NCBI RefSeq assembly: GCF_902652985.1 | Contig: NC_047021.1 | Span: 19,344,001-19,408,000 of the forward strand | Length of the DNA: 64,000 bases | DNA from: Pecten maximus | Lineage: Eukaryota | Direction of reading: 5' to 3' | Part shown: piece by piece, positions 1 to 64,000 of the stretch | Position numbering within the stretch: position 1 is the first letter of the stretch | Layout of the letters: the number at the start of each line of letters is the position of its first letter | Program-made: the position numbers and the translations under genes | The notes under the pieces: model-generated | Seen by the model: only the letters and a program-made list of their open reading frames with translations | What the model was told of the DNA's origin: nothing | Databases searched by the model: none

Positions 1-1
1 T

Positions 2-679
2 ATCATCCTCAAGCAACCTAACCAGGACTTTCCTGTATATGAGGTACTGCAGGAGAATGGAGAAGGCCGGATCAAGACACTTCACCGGAACCTCCTGCTC
101 CCTATTGGTTCACTTCCTCCACAGGTATCACAGGAACCAAGAGCACCCAAACCACTGCCACGGAAAATGCCGAGACGGAACCCTCCAAGAAAACGACAAC
201 CAGAAACGTCGCACGCAGACAACGATTCGGACGAGGAAGTTGCGGTTGCCATAGAGCTCAGGGAAACAGATACATGTATGGAGGTGGACATTCAGTCATC
301 ACCTCCAGAGTCTTCATTGGATAGTGTTGCAGCCGACACTGACCAGGAAGTTCGGGATGAGGGACTGGAGCCTTCCAATGGCATTGAGGATGGCCAGGAC
401 GATGCAGAGTCCGAATCCGGGAGTAACTCATCGGTAGTGGAGTCTCCAGTTCAGACCAAGAGGTCCAGTCGACACAGACAGGCACCTGCATGGCAGAGAA
501 CTGGAGAATATGTCATGTCTCAGACAGGTACCAGAGCAGAGCCAGATTGGTTGATCCGAGCCAAATTTATAAAGTCCCTAGCACAGGAAGGCACTTTTGA
601 CTGGACATCAAACAGGGTAGCTGATGTGTTACTAAGCGTCATCATTGGAGGAAAACCGAGTATGGATGAAAAAGGATGA
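2..679 (+). CDS. 3' end of Ty3/Gypsy LTR-retrotransposon pol (post-integrase C-terminal region), 5'-truncated by the window edge
   Basis: The frame is open from base 2 and continuous with ORF 167..679: IILKQPNQDFPVYEVLQENGEGRIKTLHRNLLLPIG... The PVY-x-V...TLHRNLLLP motif is typical of the Gypsy integrase C-terminus. An acidic linker and RSSRHRQAPAW follow, then a PPT and TG right after the stop. Confidence 0.85.
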   Translation: MILKQPNQDFPVYEVLQENGEGRIKTLHRNLLLPIGSLPPQVSQEPRAPKPLPRKMPRRNPPRKRQPETSHADNDSDEEVAVAIELRETDTCMEVDIQSSPPESSLDSVAADTDQEVRDEGLEPSNGIEDGQDDAESESGSNSSVVESPVQTKRSSRHRQAPAWQRTGEYVMSQTGTRAEPDWLIRAKFIKSLAQEGTFDWTSNRVADVLLSVIIGGKPSMDEKG

Positions 680-696
680 AGACGAGGACGTCTTCC

Positions 697-1206
697 AAAA
701 GGAGAGGGTGTATGTGGCCAGGTGAACTATTTCAGTATTGCTACAATGAATATTTTATACATTTTGTGATATACTGTTTTAATTCTATCTATTTTTATAA
801 GTATAGTTATTACAGGTCAAGTTAATGTATCCCTTATTACTGTGTGAGTTGCAGAGTTGGTAGGTACTCTGCATGTACATGTAAGTATGCACATACTACA
901 TATATAGTACTGACTCACACTACCTGTGAGTCTGTAAGCTATAAATAGATTTTACCTGTACGTGTGGTATGTATCATGTACAGTCATGTGACTAGTCTAT
1001 CTTTGTGTTGTCCAGTGGTGCATGTAATGTCCAGTATTATCTTTACCTTGACCTGACCTTTTAATTGACATTCAATTTTATTGGCTAAGATATTTTGGAA
1101 GGGAACGTTCTTTGTCAAATATTTTATCAGCCGGAAGTAAAGGAGCTGTGGTGACAGCTGGAGGTTTCCCTGATTCCAGGAAACTTTTTTCATATGGTCA
1201 GCTACA
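697..1206 (+). mobile_element. Polypurine tract (697-708) and probable 3' LTR starting TGTGGCC at 713; the right end is uncertain (candidate ...GCTACA at 1206)
   Basis: AAAAGGAGAGGG lies just after the pol stop and is followed by TG. TGTGGC and GCTACA form a 5/6 inverted terminal pair. The other LTR is outside the window, so the end cannot be confirmed. Confidence 0.6.
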
Positions 1207-1242
1207 ATTAAAATGGTGAGTGTAGTAGTTGTTTAGTATAAT

Positions 1243-1567
1243 TAAGCATTGAGGTTGATTTTTTAAAATTTTCATCGGGGTATAAAGAGAATTTTTTTTG
1301 CAAACTGCAAAAAATCAAAAAAAATCAACCTCAATGCTTATCATTAATTTCAGTTAATTGTCTTTTTCTAATTCAAAACATGTTTTATGTACAATTTTAC
1401 GGGTTTTATTTGGGATTCTTTTTCTCAAATCAATACGCAACGTCAATTGTCGTATTGTGACGTCACATTTTTCGCGCCATTCTCGGAATTTCTTTCATAG
1501 AAGAATGAAAAGAATTTTTCGACCAATCACATTTTAGTATTTACCATGAAAACAAAGAAAAATTAAT
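1243..1567 (+). mobile_element. Non-autonomous hairpin-ended DNA element (Crypton-like), copy 1, with the hairpin internally deleted
   Basis: Inverted arms TAAGCATTGAGGTTGATTTT...AAAATCAACCTCAATGCTTA (1243-1340). The body is the reverse-complement homologue of 39851-40155. Confidence 0.65.
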
Positions 1568-1910
1568 CATTCTCGTATGTAACTACTTTTTTGTTAATGT
1601 AGTTTCAAGATTGAACTGTGTGGATTTAATTGCTAATATTTTTAATTACCATTGTATCATTGCAATTTGAATTAGTAAGTCTATGTCTCGGGGAGTTTTG
1701 ATGCAGTAAACAAAAGTGATTATGGTATCAATGAATATCCTATTGCTTCGATAGTAATAGTAATATATAAGGATATTATCTATTAAATACTTTCAAAACA
1801 TCTGCTTTACAATTTGGGTCTGGTTTTGAATTACTCTACCATTAATTGTCTCATTCTTTATCCTGCATCTATCGCTGTATACGAATGTAGGTCAATTTTG
1901 AAATATATCA

Positions 1911-4900
1911 AAGTCTGGCCTTACTCTTAACTACATACAAGTCTGGCCATACTCTAAACTACATACAAGTCTGGCCTTACTCTAAACTACATACAAATCT
2001 GGCCATACTCTAAACTACATACAAGTCTGGCCTTACTCTAAACTACATACAAGTCTGGCCTTACTCTAAACTACATACATGTCTGGCCATACTCTAAACT
2101 ACATACAAGTCTGGCCATACTCTTAACTACATACAAGTCTGGCCATACTCTAAACTACATACAAGTCTGGCCTTACTCTAAACTACATACAAGTCTGGCC
2201 ATACTCTAAACTACTTACAGGTCTGGCCATACTCTAAACTACATACAAGTCTGGCCATACTCTAAACTACATACAAGTCTGGCCATACTCTAAACTACAT
2301 ACAAGTCTGGCCATACTCTAAACTAGATCCAAGTCTGGCCATACTCTAAACTACATACAAGTCTGGCCATACTCTAAACTACATACAAGTCTGGCCATAC
2401 TCTAAACTACTTACAGGTCTGGCAATACTCTAAACTACATACAAGTCTGGCCATACTCTAAACTACATACAAGTCTGGCCATACTCTAAACTACATACAA
2501 GTCTGGCCATACTCTAAACTACATACAAGTCTGGCCATACTCTAAACTACATACAAGTCTGGCCTTACTCTAAACTACATACAAGTCTGGCCATACTCTA
2601 AACTACATACAAGTCTGGCCATACTCTAAACTACATACAAGTCTGGCCATACTCTAAACTACATACAAGTCTGGCCATAACCTAAACTACATACAAGTCT
2701 GGCCATACTCTAAACTACATACAAGTCTGGCCTTACTCTAATCTACATACAAGTCTGGCCATACTCTAAACTACATACAAGTCTGGCCATACTCTAAACT
2801 ACATACAAGTCTGGCCATACTCTAAACTACATACAAGTCTGGCCATACTCTAAACTACATACAAGTCTGGCTATACTCTAAACTACATACAAGTCTGGCC
2901 ATACTCTAAACTACATACAAGTCTGGCCATAACCTAAGCTACATACAAGTCTGGCCTTACTCTAAACTACGGTACATCAAAGTCTGGCCATACTCTAAAC
3001 TACATACAAGTCTGGCCATACTCTAAACTAAATACAAGTCTGGCCATACTCTAAACTACATACAAGTCTGGCCATACTTTAAACTACATACAAGTCTGAC
3101 CATACTTTAAACTACATACAAGTCTGGCCATACTCTAAACTACATACAAGTCTGGCCATACTCTAAACTACATACAAGTCTGGCCATACTTTAAACTACA
3201 GACAAGTCTGGCCATACTCTAAACTACATACAAGTCTGGCCATACTCTAAACTACATACAAGTCTGGCCATACTCTTAACTACATACAAGTCTGGCCTTA
3301 CTCTTAACTACATACAAGTCTGGCCATACTCTAAGCTACATACAAGTCTGGCCTTACTCTTAACTACATACAAGTCTGGCCTTACTCTAAACTACATACA
3401 AGTCTGGCCATACTCTAAACTACGTACAAGTCTGGCCATACTCTAAACTACATACAAGTCTGGCCATACTCTAAACTACATACAAGTCTGGCCATACACT
3501 AAACTACATACAAGTCTGGCCATACTCTAAACTAGATCCAAGTCTGGCCATACTCTTAACTACATACAAGTCTGGCCATACTCTAAACTACATACAAGTC
3601 TGGCCATACTTTAAACTACATACAAGTCTGGCCATACTTTAAACTACGTACAAGTCTGGTCATACTCTAAACTACGTACAAGTCTGGTCATACTCTAAAC
3701 TACATACAAGTCTGGCCATACTCTAAACTACATACAAGTCTGGCCATACTTTAAACTACATACAAGTCTGGCCATACTCTAAACTACATACAAGTCTGGC
3801 CATACTCTTAACTACATACAAGTCTGGCCATACTCTAAGCTACATACAAGTCTGGCCTTACTCTTAACTACATACAAGTCTGGCCTTACTCTAAACTACA
3901 TACAAGTCTGGCCATACTCTAAACTACGTACAAGTCTGGCCATACTCTAAACTACATACAAGTCTGGCCATACTCTAAACTACATACAAGTCTGGCCATA
4001 CTTTAAACTACATACAAGTCTGGCCATACTCTTAACTACATACAAGTCTGGCCATACTCTAAACTACATACAAGTCTGGCCATACTCTTAACTACATACA
4101 AGTCTGGCCATACTCTAAACTACATACAAGTCTGGCCATACTTTAAACTACATACAAGTCTGGCCATACTCTTAACTACATACAAGTCTGGCCATACTCT
4201 AAACTACATACAAGTCTGGCCATACTCTAAACTAGATCCAAGTCTGGCCATACTCTAAACTACATACACGTCTGGCCATACTCTAAACTACATACACGTC
4301 TGGCCATACTCTCAACTACATACAAGTCTGGCTATACTCTTAACTACATACAAGTCTGGCCATACTCTTAACTACATACAAGTCTGGCCATACTCTTAAC
4401 TACATACAAGTCTGGCCATACTCTAAACTACGTAAAAGTCTGGCCATACTCTAAACTACGTACAAGCCTGGCCATACTCTAAACTACATACAAGTCTGGC
4501 CATACTCTAAACTACATACAAGTCTGGCCATACTTTAAACTACATACAAGTCTGGCCATAACCTAAACTACATACAAGTCTGGCCATAACCTAAACTACA
4601 TACAAGTCTGGCCTTACTCAAAACTACATACAAGTCTGGCCATACTATAAACTACATACAAGTCTGGTCATACTCTAAACTACATACAAGTCTGGTCATA
4701 CTCTAAACTGCATACAAGTCTGGCCATACTCTAAACTACATACAAGTCTGGCCTTACTCTAAACTACATACAAGTCTGGCCATACTCTAAACTACATACA
4801 AGTCTGGTCATACTCTAAACTACATACAAGTCTGGTCATACTCTAAACTACTTTCAGGTCTGGCCATACTTTAAACTACATACAAGTCTGGTCATACACT

Positions 4901-5379
4901 AAACTACATACAAGTCTGGCCTTACTCTAAACTACATACAAGTCTGGCCATACTCTAAACTACATACAAGTCTGGCCATACTCTAAACTACATACAAGTC
5001 TGGCTATATTCTTAACTACATACAAGTCTGGCCATACTCTAAACTACATACAAGTCTGGCCATACTCTAAACTACATACAAGTCTGGCCATACACTAAAC
5101 TACATACAAGTCTGGCAATACTCTAAACTACGGTATATCAAAGTCTGGCCATACTCTTAATTACGGTACATCAAAGTCTGGCCATAGTCTAAACTTCATA
5201 CAAGTCTGGCCATACTCTTAATTACGGTACATCAAAGTCTGGCCATACTCTTAACTATATCCAAGCCTGGTCATACTCCTAACTACATCCAAGATTGGCT
5301 ATACTCTTAACTACATCCAAGATTGGCTATACTCTTAACTACATCCAAGTCTGGCTATACTCTTAACTACATCCAAGAT
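1911..5379. repeat. 28-bp minisatellite, consensus AAGTCTGGCCATACTCTAAACTACATAC, about 120 copies
   Basis: Direct 28-bp periodicity (e.g. 2471 to 2499). Homogeneous core, degenerate right edge. Confidence 0.98.
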
Positions 5380-5386
5380 TCTTACT

Positions 5387-5647
5387 TAAACGGAACTCGG
5401 AACTGGTTTCTAGTTTCATTTATTCAAAACGGAACTGGAAACAAGGACCAAGTCCCGTTAAGTTTATACCTGACTGATAAGTGTCCTTACACTCATATCA
5501 TTTCTTTTTCAGATTCGGGTCTCATATTGAGATAAAGTACGTAGAATGTTTTCTTTAAGGAATTTGGAAACTAATTCCTAGTTCCGTTTTTCTGGTTCCG
5601 AGTTCCGTTTATGTTAAACGGAACTTGGAACTCGGAACTTGGAACCA
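5387..5647. mobile_element. MITE/foldback-like fragment with GGAACT(C/T) subrepeats
   Basis: Perfect 17-bp inverted repeat TAAACGGAACTCGGAAC (5387-5403) / GTTCCGAGTTCCGTTTA (5595-5611), plus further direct copies at 5615-5647. Confidence 0.5.
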
Positions 5648-6687
5648 ACTTCAGGCTCTCTGACATTAAGATGCTATGACTTAATTGTTTAACTAAACCT
5701 GACAAAATTAGAAAAGAACGTTCATGAAAACAAACTTGACTGGTGCGGTAAAGGAACTCGTCAATCACAGACTGCTGGCCACGGCAGTGACAATGGACTT
5801 ACACGGTAGATTATGGGGTTCCTGTTGACTGGATCTGTCTCAGTCTAGGAAGCACATTTCTGAGAGCTCGTCGAGACCTGTCAGTAGTAAATACGACTGT
5901 GGGAGTGATCCTATAGGTCTCATCGTCAGCTTTACGTCGAGAGTCTTGACTATACCCGACCGGGCCAATTACTGCTGGTGTCACTCCTGGACCATCCTTC
6001 GTTTTCAATAACATCCCATTTAGTCATCGAGTTAGAACTCTCCAAGCACATTCAGCTAAATAAATCAATGAAATAATATAATTTAAGATAATTCTTTTTC
6101 TTCGTTTGTTTGTTTTTTTTTTTTAAAATTTACAATAACATGTGTTGATAAAAGTTTTAAGTGATGATGTCCATGATAATTACCTCATAATGAAATTCAA
6201 TACATCATCCAAGGTTTGTTTTCAAACTAACGTTAAAGCTGGCCAAGCTATGGCAGACGACAAATCTTCCACTTCAACTCTAAACAGAATAGACTATGTC
6301 AAATAAAGACATGTTTTCTTCCACCGAGACGACAGTTTGTTTGCGTTAGGTTTCCTCCTGTCTGCTTCAGATTGGCCGTGTAATAGGTACCCAACAAACG
6401 CTACCATATTACTAACGGACGATTCGAGTGAAGGCAGTGGTCTGGACCTGGATAATAATACGATACTCGATAAACAAGGAACTGATAAAATTTTACAGTT
6501 TTTTTTGTTTTGTTTTCATTTTGGTTTAAACTAAAAAGGCCTACGGAGACAAAATCATACCTTTTTATTTTGATAGATTGTACGGATCACGCGGTAGGAT
6601 AAAACATAGGTGTCAAAAGTATTTGCTGTTACAGTTCACAACTCAAAATTTTGCTCTCTTCGTCTGGAACCGGTTTTAGGGAACATC

Positions 6688-9048
6688 TAGGACCGGATGT
6701 TTAGAAGTGACTAGGACCGAATGTAAAGGAGGGTCGAGGACCGGATGTTAGGGTGGTTAAAGAACCGGATGTTAGGGAGTGTCTAGCCGGATGTTAGGGA
6801 GGTTATAGGACCGGATGTTAGGATGTGTCTAGCCGGATGTTAGGGAGGTTAAAGGACCGGATGTTAGGAAGGGTCTAGCCGGATGTAAGGGTGGTTGTTA
6901 AACCGGATGTTATGGACGGTCTACGGACGGATGTAAGGGAGGATCTAGGACCGAATGGCAGGGAGGACCTAGGACCGGATTGTAGGAAGAACCTAGGACC
7001 GGATGGTAGGGAGGACTTAGGAGCGGATGGTAGGGAGGACCTAGGACCGGATGGTAGGGAGGACTTAGGACCGGATGGTAGGGAGGAATTAGGACCGGAT
7101 GGTAGGGAGGACTAAGAACCGGATGGTAGGGAGGAATTAGGACCGGATGGTAAGGAGGAATTAGGAACGGATGGTAGGGAGGACCTAGGACCGGATGGTA
7201 GGGAGGACTTAGGACCGGGTGGTAGGGAGGACTTGGGACCGGATGGTAAGGAGGAATTAGGAACGGATGGTAGGGAGGACCTAGGACCGGATGGTAGGGA
7301 GGACTTAGGACCGGGTGGTAGGGAGGACTTGGGACCGGATGGTAGGGAGGATTTAGGACTGGATGCTAGGGAGGACGTAGGACCGGATGGTAGGGAGGAC
7401 TTAGGACTGGATGCTAGGGAGGACTTAGGACCGGATGGTATCGAGGACGTAGGACCGGATGGTAGGGAGGACTTAGGACCGGATGGTAGGGTGGACTTAG
7501 GATCGGTTGAAGGGAGGACTTATGACTGGATGGTAGGGAGGACTGAGGACCGGATGGTAGGGAGGATTTAGGACTGGATGCTAGGGAGGACGTAGGACCG
7601 GATGGTAAGGAAGACTTAGGACTGGTTGCTAGGGATGACTTAGGACCGGATGGTAGGGAGGACTAAGGACCGGATGCTAGGGAGGACTTAGGACCGGATG
7701 GTAGGGAGGACTTAGGATCGGTTGTAGGGAGGACTTAGGACTGGATGGTAGGGAGGACTTAGGACCGGATGGTAGGGAGGACGTAGGCCCGGATGGTAGG
7801 GAGGACTTAGGACTGGATGCTAGGGAGGATTTAGGACCGGATGGTATCGAGGACTTAGGACCGGATGGTATCGAGGACGTAGGCCCGGATGGTAGGGAGG
7901 ACTTAGGATCGGATGGTAGGGAGGACTTAGGACTGGATGGTAGGAAAGACTTAGGACTGGATGGTAGGGAGGACTAAGGACCGGATGGTAGGGAGGACTT
8001 AGGACCGGATGGTAGGGTGGACTTAGGATCGGTTGAAGGGAGGACTTAGGACTGGATGCTAGGGAGGACTGAGGACCGGATGGTAGGGAGGACTTAGGAC
8101 CGGATGGTAGGGAGGACCTAGGACCGGATGGTAGGGAGGACTTAGGATCGGTTGTAGGGAGGACTTAGGACTGGATGGTAGGGAGGACTTAGGACCGGAT
8201 GGTAGGGAGGACGTAGGCCCGGATGGTAGGGAGGACTAAGGACTGGTGGTAGGGAGGACGTAGGACCGGATGGTAGGGAGGACTTAGGACTGGATGCTAG
8301 GGAGGACTTAGGACCGGATGGCAGGGAGGACGTAGGACCGGATGGTAGGGAGGACTTAGGACCGGATGGTAGGGAGGATTTAGGACTGGATGCTAGGGAG
8401 GACGTAGGACCGGATGGTAGGAAAGACTTAGGTCTGGATGCTAGGGAGGACTAAGGACCGGATGGTAGGGAGGACTTAGGACCGGATGGTAGGGAGGACT
8501 TAGGATCGGTTGTTAGGGATGACTTAGGACCGGATGGTAGGGAGGACTTAGGATCGGATGGTAGGGAGGACTTAGGACTGGTTGCTAGGGATGACTTAGG
8601 ACCGGATGGTAGGGAGGACTTAGGACCGGATGGTAGGGAGAACTTAGGACCGGATGGTAGGGAGGACTTAGGACTGGATGCTAGGGAGGAATTAGGACCG
8701 GATGGTAGGGAGGACTTAGGACCGGATGGTAGGGAGGACTTAGGACTGGATGCTAGGGAGTACTTAGGATCGGATGCTAGGGAGGACGTAGGACCGGATG
8801 GTAGGGAGGACTTAGGACCGGATGGTAGGGAGGATTTAGGACTGGATGCTAGGGAGGACGTAGGACCGGATGGTAGGAAAGACTTAGGACTGGTTGCTAG
8901 GGATGACTTAGGACCGGATGGCAGGGAGGACTTAGGACCGGATGGTAGGGAGAACTTAGGACCGGATGCTAGGGAGGACTTAGGACCGGATGCTAGGGAG
9001 GACTTAGGACTTGATGCTATGGAAGGCTTAGGACCAGATGGTAGGGAG
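6688..9048. repeat. 24-bp G-rich minisatellite, consensus GGACCGGATGGTAGGGAGGACTTA, about 95 copies
   Basis: 24-bp periodicity, with 22-23-bp variants (e.g. around 6790, 7500 and 7715) and a degenerate left edge. Confidence 0.97.
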
Positions 9049-9784
9049 AGAGGGAGAGTCTCAATTTTACAAAACTATTTGATGTGTTATAATTGTCGTT
9101 AAACGTATAACTACTCCTAAACGTCTCTATACACATGGAATGTGTTGTGGTTGTATCGGGATGAAGTTCAAGGAGAACTTGAAGAACAGAATTTAAACGT
9201 TTCCAGGATGCTTACACAAAAGACTACTTAACTCGCGGGTATGTTTATCTCACTTTAGTTCTGATTTCCATTTTGAAAGAGACATGTTCTTCATCCCGTG
9301 ATATCGGCAGAAGGAAAAGATATGTACACCCCGAATACTAAGATTACAGCTTTATCTGAAAATACCATCAGTTACCTGCCGAGAATAGAGGCTAGAGATT
9401 AATAGAACATGCTACTAGGGCTCTCATTAAACAGTTGATTCATTTACGAGGAGTAAAACCCGATACAGCCTGTATTAGAACGTTCATATTTCACGAGCCC
9501 AGGTCGATTTAGATGTGCGAGACACTCCCTAAAACAATAAACTTAACTACTTGAGGAATGTGATGAGTAGTGTTTTTGTATTTTTTCTAACTTGATTATC
9601 CATAACATATTTCTTAATGCAATGTTTTCTTGGGTAAAAGATAGAAGATGAAAGATAAAAAGGACAAACAGACAGACAGGCAGGCAGCTACTGCATAAAA
9701 CATAATCATGTAGTATTAATTTTATTTCTAATTCGACATGCATGTCACTGATCTTCAATGCTATTCTAACTATCATATTATCTT

Positions 9785-10700
9785 ATTTTAACTACTGTAC
9801 AATGCTATTTTAACTACGGAAAATGTTATTTTACTTCCTGTACGATGTTATTTTTACTACGGTACAATGATGATTTTAACTGCTATACAATGTTATTTTA
9901 ACTACGGTACAATGATTATTTTAACTGCTATACAATGTTATTTTTACTACGGTACAATGATTATTTTAACTGCTATACAATGTTATTTTTACTACGGTAC
10001 AATGATTATTTTAACTGCTATACAATGTTATTAAATGATGAACAATGTAATTTTAACTGCTATACAATGTTATTTTTACTACGGTACAATGATTATTTTA
10101 ACTGCTATACAATGTTATTAAATGATGTACAATGTAATTTTAACTGCTATACAATGTTATTTTTACTACGGTACAATGATTATTTTAACTGCTATACAAT
10201 GTTATTAAATGGTGTACAATGTAATTTTAACTAGTGTATTTTATTTCTACTTCGACATGCATGACATTGATCTTCAATGCTGTTCTAACTATCATATAAT
10301 CTTGTTTTAACTACTGTACAATGTTATTTTTACTACGGTACAATGTTATTTTAACTACTGTTCAATGCTATTTTAACTACTGTACACTATTATCTAAATT
10401 GCTGTACGATGTTATTTTAACTACGGTACAATTTTATTTAAACTACTGTACAATGTTATTCTAACTATTGTACAATATCATTGTACTACTGTACAATGTT
10501 ATTTAACTGATGTACAATGCAATTTTAAAGGTTGTATAATATTAATTTGACTGCCGTACAATATTAATTTTACTAAATTACAATATGATTTTCACTAAGT
10601 TACAATATTATTTTAAGTATTGTTAACTACTTTACAATGTTATTTTGACTACTGCACATACATGTAGTTTCAATCTCGTGCAATGTTATTTTGAACTACC
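9785..10700. repeat. AT-rich ~21-24-bp minisatellite (TACAATGTTATTTTAACT core) with 45/42-bp higher-order units
   Basis: Recurrent TACAATG..TTTTAACT. The 15-aa and 14-aa periodicity of ORF 9935..10234 reflects the dimers. A leader at about 9726-9805 is duplicated at about 10245-10325. Confidence 0.9.
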
Positions 10701-11783
10701 ATACATATGTTTGATCAGGTTGAATATTGTATGTAATTTTGATATCTTAATCTAAGATTGTCGTTTTAACCACTGTACATAACGTTGATCTCCTGTACTA
10801 TCATTTAAACCATTATTTGTTCAGTTCTGTTTTCACTATCTCCGTACAGTGTTATTTGAACAGTTAGATGTGCAAATTGTGATCTCGAACAGTGCTGTAT
10901 TAATTCTATGTGTAGTTTTGAAGTGCAATATCTGGCCACTGTGCTGTTTCTTGTCTCGACTGATTAATCATATAGCAGAATTCTCAAGAAAAAGCCAACT
11001 CAATATTTGTATTGTTTAAAATGAGATACAAAAGAATAATTTATTTTTTCAAATTTGTATGTATTTTAAGTCGTAAACAGATTAATCTTGTTTCTCAGCA
11101 AACCTAATCTCTCAACAGTAATTTTTTGTTTAGCTCGTGCCAGGATCGGTGGAATCCGTATCTACAAGTTTGATCTAGGTAAAGACAAACCGCGTTAAAT
11201 TTCCCAAGAATCTTTGTTTGGACAAAGCCGATGTGAGACTTAACGAATGAAGTTCGATATTGCGTCTGGAAGAAGGTGACTTTTAGCTGGCCTGTTTTCC
11301 CCTGCATCGTATCATCAATCCCATGTTTAACGCCTACAGCGTTCCTCACCTTCCCGGAAATCAATCCAAATATCCACCAATCTTGGCCACCGGAAGGTCA
11401 ACCTCACACGTCGTGTAAGGGCTTTAAATGTACTACATCCAAATACGGAACCATGGCGTGGGCGCCGACATCATTGATTTGAAAACTTGTGTTGTAGCGT
11501 GAGCCAGCACGACTGAGATAGGACGTCATCGCCTAACTTTAGTGAAGCAGAACATCTATTTAGTTTATTGGAATACAATGACATATGAACAATTCATTGT
11601 TCCTTTTCATACTTTAGTTCATCAATGTTCTATTACGTAATCATTACCGATCTCATTCGGCTGTTTTTATTGGATAAATCAATTCAACTTAGTTAAACAT
11701 TGGCTTGATACATTTCGTTATACTCCGTGGGTTAACATTACATCTCTGTGTACCATATTGGGTTGATTTCAAAACATGCTTAA

Positions 11784-12165
11784 AGTGTACCCGGAACGAA
11801 AAACGATAATCAAACATGTAATTCTCTGTAATCATCAAAGAAGAATGTCGCAAACCGCATCAAAATCGGTTGACCGAGTGCCGAGATATGGCACATTGAA
11901 ATACGCGATTTACACCTGTCGGTCAACTGCAAGTCAGTGTATCGGTCAGTCAATCTATTTAACGTCACACATGTAGGTTAAGGGAGTAACTGTAAAGGTG
12001 ACCAGCAGTATAGACGGTAGTGTGAACAGTACCAACACAGACATGTCTGAATACGATCTGGACTGACTTTTTAGGTTGATGACTTTGAGGAAGATGGACT
12101 CCAACCAAAGCAGTTTGAGCCTTTAAGAAAATTAAATCTCAGTGAAATGGACTGTACCCGGGACA
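11784..12165 (+). mobile_element. Probable Kolobok-type DNA transposon end fragment with a degenerate start of its accessory (KolX/P2X7-ballast-like) ORF
   Basis: Begins TTAA|AG, consistent with a TTAA target and RR terminus. 12078-12122 reads DDFEEDGLQPKQFEP, resembling the acidic + QPYxFEP N-terminal motif of these proteins. No matching right TIR was found. Confidence 0.4.
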
Positions 12166-12319
12166 TACATATGTACGTCCCTGGTTATACACGATCCTAT
12201 AACCGGTCAATCACAAATAAATGTATATTTTGTATATGTTTACCATTACTTACTTATTAATATTCTATGCAATCAAACAATATTATTACAATTTCCCCCC
12301 CAATTTAAGATTGGTTATA

Positions 12320-12580
12320 TGCAAAATAGGTAATGGATTATAAATGTTTAAAATAGGTACAAATATAGAAAAGGTAATACATTATATATAAAATAGGTAA
12401 TATGTAAATAAAATAGGTTATATATGAAATCGGTAATATATAAATCAAAACAGGTAATATGTAAATAATATATTTAATATGTAGAATAGGTTATATGTAA
12501 ATAAGATAGGTGAAATAATTAAGGTAATATGTAAATAACATACGTAATATGTAAGTAACATAGGTAATATGTAAAATAGC
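12320..12580. repeat. Low-complexity degenerate AAATAGGTAATATGT repeat
   Basis: Many imperfect copies of AAATAGGT(A/T)ATAT. Confidence 0.7.
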
Positions 12581-13429
12581 CAAAATAAAAAGATTTGTTT
12601 CCGGGCGTTACAGACATTCATTGAGGGTTATCCTCCTTTGTATATTAAATATACCATTTCTTAGCCTTAATATAGCCGTAATATGCCACATGGTTTGACG
12701 CAGCATTGGATATTATGGAAAGTGTACAGAAATCCACCATAGTCGTGTTTTTGATACTGAGTGTAAAAAATAGTCCTACCTAACGCAGATTCTCCTCAGA
12801 ATGTATCAGCTATTTATAAAATTTTAATGTCTGGACCAATCAAATGATACATTAACCCCTCGATACTGTCATGACATATTCAGAGCATTTCGAATATAAG
12901 TAATGCCTGGTATAGCCATGTAGTAAGTAACCACTTAATACAGATTAGGTTTCCCACTTTTGTAGTGTGACAATTCGTCATACATCTAATGTAATATGAT
13001 CCTAATAGCAAGGCTCCACCATTAAATTTTTTGAGAATCGCGCGAGACCATCGTTGTCAGACCTCTCTAGCTGTTCAGCCTCTTCGTTTTAATGGCTTTC
13101 AGACGCCTAGCTTTCAACGAGCGCAAGTTTTGCAATGTCTTAAATGTCAAGTTGATTGCGCTTACCAGAACAATTGTATTTTCCGGAGAAAGGACTCGGG
13201 CTGCATTATCAAGCTGAGCGGAGATATTTTGTTCTCTGTGTCCTTCGGTATTTAATCAATGTTTTACACAACTTGTTAGCTTGACTGCAAGAAAGCGCCG
13301 TGTTCCAGACTTTACTGCGCCGTTATACAAAATATTTGTCTGATAATGCACACACTGATCTTGTATCGCAAAATGTAGGATGAAATGACATCAAATGTAT
13401 CTTACCGTCTCTGTAACAAGTGTTTTTTT

Positions 13430-13810
13430 TTTTAACTTAGACATTCTTCGTTTGATGAACATTAGTCTGAAGACTTACTCATTGAAATATAAAAGACAAG
13501 GTTATTGTAGAAAATATAGTTATATCACCCTCAAGTAAGTAATCAATGGGCCATGTACAACTCTGTAATTCCGTCTATGATTACGACTTCTGACGGAAAG
13601 ATGAATGCTTAAGACCATGGGAAAGTTTAATGGCCGATTTCATGATCCCCTTTGAAAATATTCGTACTATAGGAAGTCAGACGTATTCGTCGGCAACGGA
13701 TATACTTAATTTCAGAATGTGACGTAACCCGGATATGACGTATATTTGGATGGCAGGTGAAGATGAAGCAGAAGCCGCTTACCATTCTAGAACACTTGGT
13801 CTTATTCTGG
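13430..13810 (+). mobile_element. Highly decayed Penelope-like element 3' end (RT thumb plus 3' UTR)
   Basis: About 13608-13665 reads LKTMGKFNGRFHDPL*KYS (cf. the LxKFYGRHHDL motif). 13762-13808 is homologous to the UTR at 54515-54561. Confidence 0.55.
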
Positions 13811-13819
13811 TATATAATC

Positions 13820-14690
13820 TCTGTTGATTTCGTTACAATGCCGATAGTTTCTGTTGATTTCGTTACAATGCCGACAGTCTGTTGATTTCGTTACAATGCC
13901 GATAGGTTCTGTTGATTTCGTTACAATGCCGATAGGTTCTGTTTAATTCGTTGCAATGCCGATAGGTTCTGTTTAATTCGTTGCAATGCCGATAGGTTCT
14001 GTTGATTTCGTTACAATGCCGATAGGTTCTGTTGAATTCGTTACAATGCCGATAGGTTCTGTTGATTTCGTTACAATGCCGATAGGTTCTGTTGAATTCG
14101 TTACAATGCCGATAGTTTCTGTTGATTTCGTTACTATGCCGATATTCTCTGTTGATTTCGTTACAATGCCGATAGTTTCTGTTGATTTCGTTACAATGCC
14201 GACAGTCTGTTGATTTCGTTACAATGCCGACAGTCTGTTGATTTCGTTACAATGCCGATAGGTTCTGTTTAATTCGTTGCAATGCCGATAGGTTCTGTTT
14301 AATTCGTTGCAATGCCGATAGGTTCTGTTGAATTCGTTGCAATGCCGATAGGTTCTGTTGAATTCGTTACAATGCCGATAGGTTCTGTTGATTTCGTTAC
14401 AATGCCGATAGGTTCTGTTGATTTCGTTACAAAGCCGATAGGTTCTGTTGATTTCGTTACAATGCCGATTGTCTCTGTTGATTTCGTAACAATACCGATA
14501 TTCTCTGTTGATTTCGTTACTATGTCGGTAATTTCTGTTGACTTTCGTTACTATGTCGGTAATTTCTGTTGATTTCGTTACAATGCCGACAGTTTCTGTT
14601 AACTTCGTTACAATGCCGACAGTTTCTGTTGATTTCGTTACAAAGCCGATGGTCTCTGTTACCTTTGTTACATTGCCGATAGTTGATTAT
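13820..14690. repeat. 30-bp minisatellite TCTGTTGATTTCGTTACAATGCCGATAGGT, about 29 copies
   Basis: 30-bp periodicity with occasional 28- and 31-bp units. Confidence 0.97.
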
Positions 14691-16193
14691 AAATATTCAT
14701 CACAGTACAACCACGACAGGAGATTCTGAATCTAAAATAGGTAAACCGAGTTAGACATGAAGCCGGTAATGTAAGGAATGCAGTCAACTCGAAGGTGTAA
14801 CATTAATTAAACTGCTAATCTCAAGTAAAACAAGGATGTTTACACTAATACTAAAACAGTATTTAACAGAAAATTCGCCATCAAAACTTAAACATAATTA
14901 GTTTTCCCGGGGACAATTTAACGTGTTTGCAAATTTCTTTCATTTTCATTTGATCTCTCTGAAACTGTATCTTTTCAATCGAGTAAAAGACATGTTATAC
15001 GACCAACTAGAAGACATTTAAATGTGTTTTATCTGAGGCTCGTGTTAGAAAAGTACGCTGCAGAGTCTGTCGCTACGCTCAGCTACTGTAATTTATCTGT
15101 CGTTATTGCAGCAAACTTTTAAATTTTATCACCAAATTTGGAAATTTCCTGAATGTAAAAGGTAAATGAAAGAGAACATTTGTTACGTCAAGCAGAATGT
15201 TCCAGGGCACTGGAACTCATTAAATAAGCGGAACTGACGTCAACGTTAATGCGTACTACTGGCTGTAGTAATGCCTCTCTGTGCGGGAAGTGTATTTTAG
15301 GCTAGAGAAAACATTAATAACCACCTCCAAAGAAACGGCCGTCGTATCGAGTTATTTCCAATAGAAATCAATAATCGTCTGTCATGGTGAGGGTTTGGGA
15401 GTGCGTGATCCCTACATAGCAACGGAAATACTGATGCTCATTTAGGACACATCAGAGGTTGATCCACAATCACTTCCGGCGATTTTTCACTTTTTCTGCG
15501 TACACACCTTCCGCTTTGGTGACATGAAAAATAGTTCTCAGTGTAAAGTTGATTATGTCTGCCGTGCCACACGTATACGTTTGTGAACCGTTATGGTATG
15601 GTTACCATCCTCTTTTGTACGCCTAATAAAGTTTTTGAGTCGGGGTAATGTTACGGCAACCTATCATTAGATAGACCCAGACAAACACGAACGGCTCAGT
15701 GGCGCTGTTTTCCGCCAACACATATCATCTTCTTATAAAATTGTTCATCACCATGTTACGAAAAGTCGATGCTATTTTGAGTATCAGCAGACCGAACACA
15801 ATATTATGTATTATAGTCTACATTTTAAATTCCATTGTCGAACTAATATAATTGCTAACGTATACAACACGAGCAGAACCGATGTATATTTACATAAATG
15901 AAATTACGTAGGCGAAATCATATGCCGGTGTCTTTCTTTGCCATATCGCCGAACATTTTGAACAACATTGCTAACCCTTCTGTAGAATGAGACCAGTGTC
16001 AATATGATATTACCGCCATGTCACGACAGAAAACATTTAAAAAATAGCCTGAAGAAATTCTAATATTTCAAGCAACGAAAACCCTCTTACCGGTATCTGG
16101 CATTGTCCTTGACTTTTTGAACTTGTTCCAAATGAAAATGTTCTAATTCTAGGTGTGTTAGTGATGATGTGATGAATGTTTGTGAAATGTAAT

Positions 16194-16230
16194 ACAAGAG
16201 GCCCAGATGGCCTGTATCGCTCACCTGGTT
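16194..16230 (+). mobile_element. Terminus of a non-autonomous Helentron/HINE-like element (orphan end)
   Basis: ACAAGAGGCCCAGATGGCCTGTATCGCTCACCTG: a short AGGCC/GGCCT hairpin plus a GCTCACCTG subterminal motif typical of bivalve Helentron ends. The partner end was not seen. Confidence 0.5.
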
Positions 16231-16619
16231 GGACATCATATATCTTCTCGTTTATTCCCTAGCCCTAACTTGAGGTCAGAATTCCCCTCGTTCTTTAAAT
16301 ACAATGAGATACGCTATGTCCGCCTAATCATTTATAGATAATACTGGCTACCTGGTAAAAGAGTGAGTATAAGATTGGTATTGATGACAAATGTCTGCTG
16401 TTAATAAGGCTTGCAGAACTGGGTGTAGCAATGATAGAGATTTACTTTTCGGACTGAACTGTATAAAAGATAGAAAAATGGTCTATGGTGTAATTCAGTA
16501 GCTTGTTTTTTGTTTAGTCAGAAGACATCTTTCTGAATCGTTTGGAGGTCAGGGGTTTGCTTCCTGGATCAATCCGGCTATTGAGCTGTGTTGAGGTCAA
16601 TAGATCAGGACCCATCCAC

Positions 16620-17882
16620 TCTCTAAACCCTGTGAAGGTTAACAGTGAACTTCCGTACTGATCTGCCCTCTGAACAACGCGGAGGTCAATAGTTAACCTC
16701 TCTTAACCTTGTGGAGGTCAATAGTTTACCTGTGTGAACCGTGTGGAGGTCAAAAGTTTACCTCTCTGAACCTTGTAGAGGTCAGTAGTTAACCTCTCTA
16801 AACCTTGTGGAGGTCAATAGTTAACCTCTCTTAACCTTGTGGGGGTCAATAGTTAACCTCTTTAAACCTTGTAGAGGTCAGTAGTATACTTCGCTATACC
16901 TTGTAGAGGTCAATAGTTAACCTCTCTTAACCTTGTAGAGGTCAGTAGTTAACTTCTCTGAACCTTGTGGAGGTCAATAGTTAACCTCTCTGAACCTTGT
17001 TGATGTCAATATTTTACTTATGAACCGACCGGCTTAATGAACTACGAAGATGCCAAAAGCTTACTTTCTGGCAAATTCACCTACATGTAATTAAGTGAGA
17101 TCAGTGTACTCTTTGAACCTCTTGGCTTCTTCTCGGAAGGTACAGATCAATCTACTGAAATAGGTTATCTGAACCGTAAGGAGATGGATAGTTATCCCCT
17201 GAACCCTGTGAAGGTCAGTAGTTAACATCTCTAAACCTTGTGGAGGTTAATAGTTAACCTCTCTGAACCTTGTGAAGGTCAGTAGTTAACCTCTCTAAAC
17301 CTTGTGAAGGTTAATAGTTAACCTCTCTGAACCTTGTAAAGGTCAGTAGTTAACATCTCTAAACCTTGTGGAGGTTAATAGTTAACCTCTCTGAACCTTG
17401 TAGAGGTCAGTAGTATACTTCTCTAAACTTTGTGAAGGTCAATAGTTAACCTCTCTGAACATTGTAAAGGTCAGTAGTTAACCTCTCTGAAACTTGTGAA
17501 GGTCAGTAGTTAACCTCACTAAACCTTGTGGAGGTCAATAGTTAACCTCTCTGAACCTTGTGAAGGTCAGTAGTTAACCTCTCTTAACCTTGTGAAGGTC
17601 ATTAGTTTACCTATCTTAACCTTGAACCTTGTGAAGGTCAGTAGTTAACCTCTCTGAACCTTGTGAAGGTCAGTAGTTAACCTCTCTAAACCTTGTGGAG
17701 GTTAATAGTTAACCTCTCTGAACCTTGTAGAGGTCAGTAGTATACTTCTCTAAACTTTGTGAAGGTCAGTAGTTAACCTCTCTGAACATTGTGAAGGTCA
17801 GTAGTTAAGCTCCCTGAGCTTTGTGAAGGTCAGTAGTTTACTCTCTGTACACATCTGTCTACTAAACCGTGTAAAGGTCAAT
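16620..17882. repeat. 32-bp minisatellite AACCTTGTGGAGGTCAATAGTTAACCTCTCTG in two blocks split by about 180 bp of unique sequence (about 17020-17200)
   Basis: 32-bp periodicity (16961 to 16993). Confidence 0.95.
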
Positions 17883-18995
17883 GACCTATTTCTGACCCGA
17901 AACGCCCTTTGAATTATGTTCACTAGGCAAATCGCCCTCTAATGCGCTTTCTTTAGTCCATGCTGCTACATTTTCGAGCGTTTCTAAAACTAATAAAAAA
18001 AACTCTCTAAATGGGATAAAGTAATAAAACAATTATATCCGTATTAGAATAAAGTCTCTTACAAAGCGCTCCAGTAGACAATAGAACTACAAGGTTAACC
18101 AGAGCGACACTGTGAATATTCGATCACCTAATAACTCAAGCAATAATGATTCCATTATCGGAGGAATGTTCAGACCTCAGCCCGTTTGATGAAGACGAAT
18201 GCGTCCGAGGTGTCATAGAAACCAGATCATTCTCCCAACATGTATGAGATTCCTGCTGGTAGGGTGTGAACGTTGGAAGATGCCATCACTTCTCACTTTT
18301 GTAATTGGTGACGTGGACTATGAAATTGACCAAAGAATAAATTCCTATAATATCATTTCACGAAATATACAAAAGGTCAGTCTGTACATATTAGCCCTTG
18401 TCCATGCGTAAAATTGCTGACTGGCTAGAATGTATGATAGTATGTATCGGTGACAATCATCGTTATCCGGGAACAGGGCAAACTCATTCAACTGATCGGC
18501 CTTACATGATACACCAATTATTGAAATCACGCTTACCTCAACTCGCGTGTGATAATAAAACACAAAAAGAAAATCGTTACCATCATTTTTTTTTTATAAA
18601 ACACGGAACTTTATGCTTAATATTACAAAATTCCTTTCTTTTTGATAGAAACATTAAATGAATATTTGATATTGAAAAAATCGTCTTTTTTAATAGAATT
18701 ATGGATTAAATGTTTGATATTGAAAACTTCATCTCTTTTTATAAAATCATTAAATACATGTTTGATATTGGAAACTTCCCCATTACTTTATTATCTTTAT
18801 TTGTCTGTTATATTGTATGACTGATAGTTTCGTCATCGGATTGCAATGTTAATATCTTAAGTTTAATAGAGTAATTAAGGAATTATTAAATGTGATCTAT
18901 ATTGTGTCGTTGTTTCAAGGATTTCAGGGTTTTATTGATATCACTCTTACATACTAACGTGTCAATGAAGTCACATATATATTATAACAATGATA

Positions 18996-20248
18996 CGAGG
19001 GATGATTGATATGTTGTGAGCCTCGTGTTGAAGGAGGTACTCAAGGATGTTCATTTTAAGTCCCACTATTCTCTTTGACTATATATGGCCGTGTACCCAC
19101 GGACTGGTCTTATTTTGTTAGTTTAAATCGAGGTAGCACTCTAAAGTAAACAAGACAAGCGGCTTTTGCGAAATGGACAAAATAGGTGAAAGAGCAGTGA
19201 TCCAATATTTGCATAAAAAGGTTTAACACCTAATGATATCAATAATGATATGGTAGCAACACTTAGGAGATGTGCCCCTTCATATGCTACAGTGAAAGGT
19301 GGGTTAGTGGAATTTAAGTGCGGCCGACAGAGCTTTGAGTATGACCCCCGTCCTGGAAGGCCTGTCAATGTTGCAGCCCCAGAAATGGTCAATAAAGTTC
19401 TTGATATTGTTATGACTGACAGACGAGGAAAGAGTACATTTCATTCTGACCGAGGATCTTGCATTGAGAAAGCTTTCGGCCCGATGGGTACCAGGACTTC
19501 TGACAGTAGATCAGAAGCACACAAGGCGTACATTATCGCGTGCTAATCTTAACCTTTTCTAGGAAGATCCTGCCAGCTTTCTCTAGACATTTGTCACTAT
19601 GGATGAAACATGGGTACATCATTTTACACCAGAGGCCAAGCAGCAATCGAAGCAATGGAAGCACCCTGGCTCTTCCAAGCCAAAGAAGGCAAAGACTGTT
19701 CGATCAGCTGGGAAGGCTGTGACCTCGGTTTTCTGGGATGCAGATGGTATTCCACTGATACAGTATCTCCAAAAGGGAGAAACAATCAATGGCACATACT
19801 ATGCCTCACTTCTAAGGCAGTTACGGGAAAATATTAAACTTAAGCGCCGCGGAAAGCTCACTAAAGGTGTGTTATTCCATCAGGACAATGCTCCTGTTCA
19901 CAATTCTGTCATTGCCATGGCTTCCATTCACGATGGTGGCTTTAAATTGATTGATCATCCGCCTTATTCACCTGTTCTCGATCCATCAGACATTCATCTA
20001 TTTCCGAAACCGAAAACAGCTATTTCAGGCACCACCTTTTAGTCCGATGATGACGTCATACATGCAGTGGATGACTTTCTGAACAGCCAAGAAAAGGAGT
20101 TCTATAAATGTGGCATTGAGGCCGCCCTTAAACACCGCTGGCGAAAGTTTATAAAAATTGAAGGGGACTATGTTAAAAAATAATACAGTATGTCAGGCAA
20201 AATTCAAATCCTTCAATATGAGGCTCACAACATATCAATCAGCCCTCG
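18996..20248 (+). mobile_element. Mariner (DD34D) transposon, both ends intact, probably irritans-type
   Basis: 29-bp TIRs CGAGGG(A/C)TGATTGATATGTTGTGAGCCTC with 1 mismatch. TA target duplication at 18994-95 and 20249-50. Length 1253 bp. Confidence 0.96.
19173..20183 (+). pseudogene. Mariner transposase pseudogene (frameshifts, stops, internal deletion)
   Basis: Motifs ARWVPGLLT, MDETWVHHF, HQDNAPVH and HPPYSPVLDPSD. There are 34 residues between the second and third catalytic Asp. The reading frame is broken into several ORFs. Confidence 0.95.
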
Positions 20249-20266
20249 TATATGGCGTATAGTTAA

Positions 20267-21505
20267 TGTCATGGAACCATGGCGCTGGGCCATGGAGTAC
20301 AGATTTATAACGCCTGTTTGTCATGGAACAATGGCGCCGAGCAAGGGAGTACAGATGTACCACGACCTGTTTGTCATGGGACCATGGCGCTGGGTCAGGA
20401 AGTACAGATGTACCGAGGCCTACCTGTCGTGTGACCATGGCGCTGGGCCATGGACTACAGATTTATCACGCATGTTTGTCATGGAACAGGGGCGCTGGCA
20501 AGGGAGTACAGAAGTACCACGACATTACTGTCATGGAACCTTGGCGCTGGGTCAGGGAGTACAGATGTACCACGGCCTGTCTGTCGTGGGACCATGACGC
20601 TGAGCAAGGGAGTACAGAAGTACCACGACCTGTCTGTCATGGGACCATGGCGCTGTGCCATGGACTACAGATTTAGCACGGCCTGTCTGTCATGGGACCA
20701 TGGCGCTGGACCATGGAGTACAGATTTAGCACGGCCTGTTTGTCATGGGACGATGGCGCTGGGCCATGGAGTACAGATTTACCACGGCCTGTCTGTCATG
20801 GGACGATGGCGCTGGACCATGGAGTACAGATTTAGCACGGCCTGTTTGTCATGGGACCATGGCGCTGGACCATGGAATACAAATTTAGCACGGCCTGTTT
20901 GTCATGGGACTATGGCGCTGGGCCATGGAGTACAGATTTTCCACGGCCTGTCTGTCATGGGACGATGGCGCTGGACCATGGAGTACAGATTTAGCACGGC
21001 CTGTCTGTCATGGGACCATGGCGCTGGACCATGGAGTACAGATTTAGCACGGCCTGTTTGTCATGGGACCATGGCGCTGGACCATGGAGTACAAATTTAG
21101 CACGGCCTGTTTGTCATGGGACTATGGCGATGGACCATGGAGTACAGATTTTGCACGGCCTGTTTGTAATGGGACGATGGCGCTGGACCATGTAGTACAG
21201 ATTTAGCACGGCCTGTTTGTCATGGGACGATGGCGCTGGACCATGGATTACAGATTTAGCACGGCCTGTTTGTAATGGGACGATGGCGCTGGACCATGGA
21301 GTACAAATTTAGCACGGCCTGTTTGTGATGGGACGATGGCGCTGGACCATGGAGTACAGATTTACCACGGCCTGTTTGTAATGGGACGATGGCGCTGGAC
21401 CATGGAGTACAAATTTAGCATGGCCTGTCTGTCCTGGGACCATGGCGCTGGGCCAGGGAGTACAGATTTACCACGGCCTGTCTGTCATGGGACCATGGCG
21501 CTGAG
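20267..21505. repeat. 53-bp GC-rich minisatellite TGTCATGGGACCATGGCGCTGGACCATGGAGTACAGATTTAGCACGGCCTGTT, about 23 copies
   Basis: 53-bp periodicity (21061 to 21114). Starts about 18 bp after the right mariner TIR. Confidence 0.97.
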
Positions 21506-22555
21506 TCATCCATGAACACTGTCTACATTTAAATTGTAGGGGATCTTGTAGATTTAGTTACGACAGGTAAGCTTTTGATTCTCTGATTTTTACAGAAGTC
21601 CACTTCACTACTTGATATGCAGCGGTGTTATAGTAAGCACATGTTGAAATGGATATATTTAGTTAACAAGATTTAAAAAAATAAATTCAAAATTGTATAA
21701 AATGTTTTCGGTCTACGTTCGGAATACTTACGGTGAGACTCCCATAAAAGCAAATACTTGATAACCAAAACCTTACTTACCAAGCTAATATAACACCATT
21801 CATGTTTTTTTTTGTTCAAAGTCCACATTGATAAACAGTTTCCAGGTTTACCAATTCGTTAGATATACGTCTTCCGATTCTTAATAAAGATAACAACAGG
21901 TTTGGGACTTGATATTAGTATGGTGCAATTCTCTTTGGACAGAACGAAATTCATCTTCATCTCTGTACTTAAATTATCAGAAGTGTTTCGGAAAAGAGCT
22001 GAAAAATAACGCTGGATCATCACGATGTGCCAATAAAATACATCATCATTAAAGGGACCCCATATTGAACACCCAAGAGAAATCGCTTATACACCAGAAC
22101 CGGCCATGATCATTCCTACCCGCATGTTAGGTGAGAGATTATGGTTCTGTATCTACCGTCACGTGACAGCTGTGTGGTCATCACGAATCTCTACAAACAT
22201 TTCTCCAGAATTTGAGAACAATGTTCGATATTTGTGCGTGGCGAAAAATATTTTTATGGTATATAACTGTGGAAAGTACAAACGAAAAAATAAAATAAAA
22301 ATAGTAATAATAATATTATCTCTTTGTGTGAGTGTGTGGTGTGTGTATGTGCGTATTGATATGTTACTGGGTATGAGTGTGAGGATGTGTTGGTGTGACA
22401 TCGGTATACGAGTGAAAATCAGAAAGCATAGTTTGATTGGTTTGGCCAAAAAGTGTAATCTTACAAATGTTTTATTTTGTTTCATTGCTGTCAAATAATG
22501 TTGCATCATGTGATAAGATCTTGTGATTGTTATGATTGTGATGATGAGGAATGTT

Positions 22556-22571
22556 AATAGTAATAATAATA

Positions 22572-22610
<39 letters not shown>
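22556..22610. repeat. Compound (AAT)n(GAT)n microsatellite
   Basis: Seen directly in the sequence. Confidence 0.95.
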
Positions 22611-22613
<3 letters not shown>

Positions 22614-23849
22614 CAGACATTTAAGTATGTGAAAGGCGCTGAGAGCGAGTGAGTTTGATATTGGTGTTAATATTGTTTATGTATATGGTGTAAACATTTA
22701 AAAAAAAATTAAAACAATATATATAAAAAGATAATAATTGACTTTAATGTATCATAGTAATCCATTACAAATCAAACATTGAGAAACTAGGTGTGATCTC
22801 TAATCAACACTTCCATGGCGTTACAGATTAAACCTTTAGGTGTGAAAGTTTACGTAGATAGCTACATACAAACATGATTTATATACGACACTGAAGGTGT
22901 TTAATCAGATACATAGTTCCCATGAGTGGTCTTCATATCCGTCCAATGACAAAAGGCACGTGCACGATGTTGTCACGAACGCCATATCTGACTCCCCACA
23001 GGGCAATGATGTCGGGTCCATATATAGTACAGTTGTTAGCGTGAAAAACGTTTGATGAATAGGAAGGATGAATTATCACAAAGAATCATTATCAGGCACG
23101 TCCTCCTTTACGGTACTAAATATATGGACAGGTATATGGACGACCGCACCAGGTCGACGAGTGCTCCTCAAGATTAAATGATTCTTTCCTCAGCAGTCAC
23201 CTGTATTTGTTTTACAGGCCTTTAGCACTAGAACTATGCAATACTTGCAGAGTGTGGAAAGGTAATTGGATGTTTTAGGACTCCGCTACCATATGGAAAT
23301 GATGTAACAATATGACACACTACAATTGTATATGAACAAAATAAGAGTTTACGTTATGACTAAGAAATATGATAAATCAACCATTATATCCGTATTAGAT
23401 ACTACAAGGCACATCGTATCTGACATACAAACACTACACAAATGTTCGGGTAACGCATGTGATTTCATGTAAAACACCTTTACCAATAGAAAGAGTAACA
23501 TCGTTTCTTAAAGTACGAGTATCAAAAAGCTATTGTCCGTCATTAAAAGGTCTCCCTCTTACACATTGGTAACGCCAGCATTTGACTGTCAACTTATTTT
23601 ACCATGTTTACCATACATGCACTATTTTAACACGGACGATGGGTCAAGCTTGGCCCATCACTACATCTTAAGCATTGAGATGAACGGAACATATAATTTC
23701 ATTTCCCCTTGTATTCACACAACTGATAGTATACGGCACCCGGATTATCCACTTAACTCTACTACTGATATCGTTTGAAATAATCTGACTGTCATTTGAA
23801 TAATCAACAGTCCAGTTCCGAAGATTTTCCCCTTCTGTATGTACAATGT

Positions 23850-23954
23850 ACATAGGAAAGGAATTAGTATAAGCTCTTAGCTTGTTTTCTTATCCCTTAT
23901 GAATGTATGTGTTTTGGGCAGTTTGTGTATTGAATAAAATATTGTTTAAACTAA
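23850..23954 (+). mobile_element. Extremely 5'-truncated CR1-type LINE 3' tail
   Basis: TAAGCTCTTAGCTTG stem-loop followed by AATAAAATATTGTTTAAACTAA, like mollusc CR1 3' ends. Confidence 0.45.
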
Positions 23955-25131
23955 CATCCTTGTACTAAGTTCCCAGTGATTCACCATGGCATTTCAGTGA
24001 CATATGCTATTTCCATACAACTGTCTGTACCAACCATGATCTCGGGAAAAGGACTTGATCACACCATGCCAAGTATAGTGTACTAACTAACAAGATTATC
24101 AGTGATCTAAAACAGATAGGGTTTCCATTTACATTCAATGACGTTGTCAACATCATCACATCACTGCAGGAACATCATTAATGGCGTGTATAGTTAGAAT
24201 AATGTATGCGGCGATTGTTTGGAATTTGTTTACAAAATCGAGATAATTCATTATTTACGTTTTAAGTTGAACTCGCAAATACCAAGTGTTATCACAACAC
24301 TGCCTTCCTCAACCCCCCTACCCAACCCCCCGCAAACAGATGAAAGTAATACTCATAGGGAAATAGAGATCGCCAATCATGTCTTGTAAAACATATGTAA
24401 ATACATACATAATCAAGAGATGCGGAAGTGGGAATGGGTTCTAACTTCTCCAAACCAAAGGACACAGTTGTTAGTGTACAAAGAAAACTACAGGTTAATG
24501 CATGGACGCTTACATTATACCAATAAAAATACTCAAAACACTTAGACAGTGTTTTAATGTGTACGAGACTGACGGTGTCATGTGTAGTTTCGGTTAACTA
24601 TGTGGGTGGCTGTACCCTTAGAATTTAGAGTTAATAGCCAGCTGCTGTAAATTCTTTGGTTGAATAAATGAAGCAAATCATATAAAATCAAACATATGAA
24701 TGCCTTCATCACATTGCTATTTGAGACATACAAAATGTGCGTAGATTGTTTTGAATACAGGTGTTATCTTACCTTTTTTGGCGAACTTGCATATCCATAT
24801 CCTTAACATACAAGTTTTACCCGAGAAACAATTGAACTGAAAATGGCGGGTATTGAGGTTAAAAAAGTGTTAAAGAGCTTCTAAGCAGTTAAGATAATCG
24901 AGCTATTGTATTAAGCCATTCTGGTATTAAAATAATCAGTCGACTACAGATGTAAAAATAACGACAGAAGGCTGAACACCTCATTTCATTCTCTTTGTAC
25001 CTATAAGTGGTCGTCATGCAAATCTTCTCTCTTTGTTCATGTTTTTCCCTCGGTTCGGGTTTGAGTTGGAATTACGGTTTTTTGTTGATGTCGGTACTCT
25101 TTGTAGAAAATGCAAGGACTAAATATCATGT

Positions 25132-26200
25132 TAGTATAAACTTTATTTCGTTTCATACAGAAGACAAAACACATTAGATATCAGGCTTCAGGACTGAACA
25201 GGATATGTTAAAGCTGTAAAGCTTATGTTTAACTACTTCTCATCAATTGATCTTTACAATATTGAGAAAGACCAGATCAGCAAAAAAACAAAAAGCGAAA
25301 GAAGATTTTATCAAATATATAATCTTTAAGTTTGATTCTTCTACTGTTTATACATATATAGGAGGGGGAGGGTGTGCAGGGAAGAGGGGACAAGTGAGTG
25401 TGGTGGATTTGCCACATCAATTAGTTATGGATGGTTTTAAACCTAATCAAAACTTTTATGATTATGCATGTCTTCAAATGGTGCAAAAACAGGATAACAA
25501 TGATTACATCCTCAGGTACTTGATTTAATTTCAAAGTGATGTTAGTATTAGATATGAAATCAGAAACGTTTAGTAGCTATGATAGATTTTTGAACACAGC
25601 TGTTACTTCACTATCTTCTCCGGGAGAAATGTCAACATCTCCAAATAGTAATATTCTGTCAGTAAGGTTAGAATAAGTTAGATTGAAGTAAACCGTGCGG
25701 AGATAATGGTAGAGTGGACATCGTAAAATAGATTGCGTGTAAGTTCGTTTCATTCGATAATCCGAATTAGCAGAGGGGATTACAATCAAGCCTTCGAGTA
25801 GAGGAAACTATTCAAGTAGTGACATTCCATCCTTGTATGTAGGACCTCGCCATGTCTATTTCCAGAGGAGAAGTATAGTGGAACTTTTTTAGAAGGTCCA
25901 TGTTAGTGTGTCTTAAGATTCCATAATGACGAATTCGCTTTAACATCGGAAGAAAGAGAGTTCCAGCAGGTTGAGACAACGGGGATGATATAGTTCTGAA
26001 ATAAAGAAGTATAACAAAGCAATGGAAGAAAGTTTTTCTCCATCTACAGTAGCATGAGTATGTACATCGGAACTATACCATGAACCATTTTATGAAATTG
26101 TATGAGTTTATGCGTCTGACGTCGTTTTCCAAGTGTTACCCACTCCGTTTCAATGTACATCAAAGATCTACTCGAAAGCTTTGTCCCTCCTGTTACAATT
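25132..26200 (-). mobile_element. CR1-clade LINE 3' fragment (decayed ORF2 C-terminus 26200-25560 plus 3' UTR)
   Basis: The minus strand reads VTGGTKLSSRSLMYIETEWVTLGKRRQTHKLIQFHKMVHGIVP...CWNSL...LRCPLY...ILLFGD...IATKRF*, the characteristic CR1 ORF2 tail. An AATAAA-containing end lies near 25132-25150. Confidence 0.88.
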
Positions 26201-28112
26201 AAAAAAACAATCTGGAGAAGGGTAAACGTGTGCTACTGTACCAAAGACACTAACATTGATGTAGATGGCTGTTTATACTGTGTAAGAACCGTATCAAGAA
26301 AACGAATTATAAGAATTTTAGAAAAATAAAGTAAACTCGATCTTAAGTTCAGAAACACATATACGGAGAGTCATTGGTAGTTATGACAGACTTTAACAAT
26401 GCGAAGTTCAATAAAGCATTTTATTTTATATCTTTTTAAGCTTGACACAATAAAGAATTTCATTGATTCATTACATTCCCACCAGCATTAAAGTAAAATA
26501 TGGCCTCGTATAATATAATCTGGTATAATACAAATGACAAGTTTAATTCGAAATTTCTTTGATAACGTTGAAATATGTATACAAAATGTACTAGTAGCTA
26601 ATAACTGATCCGTTTGAAACATTATACATTTATCTCTGTTCTTTTAAAACAAGTAGCTATACATATTGAATGTGATTGAATTCGACAGTTGATTCGTTGA
26701 AAGTATGTAAAGGGAGGTAAATCGTGTTTCCCTGTTTCGTTATTCTTCAATGGTAAGCTACAATAACTTAAAAGAACACTTCTCTCATCGATCTTTCTTT
26801 TTTGCTAATTAAATGGTATAAAGATACGTGTTCCCTTCACTTCTAAATAGAAGGCGTGTCGTGATGTCGCTGTGTGACACACAAAGAGAGTTTATACATA
26901 TTTATAATCTATCTTGTGCGTTACCTTTAATTAATCGTAGATTATACAATAGTTTATTACGGTTCAGAAAACTATTATTTATCAAAACGAATAAAACAAA
27001 TATAAATTAACCACAGATATTAATGCTAACACAGGCAGCTTCAAACGCATCCGCCTCCAGACATTTGAAAAAAAAACTACAACTGAACAACGACAGCTAT
27101 AGGGTTGTATGCAGATAAAGTCATGGACAGAAAAAAACAGGACTAAAATAGACAAAACAAACAAACGTTTTCCGTTAACAAGAATGAAAATAACTTCGAC
27201 GTACAGTAGAGATCGTGATTTTAAGAAACCTATCTGGTAGAGCCTATGGCGATAAAGTCTGTTGTTTACGGGTAAACGATAACAGATGATACGGTAAGTC
27301 TGAAAACAAAACCTTCATCGAAAAGTACGGAGGGTCGGCCGTGGGCTACCGGACCAGTGAGAATCTAAAATTCAACATATCACAATTTTAAGGTCGCATC
27401 ATACGCCTCAGTCATATTAGATCTTACGGCAAAGGGGGGAGAACGTTACGTTTGCAGAAGATGAAAGCTCTGAAACGCATATTCTTTCGTGACTACTTCA
27501 AAATTAAATGGGGCGTTTTAAGATGAAAATTAATCCACGGCTAGGTATGATAGCATGAACTGCAAAGATGTACGATTCATAACATCTCGATAACACAGGT
27601 CTGACACAGGTACAGCGTTATCAGTGTGAAGCAGCCGTATGGGAATCAACTTTTGTGGTTTTGAAATACAACTATACAGTATGTATACTTTTAAAACTAA
27701 TTTGGACCCACTCGTATCATCTATTGTGTCACCCATCTGATACGGATGATATTGCTGAAATACGTATTCTATCTATTGTAGGTTAGCCTGGACTAGATGA
27801 GAATGATAATAAGGATGTGTCGATGGCTCGACCACAAGTCCTCGTGTACACTGACGAAGTAAATCAAAAATATATATAGCAAATGAAATTTATAATCTCC
27901 GTGTATTAGAAATATATCAATTTAGCTTTACCTCCACTTCAAATATCAAAACAATAACATTGTCCTATAAATAAGACAAAATCATCCTACAGGATTCTGT
28001 CCTTTTCAGTCTTCAATTAGAATATGGCTAAGGGCATGTTGGTTTAGGAATTAATGTGCATCTTATTGGTAGTAAATAAGAACTTTTTGCTCAAAACATA
28101 TCGATTCCATTT

Positions 28113-28790
28113 ATGTTTGACCGAGCTGAGTCCATAGTTACAGAAGCGGGGGACCTGGAAGATGAAAGACCAAAATGTGAGCCAAGCCCATAATGACTGT
28201 GATTATAGCAACCGAACGTTGTGACTCTGGAAGGTCAGACTCAAGATCAGCAACACAACATCCAAACAACCTACCATCAGGCAAGAATCCGAATGATCTA
28301 AGGGTTCTGTAATATATATCAAGGGCATTTCCAAAACCCTGTGTTGAAATCTCACAAGATTCAGTGTTTAAAACCATCCAACAAATTAGGACAGACTCTT
28401 GTGAGACTCAATGACAAAACACCCCAAAAAGACCTAAAGACCTAGTCGGCCCGGTGTACTATGTCAATGTCAGGGCAAGACCATCGACGGAAAACAGTGT
28501 CAATAGACATATTTTGGCGAGACGGAGAGAAGACTTAATAATCGCTTCCTTGGGCGCAACCAAGCTCAGTTTAATCCTCTGAAGTGACCTAACATATCCA
28601 ACGTGAATCCCCAGGTCCGTCGGTAGGAGCCGACACTCTTCCAGGGGTCTATGACTCGCTCCTGAGGTCACCTGTCCGACAGGTCACGTGACCACAGGTA
28701 AATCCACCAGGCGAGACTCAGTCCTACTGAGGAAGATCACAGTAGTGGTCGAAATGTGAGCAACAGTTTAAAATCCTTTCTTTGACATGT
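28113..28790 (+). mobile_element. Penelope/Poseidon-type retroelement 3' fragment: decayed RT thumb, linker and GIY-YIG endonuclease, plus pLTR
   Basis: Across frameshifts: FDRAESIVTEAGDLEDE; YIKGISKTL; FKPSNKLGQTLVRLNDKTP; GPVYY; QCQ*TYFGETERRLNNRF (GIY-YIG YIGET-R-L-R motif); LPGVYDSLLRS. Confidence 0.85.
28720..28770 (+). ncRNA. Degenerate minimal hammerhead ribozyme of the Penelope pLTR
   Basis: CTGAGGA-A-GATCAC-AGTA-GTGGTC-GAAA: core boxes with a paired stem II directly after the GIY-YIG ORF. Stem III and the cleavage site appear mutated. Confidence 0.6.
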
Positions 28791-29363
28791 TGGCTTGTTT
28801 TAGCTGAAAAACAAAGACATTGACATCATTGGAAGTCATACGATGAAGAAACTAATTAAAACTTTGGTGTTTGAAGTAGAATGTAGAAATATTTAACAAT
28901 CAATTTGGGGTGTAGGACTTGAAGCAGCCTCTACCGCAATAAGATATTTAATTGTGCGATACTCGTAAGAGTGTGTAGTCGAACATAAAACAGGGAATGA
29001 TTGACCTGTGTGGCATTATAGGTTTTGAGGGGACGTAACATGACAGACTGGGTCGATTATTTTACGTCAAACCCAGCTTGTGCCTCATTATAAATCATAA
29101 ATATACACGTAAATGTAAGGAGAAAATGCAATGTTAAAATATAAGTGTTTCTGGTGTTCCAATGAGTAGCAAATCAACTTCAGTTTACTAGATGACACGG
29201 ACGCGAAACGGTCAAGACACTCAGTTTATATCAATAATACACAGGTACATGACACATTCAAATACAAATTTATAGCCAAAAAATAGAAAATCTGAAACAA
29301 CTCGCTCGGAAACGGGAATAGCTAAATATACACAGCCATTGTGATGTCTTCCTGAAAGATAAC

Positions 29364-29485
29364 TGACTCAGATGTTGGGAGATTGACTCAGATGTTGGGA
29401 GATTGACTCAGATGTTGGGAGATTGACTCAGATGTTGGGAGATTGACTCAGATGTTGAGAGATTGACTCAGATGTTGGGATATTG
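29364..29485. repeat. 20-bp minisatellite TGACTCAGATGTTGGGAGAT, 6 copies
   Basis: TGACTCA at 29364, 29384, 29404, 29424, 29444 and 29464. Confidence 0.97.
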
Positions 29486-31117
29486 AGCAAGGGAGTGTTT
29501 TTCGGCAAGGTAGTAGGTTACTGGTGAACGATGTTGTTAGTTGATGCAGGTTATCATTAGATACTGAAATAAACTAATGGACAAAACTGCATGGTTATAT
29601 ACATGTAATTCGTCTTCAAGGACTTGTGATGATAGAGGCCAAAAGTGTGGAATCTCACAGAAAAATAAAAAAGGGCAATAGCAATCACAAGAGGGAAACC
29701 AACCCAGTTATTTCCCCTATTTGTATAGCGGATACGTGCATAATCTGTATCGGTATCACTATTTATAAAACGTGCCATGCAGGTAACAACAAACCAACTG
29801 AATTAAATCAAATTATCACAAACAAAGATTTTGATAATGAAAATATTGATATATATATATCTCAACTTTCCATACATTGGTTGTTTTAAATAGCAGTTTG
29901 TGTTAGGTTGTGTAAGCCATAAATTTGTCGGGTCGTGAGTTCTGAGCTGGACATGGCTGGGAGCTCATGGCCTCCGTACACACTGAACGCGACCTTAGGT
30001 AGAGATAAGAACTCTAATGAAGCCTACGTGATTGACATTGAATGATGCCGAGGTTTGATTGGGACGAAATAACAAGACACGGGCCATCTTTCCTTCCATA
30101 ATTCAGTCTGAAGTGGGCACGTCGAATTCGGAGATATCTAGAAAATCTTGAAAGCTGTAATATGTGATAATACGATAGTTATATGAACGCGTTTTACCTG
30201 TCTTATCTCCTAGTGTGGGAGACAAAAACAAGCCTGCCCTAGTGTTCTGGGCAGGAACATATATCAACCAGTGTGTCGGAGCATGCATTGCAATACATAA
30301 AATGTACATCATTCACTAAAGTCATATTCTGCACATGCTTAATCAAAAATAATCTGATAGCTCCGTCGCTCCTTACCACTGAGAAATGTTGGCTTTCTCC
30401 ATTGTCCCGATAGGGAGCACATCAAACTACTCAATGTTACAAAGATTATAGGCAGTTTAAAAATGATTTATTTCACAGAGTGAACAGATGTACTTTTAGA
30501 ATTCTCCAGATGTGGCGGGATAGGCTTTGGTTCTGTCAGCAATGCAGGGATATTGCACATGAATTACAGTAATTTACACAGGTATCTTAGTATACAATTA
30601 AACGGCAGATTGCGTAAAGAATTAAATGCTCCATGTACGCTTTTCACACAGAAATCACTAGATGGACATGAAAGATTATGAAAAGACAAGATCAAACAGA
30701 AAATCCAGCGTTTCATAACCAGCTGTTCTATACATGTAACCAGCAATTCTATTCACACTAAGTGTCATGGTTTATTTATGAGGATATAGCCGATTATAGG
30801 TTGGTGTATTTTTTTTACGGTTTTTATATTTATCATTAATGCTAATGTATTTCTTACTCGGTAGAATATACGACTTTTCGGAAGATAATTGAAATAAATG
30901 ACAATTACTGCATTTGAGGCTCATTTTAATTAGGGAATGATGAAATTGCGGAAAATACATCACTCAACTAAATCTATCTCATTATACAAAGCTTTGCCGG
31001 CATTGTCTGGCTCGTTTTTTGTCTTTGGCGCGTAACAGCTCTCTAAGGTATATAATTCTAAGTTTGTAGATGTCACTCCATCAAATATATTAGTTGTCAT
31101 CTAATTCTTTATTTATT

Positions 31118-31541
31118 TAAGCATTGAACTGTTTTTGTATGGTATTAATGATCTATTTGAATGCCAGAGCTTTGCAAGCAAACAACATAATGTGCGTTAT
31201 CACATTATGATTTGTTTGCTTGCAAAGCTCAGGCATTCAAATAGATCATAAATACCATACAAAAACAGTTCAACGCTTATATTTACTTTCCTTTTACTTT
31301 TTTTTTTTTTACTTTTTTAAATGCTATAATTCATATTTAAAATTAATAATTCCCGCCTTACCCGACAGTCAGCAGATTTTTTGTCAGTCGTTGGAACAGC
31401 CGGAACATGGTCGCGTGCTTTTTGGCAAACAAAATAGTACATGGACAATTTAAAAAAAAACTCAATTTTGTTAATCATTTTATTATCAACGTAATGCGCA
31501 AATGGCATATTTTTATAACAAATAATGTAGACAAAATAATT
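31118..31541 (+). mobile_element. Hairpin-ended non-autonomous element (Crypton-like), second family; 162-bp near-perfect palindrome at 31118-31279, distal end approximate
   Basis: Arms of about 78 bp, TAAGCATTGAACTGTTTTTGTATGGTA...TACCATACAAAAACAGTTCAACGCTTA. The outer motif is the same as in the elements at 1243 and 40032. Confidence 0.6.
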
Positions 31542-32964
31542 AGTCGTTAAACTTAATTATCCTTAATTATTAAAGTTAAGATCCTGTATCTTTAAAAAAA
31601 TATAATTCTAAGAACTGTAAATTAATTTGGTGTGGCCCTATTAGAAACCATTCAAATTAAATCAAATGATTTCCGTATGACTTCTATATGAACATTTAAA
31701 GTAGGATATGTAAAATGTATAATTAAAACCTTCGTTCATGTTTTATTTATTTCAGATCCTTTGCTAGAGTTGACCCGGAAGTGATGCGGATGATGTAGGT
31801 GGCGCACATGGTTCGCGTATAACCTGAGAGATACCGTCGCAATCATTAACATTGATTTATGGCTTATCTTGGGATGAACCATAGTATGTGGCATTCTACA
31901 TTTTTAATTTCCAATAAATGCCCAACAAATGATAAAAATAATCAGATGAGATATGAAGGAAATAATCTTAAGTCGAAACCGAGATAAGTAGGAGACGAGA
32001 GGACGTTTAATAGGCTACCAAGTACACAACGCTATCTCTTAGATTGGATAGATTTAACTCTGTTTGAAGGATTAAGTCTTTTTGAGAAAAATAAAAGTTG
32101 CCATAGAAAGCATATACAGTCTTTGAGATTATATTTACGACCAATTGGATAGCAATGTTGATAATCATTAAAGTAAATTCCTGAATCTTTACAAACAATT
32201 CCAAGCAACGAGGCATCTTGACTTGGCACATTATATCAATAGAAACCTTTAAGTTGTTTTAAATGTCGAGAAGATTACGTAAAACATCATTAAGGTATAT
32301 TTAAACCTGAAAAAACAACAGTCCACCTGTCTCATCATCGAAAACCACATGCATAATCAAACATTTTTGCCGATGAGATTTTGTGTGGGTTTTAAGTGGG
32401 ATATTAATGTGATTATAAGACGTTATCAAGACAGGACAGGCTAGGGTTACACGAATACAGTATAGGTGTATCCTTCATGTTTTTGCTATTTAAATGTTTT
32501 ACAAATTAGAGGAAGTGTTTACCGGAAATAACTGTACATTGGCTAGTCTAAACAATCCCTGTCTCTCAACAGTTCAGTATATAAATGTCAACCTTACCAG
32601 GTCTGAAGATTGTCTGTGATAAAATAAAATGATTTTGATTTTTTTTTTCGAAATGCCAAATCTGATAATATTTTTTAACATAAATAAACACTTCGGTCTA
32701 TATTTCTCTAGAGATTTTCTTCTGCTTTAAAAGAACGAAAAGCATTACATAATATACTCAATTGCTTAATTTGATATTATTGTTTATTTTCAAGTAACGT
32801 CATCAATAACAAGGGTGGAATGAGTACAGGTGATAACAAACAATGATTTTATGAGTATAAGATCTGTACACAGGTTGTTACTGACTGTTTACAAATTCAG
32901 AAAAATGCCAAAAATACCTATTGGGAGGTAATTCTTATTGTGTAATCCTTAAGGTTTTTTTCCG

Positions 32965-33215
32965 TGATGTTTCGGTGGATGTGATCTGAGATGTTATATT
33001 GTTTGTATGACGTTTCGGTGGATGCGATCTGACATGTTATATTGTTTGTATGACGTTTCGGTGGATGTGATCTGAGATGTTATATTGTTTGTATGACGTT
33101 TCGGTGGATGGGATCTGAGATGTTATATTGTTTGTATGACGTTTCGGTGGATGGGATCTGAGATGTTATATAATTTGTATGACGTTTCGGTGGATGTGAT
33201 CTGAGATGTAATATT
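32965..33215. repeat. 43-bp minisatellite TGACGTTTCGGTGGATGTGATCTGAGATGTTATATTGTTTGTA, about 6 copies
   Basis: 43-bp periodicity (33008 to 33051). Confidence 0.96.
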
Positions 33216-34569
33216 CTTTTATTTTTGTATATCATTGGGTATACACCAGTGCCATTGTCAAACTATTTTTACAAACTGTAACATGCTTTGTTTTCAGTTT
33301 TACTCACATAGAGAGAAAGCTATCAAATAATCTATTATATATGTAATTATATTATTACTTCTAGGTGTTTACTCAAATCGTTTCAGCACTGTTATGTCAT
33401 CTGGGAATGACGTTTAAAAACAATTTGTGAAATCAACTGTTTCAATCATTTTTACACAGAATTATATTGTTATGTTTTGCTATTTTTGAGAATAAAAAAA
33501 ATCTTGATACAGATACATTGAACAAAAGATTCTGGAGAATAGTATTTCGCCTGATTGATAATTTCTGAAAACATACGTTCGGTAAAAAACGCGAAAAAAC
33601 GAAAAGGCCTTTAACACCATATCGTTGATAGGTTATGAATATTCATGAAGATGATTAGCAGTTAGGAAACGCTAGTTTTTCTCTAAGATAATTTCTATTT
33701 TATCTTACATCGAATAAACATGCCATGAATATTACGGTAAGTGAAGTGAGAATCGTATAGGAAGAGTCACATGATTTGACGTCAAGTTAACCTTGCTGTT
33801 AACAAGTGATTCCCGCTGTTAAACTTTGAATGGATACTGGTAGTTAAATAAAGTCAAGGGGGTTATAAAAGATGCATATATAGGGCGGGATTACGTATAC
33901 AACAAGTAATTAAAACACAGTAATTGTGAGATAAACGTCAGAAGAAAGTACAGCATGACCCCGACTGTCGTCTGCTCGCCTAACCTGCCCAGACCGATGG
34001 TATCGTACACCGACTAATCTAGCGACGAATTAAAGTCTTAGATAATGAACAAACTTTTATCCCCAGAAACTTAGATACTATTAGAATTTTAATCAAAATT
34101 TACTTGAACGTTTATCGTTAAGAGCAGTGATAATAGCTTTCGTGTGTTTTAACGATTCAAGGTCAGGAATCGGAGCTAAGGTCTGTATGGATTCGCACCG
34201 AATCCTCATTCTGCTTTTATCGTAGTGCCATAAATTTGTTCTTTTAAAAATAACATGTTTCCTAACGAGATAAAAGACTATTTCGATAAACAAATTTTTT
34301 GGCAGAGTTTGTATTGCTACACCTTAAGGCAACTGCTTTAAAGGGGGGAAAAGTACAAGATTAAAAGAATCTATACACTCTGCCAAAAATCATATTCGTG
34401 GTCTCAAAAACTAGAATGCAGCTATTGGAGAGATGAACTTTAATGCTTTAAAGTGTGGGCGAATATTACATAATCAATGTATTTATAAAGCTCACGTGTA
34501 TTACTGTAGTCACAGGACAAAACGTCTAGCCGTCTGAAAGCTACACCCTGCGAATAAATAGAACTCGTT

Positions 34570-34860
34570 AAATGTCATTGGGGTTGTTTTGGATGACGTA
34601 AGAGTTACAGAGGTTTACTTTTGCAACGTCGGTTTTAAAGCGTTTTTACTATGATTTCGTCAGTATTTTGGGGTTCTATTGTTTTGACGTCATCGATATT
34701 GGGAATTTATTGTTGTGATATCAGCGTCATTCTGGTTCTTTTGTGTTGACGTCACTGTTGTAAGGTTTAGATCAGGTTACATCTATGTTACTGTACTGGG
34801 GTTCTATTATGATGACGTCGGTGTTATTGGTGTTCTATTGTGATGACGTCAGTGTTATTA
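34570..34860. repeat. Old degenerate ~31-bp tandem repeat with a TGACGTC core
   Basis: TGACGTC at about 34686, 34747, 34813 and 34844, each with GTTCT(A/T)TT-like flanks. Confidence 0.6.
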
Positions 34861-37800
34861 TAAATATCACATAGTTTAAGATCTTAAGTTGGGCTTTAAT
34901 AACTGCAGTTATCCTTTATAGGAAGCGTATCCTTGAGAATAATTGAGGCGAATACTGCAAAACTAAATAACATTATAAACGTGTCTGCATAAACTTATGA
35001 TATATTTAGTGACAATATATTTAAATACAAATGTTAAGATTACTTTATGATTAAATATTCTTTTATATAAAGCATTTTGAAATCCAGCCGGTTTTACAAT
35101 TCTTAAAACATAACCCAGAATGTAATGCTATCTATTGTTGATATCTATCGTCGACAAGAGAAGTGCCTTTATTTGCAACATTTAAAAATAACTCTTTTTG
35201 ACAATTTCATGCCCCCTTAGAATAGTTACCCTATTCATATATACATGTACGGTGCACCGTTGCTACCTACAAGTTCTTACAAAAATATCAATGTATAAAA
35301 TGTTAACGTCAATTTGAACAATCAAATAAGCCTTATTTGAATACATTGTAGACGGGTATGAGAACAACTTATTAATTGGATAGTAAATACATTTAGATAT
35401 TAGGTGATAGAAAACATTGGGGAACATTGTCCGACTCCGTTCTATGAGAGGACAACATCAATCACATGACTATCTGTGTATCTATTAATTAACCATGTGA
35501 CCGGACGGACTTAGTGCGGGATCCCCGCACGTGTCTGTAATATATCCATAGAAATTCTTCTCAATCCGGACATTACAACAAGTTTGTCTTTTGGCGCCAA
35601 CTCTGGAAAGCAAAATCACCTTCGGTGTCTAACCGACGATTTTTAGAGAAGTATATCTCAAAATGCTGGCAAAACGTATTACACGCCCTCCATTATCAAT
35701 AGTTTTGTCTGTCGCTGAGGGAGGTTATAGTTTTCAATCGCTGTCCTATCTATAATTAAATTTTAGATTGAATGCGTTCTGTTGATGCTATTGATACCCT
35801 TAAAAATAGAGCATCTCCAGATTTAAAAAAGAATTAAATTTCAAAGATCACATGTACGATCTCATATTGATTGCTCATGATTATGGAAATGTAATTTAAT
35901 TTCTTTTGATTTTGCGATGAACTTGTTAGATATGTACGACGATATGGGCGATGTGGATATCTACATGGACGTGTGTGGAGCAAGCATGATTCAAACCAAA
36001 ACACACAGGGTGATCATACTGTTCGCAGTACATGTGTGCTTATCATAGTTGCTCCCTGTCGGATGTTCTGCAGTATCACTTACCGGGCACACAAGGAAGA
36101 CTCACTCAGGGGGTTAAGCACACAACCTTTCATTCATAAGGTGCCGTTATATGACGACACAAATCAGGAAATTAATACACTAGACTTCGTAAATACGTTT
36201 TGTGATAAAATAACTCTCATTTCTGTTTAAAATAACTACCAGTATCTATTTGATTTATTTTCACATTTTGAGGTGTATTTGCAATATTCACAAACGTATC
36301 AAAACTTCAATGGCATCATATTCTATGTTGTCATCAGTGTTGTAAATGACAATATCTCATTACTGCTCGCTTGTTACTTACATACTTACCTTACTTACTT
36401 ACTTACCATAGTAGAGAAGCCATACACAAAATAATGTTAGTAATCATATCAATTTTAAGAAAGCTAGCGAAGGAATTATGTCACAAATGTGATAAAATAT
36501 ATAATTATGTATTTATTCATATCGCTTTACAATGTGCCTTCACAGAAGAAGTGAGAGAAGATCAGTTATGGTGTGAATTAATTAATACAAATAAAATAAT
36601 GTTTAATGTATATTTACATTCCCATTCAGGTTTTCAGTTATTTCACATACTAATTGATGGCGATTAAGTATGAAGTGGATATGTCAGAATCAATAGATTT
36701 CCGACTGGTATCTGTTAAGTATGTTTCAAACCTTCTAAACAAATATCATCAATAATTACCTAAATATGTATTTTATTTTGAATAACTCTTATGATTGATA
36801 TTGTTGTATTCATTTTTTTGTCATATTATAAACTGTTCATGTACTTTAATTATATCAATTATCCGGTTTACAACTGTAACCATGTTATTATATTAATATA
36901 ATCTTCTTAAAGGAGGAAATAAAGAGAATAATTATATGATTATTTACAATGATTTTGTAAAGAAATGATCCATTGTTCTTGAAGGTTTAACTGTCAAATA
37001 TGATCGACCGGAGAGAGCAATGCTATCTCCTTTTTCAATACAAGAAACACATATATGTTTCAATTGTACTATATGATACAGTTTTATTCATTTGAGCTCA
37101 ATTGTATTTAACTCTGAATTTCTATTGAAATCAGCTAATGTCGTTAATGTATCTTTTGTCCAATGATTCACTTAAATGTGATCCAGCTTTTGTTCTTATC
37201 ACATCTTTTTATTTTTATGCTTTAAAAAGTGGGATTCTTATCAACAACCACCATTTCAGTGTTCAGTTGTGATATTTTCTCAAGGAATGTATTATCAATT
37301 CTTGAAATGTTTTTTTTTCGAGAGGTACAAATGTACATATCATGTATATTAAATCTCCGTCATTACAACGTAAACATGTAAGTTTGCCGTAACAACACAT
37401 CGAACTGGCAATGCTTACGTATCATTAGGACATGGAAACTTAAACGATGGTTGAATGTCAAAATTATAGAACATGTATTCAAATTCGCATATCTCTAGGT
37501 ATTGCTACTGTCAATACAGATGTTGACATTGCATGCCTATTTCATGACTAGCAATAATAACCACAGTAACCCAAATATAATAAAGTTCAGTCTTGGAAAC
37601 AAAGTTGACGTAGTAAACCATTGACATTTTAATTACTTTTTGAGTAACTGTTAGATGTTTGAATAAGAGGAAAGCATATATTTAAGCTAAAATGTAATAA
37701 AAACAGAATCCCCATTGAACGTCTCGGTTTGGGGCTCCGCGAGGGAAGTAAAAGATTGTATGGTAAATAAAAAAAAATATATTGTTTTATCTCAAGTAAA

Positions 37801-39850
37801 GTTAGGGAATATTCTGGGTAATGTAGTAAAACCATGTGTTTTAATGCAGGAATCTATATGCAGACGCAAAAAGCAATTTATTTGTTTTCTATGCTACTTT
37901 TTATTAAGTAGTCGTCGATCAGGTCGAGATGAAAAAATAGAATACTAAAATATTTCATGAGCAATCGAACTAAGAAAATATCAGTTTGAAAGTAGCAACG
38001 ATATAGACCTGTGATAGAAAATTTGTAGAGGACCTTGTATTGTTGCAATCATTATAGAGATTAAAAAAATCTTTCTGCATTACAAGGGGAACAATTAAAA
38101 CATCGTTAGTTTAAAAAATGGCTGGCGGTAAAGTATACCATCAATTTGCCTTTAAGAAATTACAGTTTAAAAGTGTTCAAATATATGTTTTTTACCATTT
38201 AAAGGTGTTATGAAATATTGCATAGAGACAGTTGAATGTTATTGACAATGTATCACTAACCCATCAACGAAAGCTGATGACAGAGTACTACAACTAACGC
38301 CGGACAGAAATACCTGTACCTTGACAATGTTCGCGAACCTATGATATCGTTACAACACTCATGATTTCATTCTGTTTTCTTGGCATACGTCTACTTAGAA
38401 CTGATATCAAAGTCGAATCATTCCGATAAATGTCATTAACAACTAGTTATAAATTTGAAATCATTGGATAAATTCACATCCCTCTGGTAATGATATTCAG
38501 ATCACTTACGGAAACGTCACTAAAGAATTGTCGTGAGCGTATCGTCCTGCCAGTTTCACAGTTGTATTACAATAATTGTGCTCGCAATAGATGTTAAATA
38601 GCGATTAGGAAGTTCGGGAATAAGATAGAGTGACGTCACTATTTTTCCAATGTCTCATTATTGCATTTATGACATATTGACTTATCTAGAATAAAAAAAC
38701 TATAACTGAATATTGGATTAAGTTGCTGAACCGTTGATGATGATAGTTTTAGTGCGTAACGCGACCGTGAATGTGATCGTCTAATGTTACAAGATAGATA
38801 ACTCTGTCAACCGTGCGTGCGATAGGATTGGGGATTTTGTAGTGCATTACGATAATATTCACAATCCTTAAAACAAGTGGAGGGCAATATACTCGGCGTG
38901 GTAAAACATTATACTAGTAGACTAAAGTATAGATAATCCCCCAGATATTACACAAGATACTGTTTAACACCAAGGAGGAGGAGCGATATACCTGGTATTG
39001 TAAAAACATTGTACTAGTAGACTATAGTATTGATTATCCCCCAGAAATGGAATGGAGATTGTGCACAAGTATACATAATACTATCTAACAATCATCAAAC
39101 CAAGGAGGAGGGCTGGGATGGGTCAGTTCTTTAACATAAACAAAATAAAGGCGATACAAGTATACTAGAAATCGATGGTAAAGTGAGTATAAATTAGAGG
39201 GTGTTACATCACATCACAACATTAAAATCAGTATTATACATCTAACTGTTATCCAACCCTGTTGATAGTAGGTATTTAATTATGTTAGGATACACAATCA
39301 ACCCACGAGGTTCAGTGTTATACGTACATACAAATCACCACTATGGCAGAATGATCCTACAAATTATATAATTAAAGAAAAGGGAAAAGTCGGCAGTTAC
39401 GTCTCTTGTTTAGGAGATTCTTCAAACATTTCAAAGATTTACTTAAAATATTTTTACAACATTAGTTATTGCACTATAAAACATATCACCATGGCGATGG
39501 TTGATAAACATTCCCACATATACATGTTTTAAGTAAGAACTCGATACTGCGCCTGTAGACTTGACTGTCGTCTCGGGTTCTTCTAAGAGATTGCTATAGT
39601 ATGTCTCTAACCGTAACAACAATAGTCATGTCACCGTAAGTCTGACAGAAATTTATATTGTTTTAGACATGAACTTATCAGGTAAAAAAAACTAGTCGGG
39701 GTGCTATCTGGTACCTTTTGGTCATTCTTAGGGTTTATCAATCTATCAGAGCAAACATACGGTACTGGGAAAAACATATCAACTTAGAAAATAAATCAAT
39801 TTGATACCGCCTTGTTATTCATTGCGGATATCTATGTGCAAAATTTGATA

Positions 39851-40155
39851 ATTAATTTTTCTTTGTTTTCATGGTAAGTACTCAAATATGATTGGTCGAA
39901 AAATTCTTTTCATTCTTCTATACGACAATTGACGTTGCGTATTGATTTGAGAAAAAGAATCCCATTTAAAACCAGTAAAATTGTACATAAAACATGTTTT
40001 AAATTAGAAAATCATTTTCAAAAATTAATTATAAGCGTTGATGTCATTTTTTTTAGTTTCATCGGTAAGAATCCGCTACGCGGATTCATACAGTTTGCAA
40101 ACAAAATTTGTTTCATACCCCGATGAAACTAAAAAAAAAATGACATCAATGCTTA
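39851..40155 (-). mobile_element. Non-autonomous hairpin-ended DNA element (Crypton-like), copy 2
   Basis: Reverse-complement homologue of 1243-1567. Terminal foldback at 40032-40155 with inner palindrome GAATCCGCTACGCGGATTC. Confidence 0.7.
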
Positions 40156-40156
40156 A

Positions 40157-41945
40157 ATAATGTGGATATATATGTACAGAAGGAAATAATGTGGTTATAT
40201 TTAAACAAAAGTAAATAATGTTGATTGAAATGTGCATAACTTAATGAAAATCATGGATCTATATGTACAACTGTAAATAATGTGAATCTATATATCCAAT
40301 AGGTTAATTATATTGATCTATATGTACAATAGTTAAAATAATATACATCTATATGTATAAAAGTTAATATTGTGAATCTATATTAAAGCAGTAAATAACA
40401 TTTATCTATTTGTACAAAAGTAAATAATATAGATCTATAGATAGGAAAGTAAATAATGTAGATGTATATGTTCAACAGAAAATGATGTGGACCTACATGT
40501 ACAGAAATAGATGATGTGGATCTATATGTACATTTTATATGCACAACAGTAAATAATATAGACATATATATACAGAAATACATCACATGGATCCCTATGT
40601 AGAGCACAAATTAATGTTGATTTATAACTGTAAAAAATGTGGATCTAAATGTACAACTGTAAAAAAAAGAGGATCTATGTACTGAGGTAAATAATGTTGA
40701 AATCTATGTACAAATGTAAAGTATATAACTTGGATCTATATGACCAAAAAGTTAATTATACCATCGTATTTTGCACGTTGGAACATACATTAATCCCACA
40801 ACTACTCTGCTATGTTTTTTGGCAATAAAATAACAAACACTTTGGTTGTCGAAAAATGAGCATTTATTAAAAATGCCAGTTATTTGTTTACAAACCAAAA
40901 AAGATGGGGGTTTCTTACTAATAAAACGCCACAAACTTGAAATGAAACTTAATTTCAAGTGCCCCAGCCAGAGTAAGTTGTGTGGACTAAATTTCTACTA
41001 CTTAATAAGTACATGTACAACAAATAGCAAGACAATACAAAATCTTATGCAATGGATTCTAGAAACAAAATTATACAGAAACAAGTCTGTCCCACATAGA
41101 TATTGAAAGCTGCCTCAGACAGTCTTTCAAATAAAGTTGGATTATTAATATACATCAGTAAATAACATGCATCTACTTGTAAAAAAAATAAAGTGTATAA
41201 GTACAACAGTAAATATGTGGATCTATGTGAACAGAAGTAAATAAAGTGGATCTATATGTACGGCTCTAAATAATGTAGATATATAACTGTAAATAATATG
41301 GATATATATGTACAAAAGCAAATAATGTGGATCTATATGTACACAAGTAAGTAATGTTGATCGATATAAACAAAATGTTAAAAACGTGAATTGATATGTA
41401 CAACAGCAAATAATGGTGATCTATATGTATATGTACAACTGTAAATCATGTGGATTTATATGGATAGAAGTAAATAATGTGAAACTATATGTACAAAAGT
41501 AAATTATGTGGAACTGTATTTACAGGAGTAAATAATGTTGAGCTATAAATGTAAATGATGTTGATCTATATGAACAGCAGTAAGTTTTGTGGATCTATAT
41601 GTAAAACTCTAAATAATGTTGATCTATATCTGTAAATAATATGGATCTATATGTATAAAAGTAAATGATGTGGATCTATATGTACACAAGTAAATAATAT
41701 GGATATATAAGTACATGTACATACGTAAATAATGTTGATCTATATCTGTAAATAATATGGATATATATGTACAAAAGCAAATAATGTGGATTAACATGTA
41801 CATAACTAAATAATGTTGATTTTTATTGAAAACTGTAAATAATGTGGTTATATGTACAAAAGTTAATAATGTCGATCTACATATATAGAAAAGTAAATAA
41901 TGTGGATCTATATGTACAACAGTAAATAATGTAGATCTATATGTA
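40157..41945. repeat. Degenerate 29-bp AT-rich minisatellite AAATAATGTGGATCTATATGTACAAAAGT, interrupted at about 40750-41200
   Basis: Recurrent GGATCTATATGTAC at about 29-bp spacing. Confidence 0.9.
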
Positions 41946-42805
41946 AAAAATTATTTAGTAATTTAAATTACTGATAATTCTAGCTATTTTTCTGATTATA
42001 AACATATATGCCATACTAACACTGCACTACGATCACGAATGAATATTTAAATCCGAAGTCTATTTAGTCTGACGTAACCCTTTAAACTGTTTAAACGCTT
42101 TTGTTGTATTTACTTCAGATTCAAATTATATACCACAGGGCTACGGCAGATATGTTTAGCGAAACCATTCTGTTATATATCTCAGACGAGATAAACAACT
42201 TTAGGAAAATATATCTTGTTTTAGGAGTATATATTTAGACTAGTTTTAGGTTCATGATAAACAAACATTAATTATGTAATTTCTGAAACATAAGAGTAGA
42301 GCCTTAATTAAATGAGAAACTTTTCCTCAGTGCTGTTTAAATATGTTTCAGAACATTTTAATTAATCATTTTAATGCTCATATTTTTTCGATGATCTAAC
42401 GAAAGGGCGGGAAGTTTGGCACTTTCCCCGGAGACATTAGGAAACAATAAAGGTGCATTACAGCGGAGTCAGAACGGTATAAGATGATTATCATAGGTTT
42501 AATGTGATTAAACATTCATACAACACAACCAGTATAGCAGTTTTATGTGTGACGTTTCAGTGACTGAGCTCTGTCACCATCACATGTGTCTGGGAAAGGT
42601 GACAGAGAGTACGCAACAAACCGTCACACATGGAATCCTGTTCTGGCTGTGATAGACGAACATCACATGCGTACCTACCTCAGGGAAGTGTCTCATAATA
42701 CCACGTCATACACCTGGATGATAGGATAGTACAAAAGATACACTCGCTATTAGCACATTTCAATCAACAGAGTTAGATACATTAGAGCCAAAACAAATCA
42801 AACTG

Positions 42806-42847
42806 CACCATACAGCTGTTTCATCCTTTTAGGACTCGTCAGTAATG
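42806..42847 (-). ncRNA. Minimal type-I hammerhead ribozyme (Penelope/retrozyme type)
   Basis: Minus strand: CATTA-CTGACGA-GTCCT-AAA-AGGAT-GAA-ACAGCTGT-A-TGGTG. Intact CUGANGA and GAAA boxes, stem II, palindromic stem III, GUA cleavage triplet, and stem I with two G-U pairs. Confidence 0.8.
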
Positions 42848-42939
42848 TCTAAAGTTTTGATATAAATGTACACTTTATTTAGTTTACAACAATTGCGAAA
42901 TAAGTTATATCAACTTATATTAATCACACTTGTTGAGCC

Positions 42940-43086
42940 GAATGGGTCTTACTGTGGGAGGAAAACGGAGTACCCGGGCAAAACCCACGTGGTCGGGCAG
43001 GTGACCCCATACCTTTTCAAGTCAGATCGGAGAATCGAACCCCGGCCGCCAATGTTAAAGGCGAGTGTGCTACCACTGTAGCATCC
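42940..43086 (-). mobile_element. tRNA-derived SINE with V-type central domain
   Basis: Minus strand: A-box-like CAGTGGTAGC, B-box GGTTCGATTC, then GGGTTTTGCCCGGGTACTCCGTTTTCCTCCCACAG. Confidence 0.85.
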
Positions 43087-43212
43087 AACTACAGGAGGCA
43101 TAAGGGGCGACCATAACTCACAAACAGATAGAAAAGAAATATGTCAAAATCTGGACGGGATAATTGGCAATATTGGATTTAAGAAGAGCGTTTACTATAC
43201 ATATATATCTAT

Positions 43213-43590
43213 ACATAACTTAGCAACACGAATGACGAAGGAAGACAACTTTTTGACTCGTGCCCTGACCGGGCCTCGAACTCACGATCTACGGAAATAC
43301 CCGCAGCTTATACCACTGCGCCACATCGGCGTTCTTAAAATAGAACGTTTCAATGGCGCAGTGATGGTCGGCTCGATACCCTGACATGATCATTGTGGAA
43401 GTCGTCTATAAGATGATAAGAATACCTGGATCGCAAATGTATTTACATACATGGATACGAATTGTACATATATTATATATATTTCTCTCGGTACAACTAC
43501 GACAGGAAATTCAAATCTATATCTTCGGATCACCAACACATAGTGTATATGATACATTGTGCTAATAAATAGATATATAACTTAGCAACA
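43213..43590 (-). mobile_element. Unclassified ~380-bp element containing a tRNA-like segment, bounded by direct repeats ATAACTTAGCAACA
   Basis: Minus strand 43330-43258: GCCGATGTGGCGCAGTGGTATAAG...GAGTTCGAGGCCCGG (A and B boxes). The direct repeat occurs at about 43215 and 43577. Confidence 0.6.
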
Positions 43591-43767
43591 AACAATCTAT
43601 ATGTATATGTCTCTTCTTAACGATGTCTTGTCCTGCAGATAGGGCGTAAGAATTGAACCTGTTGCCCCCATTGCATGATCGTGAGAGGTGACTAAATTTG
43701 GGATACCATCGTTTCCATCCCCCCCTATTTTGGACAATATTTCTCCTTCCCAATTTCTTCCTTGACA

Positions 43768-43965
43768 CTGCTTAATTTGGCATTTAGTTGAGCGTCTGCC
43801 CTTGTGAGTGTTCTGTACCCTGGCCGAGACAAAACAGAGTTCATAAAAATGGTAGTTTCTGTTCTAGATCAGCGCTCAGCATTTTGTGAGTAGGACGACT
43901 GGTCACTCGCACATGAGTCCGTCCTTAAATAACTACAGCTGTTGATAGGACACTAAACTTTAAAC
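43768..43965 (+). mobile_element. Degenerate tRNA-derived SINE with Meta-type domain
   Basis: Decayed tRNA head, then AAAAATGGTAGTTTCTG...AGCGCTCAGCA, then tail CCTTAAATAACTACAGCTGTTGATAGGACACTAAAC. Confidence 0.65.
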
Positions 43966-44697
43966 ATTAACGGTGTCACTGTTCAAATGAATAAAAAATG
44001 ACACATGTTATGACCAATAAAAGTTTATTTGAAACAAATTTCTCAGGTCGGTTTATGATATTTATAGAAAAATAAAAAAAAAGATAATTATTTAGCATAT
44101 CTTAAATATCAATGTTAAAATATAGTAAAAAATCAAGTCTAGCAGACCAATTAACATATAGTTAAGAACGCGTGAACCCAAACTGCGTATTAAAACGTGA
44201 TTAGGTTTGCAGTCGCGCCAAATTGGCACGTGTGTATAGCTTACATTGGCTCCGTCAACACATCGTTACGCCATCTTTTTTAAGGAAAACCCAAAATCGT
44301 GGTCTCTCTTTTACAAACTCATAAATCACTCACGTAAACTAGAAAATCTAAGAGAAAGTCTAAACAGTTAATTTGAACCATTAGCCAATGTTTGTTTAAG
44401 TGTTGAATTGTGTAGACATGTTTTCTCCATATCTATTTGTATGTAAATATTGTGCTGATCCCGGCCATCTACTTTGGGTTAGTCTACTGTTGGTGTTATA
44501 CATGATGATGGATTATATAAAACAGGTGATGAACGACATCCTCAAATATAATCTTCTATAAGGTGTAATAAGACCAGCGTGTCTCAGACCAATCGGATAA
44601 ATAACCTTCACCTGAAATGTCTGCAGCACACGATTAAATGCTGTTTTTAGATTTTTCCTCTATGAGGTATGACATCTTTTCGACGCTGATTCTATTG

Positions 44698-47600
44698 ATA
44701 TGGCAGGCATTGGACTGTTCGTTATATAACTGGCGTTTGAATGTTCGTTATATGGCAGGCATTGGACTGTTCGTTATATAACTGGCGGTTTGATTGTTCG
44801 TTATATAACTGGCGGTTTGACTGTTCGTTATATAACTGGCGGTTCGACTGTTCGTTATATGGCAGGCATTGGACTGTTCGTTATATAACTGGCGGTTTGA
44901 TTGTTCGTTATATGGCAGGCATTGGCCTGTTCGTTATATAACTGGCGGTTCGACTGTTCGTTATATAACTGGCGGTTCGACTGTTCGTTATATAACTGGC
45001 GGTTCGACTGTTCGCTATATGGCTGGCGTTTGACTGTTCGTTATATAACTTGCGGTTGACTGTTCGTTATATAACTGGCGGTTTGACTGTTCGTTATATA
45101 ACTGGCGGTTTGACTGTTCGTTATATAACTTGCGGTTTGACTGTTCGTTATATAACTGGCGGTTCGACTGTTCGTTATATGGCAGGCATTGGACTGTTCG
45201 TTATATAACTGGCGGTTTGACTGTTCGTTATATAACTGGCGGTTTGACTGTTCGTTATATAACTGACGGTTTGACTGTTCGTTATATGGCAGGCATTGGA
45301 CTGTTCGTTATATAACTGACGGTTTGACTGTTCGTTATATGGCAGGCATTGGACTGTTCGTTATATAACTGGCGGTTTGACTGTTCGTTATATAACTGAC
45401 GGTTTGACTGTTCGTTATATAACTTGCGGTTTGACTGTTCGTTATATAACTGGCGGTTCGACTGTTCGTTATATGGCAGGCATTGGACTGTTCGTTATAT
45501 AACTGGCGGTTTGATTGTTCGTTATATGGCAGGCATTGGACTGTTCGTTATATAACTGGCGGTTCGACTGTTCGTTATATAACTGGCGGTTCGACTGTTC
45601 GTTATATAACTGGCGGTTCGACTGTTCGCTATATGGCTGGCGTTTGACTGCTCGTTATATACTGGCGATTCGACTGTTCGTTATATAACTTGCGGTTTGA
45701 CTGTTCGTTATATAACTGGCGGTTTGACTGTTCGTTATATAACTGGCGGTTTGACTGTTCGTTATATAACTGGCGGTTTGGCTGTTCGCTATATGGCTGG
45801 CGTTTGACTGTTCGTTATATAACTGACGGTTTGATTGTTCGTTATATAACTTGCGGTTTGACTGTTCGTTATATAACTGACGGTTTGACTGTTCGTTATA
45901 TAACTTGCGGTTTGATTGTTCGTTATATAACTGGCGGTTTGACTGTTCGTTATATAACTGGCGGTTCGACTGTTCGTTATATAACTTGCGGTTTGATTGT
46001 TCGTTATATAACTGGCGGTTTGACTGTTCGTTATATAACTTGCGGTTCGACTGTTCGTTATATAACTGGCGGTTCGACTGTTCGTTATATAACTGGCGGT
46101 TTGACTGTTCGCTATATGGCTGGCGTTTGACTGCTCGTTATATACTGGCGATTCGACTGTTCGTTATATAACTTGCGGTTTGACTGTTCGTTATATAACT
46201 GGCGGTTTGACTGTTCGTTATATAACTGGCGGTTTGACTGTTCGTTATATAACTGGCGGTTTGGCTGTTCGCTATATGGCTGGCGTTTGACTGTTCGTTA
46301 TATAACTGGCGATTCGACTGTTCGTTATATAACTGGCGGTTTGACTGTTCGTTATATAACTGGCGGTTTGACTGTTCGTTATATAACTGACGGTTTGACT
46401 GTTCGTTATATAACTTGCGGTTTGACTGTTCGTTATATAACTGGCGGTTCGACTGTTCGTTATATGGCAGGCATTGGACTGTTCGTTATATAACTGGCGG
46501 TTTGATTGTTCGTTATATGGCAGGCATTGGACTGTTCGTTATATAACTGGCGGTTCGACTGTTCGTTATATAACTGGCGGTTCGACTGTTCGTTATATAA
46601 CTGGCGGTTCGACTGTTCGCTATATGGCTGGCGTTTGACTGCTCGTTATATACTGGCGATTCGACTGTTCGTTATATAACTTGCGGTTTGACTGTTCGTT
46701 ATATAACTGGCGGTTTGACTGTTCGTTATATAACTGGCGGTTTGACTGTTCGTTATATAACTGGCGGTTTGGCTGTTCGCTATATGGCTGGCGTTTGACT
46801 GTTCGTTATATAACTGACGGTTTGATTGTTCGTTATATAACTTGCGGTTTGACTGTTCGTTATATAACTGACGGTTTGACTGTTCGTTATATAACTTGCG
46901 GTTTGATTGTTCGTTATATAACTGGCGGTTTGACTGTTCGTTATATAACTGGCGGTTCGACTGTTCGTTATATAACTTGCGGTTTGATTGTTCGTTATAT
47001 AACTGGCGGTTTGACTGTTCGTTATATAACTTGCGGTTCGACTGTTCGTTATATAACTGGCGGTTCGACTGTTCGTTATATAACTGGCGGTTGACTGTTC
47101 GCTATATAGCTGGCGTTTGACTTGCTCGATTATAACTGGCGTTGACTGTTCGTTATATAACTGGCGGTTTGACTGTTCGTATATAACTGGCGGTTTGACT
47201 GTTCGTTATATAACTGGCGGTTTGACTGTTCGTTATCTGCTTGAGTCGTTTTATGGCTTGCTGTTCGCTATATGGCTGGCGTTTGACTGTTCGTTATATA
47301 ACTGGCGTTGCGCTATAGCGTATGTCGTTATAACTGGCGTTGACTGTTCGTTATAACTGGCGTTTGACTGTTCGTTATATAACTGGCGGTTTGACTGTTC
47401 GTTATATAACTGGCGGTTTGACTGTTCGTTATATAACTGGCGGTTTGACTGTTTGTTCTATAACTGGCGGTTTGACTGTTCGTTATATAACTGGCGGTTT
47501 GACTGTTCGTTATATAACTGGCGGTTTGACTGTTCGTTATATAACTGGCGTTTGACTGTTCGTTATATAACTGGCGATTTGACTGTTCGTTATATAACTG

Positions 47601-50600
47601 GCGATTTGACTGTTCGTTATATAACTGGCGGTTTGACTGTTCGCTATATGGCTGGCGTTTGACTGCTCGTTATATACTGGCGATTTGACTGTTCGTTATA
47701 TAACTTGCGGTTTGACTGTTCGTTTATATACTGGCGGTTTGACTGTTCGTTATATAACTGGCGGTTTGACTGTTCGTTATATAACTGGCGGTTTGGCTGT
47801 TCGCTATATGGCTGGCGTTTGACTGTTCGTTATATAACTGGCGATTCGACTGTTCGTTATATAACTGGCGGTTTGACTGTTCGTTATATAACTGGCGGTG
47901 TGACTGTTCGTTAAATAACTGGCGGTTTGACTGTTCGTTATATAATTGGCGGTTTGGCTGTTCGCTATATGGCTGGCGTTTGACTGTTCGTTCTTTAACT
48001 GGCGGTTTGGCTGTTCGCTATATGGCTGGCGTTTGACTGTTCGTTATATAACTGGCGATTCGACTGTTCGTTATATAACTGGCGGTTTGACTGTTCGTTA
48101 TATAACTTGCGGTTTGATTGTTCGTTATATAACTGGCGGTTTGACTGTTCGTTATATAACTTGCGGTTCGACTGTTCGTTATATAACTGGCGGTTCGACT
48201 GTTCGTTATATAACTGGCGGTTTGACTGTTCGCTATATGGCTGGCGTTTGACTGCTCGTTATATACTGGCGATTCGACTGTTCGTTATATAACTTGCGGT
48301 TTGACTGTTCGTTATATAACTGGCGGTTTGACTGTTCGTTATATAACTGGCGGTTTGACTGTTCGTTATATAACTGGCGGTTTGGCTGTTCGCTATATGG
48401 CTGGCGTTTGACTGTTCGTTATATAACTGGCGATTCGACTGTTCGTTATATAACTGGCGGTTTGACTGTTCGTTATATAACTGGCGGTGTGACTGTTCGT
48501 TAAATAACTGGCGGTTTGACTGTTCGTTATATAATTGGCGGTTTGGCTCTTCGTTATATAACTGGCGGTTCGACTGTTCGTTATATAACTGGCGGTTTGA
48601 CTGTTCGCTATATGGCAGGCATTGGACTGTTCGTTATATAACTGGCGGTTTGACTGTTCGTTATATAATTGGCGGTTTGACTGTTCGCTATATGGCTGGC
48701 GTTTGACTGTTCGTTATATAGCTGGCGTTTGGCTATTCGTTATAAAGCTGGCGTTTGACTGTTCGTTATATAGCTGGCGTTTGACTTTTCGATATATAAC
48801 TGGCGATTCGACTGTTCGTTATATAACTGGCGGTTTGACTGTTCGTTATATAACTGGCGGTGTGACTGTTCGTTAAATAACTGGCGGTTTGACTGTTCGT
48901 TATATAATTGGCGGTTTGGCTGTTCGCTATATGGCTGGCGTTTGACTGTTCGTTCTTTAACTGGCGGTTTGGCTGTTCGCTATATGGCTGGCGTTTGACT
49001 GTTCGTTATATAACTGGCGATTCGACTGTTCGTTATATAACTGGCGGTTTGACTGTTCGTTATATAACTGGCGGTTTGACTGTTCGTTATATAACTGGCG
49101 GTTTGACTGTTCGCTATATGGCTGGCGTTTGACTGTTCGTTATATAATTGGCGGTTTGACTGTTCGTTATATAACTGGCGGTTTGACTGTTTGTTCTATA
49201 ACTGGCGGTTTGACTGATCGTTATATAACTGTCGTTTGACTGTTCGTTATATAACTGGCGGTTTGACTGTTCGGTATATAACTGGCGTTTGACTGTTCGT
49301 TATATAACTGACGGTTTGACTGTTCGCTATATGGCTGGCGTTTGACTGTTCGTTATATAATTGGCGGTTTGACTGTTCGCTATATGGCTGGCGTTTGACT
49401 GTTTGTTATATAGCTGGCGTTTGGCTATTCGTTATAAAGCTGGCGTTTGACTGTTCGTTATATAGCTGGCGTTTGACTTTTCGATATATAACTGGTGGTA
49501 TGACTATTCGTTATATAACTGGCGATTTGATTGTTCGTAATATAACTGACGATTTGACTGTTCGTTATATAACTGGCGGTTTGACTGTTCGCTATATGGC
49601 TGGCGTTTGACTGTTCGTTATATAATTGGCGGTTTGACTGTTCGCTATATGGCTGGCGTTTGACTGTTTGTTATATAGATGGCGTTTGGCTATTCGTTAT
49701 AAAGCTGGCGTTTGACTGTTCGTTATATAGCTGGCGTTTGACTTTTCGATATATAACTGGTGGTATGACTATTCGTTATATAACTGGCGATTTGATTGTT
49801 CGTAATATAACTGGCGATTTGACTGTTCGTTATATAACTGGCGGTTTGACTGTTCGCTATATGGCTGGCGTTTGACTGTTCGTTATATAATTGGCGGTTT
49901 GACTGTTCGCTATATGGCTGGCGTTTGACTGTTTGTTATATAGCTGGCGGTTTGGCTATTCGTTATATGGCTGGCGTTTGACTGTTCGTTATATAATTGG
50001 CGGTTTGACTGTTCGCTATATGGCTGGCGTTTGACTGTTCGTTATATAGCTGGCGTTTGACTTTTCGATATATAACTGGCGGTTTGACTGTTCGCTATAT
50101 GGCTGGCGTTTGACTGTTCGTTATATAATTGGCGGTTTGACTGTTCGCTATATGGCTGGCGTTTGACTGTTCGCTATAAAAGTGGCGGTTTGACTGTTCG
50201 TTATATCACTAGCGTTTGACTATTCTTTATATAGCTTTTGTTATATAGCTGGCGGTATGACTATTCGTTATATAGCTGACGGTATGACTATTCGTTATAT
50301 ACAAAAATGTAGCTGACGGTATGACTATTCGTTATATAACTGGCGGTATGACTATTCGCTATATAGCTGACGGTTTGAATATTTGTTATATAGCTGACGA
50401 TATGACTATTCGCTATGTAGCTGAAGATATAAATATTCGCTATATGACTGGCTGTTTGACTTTTCGTTATATAGCTGGCGGTTTGACTATTCGTTATATA
50501 ACTGGCGGTATGACTATTCGCTATACAGCTGACGGTATGATTATTCGTTATAATGCTGGCGGTATAGCTATTCGTTATATAGCTGGCGGTTTGACTATTC

Positions 50601-51765
50601 GTTATATAGCTGGCGTTTTACTTTTCGTTATACATGTATAGCTGGCGGTTTGACTGTTCGCTATATGGCTGGCGATTTAACTATTTGTTATATAACTGGC
50701 GGTTTGACTGTTCGCTATATGGCTGGCGTTTGACTGTTCGTTATATGGCTGGCGATTTGACTGTTCGCTATTTAGCTTGCGTTTGACTGTTCGTTATACA
50801 AATGTATTGATGATGTTTCACTGTTCGCTATATGGCTTGCAATTTGACTGTTAGTTATATAACTGGCGGTTCAACTGTTCACAATATTGCTGGCGGTTTG
50901 AGTATTCGTTATATTACTGACAGTTTGACTGTTGGTTATATAACTGGTTGTTTGATTATTCGCTATATTGCTGGCGTTTGACTGTTCGCTATATAATTGG
51001 CAGTTTGACTTTTCGTTATATCACTAGCGTTTGACTATTCGTTATTTAGCTTTCGCTATATAGCTGGCGTTATGACTTTTCCTTACATAGCTGACGGTTT
51101 GACTATTGGTTATATAGCTGGCGTTTGACTTTTCGTTATATAGCTGGCGGTATGCCTACAGAAATGTATTCGTTATACAGCTCGCGGTATGACTATTCGT
51201 TATATAGCTGACGGTATGACTAATCGTTATATAGCTGGCGGTTTGGCTATTCGTTATATAGCTGGCGTTTGACTTTTCGTTATATAGCTGGCGGTTTGAC
51301 TATTCGTTATACATGTATAGCTGGCGGTTTGACTTTTCGTTATATAGCTGAAGGTATGATTATTCGTTATATAGCTGGCGGTTTGACTTTTCGTTATAAA
51401 GCTGGCGGTTTGACTATTCGTTATATAGCTGGCGGTTTGACTTTTCGTTATATAGCTGGCGATTTGAATTTTCGTTATATAGCTGACGGTATGATTATCC
51501 GTTATATAGTAGGCGGTAGGACTTTTCATGATATAACTGGCGGTATGACTATTCGTTATATAGCTGACGTTATGACTTTTAGTTATATAGCTGACGGTAT
51601 GCCTATTCGTTATATAGCTGGCGGTTTGACTATTCGTTATATAGCTAGCGGTATGACTATTCTTTATATAGCTGGCGGTTTTACTATTCGTTATATACTG
51701 TAGCTGGCGATATGACCATTCGTTATACAGCTGTCGATTTGCTTATTCGTTATTCAGCTCGCGGT
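44698..51765. repeat. 27-bp minisatellite TATAACTGGCGGTTTGACTGTTCGTTA (with 26-bp variants), about 260 copies, with higher-order duplications
   Basis: 27-bp (9-codon) periodicity. A ~991-bp block is repeated (45690 vs 46681). Units diverge progressively after about 50200. Confidence 0.98.
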
Positions 51766-51864
51766 TTTTCTCTGGGTACTCCGGTTTTCCTTCTTCTCCA
51801 AAACCTTGCACATCCTTAAATGACCATGGCTGTTAATAGTACGTTAAACAAAATAAACCAACCA
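51761..51864 (+). mobile_element. 3' half of a V-domain SINE fused to the end of the 27-bp array
   Basis: GGTTTTTCTCTGGGTACTCCGGTTTTCCTTCTTCTCCAAAACC matches the reverse complement of 56548-56595. The tail CCTTAAATGACCATGGCTGTTAATAGTACGTTAAAC follows. Confidence 0.85.
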
Positions 51865-53399
51865 ATGACAAAAAATATTATTATTATTTTGCCTACTCTA
51901 TATATAAGCATCTGATTTGACATGAATAGAACATGAATCGTAGTGTTACCCTCTAACGTTGGAGATTCCTGATTAAATATTCCTCACTCGGTGTCTTGAA
52001 AAAAAACCAATTATGGTTATGGGAATTCAGGATGATTACAGTAGCGTCGCGGAAATCATTTTTGACAAAAACAGCGATGTTTTATCTTCAGTGCTGTGTT
52101 ACTGTTCTGATTTAATGTTATAAAATATTATGAAAATCGGCTTCCCGAATATAATTTTCAAGCAATGGTACATATGTGTAAATTTGCGCTCCAGTAGTAC
52201 AGTAATATATTGCCTCCACAGAAAGGCCTTTCTGTGTAGACTCGGTTTAATGTGATGCACATGCTATATTAAAAGTAATTTTTTACTTTGCTTTACTTTA
52301 TGATTTATATAATGAGGATTCTTTAAGTCATTAAGATTTTTAATTTGTAAGATTAATGCATACCGATTCATATTGTATTTTTTTTCAATAAAAAGCCACA
52401 ATACTGATTTATGTTCCGAATTATGTGAAATCGCTTTAAGGAATATAATTCACCACCATATTTAATGAAGAACGCGCTCGTTTATTACAGAATAACAAAC
52501 CAGTATTCACAACATATTTGATTTATTTTGCAATTAACTTTGACAGATAATTTTAGCTAAGCTTCTTTTTAGATATTCGTAACTACTTCATTGCTGCATA
52601 TTAGATTTAAACTAGTGATGAAATATATTACATGATTTCCTTTTGTCTGGTCATCGTCATGTTTCACGTGAGAAGTGGTTAATTATCCCCTTGTGAGGCA
52701 AGAAGATACATATACAAACCAAACGACATCCTCAGCTCTACCGACTTTATTGATGATCATATTATCGTATAACTTCATACACACGCAACAATCATCTCAT
52801 GTACGCGTTTCAACCGCCCAGGTCAAAAATGAGGTCGCTATTATTATAAATATAGCATCGATCTACAATAATGATTTTTTAGTTAGTCTCCCCTTGCGAG
52901 TTCTTTCAAACGGAGATAAAATACACTTTTGATTTGCCGCTTGCTAGTGTAAGAACAATAAAATACGTTTTCAGCAGATGAAGGTTAAATTTCAGAGTTG
53001 ATAACTCGGCGCGGGGAGGGCAAATCAGAACTCGAAAACTGCGTATTGTCCTAAAACTTCATACACTTACAACGACCAACTGTTATTCAAGATAACACAG
53101 CTCCGTATTTTCGATGCACAAGTACCCCTGTCATTGATTACCGTTATTCAAAACACATTGCTTCCAAAATTTTAATTACAAGAAAACGCTACAACAGGTG
53201 AATTTGAATGACCTTCGAGCAGTTCCTCCTGTAGCATGTTCTCATTCTACTTCTCAATACATCCACGGTCCAGTTGGATAAGTCGTAATTGGCTATCATC
53301 GCATTTTCCCCTACGATAAGCTACGCGAACTGTTCATAAAGGGTCCGAATAAGCGAGAGACTCCTTCTAGTAAATGGAACATGAATCTCAAGACACTCA

Positions 53400-54600
53400 T
53401 GGATTCCGTTGAAGAATTTGCCAAATATGAGTTTGGTGACCAAATCTCCAATCAGACTATTAGGATACTCAGGGCAGCAAACTGTATCCCCCTGTTTGAT
53501 GACTTTCTTATCAGAACAAGTAACAGAAACCTAGCTAAGTTCTTCAATTTCACCTATAGATATACTGACTATTTTTTATCTTTAAAAACAGAAAATTGTT
53601 TCCCATATCGATATACCCTGTAGAATTTGAAATCAATGACACTACAGACTCTTCAACATACGCTGCTTACCTCGATCATTACTTACAACGTAACCGACAG
53701 GGACAGCGTACACGTAAGCTGTATGATAAGCATGATGATATCTATTCCCAAACTGTCAATTTTCCATTTCTTGATAGCAACATCCTTCTTACCCCTGCTT
53801 ATGTTTACAGTTGATTCGATATTTAAGAACCGATTATTACGATTTCCTTGACAGAATACCAACACAAGGAGAGATGCAGGTTGATACAAACCTTGACAGA
53901 TTACCAACACAAGGAGAGATGCAGGTTGATACAAACCTTGACAGATTGCCAACACAAGGAGAGATGCAGGTTGATACAAACCTTGACAGAATACCAACAC
54001 AAGGAGAGATGCAGGTTGATACAAACCTTGACAGATTACCAACACAAGGAGACATGCAGGTTGATACAAACCTTGACAGATTACCAACACAAGGAGAGAT
54101 GCAGGTTGATAAAACCTTGACAGATTACCAACACAAGGAGAGATGCAGGTTGATACAAACCTTGACAGATTACCAACACAAGGAGAGATGCAGGTTGATA
54201 CAAACCTTGACAGATTACCAACACAAGGAGAGATGCAGGTTGATACAAACCTTGACAGATTACCAACACAAGGAGAGATGCAGGTTGATACAAACCTTGA
54301 CAGATTACCAACACAAGGAGACATGCAGGTTGATACAAACCTTGACAGATTACTAACACAAGGAGAGATGCAGGTTGATACAAACCTTGACAAAGTTTAG
54401 ACTCGACCTCACGATCTCATTTGGAAATATATCATTTCCTCGTGTGATAAAAAGACGGATTGAGGCTTGTTGATATGCCAATGGGTTCCGTTGTCACCAT
54501 CCTAACTCTCTTTCGATGAGGCAGAAGACGCTTACTCTTTCGCAATATCTGGTCTTATTCTCCTGGTGCTTTTTCAGGAGTCTCTATACAAAGTATTGTT
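53400..54600 (+). mobile_element. 5'-truncated decayed Penelope-like retroelement (RT core, thumb and 3' UTR), interrupted by a 45-bp array; no GIY-YIG after the RT
   Basis: EFGDQISNQTI...ANCIPLFDDFL (motif B); FNFTYRYTDYFLSL (RYIDD); IYPVEFEINDTTDSSTYAAYLD; KLYDKHDD...VNFPFLDSNILLTPAY; LIRY...YYDFLDR. Resumes after the array with TLTKF...HDLIWKY. Confidence 0.88.
53846..54392. repeat. 45-bp minisatellite CCTTGACAGATTACCAACACAAGGAGAGATGCAGGTTGATACAAA, 12 copies
   Basis: Near-identical units, bounded by CCTTGACA at 53846 and 54385. Confidence 0.98.
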
Positions 54601-56547
54601 TAAATTTCTCCAATGTGTAATTGACGTTGAGTTTGAATTGTGAGTTTGTTGATACATCGGTATTTTTTTTTTTAAATTTTTCCAAACACCTGTGGTCATA
54701 AATGAGGTCGCTCTAGCTATTTATATTTCCGACATCGTGGCTCTATTTACTTAATTAATTGTCTGATTGTCAGAAAACTCCATACAAACACTCATATCCA
54801 TCATCGTTTGGACAAATTTGGGTTTCAACTTTTTCAGGTCAAAATTGAGGTCATTGCCATTATAAACAGATTTTCTCTACCGACGACTTTAATTATCTGA
54901 TTGTCTTGAATTAATTTGCATTTACAATGTAAATATCCTGTGATCCAAACTGAGGTCGCTCTTACCATTAACAATGTTTGGTCGTCCTCGTTCTACGAAC
55001 TTTTTCATTTCTGAAAGGGGCATTATGCTTCTTACCATCTTTTTTGCATATTGTTTAATGTGGAATATCGAGGTGATTTGTATCGACTTGTTAATATCTG
55101 TTTAGCACTGTCTCTGCTTATATCACATTTCTGATAGACTGGTAACCTTTAAAATCCGAAGGGCATCCGAAAAGCTGGAATATCTATACAGCGACTGCGA
55201 TAAGCTATCACAGACAAGGCTACCGTACATGAAATAAATTGACCATGTTATCTCTTTAGAAATCTGGCAAAATCTGACAGACCCGGAGCTAATGACCTAA
55301 CGCCACCCTGTAACATTGAAAGAAAGTCAGTCTTACAGGAATGGATCCCAATCAGGGTTAGTGAAGTTTACATTTTTCATGTAAAAAAAGATGTGTACAG
55401 AAGTAACAGTAAAAACACTTTCATTGATATGATGCAATGCATCTGGAACGCTATCATTCACAATCAGTCAGCCGAGAGGGTCACTTTTCCAAATGTTTAT
55501 TTTTGTCAAAAATATCAAAACATGTTGATAAACCACCTGTGGTATCTTCAATCAGATAACTACGTCTTCCAGTTTAGTGGGAATAACAGCACACTATGGG
55601 GAAACCGAAAGTAATGAAAACCGGAACTAGATTGGAAGGCTGTGGTCTCGTAAACTTAGATGTTTAGTGCGTTCCTTGTGAATCTTATGTGATTTTTTTC
55701 CTTCTCTCGATACACTTCAAGTTATAGCTGATGATAATGAAATTCCGTGAGTGTGAAATATAGGTTCGATGGAGTATATTAGGCAATCCTACTATTTAGA
55801 AAACACATGTGAAATAATATAAACGCATGGGAAATTTAAGTGTTTAGTCAGGTGGCATCGCGAGTGAGTTATATTTCAAATCTATATTATCCCAGGAAAG
55901 ACCAATTTGCTAAAATCAGATGAAGTCTAAAAAGAATACATAATATTATCGTCTGTTTCATAATTCATCATATACACATTTGTCTTCAAATGCTTTCTGA
56001 AATTTGATCATCCAAAAATCTTTTACAGGAAATAAAACATAGGTGGGTTAGCAAAGGTCTTTTATTTAAACGTTCTCCTCGATTTATGTTAACGAATCCA
56101 ATTTATCAAGTCGAATGTTTATGCTTATTGACTCTTTTTTTTTCAAAGACTTGTTTCTAAATTTACAAATTCCATAATATAAATATTACAAACTGACAAA
56201 GTAGCAACACCAAGTGTATCGATGAAGACCATGTAAAAGCTTGGCGATTGATACCATGATCCGACTGGGATTTGAATTATCTGTTTCCGTGCGATACATA
56301 AGCTCATACATGTTTATATTCATGATTGTTCCATTGCTGCATGTAACAACCCCGGTTCTCAATTTGACAACGTGACATTACCTCGCTGAGATCTAACTTG
56401 ACACGATAGATATCAATGAAGAAGATAACGCTTTCCCCTCCTGGACATATGTTAGTTTCTCACTTTCCCCACTATTAATGTGTTAATCTAAATCAGTATT
56501 CCGTCCTCCTTTAATCTAAAATTTGAATGAAGGTATAATTTACAATC

Positions 56548-56664
56548 GGTTTTGGAGGTGGAGGAAAGCCGGAGTACCCGGAGAAAAACCACCGGCCTAC
56601 GGTCAGTACCTGGCAACTGCCCCACGTAGGATTCGAACTCGCAACCCAGAGGTGGAGGGCTAGT
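56548..56664 (-). mobile_element. V-domain tRNA-SINE fragment (B-box plus V domain)
   Basis: Minus strand: GAGTTCGAATCC B-box, then GGTGGTTTTTCTCCGGGTACTCCGGCTTTCCTCCACCTCCAAAACC. Confidence 0.88.
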
Positions 56665-56959
56665 CCCTGAATTATCGATCGGCAGTGATAACTGTCAGTA
56701 TATGTCTTGTGTTATGTGTTATGTGTAATCACGATTACATATCAACACCTTGTAGCGACGTTTCGATTTTAATCAGAAACAAACTAAACAGAGAGCTGAT
56801 TTTTTCTATGACCGCTATAATTAAGCTGGTAGAACATCGAACTAAATACATCTTAGACGTAGACCGCGTAAGTTCACTATGGCACCATCGAACAAAACTC
56901 ACCTTAATAGAGACAGCGATAATTCAGTCGGAAGAAAAACCATACTGAAGGCATCTTAG

Positions 56960-59900
56960 GTGGAGATCGCACTAGTTCAGTAGCTAGAACATCGAACTCC
57001 CGATATCTCAGATGGAGACCGCGCTAGTTCAGTAGATAGAACATCGAACTCCCGATATCTCAGATGGAGACCGCGCTAGTTCAGTGGATAGAACATCGAA
57101 CTCCCGATATCTCAGATGGGGATCGCGCTAGTTCAGTAGATAGAACATCGAACTCCCGATATCTCAGATGGAGACCGCGCTAGTTCAGTGGATAGAACAT
57201 CGAACTCCCGATATCTCAGATGGGGATCGCGCTAGTTCAGTAGATAGAACATCGAACTCCCGATATCTCAGATGGAGACCGCGCTAGTTCAGTGGATAGA
57301 ACATCGAACCCCCGATATCTCAGAGGGAGATCGCGCTAGTTCAGTAGATAGAACATCGAACTCCCGATATCTCAGATGGAGATCGCACTAGTTCAGTAGC
57401 TAGAACATCGAACTCCCGATATCTCAGATGGAGACCGCGCTAGTTCAGTGGATAGAACATCGAACTCCCGATATCTCAGATGGGGATCGCGCTAGTTCAG
57501 TAGATAGAACATCGAACTCCCGATATCTCAGATGGAGACCGCGCTAGTTCAGTGGATAGAACATCGAACTCCCGATATCTCAGATGGGGATCGCGCTAGT
57601 TCAGTAGATAGAACATCGAACTCCCGATATCTCAGATGGAGACCGCGCTAGTTCAGTGGATAGAACATCGAACCCCCGATATCTCAGAGGGAGATCGCGC
57701 TAGTTCAGTAGATAGAACATCGAACTCCCGATATCTCAGATGGAGATCGCACTAGTTCAGTAGCTAGAACATCGAACTCCCGATATCTCAGATGGAGACC
57801 GCGCTAGTTCAGTGGATAGAACATCGAACTCCCGATATCTCAGATGGGGATCGCGCTAGTTCAGTAGATAGAACATCGAACTCCCGATATCTCAGATGGA
57901 GACCGCGCTAGTTCAGTGGATAGAACATCGAACCCCCGATATCTCAGAGGGAGATCGCGCTAGTTCAGTAGATAGAACATCGAACTCCCGATATCTCAGA
58001 TGGAGACCGCGCAAGTTCAGTAGATAGAATATCGAACTCCCGATATCTCAGATGGAGACCGCGCTAGTTCAGTGGATAGAACATCGAACACCCGATATCT
58101 CAGATGGAGACCGCGCTAGTTCAGTGGATAGAATATCGAACTCCCGATATCTCAGATGGAGACCGCGCTAGTTCAGTGGATAGAACATCGAACACCCGAT
58201 ATCTCAGATGGAGACCGCGCTAGTTCAGTAGATAGAACATCGAACTCCCGATATCTCAGATGGAGACCGCGCTAGTTCAGTAGATAGAACATCGAACTCC
58301 CGATATCTCAGATGGAGATCGCGCTAGTTCAGTAGATAGAACATCGAACTCCCGATATCTCAGATGGAGACCGCGCTAGTTCAGTAGATAGAACATCGAA
58401 CTCCCGATATCTCAGATGGAGATCGCGCTAGTTCAGTAGATAGAACATCGAACTCCCGATATCTCAGATGGAGACCGCGCAAGTTCAGTAGATAGAATAT
58501 CGAACTCCCGATATCTCAGATGGAGATCGCGCCAGTTCAATAGATAGAACATCGAACTCCCGATATCTCAGATGGAGCTCGCGCTTGCTCAGTGGATAGA
58601 ACATCGAACTCCCGATATCTCAGATAGAGCTTGCGTTTGCTCAGTAGATAGAACATCGAACTCCCGATATCTCAGATGGAGATCGCGCTAGTTCAGTAGA
58701 TAGAACATCGAACTCCCGATATCTCAGATAGAGATCGCGCCAGTTCAGTAGATAGAACATCGAACTCCCGATATCTCAGATAGAGATCGCGCTAGTTCAG
58801 TAGATAGAACGTCGAACTCCCGATATCTCAGATGGAGACCGCGCTAGTTCAGTCGATAGAATATCGAACTCCCGATATCTCAGATGGAGATCGCGCTAGT
58901 TCAGTAGATAGAACATCGAACTCCCGATATCTCAGATGGAGACCGCGCTAGTTCAGTAGATGGAACATCGAACTCCCGATATCTCAGATGGAGATCGCGC
59001 TAGTTCAGTAGATAGAACATCGAACTCCCGATATCTCAGATGGAGACCGCGCTAGTTCAGTAGATAGAACATCGAACTCCCGATATCTCAGATGGAGATC
59101 GCGCTAGTTCAGTAGATAGAACATCGAACTCCCGATATCTCAGATGGAGACCGCGCAAGTTCAGTAGATAGAATATCGAACTCCCGATATCTCAGATGGA
59201 GATCGCGCCAGTTCAATAGATAGAACATCGAACTCCCGATATCTCAGATGGAGCTCGCGCTTGCTCAGTGGATAGAACATCGAACTCCCGATATCTCAGA
59301 TGGAGCTTGCGTTTGCTCAGTAGATAGAACATCGAACTCCCGATATCTCAGATGGAGATCGCGCTAGTTCAGTAGATAGAACATCGAACTCCCGATATCT
59401 CAGATAGAGATCGCGCCAGTTCAGTAGATAGAACATCGAACTCCCGATATCTCAGATAGAGATCGCGCTAGTTCAGTAGATAGAACGTCGAACTCCCGAT
59501 ATCTCAGATGGAGACCGCGCTAGTTCAGTCGATAGAATATCGAACTCCCGATATCTCAGATGGAGATCGCGCTAGTTCAGTAGATAGAACATCGAACTCC
59601 CGATATCTCAGATGGAGACCGCGCTAGTTCAGTAGATAGAACATCGAACTCCCGATATCTCAGATGGAGATCGCGCTAGTTCAGTAGATAGAACATCGAA
59701 CTCCCGATATCTCAGATGGAGATCGCGCTAGTTCAGTAGATAGAACATCGAACTCCCGATATCTCAGATGGAGATCGCGCTAGTTCAGTAGATAGAACAT
59801 CGAACTCCCGATATCTCAGATGGAGACCGCGCAAGTTCAGTAGATAGAATATCGAACTCCCGATATCTCAGATGGAGATCGCGCCAGTTCAATAGATAGA

Positions 59901-62900
59901 ACATCGAACTCCCGATATCTCAGATGGAGCTCGCGCTTGCTCAGTGGATAGAACATCGAACTCCCGATATCTCAGATGGAGCTTGCGTTTGCTCAGTAGA
60001 TAGAACATCGAACTCCCGATATCTCAGATAGAGATCTCGCCAGTTCAGTAGATAGAACATCGAACTCCCGATATCTCAGATGGAGGCCGCGCTAGTTCAG
60101 TAGATAGAATATCGAACTCCCGATATCTCAGATGGAGATCGCGATAGTTCAGTAGATAGAACGTCGAACTCCCGATATCTCAGATGGAGACCGCGCTAGT
60201 TCAGTCGATAGAATATCGAACTCCCGATATCTCAGATGGAGATCGCGCTAGTTCAGTAGATAGAACATCGAACTCCCGATATCTCAGATGGAGATCGCGC
60301 TAGTTCAGTAGATAGAACATCGAACTCCCGATATCTCAGATGGAGATCGCGCTTGTTCAGTAGATAGAACATCGAACTCCCGATATCTCAGATGGAGACC
60401 GCGCTAGTTCAGTCGATAGAACATCTGACTCTTGGTATCTCAGATGGAGATCGCGCTAGTTCAGTAGATAGAACATCTAACTCCCGATATCTCAGATGGA
60501 GATCGCGCTTGTTCAGTAGATAGAACATCGAACTCCCGATATCTCAGATGGAGACCGCGCTAGTTCAGTCGATAGAACATCTGACTCTTGGTATCTCAGA
60601 TGGAGATCGCGCTAGTTCAGTAGATAGAACATCTAACTCTTGATATCTCAGATGGAGATCGCGCTAGTTCAGTAGATAGAACATCGAACTCCCGATATCT
60701 CAGATGGAGATCGAGCTTGTTCAGTAGATAGAACATCTAACTCTTGATATCTCAGATGTAGATCGCACTAGTTCAGTAGATAGAACATCGAACTCCCAAT
60801 ATCTCAGATGGAGATCGCGATAGTTCAGTAGATAGAACATCGAACTCCCGATATCTCAGATGGAGATCGGGCTTGTTCAGTAGATAGAACATCTAACTCT
60901 TGATATCTCAGATGGAGATCGCGCTAGTTCAGTAGATAGAACATCAAACTCCCGATATCTCAGATGGAGATCGCGATAGTTCAGTAGATAGAACATCGAA
61001 CTCCCGATATCTCAGATGGAGATCGCACTAGTTCAGTAGATAGAACATCGAACTCCCGATATCTCAGATGGAGATCGCGATAGTTCAGTAGATAGAACAT
61101 CGAACTCCCGGTATCTCAGATGGAGATCGCACTAGTTCAGTAGATAGAACATCGAACTCCCGATATCTCAGATGGAGATCGCGCCAGTTCAATAGATAGA
61201 ACATCGAACTCCCGATATACATGTATCAAATGGAGATCGCACTAGTTCAATAGATAGAACATCAAACTCCCGATATCTCAGATGGAGATCGCACTAGTTC
61301 AGTAGATAGAACATCGAACTTCCGATATCTCAGATGTAGGTCGCGCTAGTTCAGTAGATAGAACATCAAACTCATGACATTGTAGATTGAGACCGCGCTT
61401 TTTCAGTCGATAGAACATCAAACTCCCGATATCTCAGATGGAGACCGCGCTAGTTCAGTCGATAGAACATCGAACTCCCGATATCTCTGATGGAGATCGC
61501 GCCAGTTCAATAGATAGAACATCGAACTCCCGATATACATGTATCAAATGGAGATCGCAGTAGTTCAATAGATAGAACATCAAACTCCCGATATCTCAGA
61601 TGGAGACCGCGCTAGTTCAGTCGATAGAACATCGAACTCCCGATATCTCAGATGGAGATCGCGATAGTTCAGTAGATAGAACGTCGAACTCCCGATATCT
61701 CAGATGGAGACCGCGCTAGTTCAGTAGATAGAACATCGAACTCCCGATATCTCAGATGGAGATCGCGCTAGTTCAGTAGATAGAACATCGAACTCCCGAT
61801 ATCTCAGATGGATATCGTGCTAGTTCAGTAGATAGAACATCGAACTCCCGATATCTCAGATGGAGATCGAGCTTGTTCAGTAGATAGAACATCTAACTCT
61901 TGATATCTCAGATGTAGATCGCACTAGTTCAGTAGATAGAACATCGAACTCCCAATATCTCAGATGGAGATCACGATAGTTCAGTAGATAGAACATCGAA
62001 CTCCCGATATCTCAGATGGAGATCGGGCTTGTTCAGTAGATAGAACATCTAACTCTTGATATCTCAGATGGAGATCGCGCTAGTTCAGTAGATAGAACAT
62101 CAAACTCCCGATATCTCAGTTGGAGCTCGCGCTTGCTCAGTAGATAGAACATCAAACTCCCGATATCTCAGATGGATATCGTGCTTGTTCAGTAGATAGA
62201 ACGTCGACCTCCCGATATCTCAGATGGAGATCGGGCTTATTCAGTAGATAGAACATCGAACTCCCGATATCTCAGATGGAGATCGCGCTAGTTCAGTAGA
62301 TAGAACATCGAACTCCCGATATCTCAGATGGAGACAGCGCTTGCTCAGTAAATAGAACATCGAACTCCCGGTATCTCAGATGGAGATCGCACTAGTTCAG
62401 TAGATAGAACATCGAACTCCCGATATCTCAGATGGAGATCGCGCCAGTTCAATAGATAGAACATCGAACTCCCGATATCTCAGATGGAGACAGCGCTTGC
62501 TCAGTAAATAGAACATCGAACTCCCGGTATCTCAGATGGAGATCGCACTAGTTCAGTAGATAGAACATCGAACTCCCGATATCTCAGATGGAGATCGCAC
62601 TAGTTCAGTAGATAGAACATCGAACTCCCGATATCTCAGATGGAGATCGCACTAGTTCAGTAGATAGAACATCGAACTTCTGATATCTCAGATGTAGGTC
62701 GCGCTAGTTCAGTAGATAGAACATCAAACTCATGACATTGTAGATTGAGACCGCGCTTCTTCAGTCGATAGATCATCAAACTCCCGATATCTCAGATGGA
62801 GACCGCGCTAGTTCAGTCGATAGAACATCGAACTCCCGATATACATGTATCAAATGGAGATCGCACTAGTTCAATAGATAGAACATCAAACTCCCGATAT

Positions 62901-63880
62901 CTCAGATGGAGGTCGCACTAGTTCAGTAGATAGAACATCGAACTTCCGATATCTCAGATGTAGGTCGCACTACTTCAGTAGATAGAACATCGAACTCATG
63001 ACATTGTAGTTTGAGACCGCGCTAGTTCAGTCGATAGAACATCAAACTCCCGATATCTCAGATGGAGACCGCGCTAGTTCAGTCGATAGAACATCGAACT
63101 CCCGATATCTCAGATGGAGATCGCGTTTGTTCAGTAGATATAACATCGAACTCCCGATATCTCAGATGGAGATCGCGCTAGTTCAGTAGCTAGAACATCG
63201 AACTCCCGATATCTCAGATGGAGATCGCGTTAGTTCAGTAGCTAGAACATCGAACTCCCGATATCTCAGATGGAGACCGCGCTAGTTCAGTAGCTAGAAC
63301 ATCGAACTCCCGATATCTCAGATGGAGACCGCGCTAGTTCAGTCGATAGAACATCGAACTCCCGATATCTCAGATGGAGATCGCCCTAGTTCAGTAGATA
63401 GAACATCGAACTCCCGATATCTCAGATGGAGATCGCGTTTGTTCAGTAGATAGAACATCGAACTCCCGATATCTCAGATGGAGATCGGGCTTGTTCAGTA
63501 GATAGAACATCGAACTCCGGATATCTCAGATGGAGATCGCGCTAGATCAGTAGATAGAACATCGAACTCCCGATATCTCAGATTGAGATCGCACTAGTTC
63601 AGTAGATAGAACATCGAACTCCCGATATCTCAGATGGAGACCGCGCTAGTTCAGTCGATAGAACATCGAACTCCCGATATCTCAGATGGAAATAGCGCTA
63701 GTTCAGTAGATAGAACATCTACATCATGACATCGTAGATGGAGAACGCGCTAGTTCAGTCGATAGAACAAGGCACCTTAGGTTAAGAACGGGATAGTTCA
63801 GTCGATAGAACATCGAACTCCCGATATCTCAGATGGAGATCGCGCTAGTTCAGTAGATAGAACATCTACATCATGACATA
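56960..63880. repeat. 52-bp satellite GATAGAACATCGAACTCCCGATATCTCAGATGGAGA(T/C)CGCGCTAGTTCAGTA, about 130 copies
   Basis: 52-bp periodicity (57141 to 57193). Degenerate precursor units start at about 56810. A 13-mer higher-order repeat is present. Confidence 0.98.
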
Positions 63881-64000
63881 TGTCGGTGAACACCGCCATA
63901 GCTCAGGGTACGTCCTTCGCTATTATCAATGTGACCTGAGGAAAACACTCTACGCATATCATTCAGGATAGCACGGGATTGTCTTTTTGATGTTGTTCTG

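Follow-up and report, generated by a model that had tools for sequence, protein, structure and literature searches.

The footprints of Tc1/mariner transposons consist of the first or last 2–4 bases of the element between two TA dinucleotides and arise by end joining, and Sleeping Beauty leaves TACAGTA or TACTGTA (PMC6943129). Breaks made by Tc1 carry non-complementary 2-base 3′ overhangs (PMC4490562). For Tc1 of C. elegans the +4 products TACATA or TATGTA make up 78% of somatic cases (10.1101/2022.08.01.502254), and empty sites are made by end joining (NHEJ) in the soma and by homologous or theta-mediated repair in the germline (PMC13148408, PMC4490562). Passer, a pogo element, has footprints of 0–4 bp (PMC9976928). 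In rice, excisions detected by comparing genomes often contain filler DNA; they mostly delete flanking sequence (mean approximately 18 bp), their fillers average 13 bp and 8 of 94 were perfect (PMC4423477). Full-text literature searches, outside supplements and subscription papers, listed no account of genome-wide TACATGTA scars (the CATG form) in bivalves or other animals, and neither the scale nor the A-filled +6 series described below was found in print there.

We analyzed a window of 64,000 nucleotides of the Pecten maximus genome (contig NC_047021.1, positions 19,344,001 to 19,408,000), in which long, mutually unrelated minisatellites are unusually frequent between 1911 and 63866 (periods of 20–53 bp, several of 1–7 kb). 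One of these is a 27-bp array of approximately 261 units (44712–51760; no strand is assigned to the arrays and their insertions) with a palindromic TTATATAA/CTATATAG core. Wrap-around unit-by-unit alignment showed that the array is homogenized up to approximately position 50190, with 0.11 differences to the nearest unit, and old and diverged from 50191 onwards (50191–51760; 1.57 kb, 221 TA sites, mean of 1.65 differences). A preliminary description of the window had listed six short insertions in five forms near the end of the array, each with a duplicated TA. The alignment recovered all six, as assembled; adjoining 27-bp units show the uninserted sequence, so that the ancestral state can be read from the neighbors, and TA is present twice instead of once in six of six sites. 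TA-CATG-TA (+6) occurs at the TA in the middle of the unit's palindrome at 50631–50638 and at the same unit position at 51310–51317. The other insertions are TA-CAAAAATG-TA (+10, 50300–50311), likely an excision scar with A filler; TA-CAAATG-TA (+8, 50797–50806), read from the unit alignment; TA-CAGAAATG-TA (+10, 51157–51168), at a different TA of the unit (GCCTA/TTCG); and TA-CTG-TA (+5, 51696–51702). The last of these has the exact footprint sequence of Sleeping Beauty, where TA is likewise duplicated around the terminal bases of a CAG…CTG element (PMC6943129).

The two CATG sites match exactly over 7 bases to the left and over 25 bases rightward from the first base of the scar. As they share unit position and flanks, a single event may have been duplicated along with its unit, and the six sites probably represent five events. 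We consider it likely, on the strength of the sequence comparisons given below, that these insertions were left behind by the excision of cut-and-paste transposons that target TA and belong to the IS630-Tc1-mariner/pogo group, an assignment made at the level of the group. All insertions lie in the diverged end of the array, and no such insertion was found among the 570 TA sites of the homogenized 5.48 kb (Fisher p = 0.0016 vs. the diverged end). A genome-wide pattern across the TA of the 27-mer retrieved inserted forms in no other array (three matches, all here). The old end, TATA-rich and unhomogenized, would have kept its scars; the difference in age is measured, its causal role presumed. 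Five events per 221 TA sites compare with 0.9 expected at the genome rate of approximately 0.4% per TA (p approximately 0.002, uncorrected for the way in which the cluster was chosen), an excess that counts against excision. The denser cluster may be explained by the age of the segment, a preference for TATA or local hopping; no convincing CA…TG-ended donor for such hopping was found within the 64-kb window.

Similar insertions were present in other tandem arrays. In a census of 251 arrays (324,910 of 1,264,000 bases scanned; insertions of 4–20 bp), 13 of 72 rows showed a duplicated TA around a C…G core, which after merging of two row pairs from the same arrays correspond to 11 events. Eight of these lie outside the 27-bp array, with the cores CTG, CGG, CATG (three times), CATTG, CATATTG and CATAAATG. 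The remaining rows comprised one TA-CA-TA, five TA-duplicating insertions with another core, 18 exact or near tandem duplications and 35 other insertions. Outside the 27-bp array, the C…G core was thus found in 8 of 14 TA-duplicating non-tandem insertions (p approximately 3 × 10^-9 against base frequencies of 0.18 × 0.18). The census is conservative, as its strict flank filter lost two known sites of the 27-bp array (50797 and 51696). Within the window, TA-CATG-TA in a 52-bp array (61218–61225) was copied to 61536 and 62842 (three copies), and TA-CGG-TA in a 28-bp array (2968–2974) is also found at 5129, 5162 and 5223 (four copies); the latter fits a pogo-type family of the P. maximus genome, which has CCG…CGG ends. 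TA-GATC-TA was seen once as an insertion, in a further array locus (L230).

Directly adjoining the 27-bp array lies the 3′ portion of a tRNA-type SINE of high copy number (51763–51866, + strand). A pattern search of the genome found 4,974 perfect matches to a 31-base segment of this SINE, and the family served as a genome-wide test substrate. Exhaustive genome-wide pattern searches, in which the inserted letters were left free, showed TA-C…G-TA in 7 of 24 insertions of 4–14 bases at the SINE site AATA/GG, the remainder being mostly tandem duplications. The cores were CTG, CATG (three times), CAATG, CAATTG and CATATG, and a left-anchored pattern (20 matches) added CTATG, CACTG and one extra CATG, giving 10 scars. 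Such insertions were rarer at ACTA/GC (2 of 57 short insertions) and GGTA/CT (2 of 24), and at a non-TA control position of the SINE none of 18 insertions was of this type. All-against-all alignment of dispersed repeats gave a weaker signal, with 3 of 32 insertions of at least 4 bp, and 3 of 8 TA-duplicating non-tandem insertions, in the scar class. A 12-base SINE-flank pattern was rejected as too short, its control count being half of the real count (100 of 241 matches listed).

The SINE sites also showed other recurrent insertions. At ACTA/GC, 29 of 57 insertions consist of nothing but an additional TA, compared with 2 of 24 at GGTA/CT. They could mark a SINE subfamily, or else a family preferring CTAG whose scar is a clean target duplication. 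The same four bases, creating TGCA, account for 8 of 18 insertions at the control position and could reflect a subfamily, or a palindromic insertion as a second recurrent type. A longer insert at a SINE TA (G000:C2:13273128-13273166), with TA duplicated, starts with C and ends with CATG, and is possibly a scar with captured filler. TA-ACAGT-TA was seen once as an insertion at a dispersed-repeat locus (L072).

We then drew 100 stretches of 10 kb at random, masked their tandem repeats and compared the word counts in the remaining 733,376 bases with a third-order Markov expectation. The 8-mer TACATGTA (CATG), known as a Tc1/Tc3 footprint, was found 161 times vs. 42 expected (3.8-fold) and ranks first of 136 in its class, which bears out the enrichment against a Markov background that the preliminary description had proposed as a check; it favors R-TA-Y flanks. 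TACAGTA/TACTGTA (CAG) ranks first of 32 TA-N3-TA words (255 vs. 182), TACAATGTA (CAATG) first of 512 (60 vs. 26), and TACAAATGTA (CAAATG) was found 31 times vs. 10 expected. The +4 words TACATA/TATGTA did not emerge as the main product in this sample, at 1118 vs. 973 expected (1.15-fold) and not above TA-GA-TA. Among 16 two-base end types, CA alone was enriched throughout the series without filler, with A and with AA; raised without filler only were GG (21 vs. 4.6), CT (20 vs. 10) and TA (303 vs. 131; simple repeats). The GG word TAGGCCTA (TA-GGCC-TA, 4.6-fold) was also seen once within an insertion (L152:1509). Two-base fillers were AA/TT at 31 sites, AT at 5 and TA at 3, and this dominance of AA/TT suggests that bases are added to one end. 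The excess over the six scar words is 257, or 350 per Mb and approximately 0.4% of TA sites. Extrapolation to the genome (918 Mb in 19 large contigs) gives roughly 2–3 × 10^5 scars, the range depending on whether masked DNA is counted.

A bias for CA..TG content at TA beyond slippage is strong in three settings: SINE sites, arrays and random-DNA words. It bears on the possibility that the insertions arose by local slippage, fold-back or templated repair in the palindromic TATATA core, with no transposon involved. Several units would suit this explanation: TATACA variants are found at 50511, 51153 and 51713, TATACAGCT variants are present, TATACA copied in inverted orientation would yield TATACATGTATA, and TACTGTA resembles an imperfect duplication of TAGCTG; exact tandem duplications are, moreover, the commonest insertions at SINE sites. 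However, the CATG core is also found in flanks that offer no template (AATA/GG of the SINE, GATA/TC of the 52-mer), the insertion at 51157 lies at a TA without CA nearby, and the palindromic words with the same core in other flanks (AACATGTT, GACATGTC and ATCATGAT) were not enriched in the random-DNA sample. As the core is independent of the flank, being identical in the SINE, the 27-mer, the 52-mer and two further arrays, this explanation is largely refuted and we regard it as very improbable. Hairpin-type palindromic scars of hAT or RAG depend on the flanking sequence; they were rejected here, as the core does not follow the flank.

Candidate source elements are present in the genome. Pfam searches gave at least 150 Tc1/mariner-type and at least 151 pogo-type DDE-domain matches, many with open frames. 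TA-flanked terminal repeats were present in 35 of 81 loci examined, and 37 distinct C…G-ended TA-flanked elements were delimited in the fetched loci. They include CAGAGA…TCTCTG Tc1 elements of approximately 1,365 bp with an intact 347-aa frame, one group of which is 99.8–99.9% identical; a Tc1 family with a 339-aa frame, 13 copies of which are 99.6–99.9% identical and carry TACTG…CAGTA in a TATA context; CAGTCT and CAGCGC elements; and CAGTG-ended and CCGTA-ended pogo elements. For one CAGAGA Tc1 copy, empty paralogues of the host repeat carry a single TA, revealing the target duplication. The scar cores start with CA, CAG or C and end with TG, CTG or G, which are the terminal bases of elements with terminal inverted repeats, the internal A/T filler being extra. 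The preliminary description had proposed that a very active CA...TG-ended element, or an unknown TA-targeted insertion process, marked this DNA without leaving full copies. Cut-and-paste with such ends is supported in that candidate CAG…CTG-ended, TA-duplicating families exist in the assembly; full copies of suitable elements are found elsewhere in the genome, and probably more than one family contributes to the scars.

The only clear TA-flanked element of the window is a mariner with CGAG…CTCG ends (18996–20248, + strand). Its expected scars are not enriched (TA-CGA-TA, 95 vs. 91 expected; TA-CGCG-TA, 4 vs. 3), so that it is not the source, in line with the preliminary description. The CAGAGA Tc1 family often lies in CTA contexts, unlike the R-TA-Y preference of TACATGTA, which counts against excision, as does the lack of a GG…CC-ended TA-flanked element to match TA-GGCC-TA among the elements found. 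The 339-aa Tc1 family (L124–L137, L241) is very young, with a 1,536-bp core and many dozens of equal-scoring matches, and is always found as TATA-CTG…CAG-TATA. From one empty paralogue, it seems that TA forms the end of the element proper or that the target duplication is longer than TA. An 825-bp inverted-repeat element (L051:6104-6928) has the ends TACAGTA-CGAGG, a mariner-like end after a footprint-like word on both sides. A 396-bp element inside a SINE copy (L205, G000:C17:32266983-32270029) is bounded by perfect terminal inverted repeats; its target duplication of 10 bp has a Mutator-like length.

The preliminary description had read the insertions as DNA-transposon excision footprints, and the SINE, array, word-count and element-end tests all support excision. 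In the proposed sequence of events, an element would insert at TA and duplicate it, a step that empty paralogous sites show for one Tc1 family, and its excision would leave each flank with 2–3 bases of the element's termini, CA(G) and (C)TG, as is established for Tc1 and Sleeping Beauty. Pairing of 3-base overhangs would give the +5 forms TA-CAG-TA or TA-CTG-TA, and fill-in of 2-base overhangs followed by blunt ligation the +6 form TA-CATG-TA. If a few A/T were added to one end before ligation, the +7 to +10 forms would result (CA-A-TG, CA-AA-TG, CA-AAAA-TG and CAG-AAA-TG), the A-rich filler presumably coming from repair synthesis. As the scars are inherited, end joining would take place in cells that reach the germline, in a lineage leading to offspring. 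The scars, small and nearly neutral, would remain in place as the elements move elsewhere or disappear.

As with Sleeping Beauty, whose footprint word tops the TA-N3-TA ranking of the random sample, the scars carry the terminal bases of CAG…CTG elements; unlike there, the +6 CATG and A/T-filled forms are more enriched than +5, and the P. maximus scars are inherited genome-wide, whereas Sleeping Beauty footprints were seen in an assay. Like C. elegans Tc1, the scars have CA on each end, and blunt fill-in of the Tc1 overhangs would give TA-CATG-TA (PMC4490562). In the worm, +4 dominates in the soma and the germline shows deletions, whereas clean +6 and A-filled forms are inherited here; that the dominant +6 form differs from the main products published for worm Tc1 and Sleeping Beauty counts against excision. 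Pogo transposons such as Passer also leave short terminal residues (PMC9976928), and P. maximus has CAG- and CCG-ended pogo elements, although this comparison is one of footprint lengths, not sequences, and no family is tied to CATG. As in rice, excisions are read from sequence comparison and filler DNA is present; unlike in rice, both TAs are kept, the cores are stereotyped and the frequency is high enough to skew word counts (PMC4423477). Our scar census detects TA-retaining scars and would miss those with deletions.

Most likely, we are dealing with an A-filled, inherited, high-abundance variant of a known mechanism, and the surprise is limited in that the mechanism underneath is textbook. 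If excision is the origin, short words like TACATGTA would be a fossil record of cut-and-paste transposition and not regulatory motifs; germline excision rates and repair-pathway choice would be measurable from a single assembly, and the scars would indicate that, unlike in the worm germline, end joining with added A/T is heritable. Tandem arrays and SINEs allow this record to be read with its ancestral state. More tentatively, and with the odds against it, the bivalve germline as such may combine clean end joining with template-free A/T addition, leaving a few hundred thousand TA-CA(W)nTG-TA scars, about fifty times the surviving elements; in the boldest form of this proposal, CATG would be the work of a TA-targeting enzyme, host-encoded or domesticated, that acts without a full element. 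If true, this would be a major unrecognized insertion signature and a direct count of past jumps.

An element-free TA-targeted process in general, such as aborted integration, a domesticated transposase inserting and removing ends, or a nuclease and polymerase writing CA(W)nTG into TA breaks, is in our view unlikely. It would account for the ratio of scars to recognized intact TA-flanked C…G elements, which reaches approximately 50 to 1 (an excess of 257 vs. at least 5 elements, defined by our own end patterns, in a random 1 Mb), for the dominance of +6 and A-filled forms over the published main footprints and for the GGCC class without a matching element among those found. In addition, no occupied allele was found at the scarred sites examined: at the SINE site AATA/GG with its 10 scars, none of the 6 matches inspected (of 20) contained a TA-flanked element, one of the six being an inverted-repeat element with a 10-bp duplication. 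At 50:1, however, 10 scars would be accompanied by only approximately 0.2 occupied copies, so that this absence is uninformative, and the cores match the ends of resident elements (CAG/CTG, CCG/CGG and the two bases CA/TG). We know of no enzyme that writes such TA inserts without a full element. At the host site of a CAG-ended Tc1, the first 100 of 265 copies showed no CA…TG scar and one TA-ACGT-TA.

Assembly or read errors in the tandem array are the least probable explanation, to which we give hardly any weight. A run of array units at 47092–47341 does contain many clustered small deletions, like uncorrected long-read error, while the rest of the array is clean. Cores of fixed sequence with a duplicated TA are untypical of error, though, and scar-bearing units were propagated with their arrays, as in the 52-mer (three copies) and the 28-mer (four copies). 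In 1.6 kb of unique DNA (29500–31100), no scar-like word differs among the contigs of three samples, one of which may be the source of the assembly; the scar-like words at 29600, 30294, 30565 and 30731 are unchanged in all three and are real. Comparison of 22650–29350 with contigs of four runs gave indel tables crowded by repeats (12 of 55 rows listed). Contig C395 was rejected as an alternative haplotype of C8, since the alignment was confined to a repeat with a Tc1 that both contigs have in common. At 30340, the contig of one sample joins SINE sequence, which suggests a polymorphic SINE insertion.
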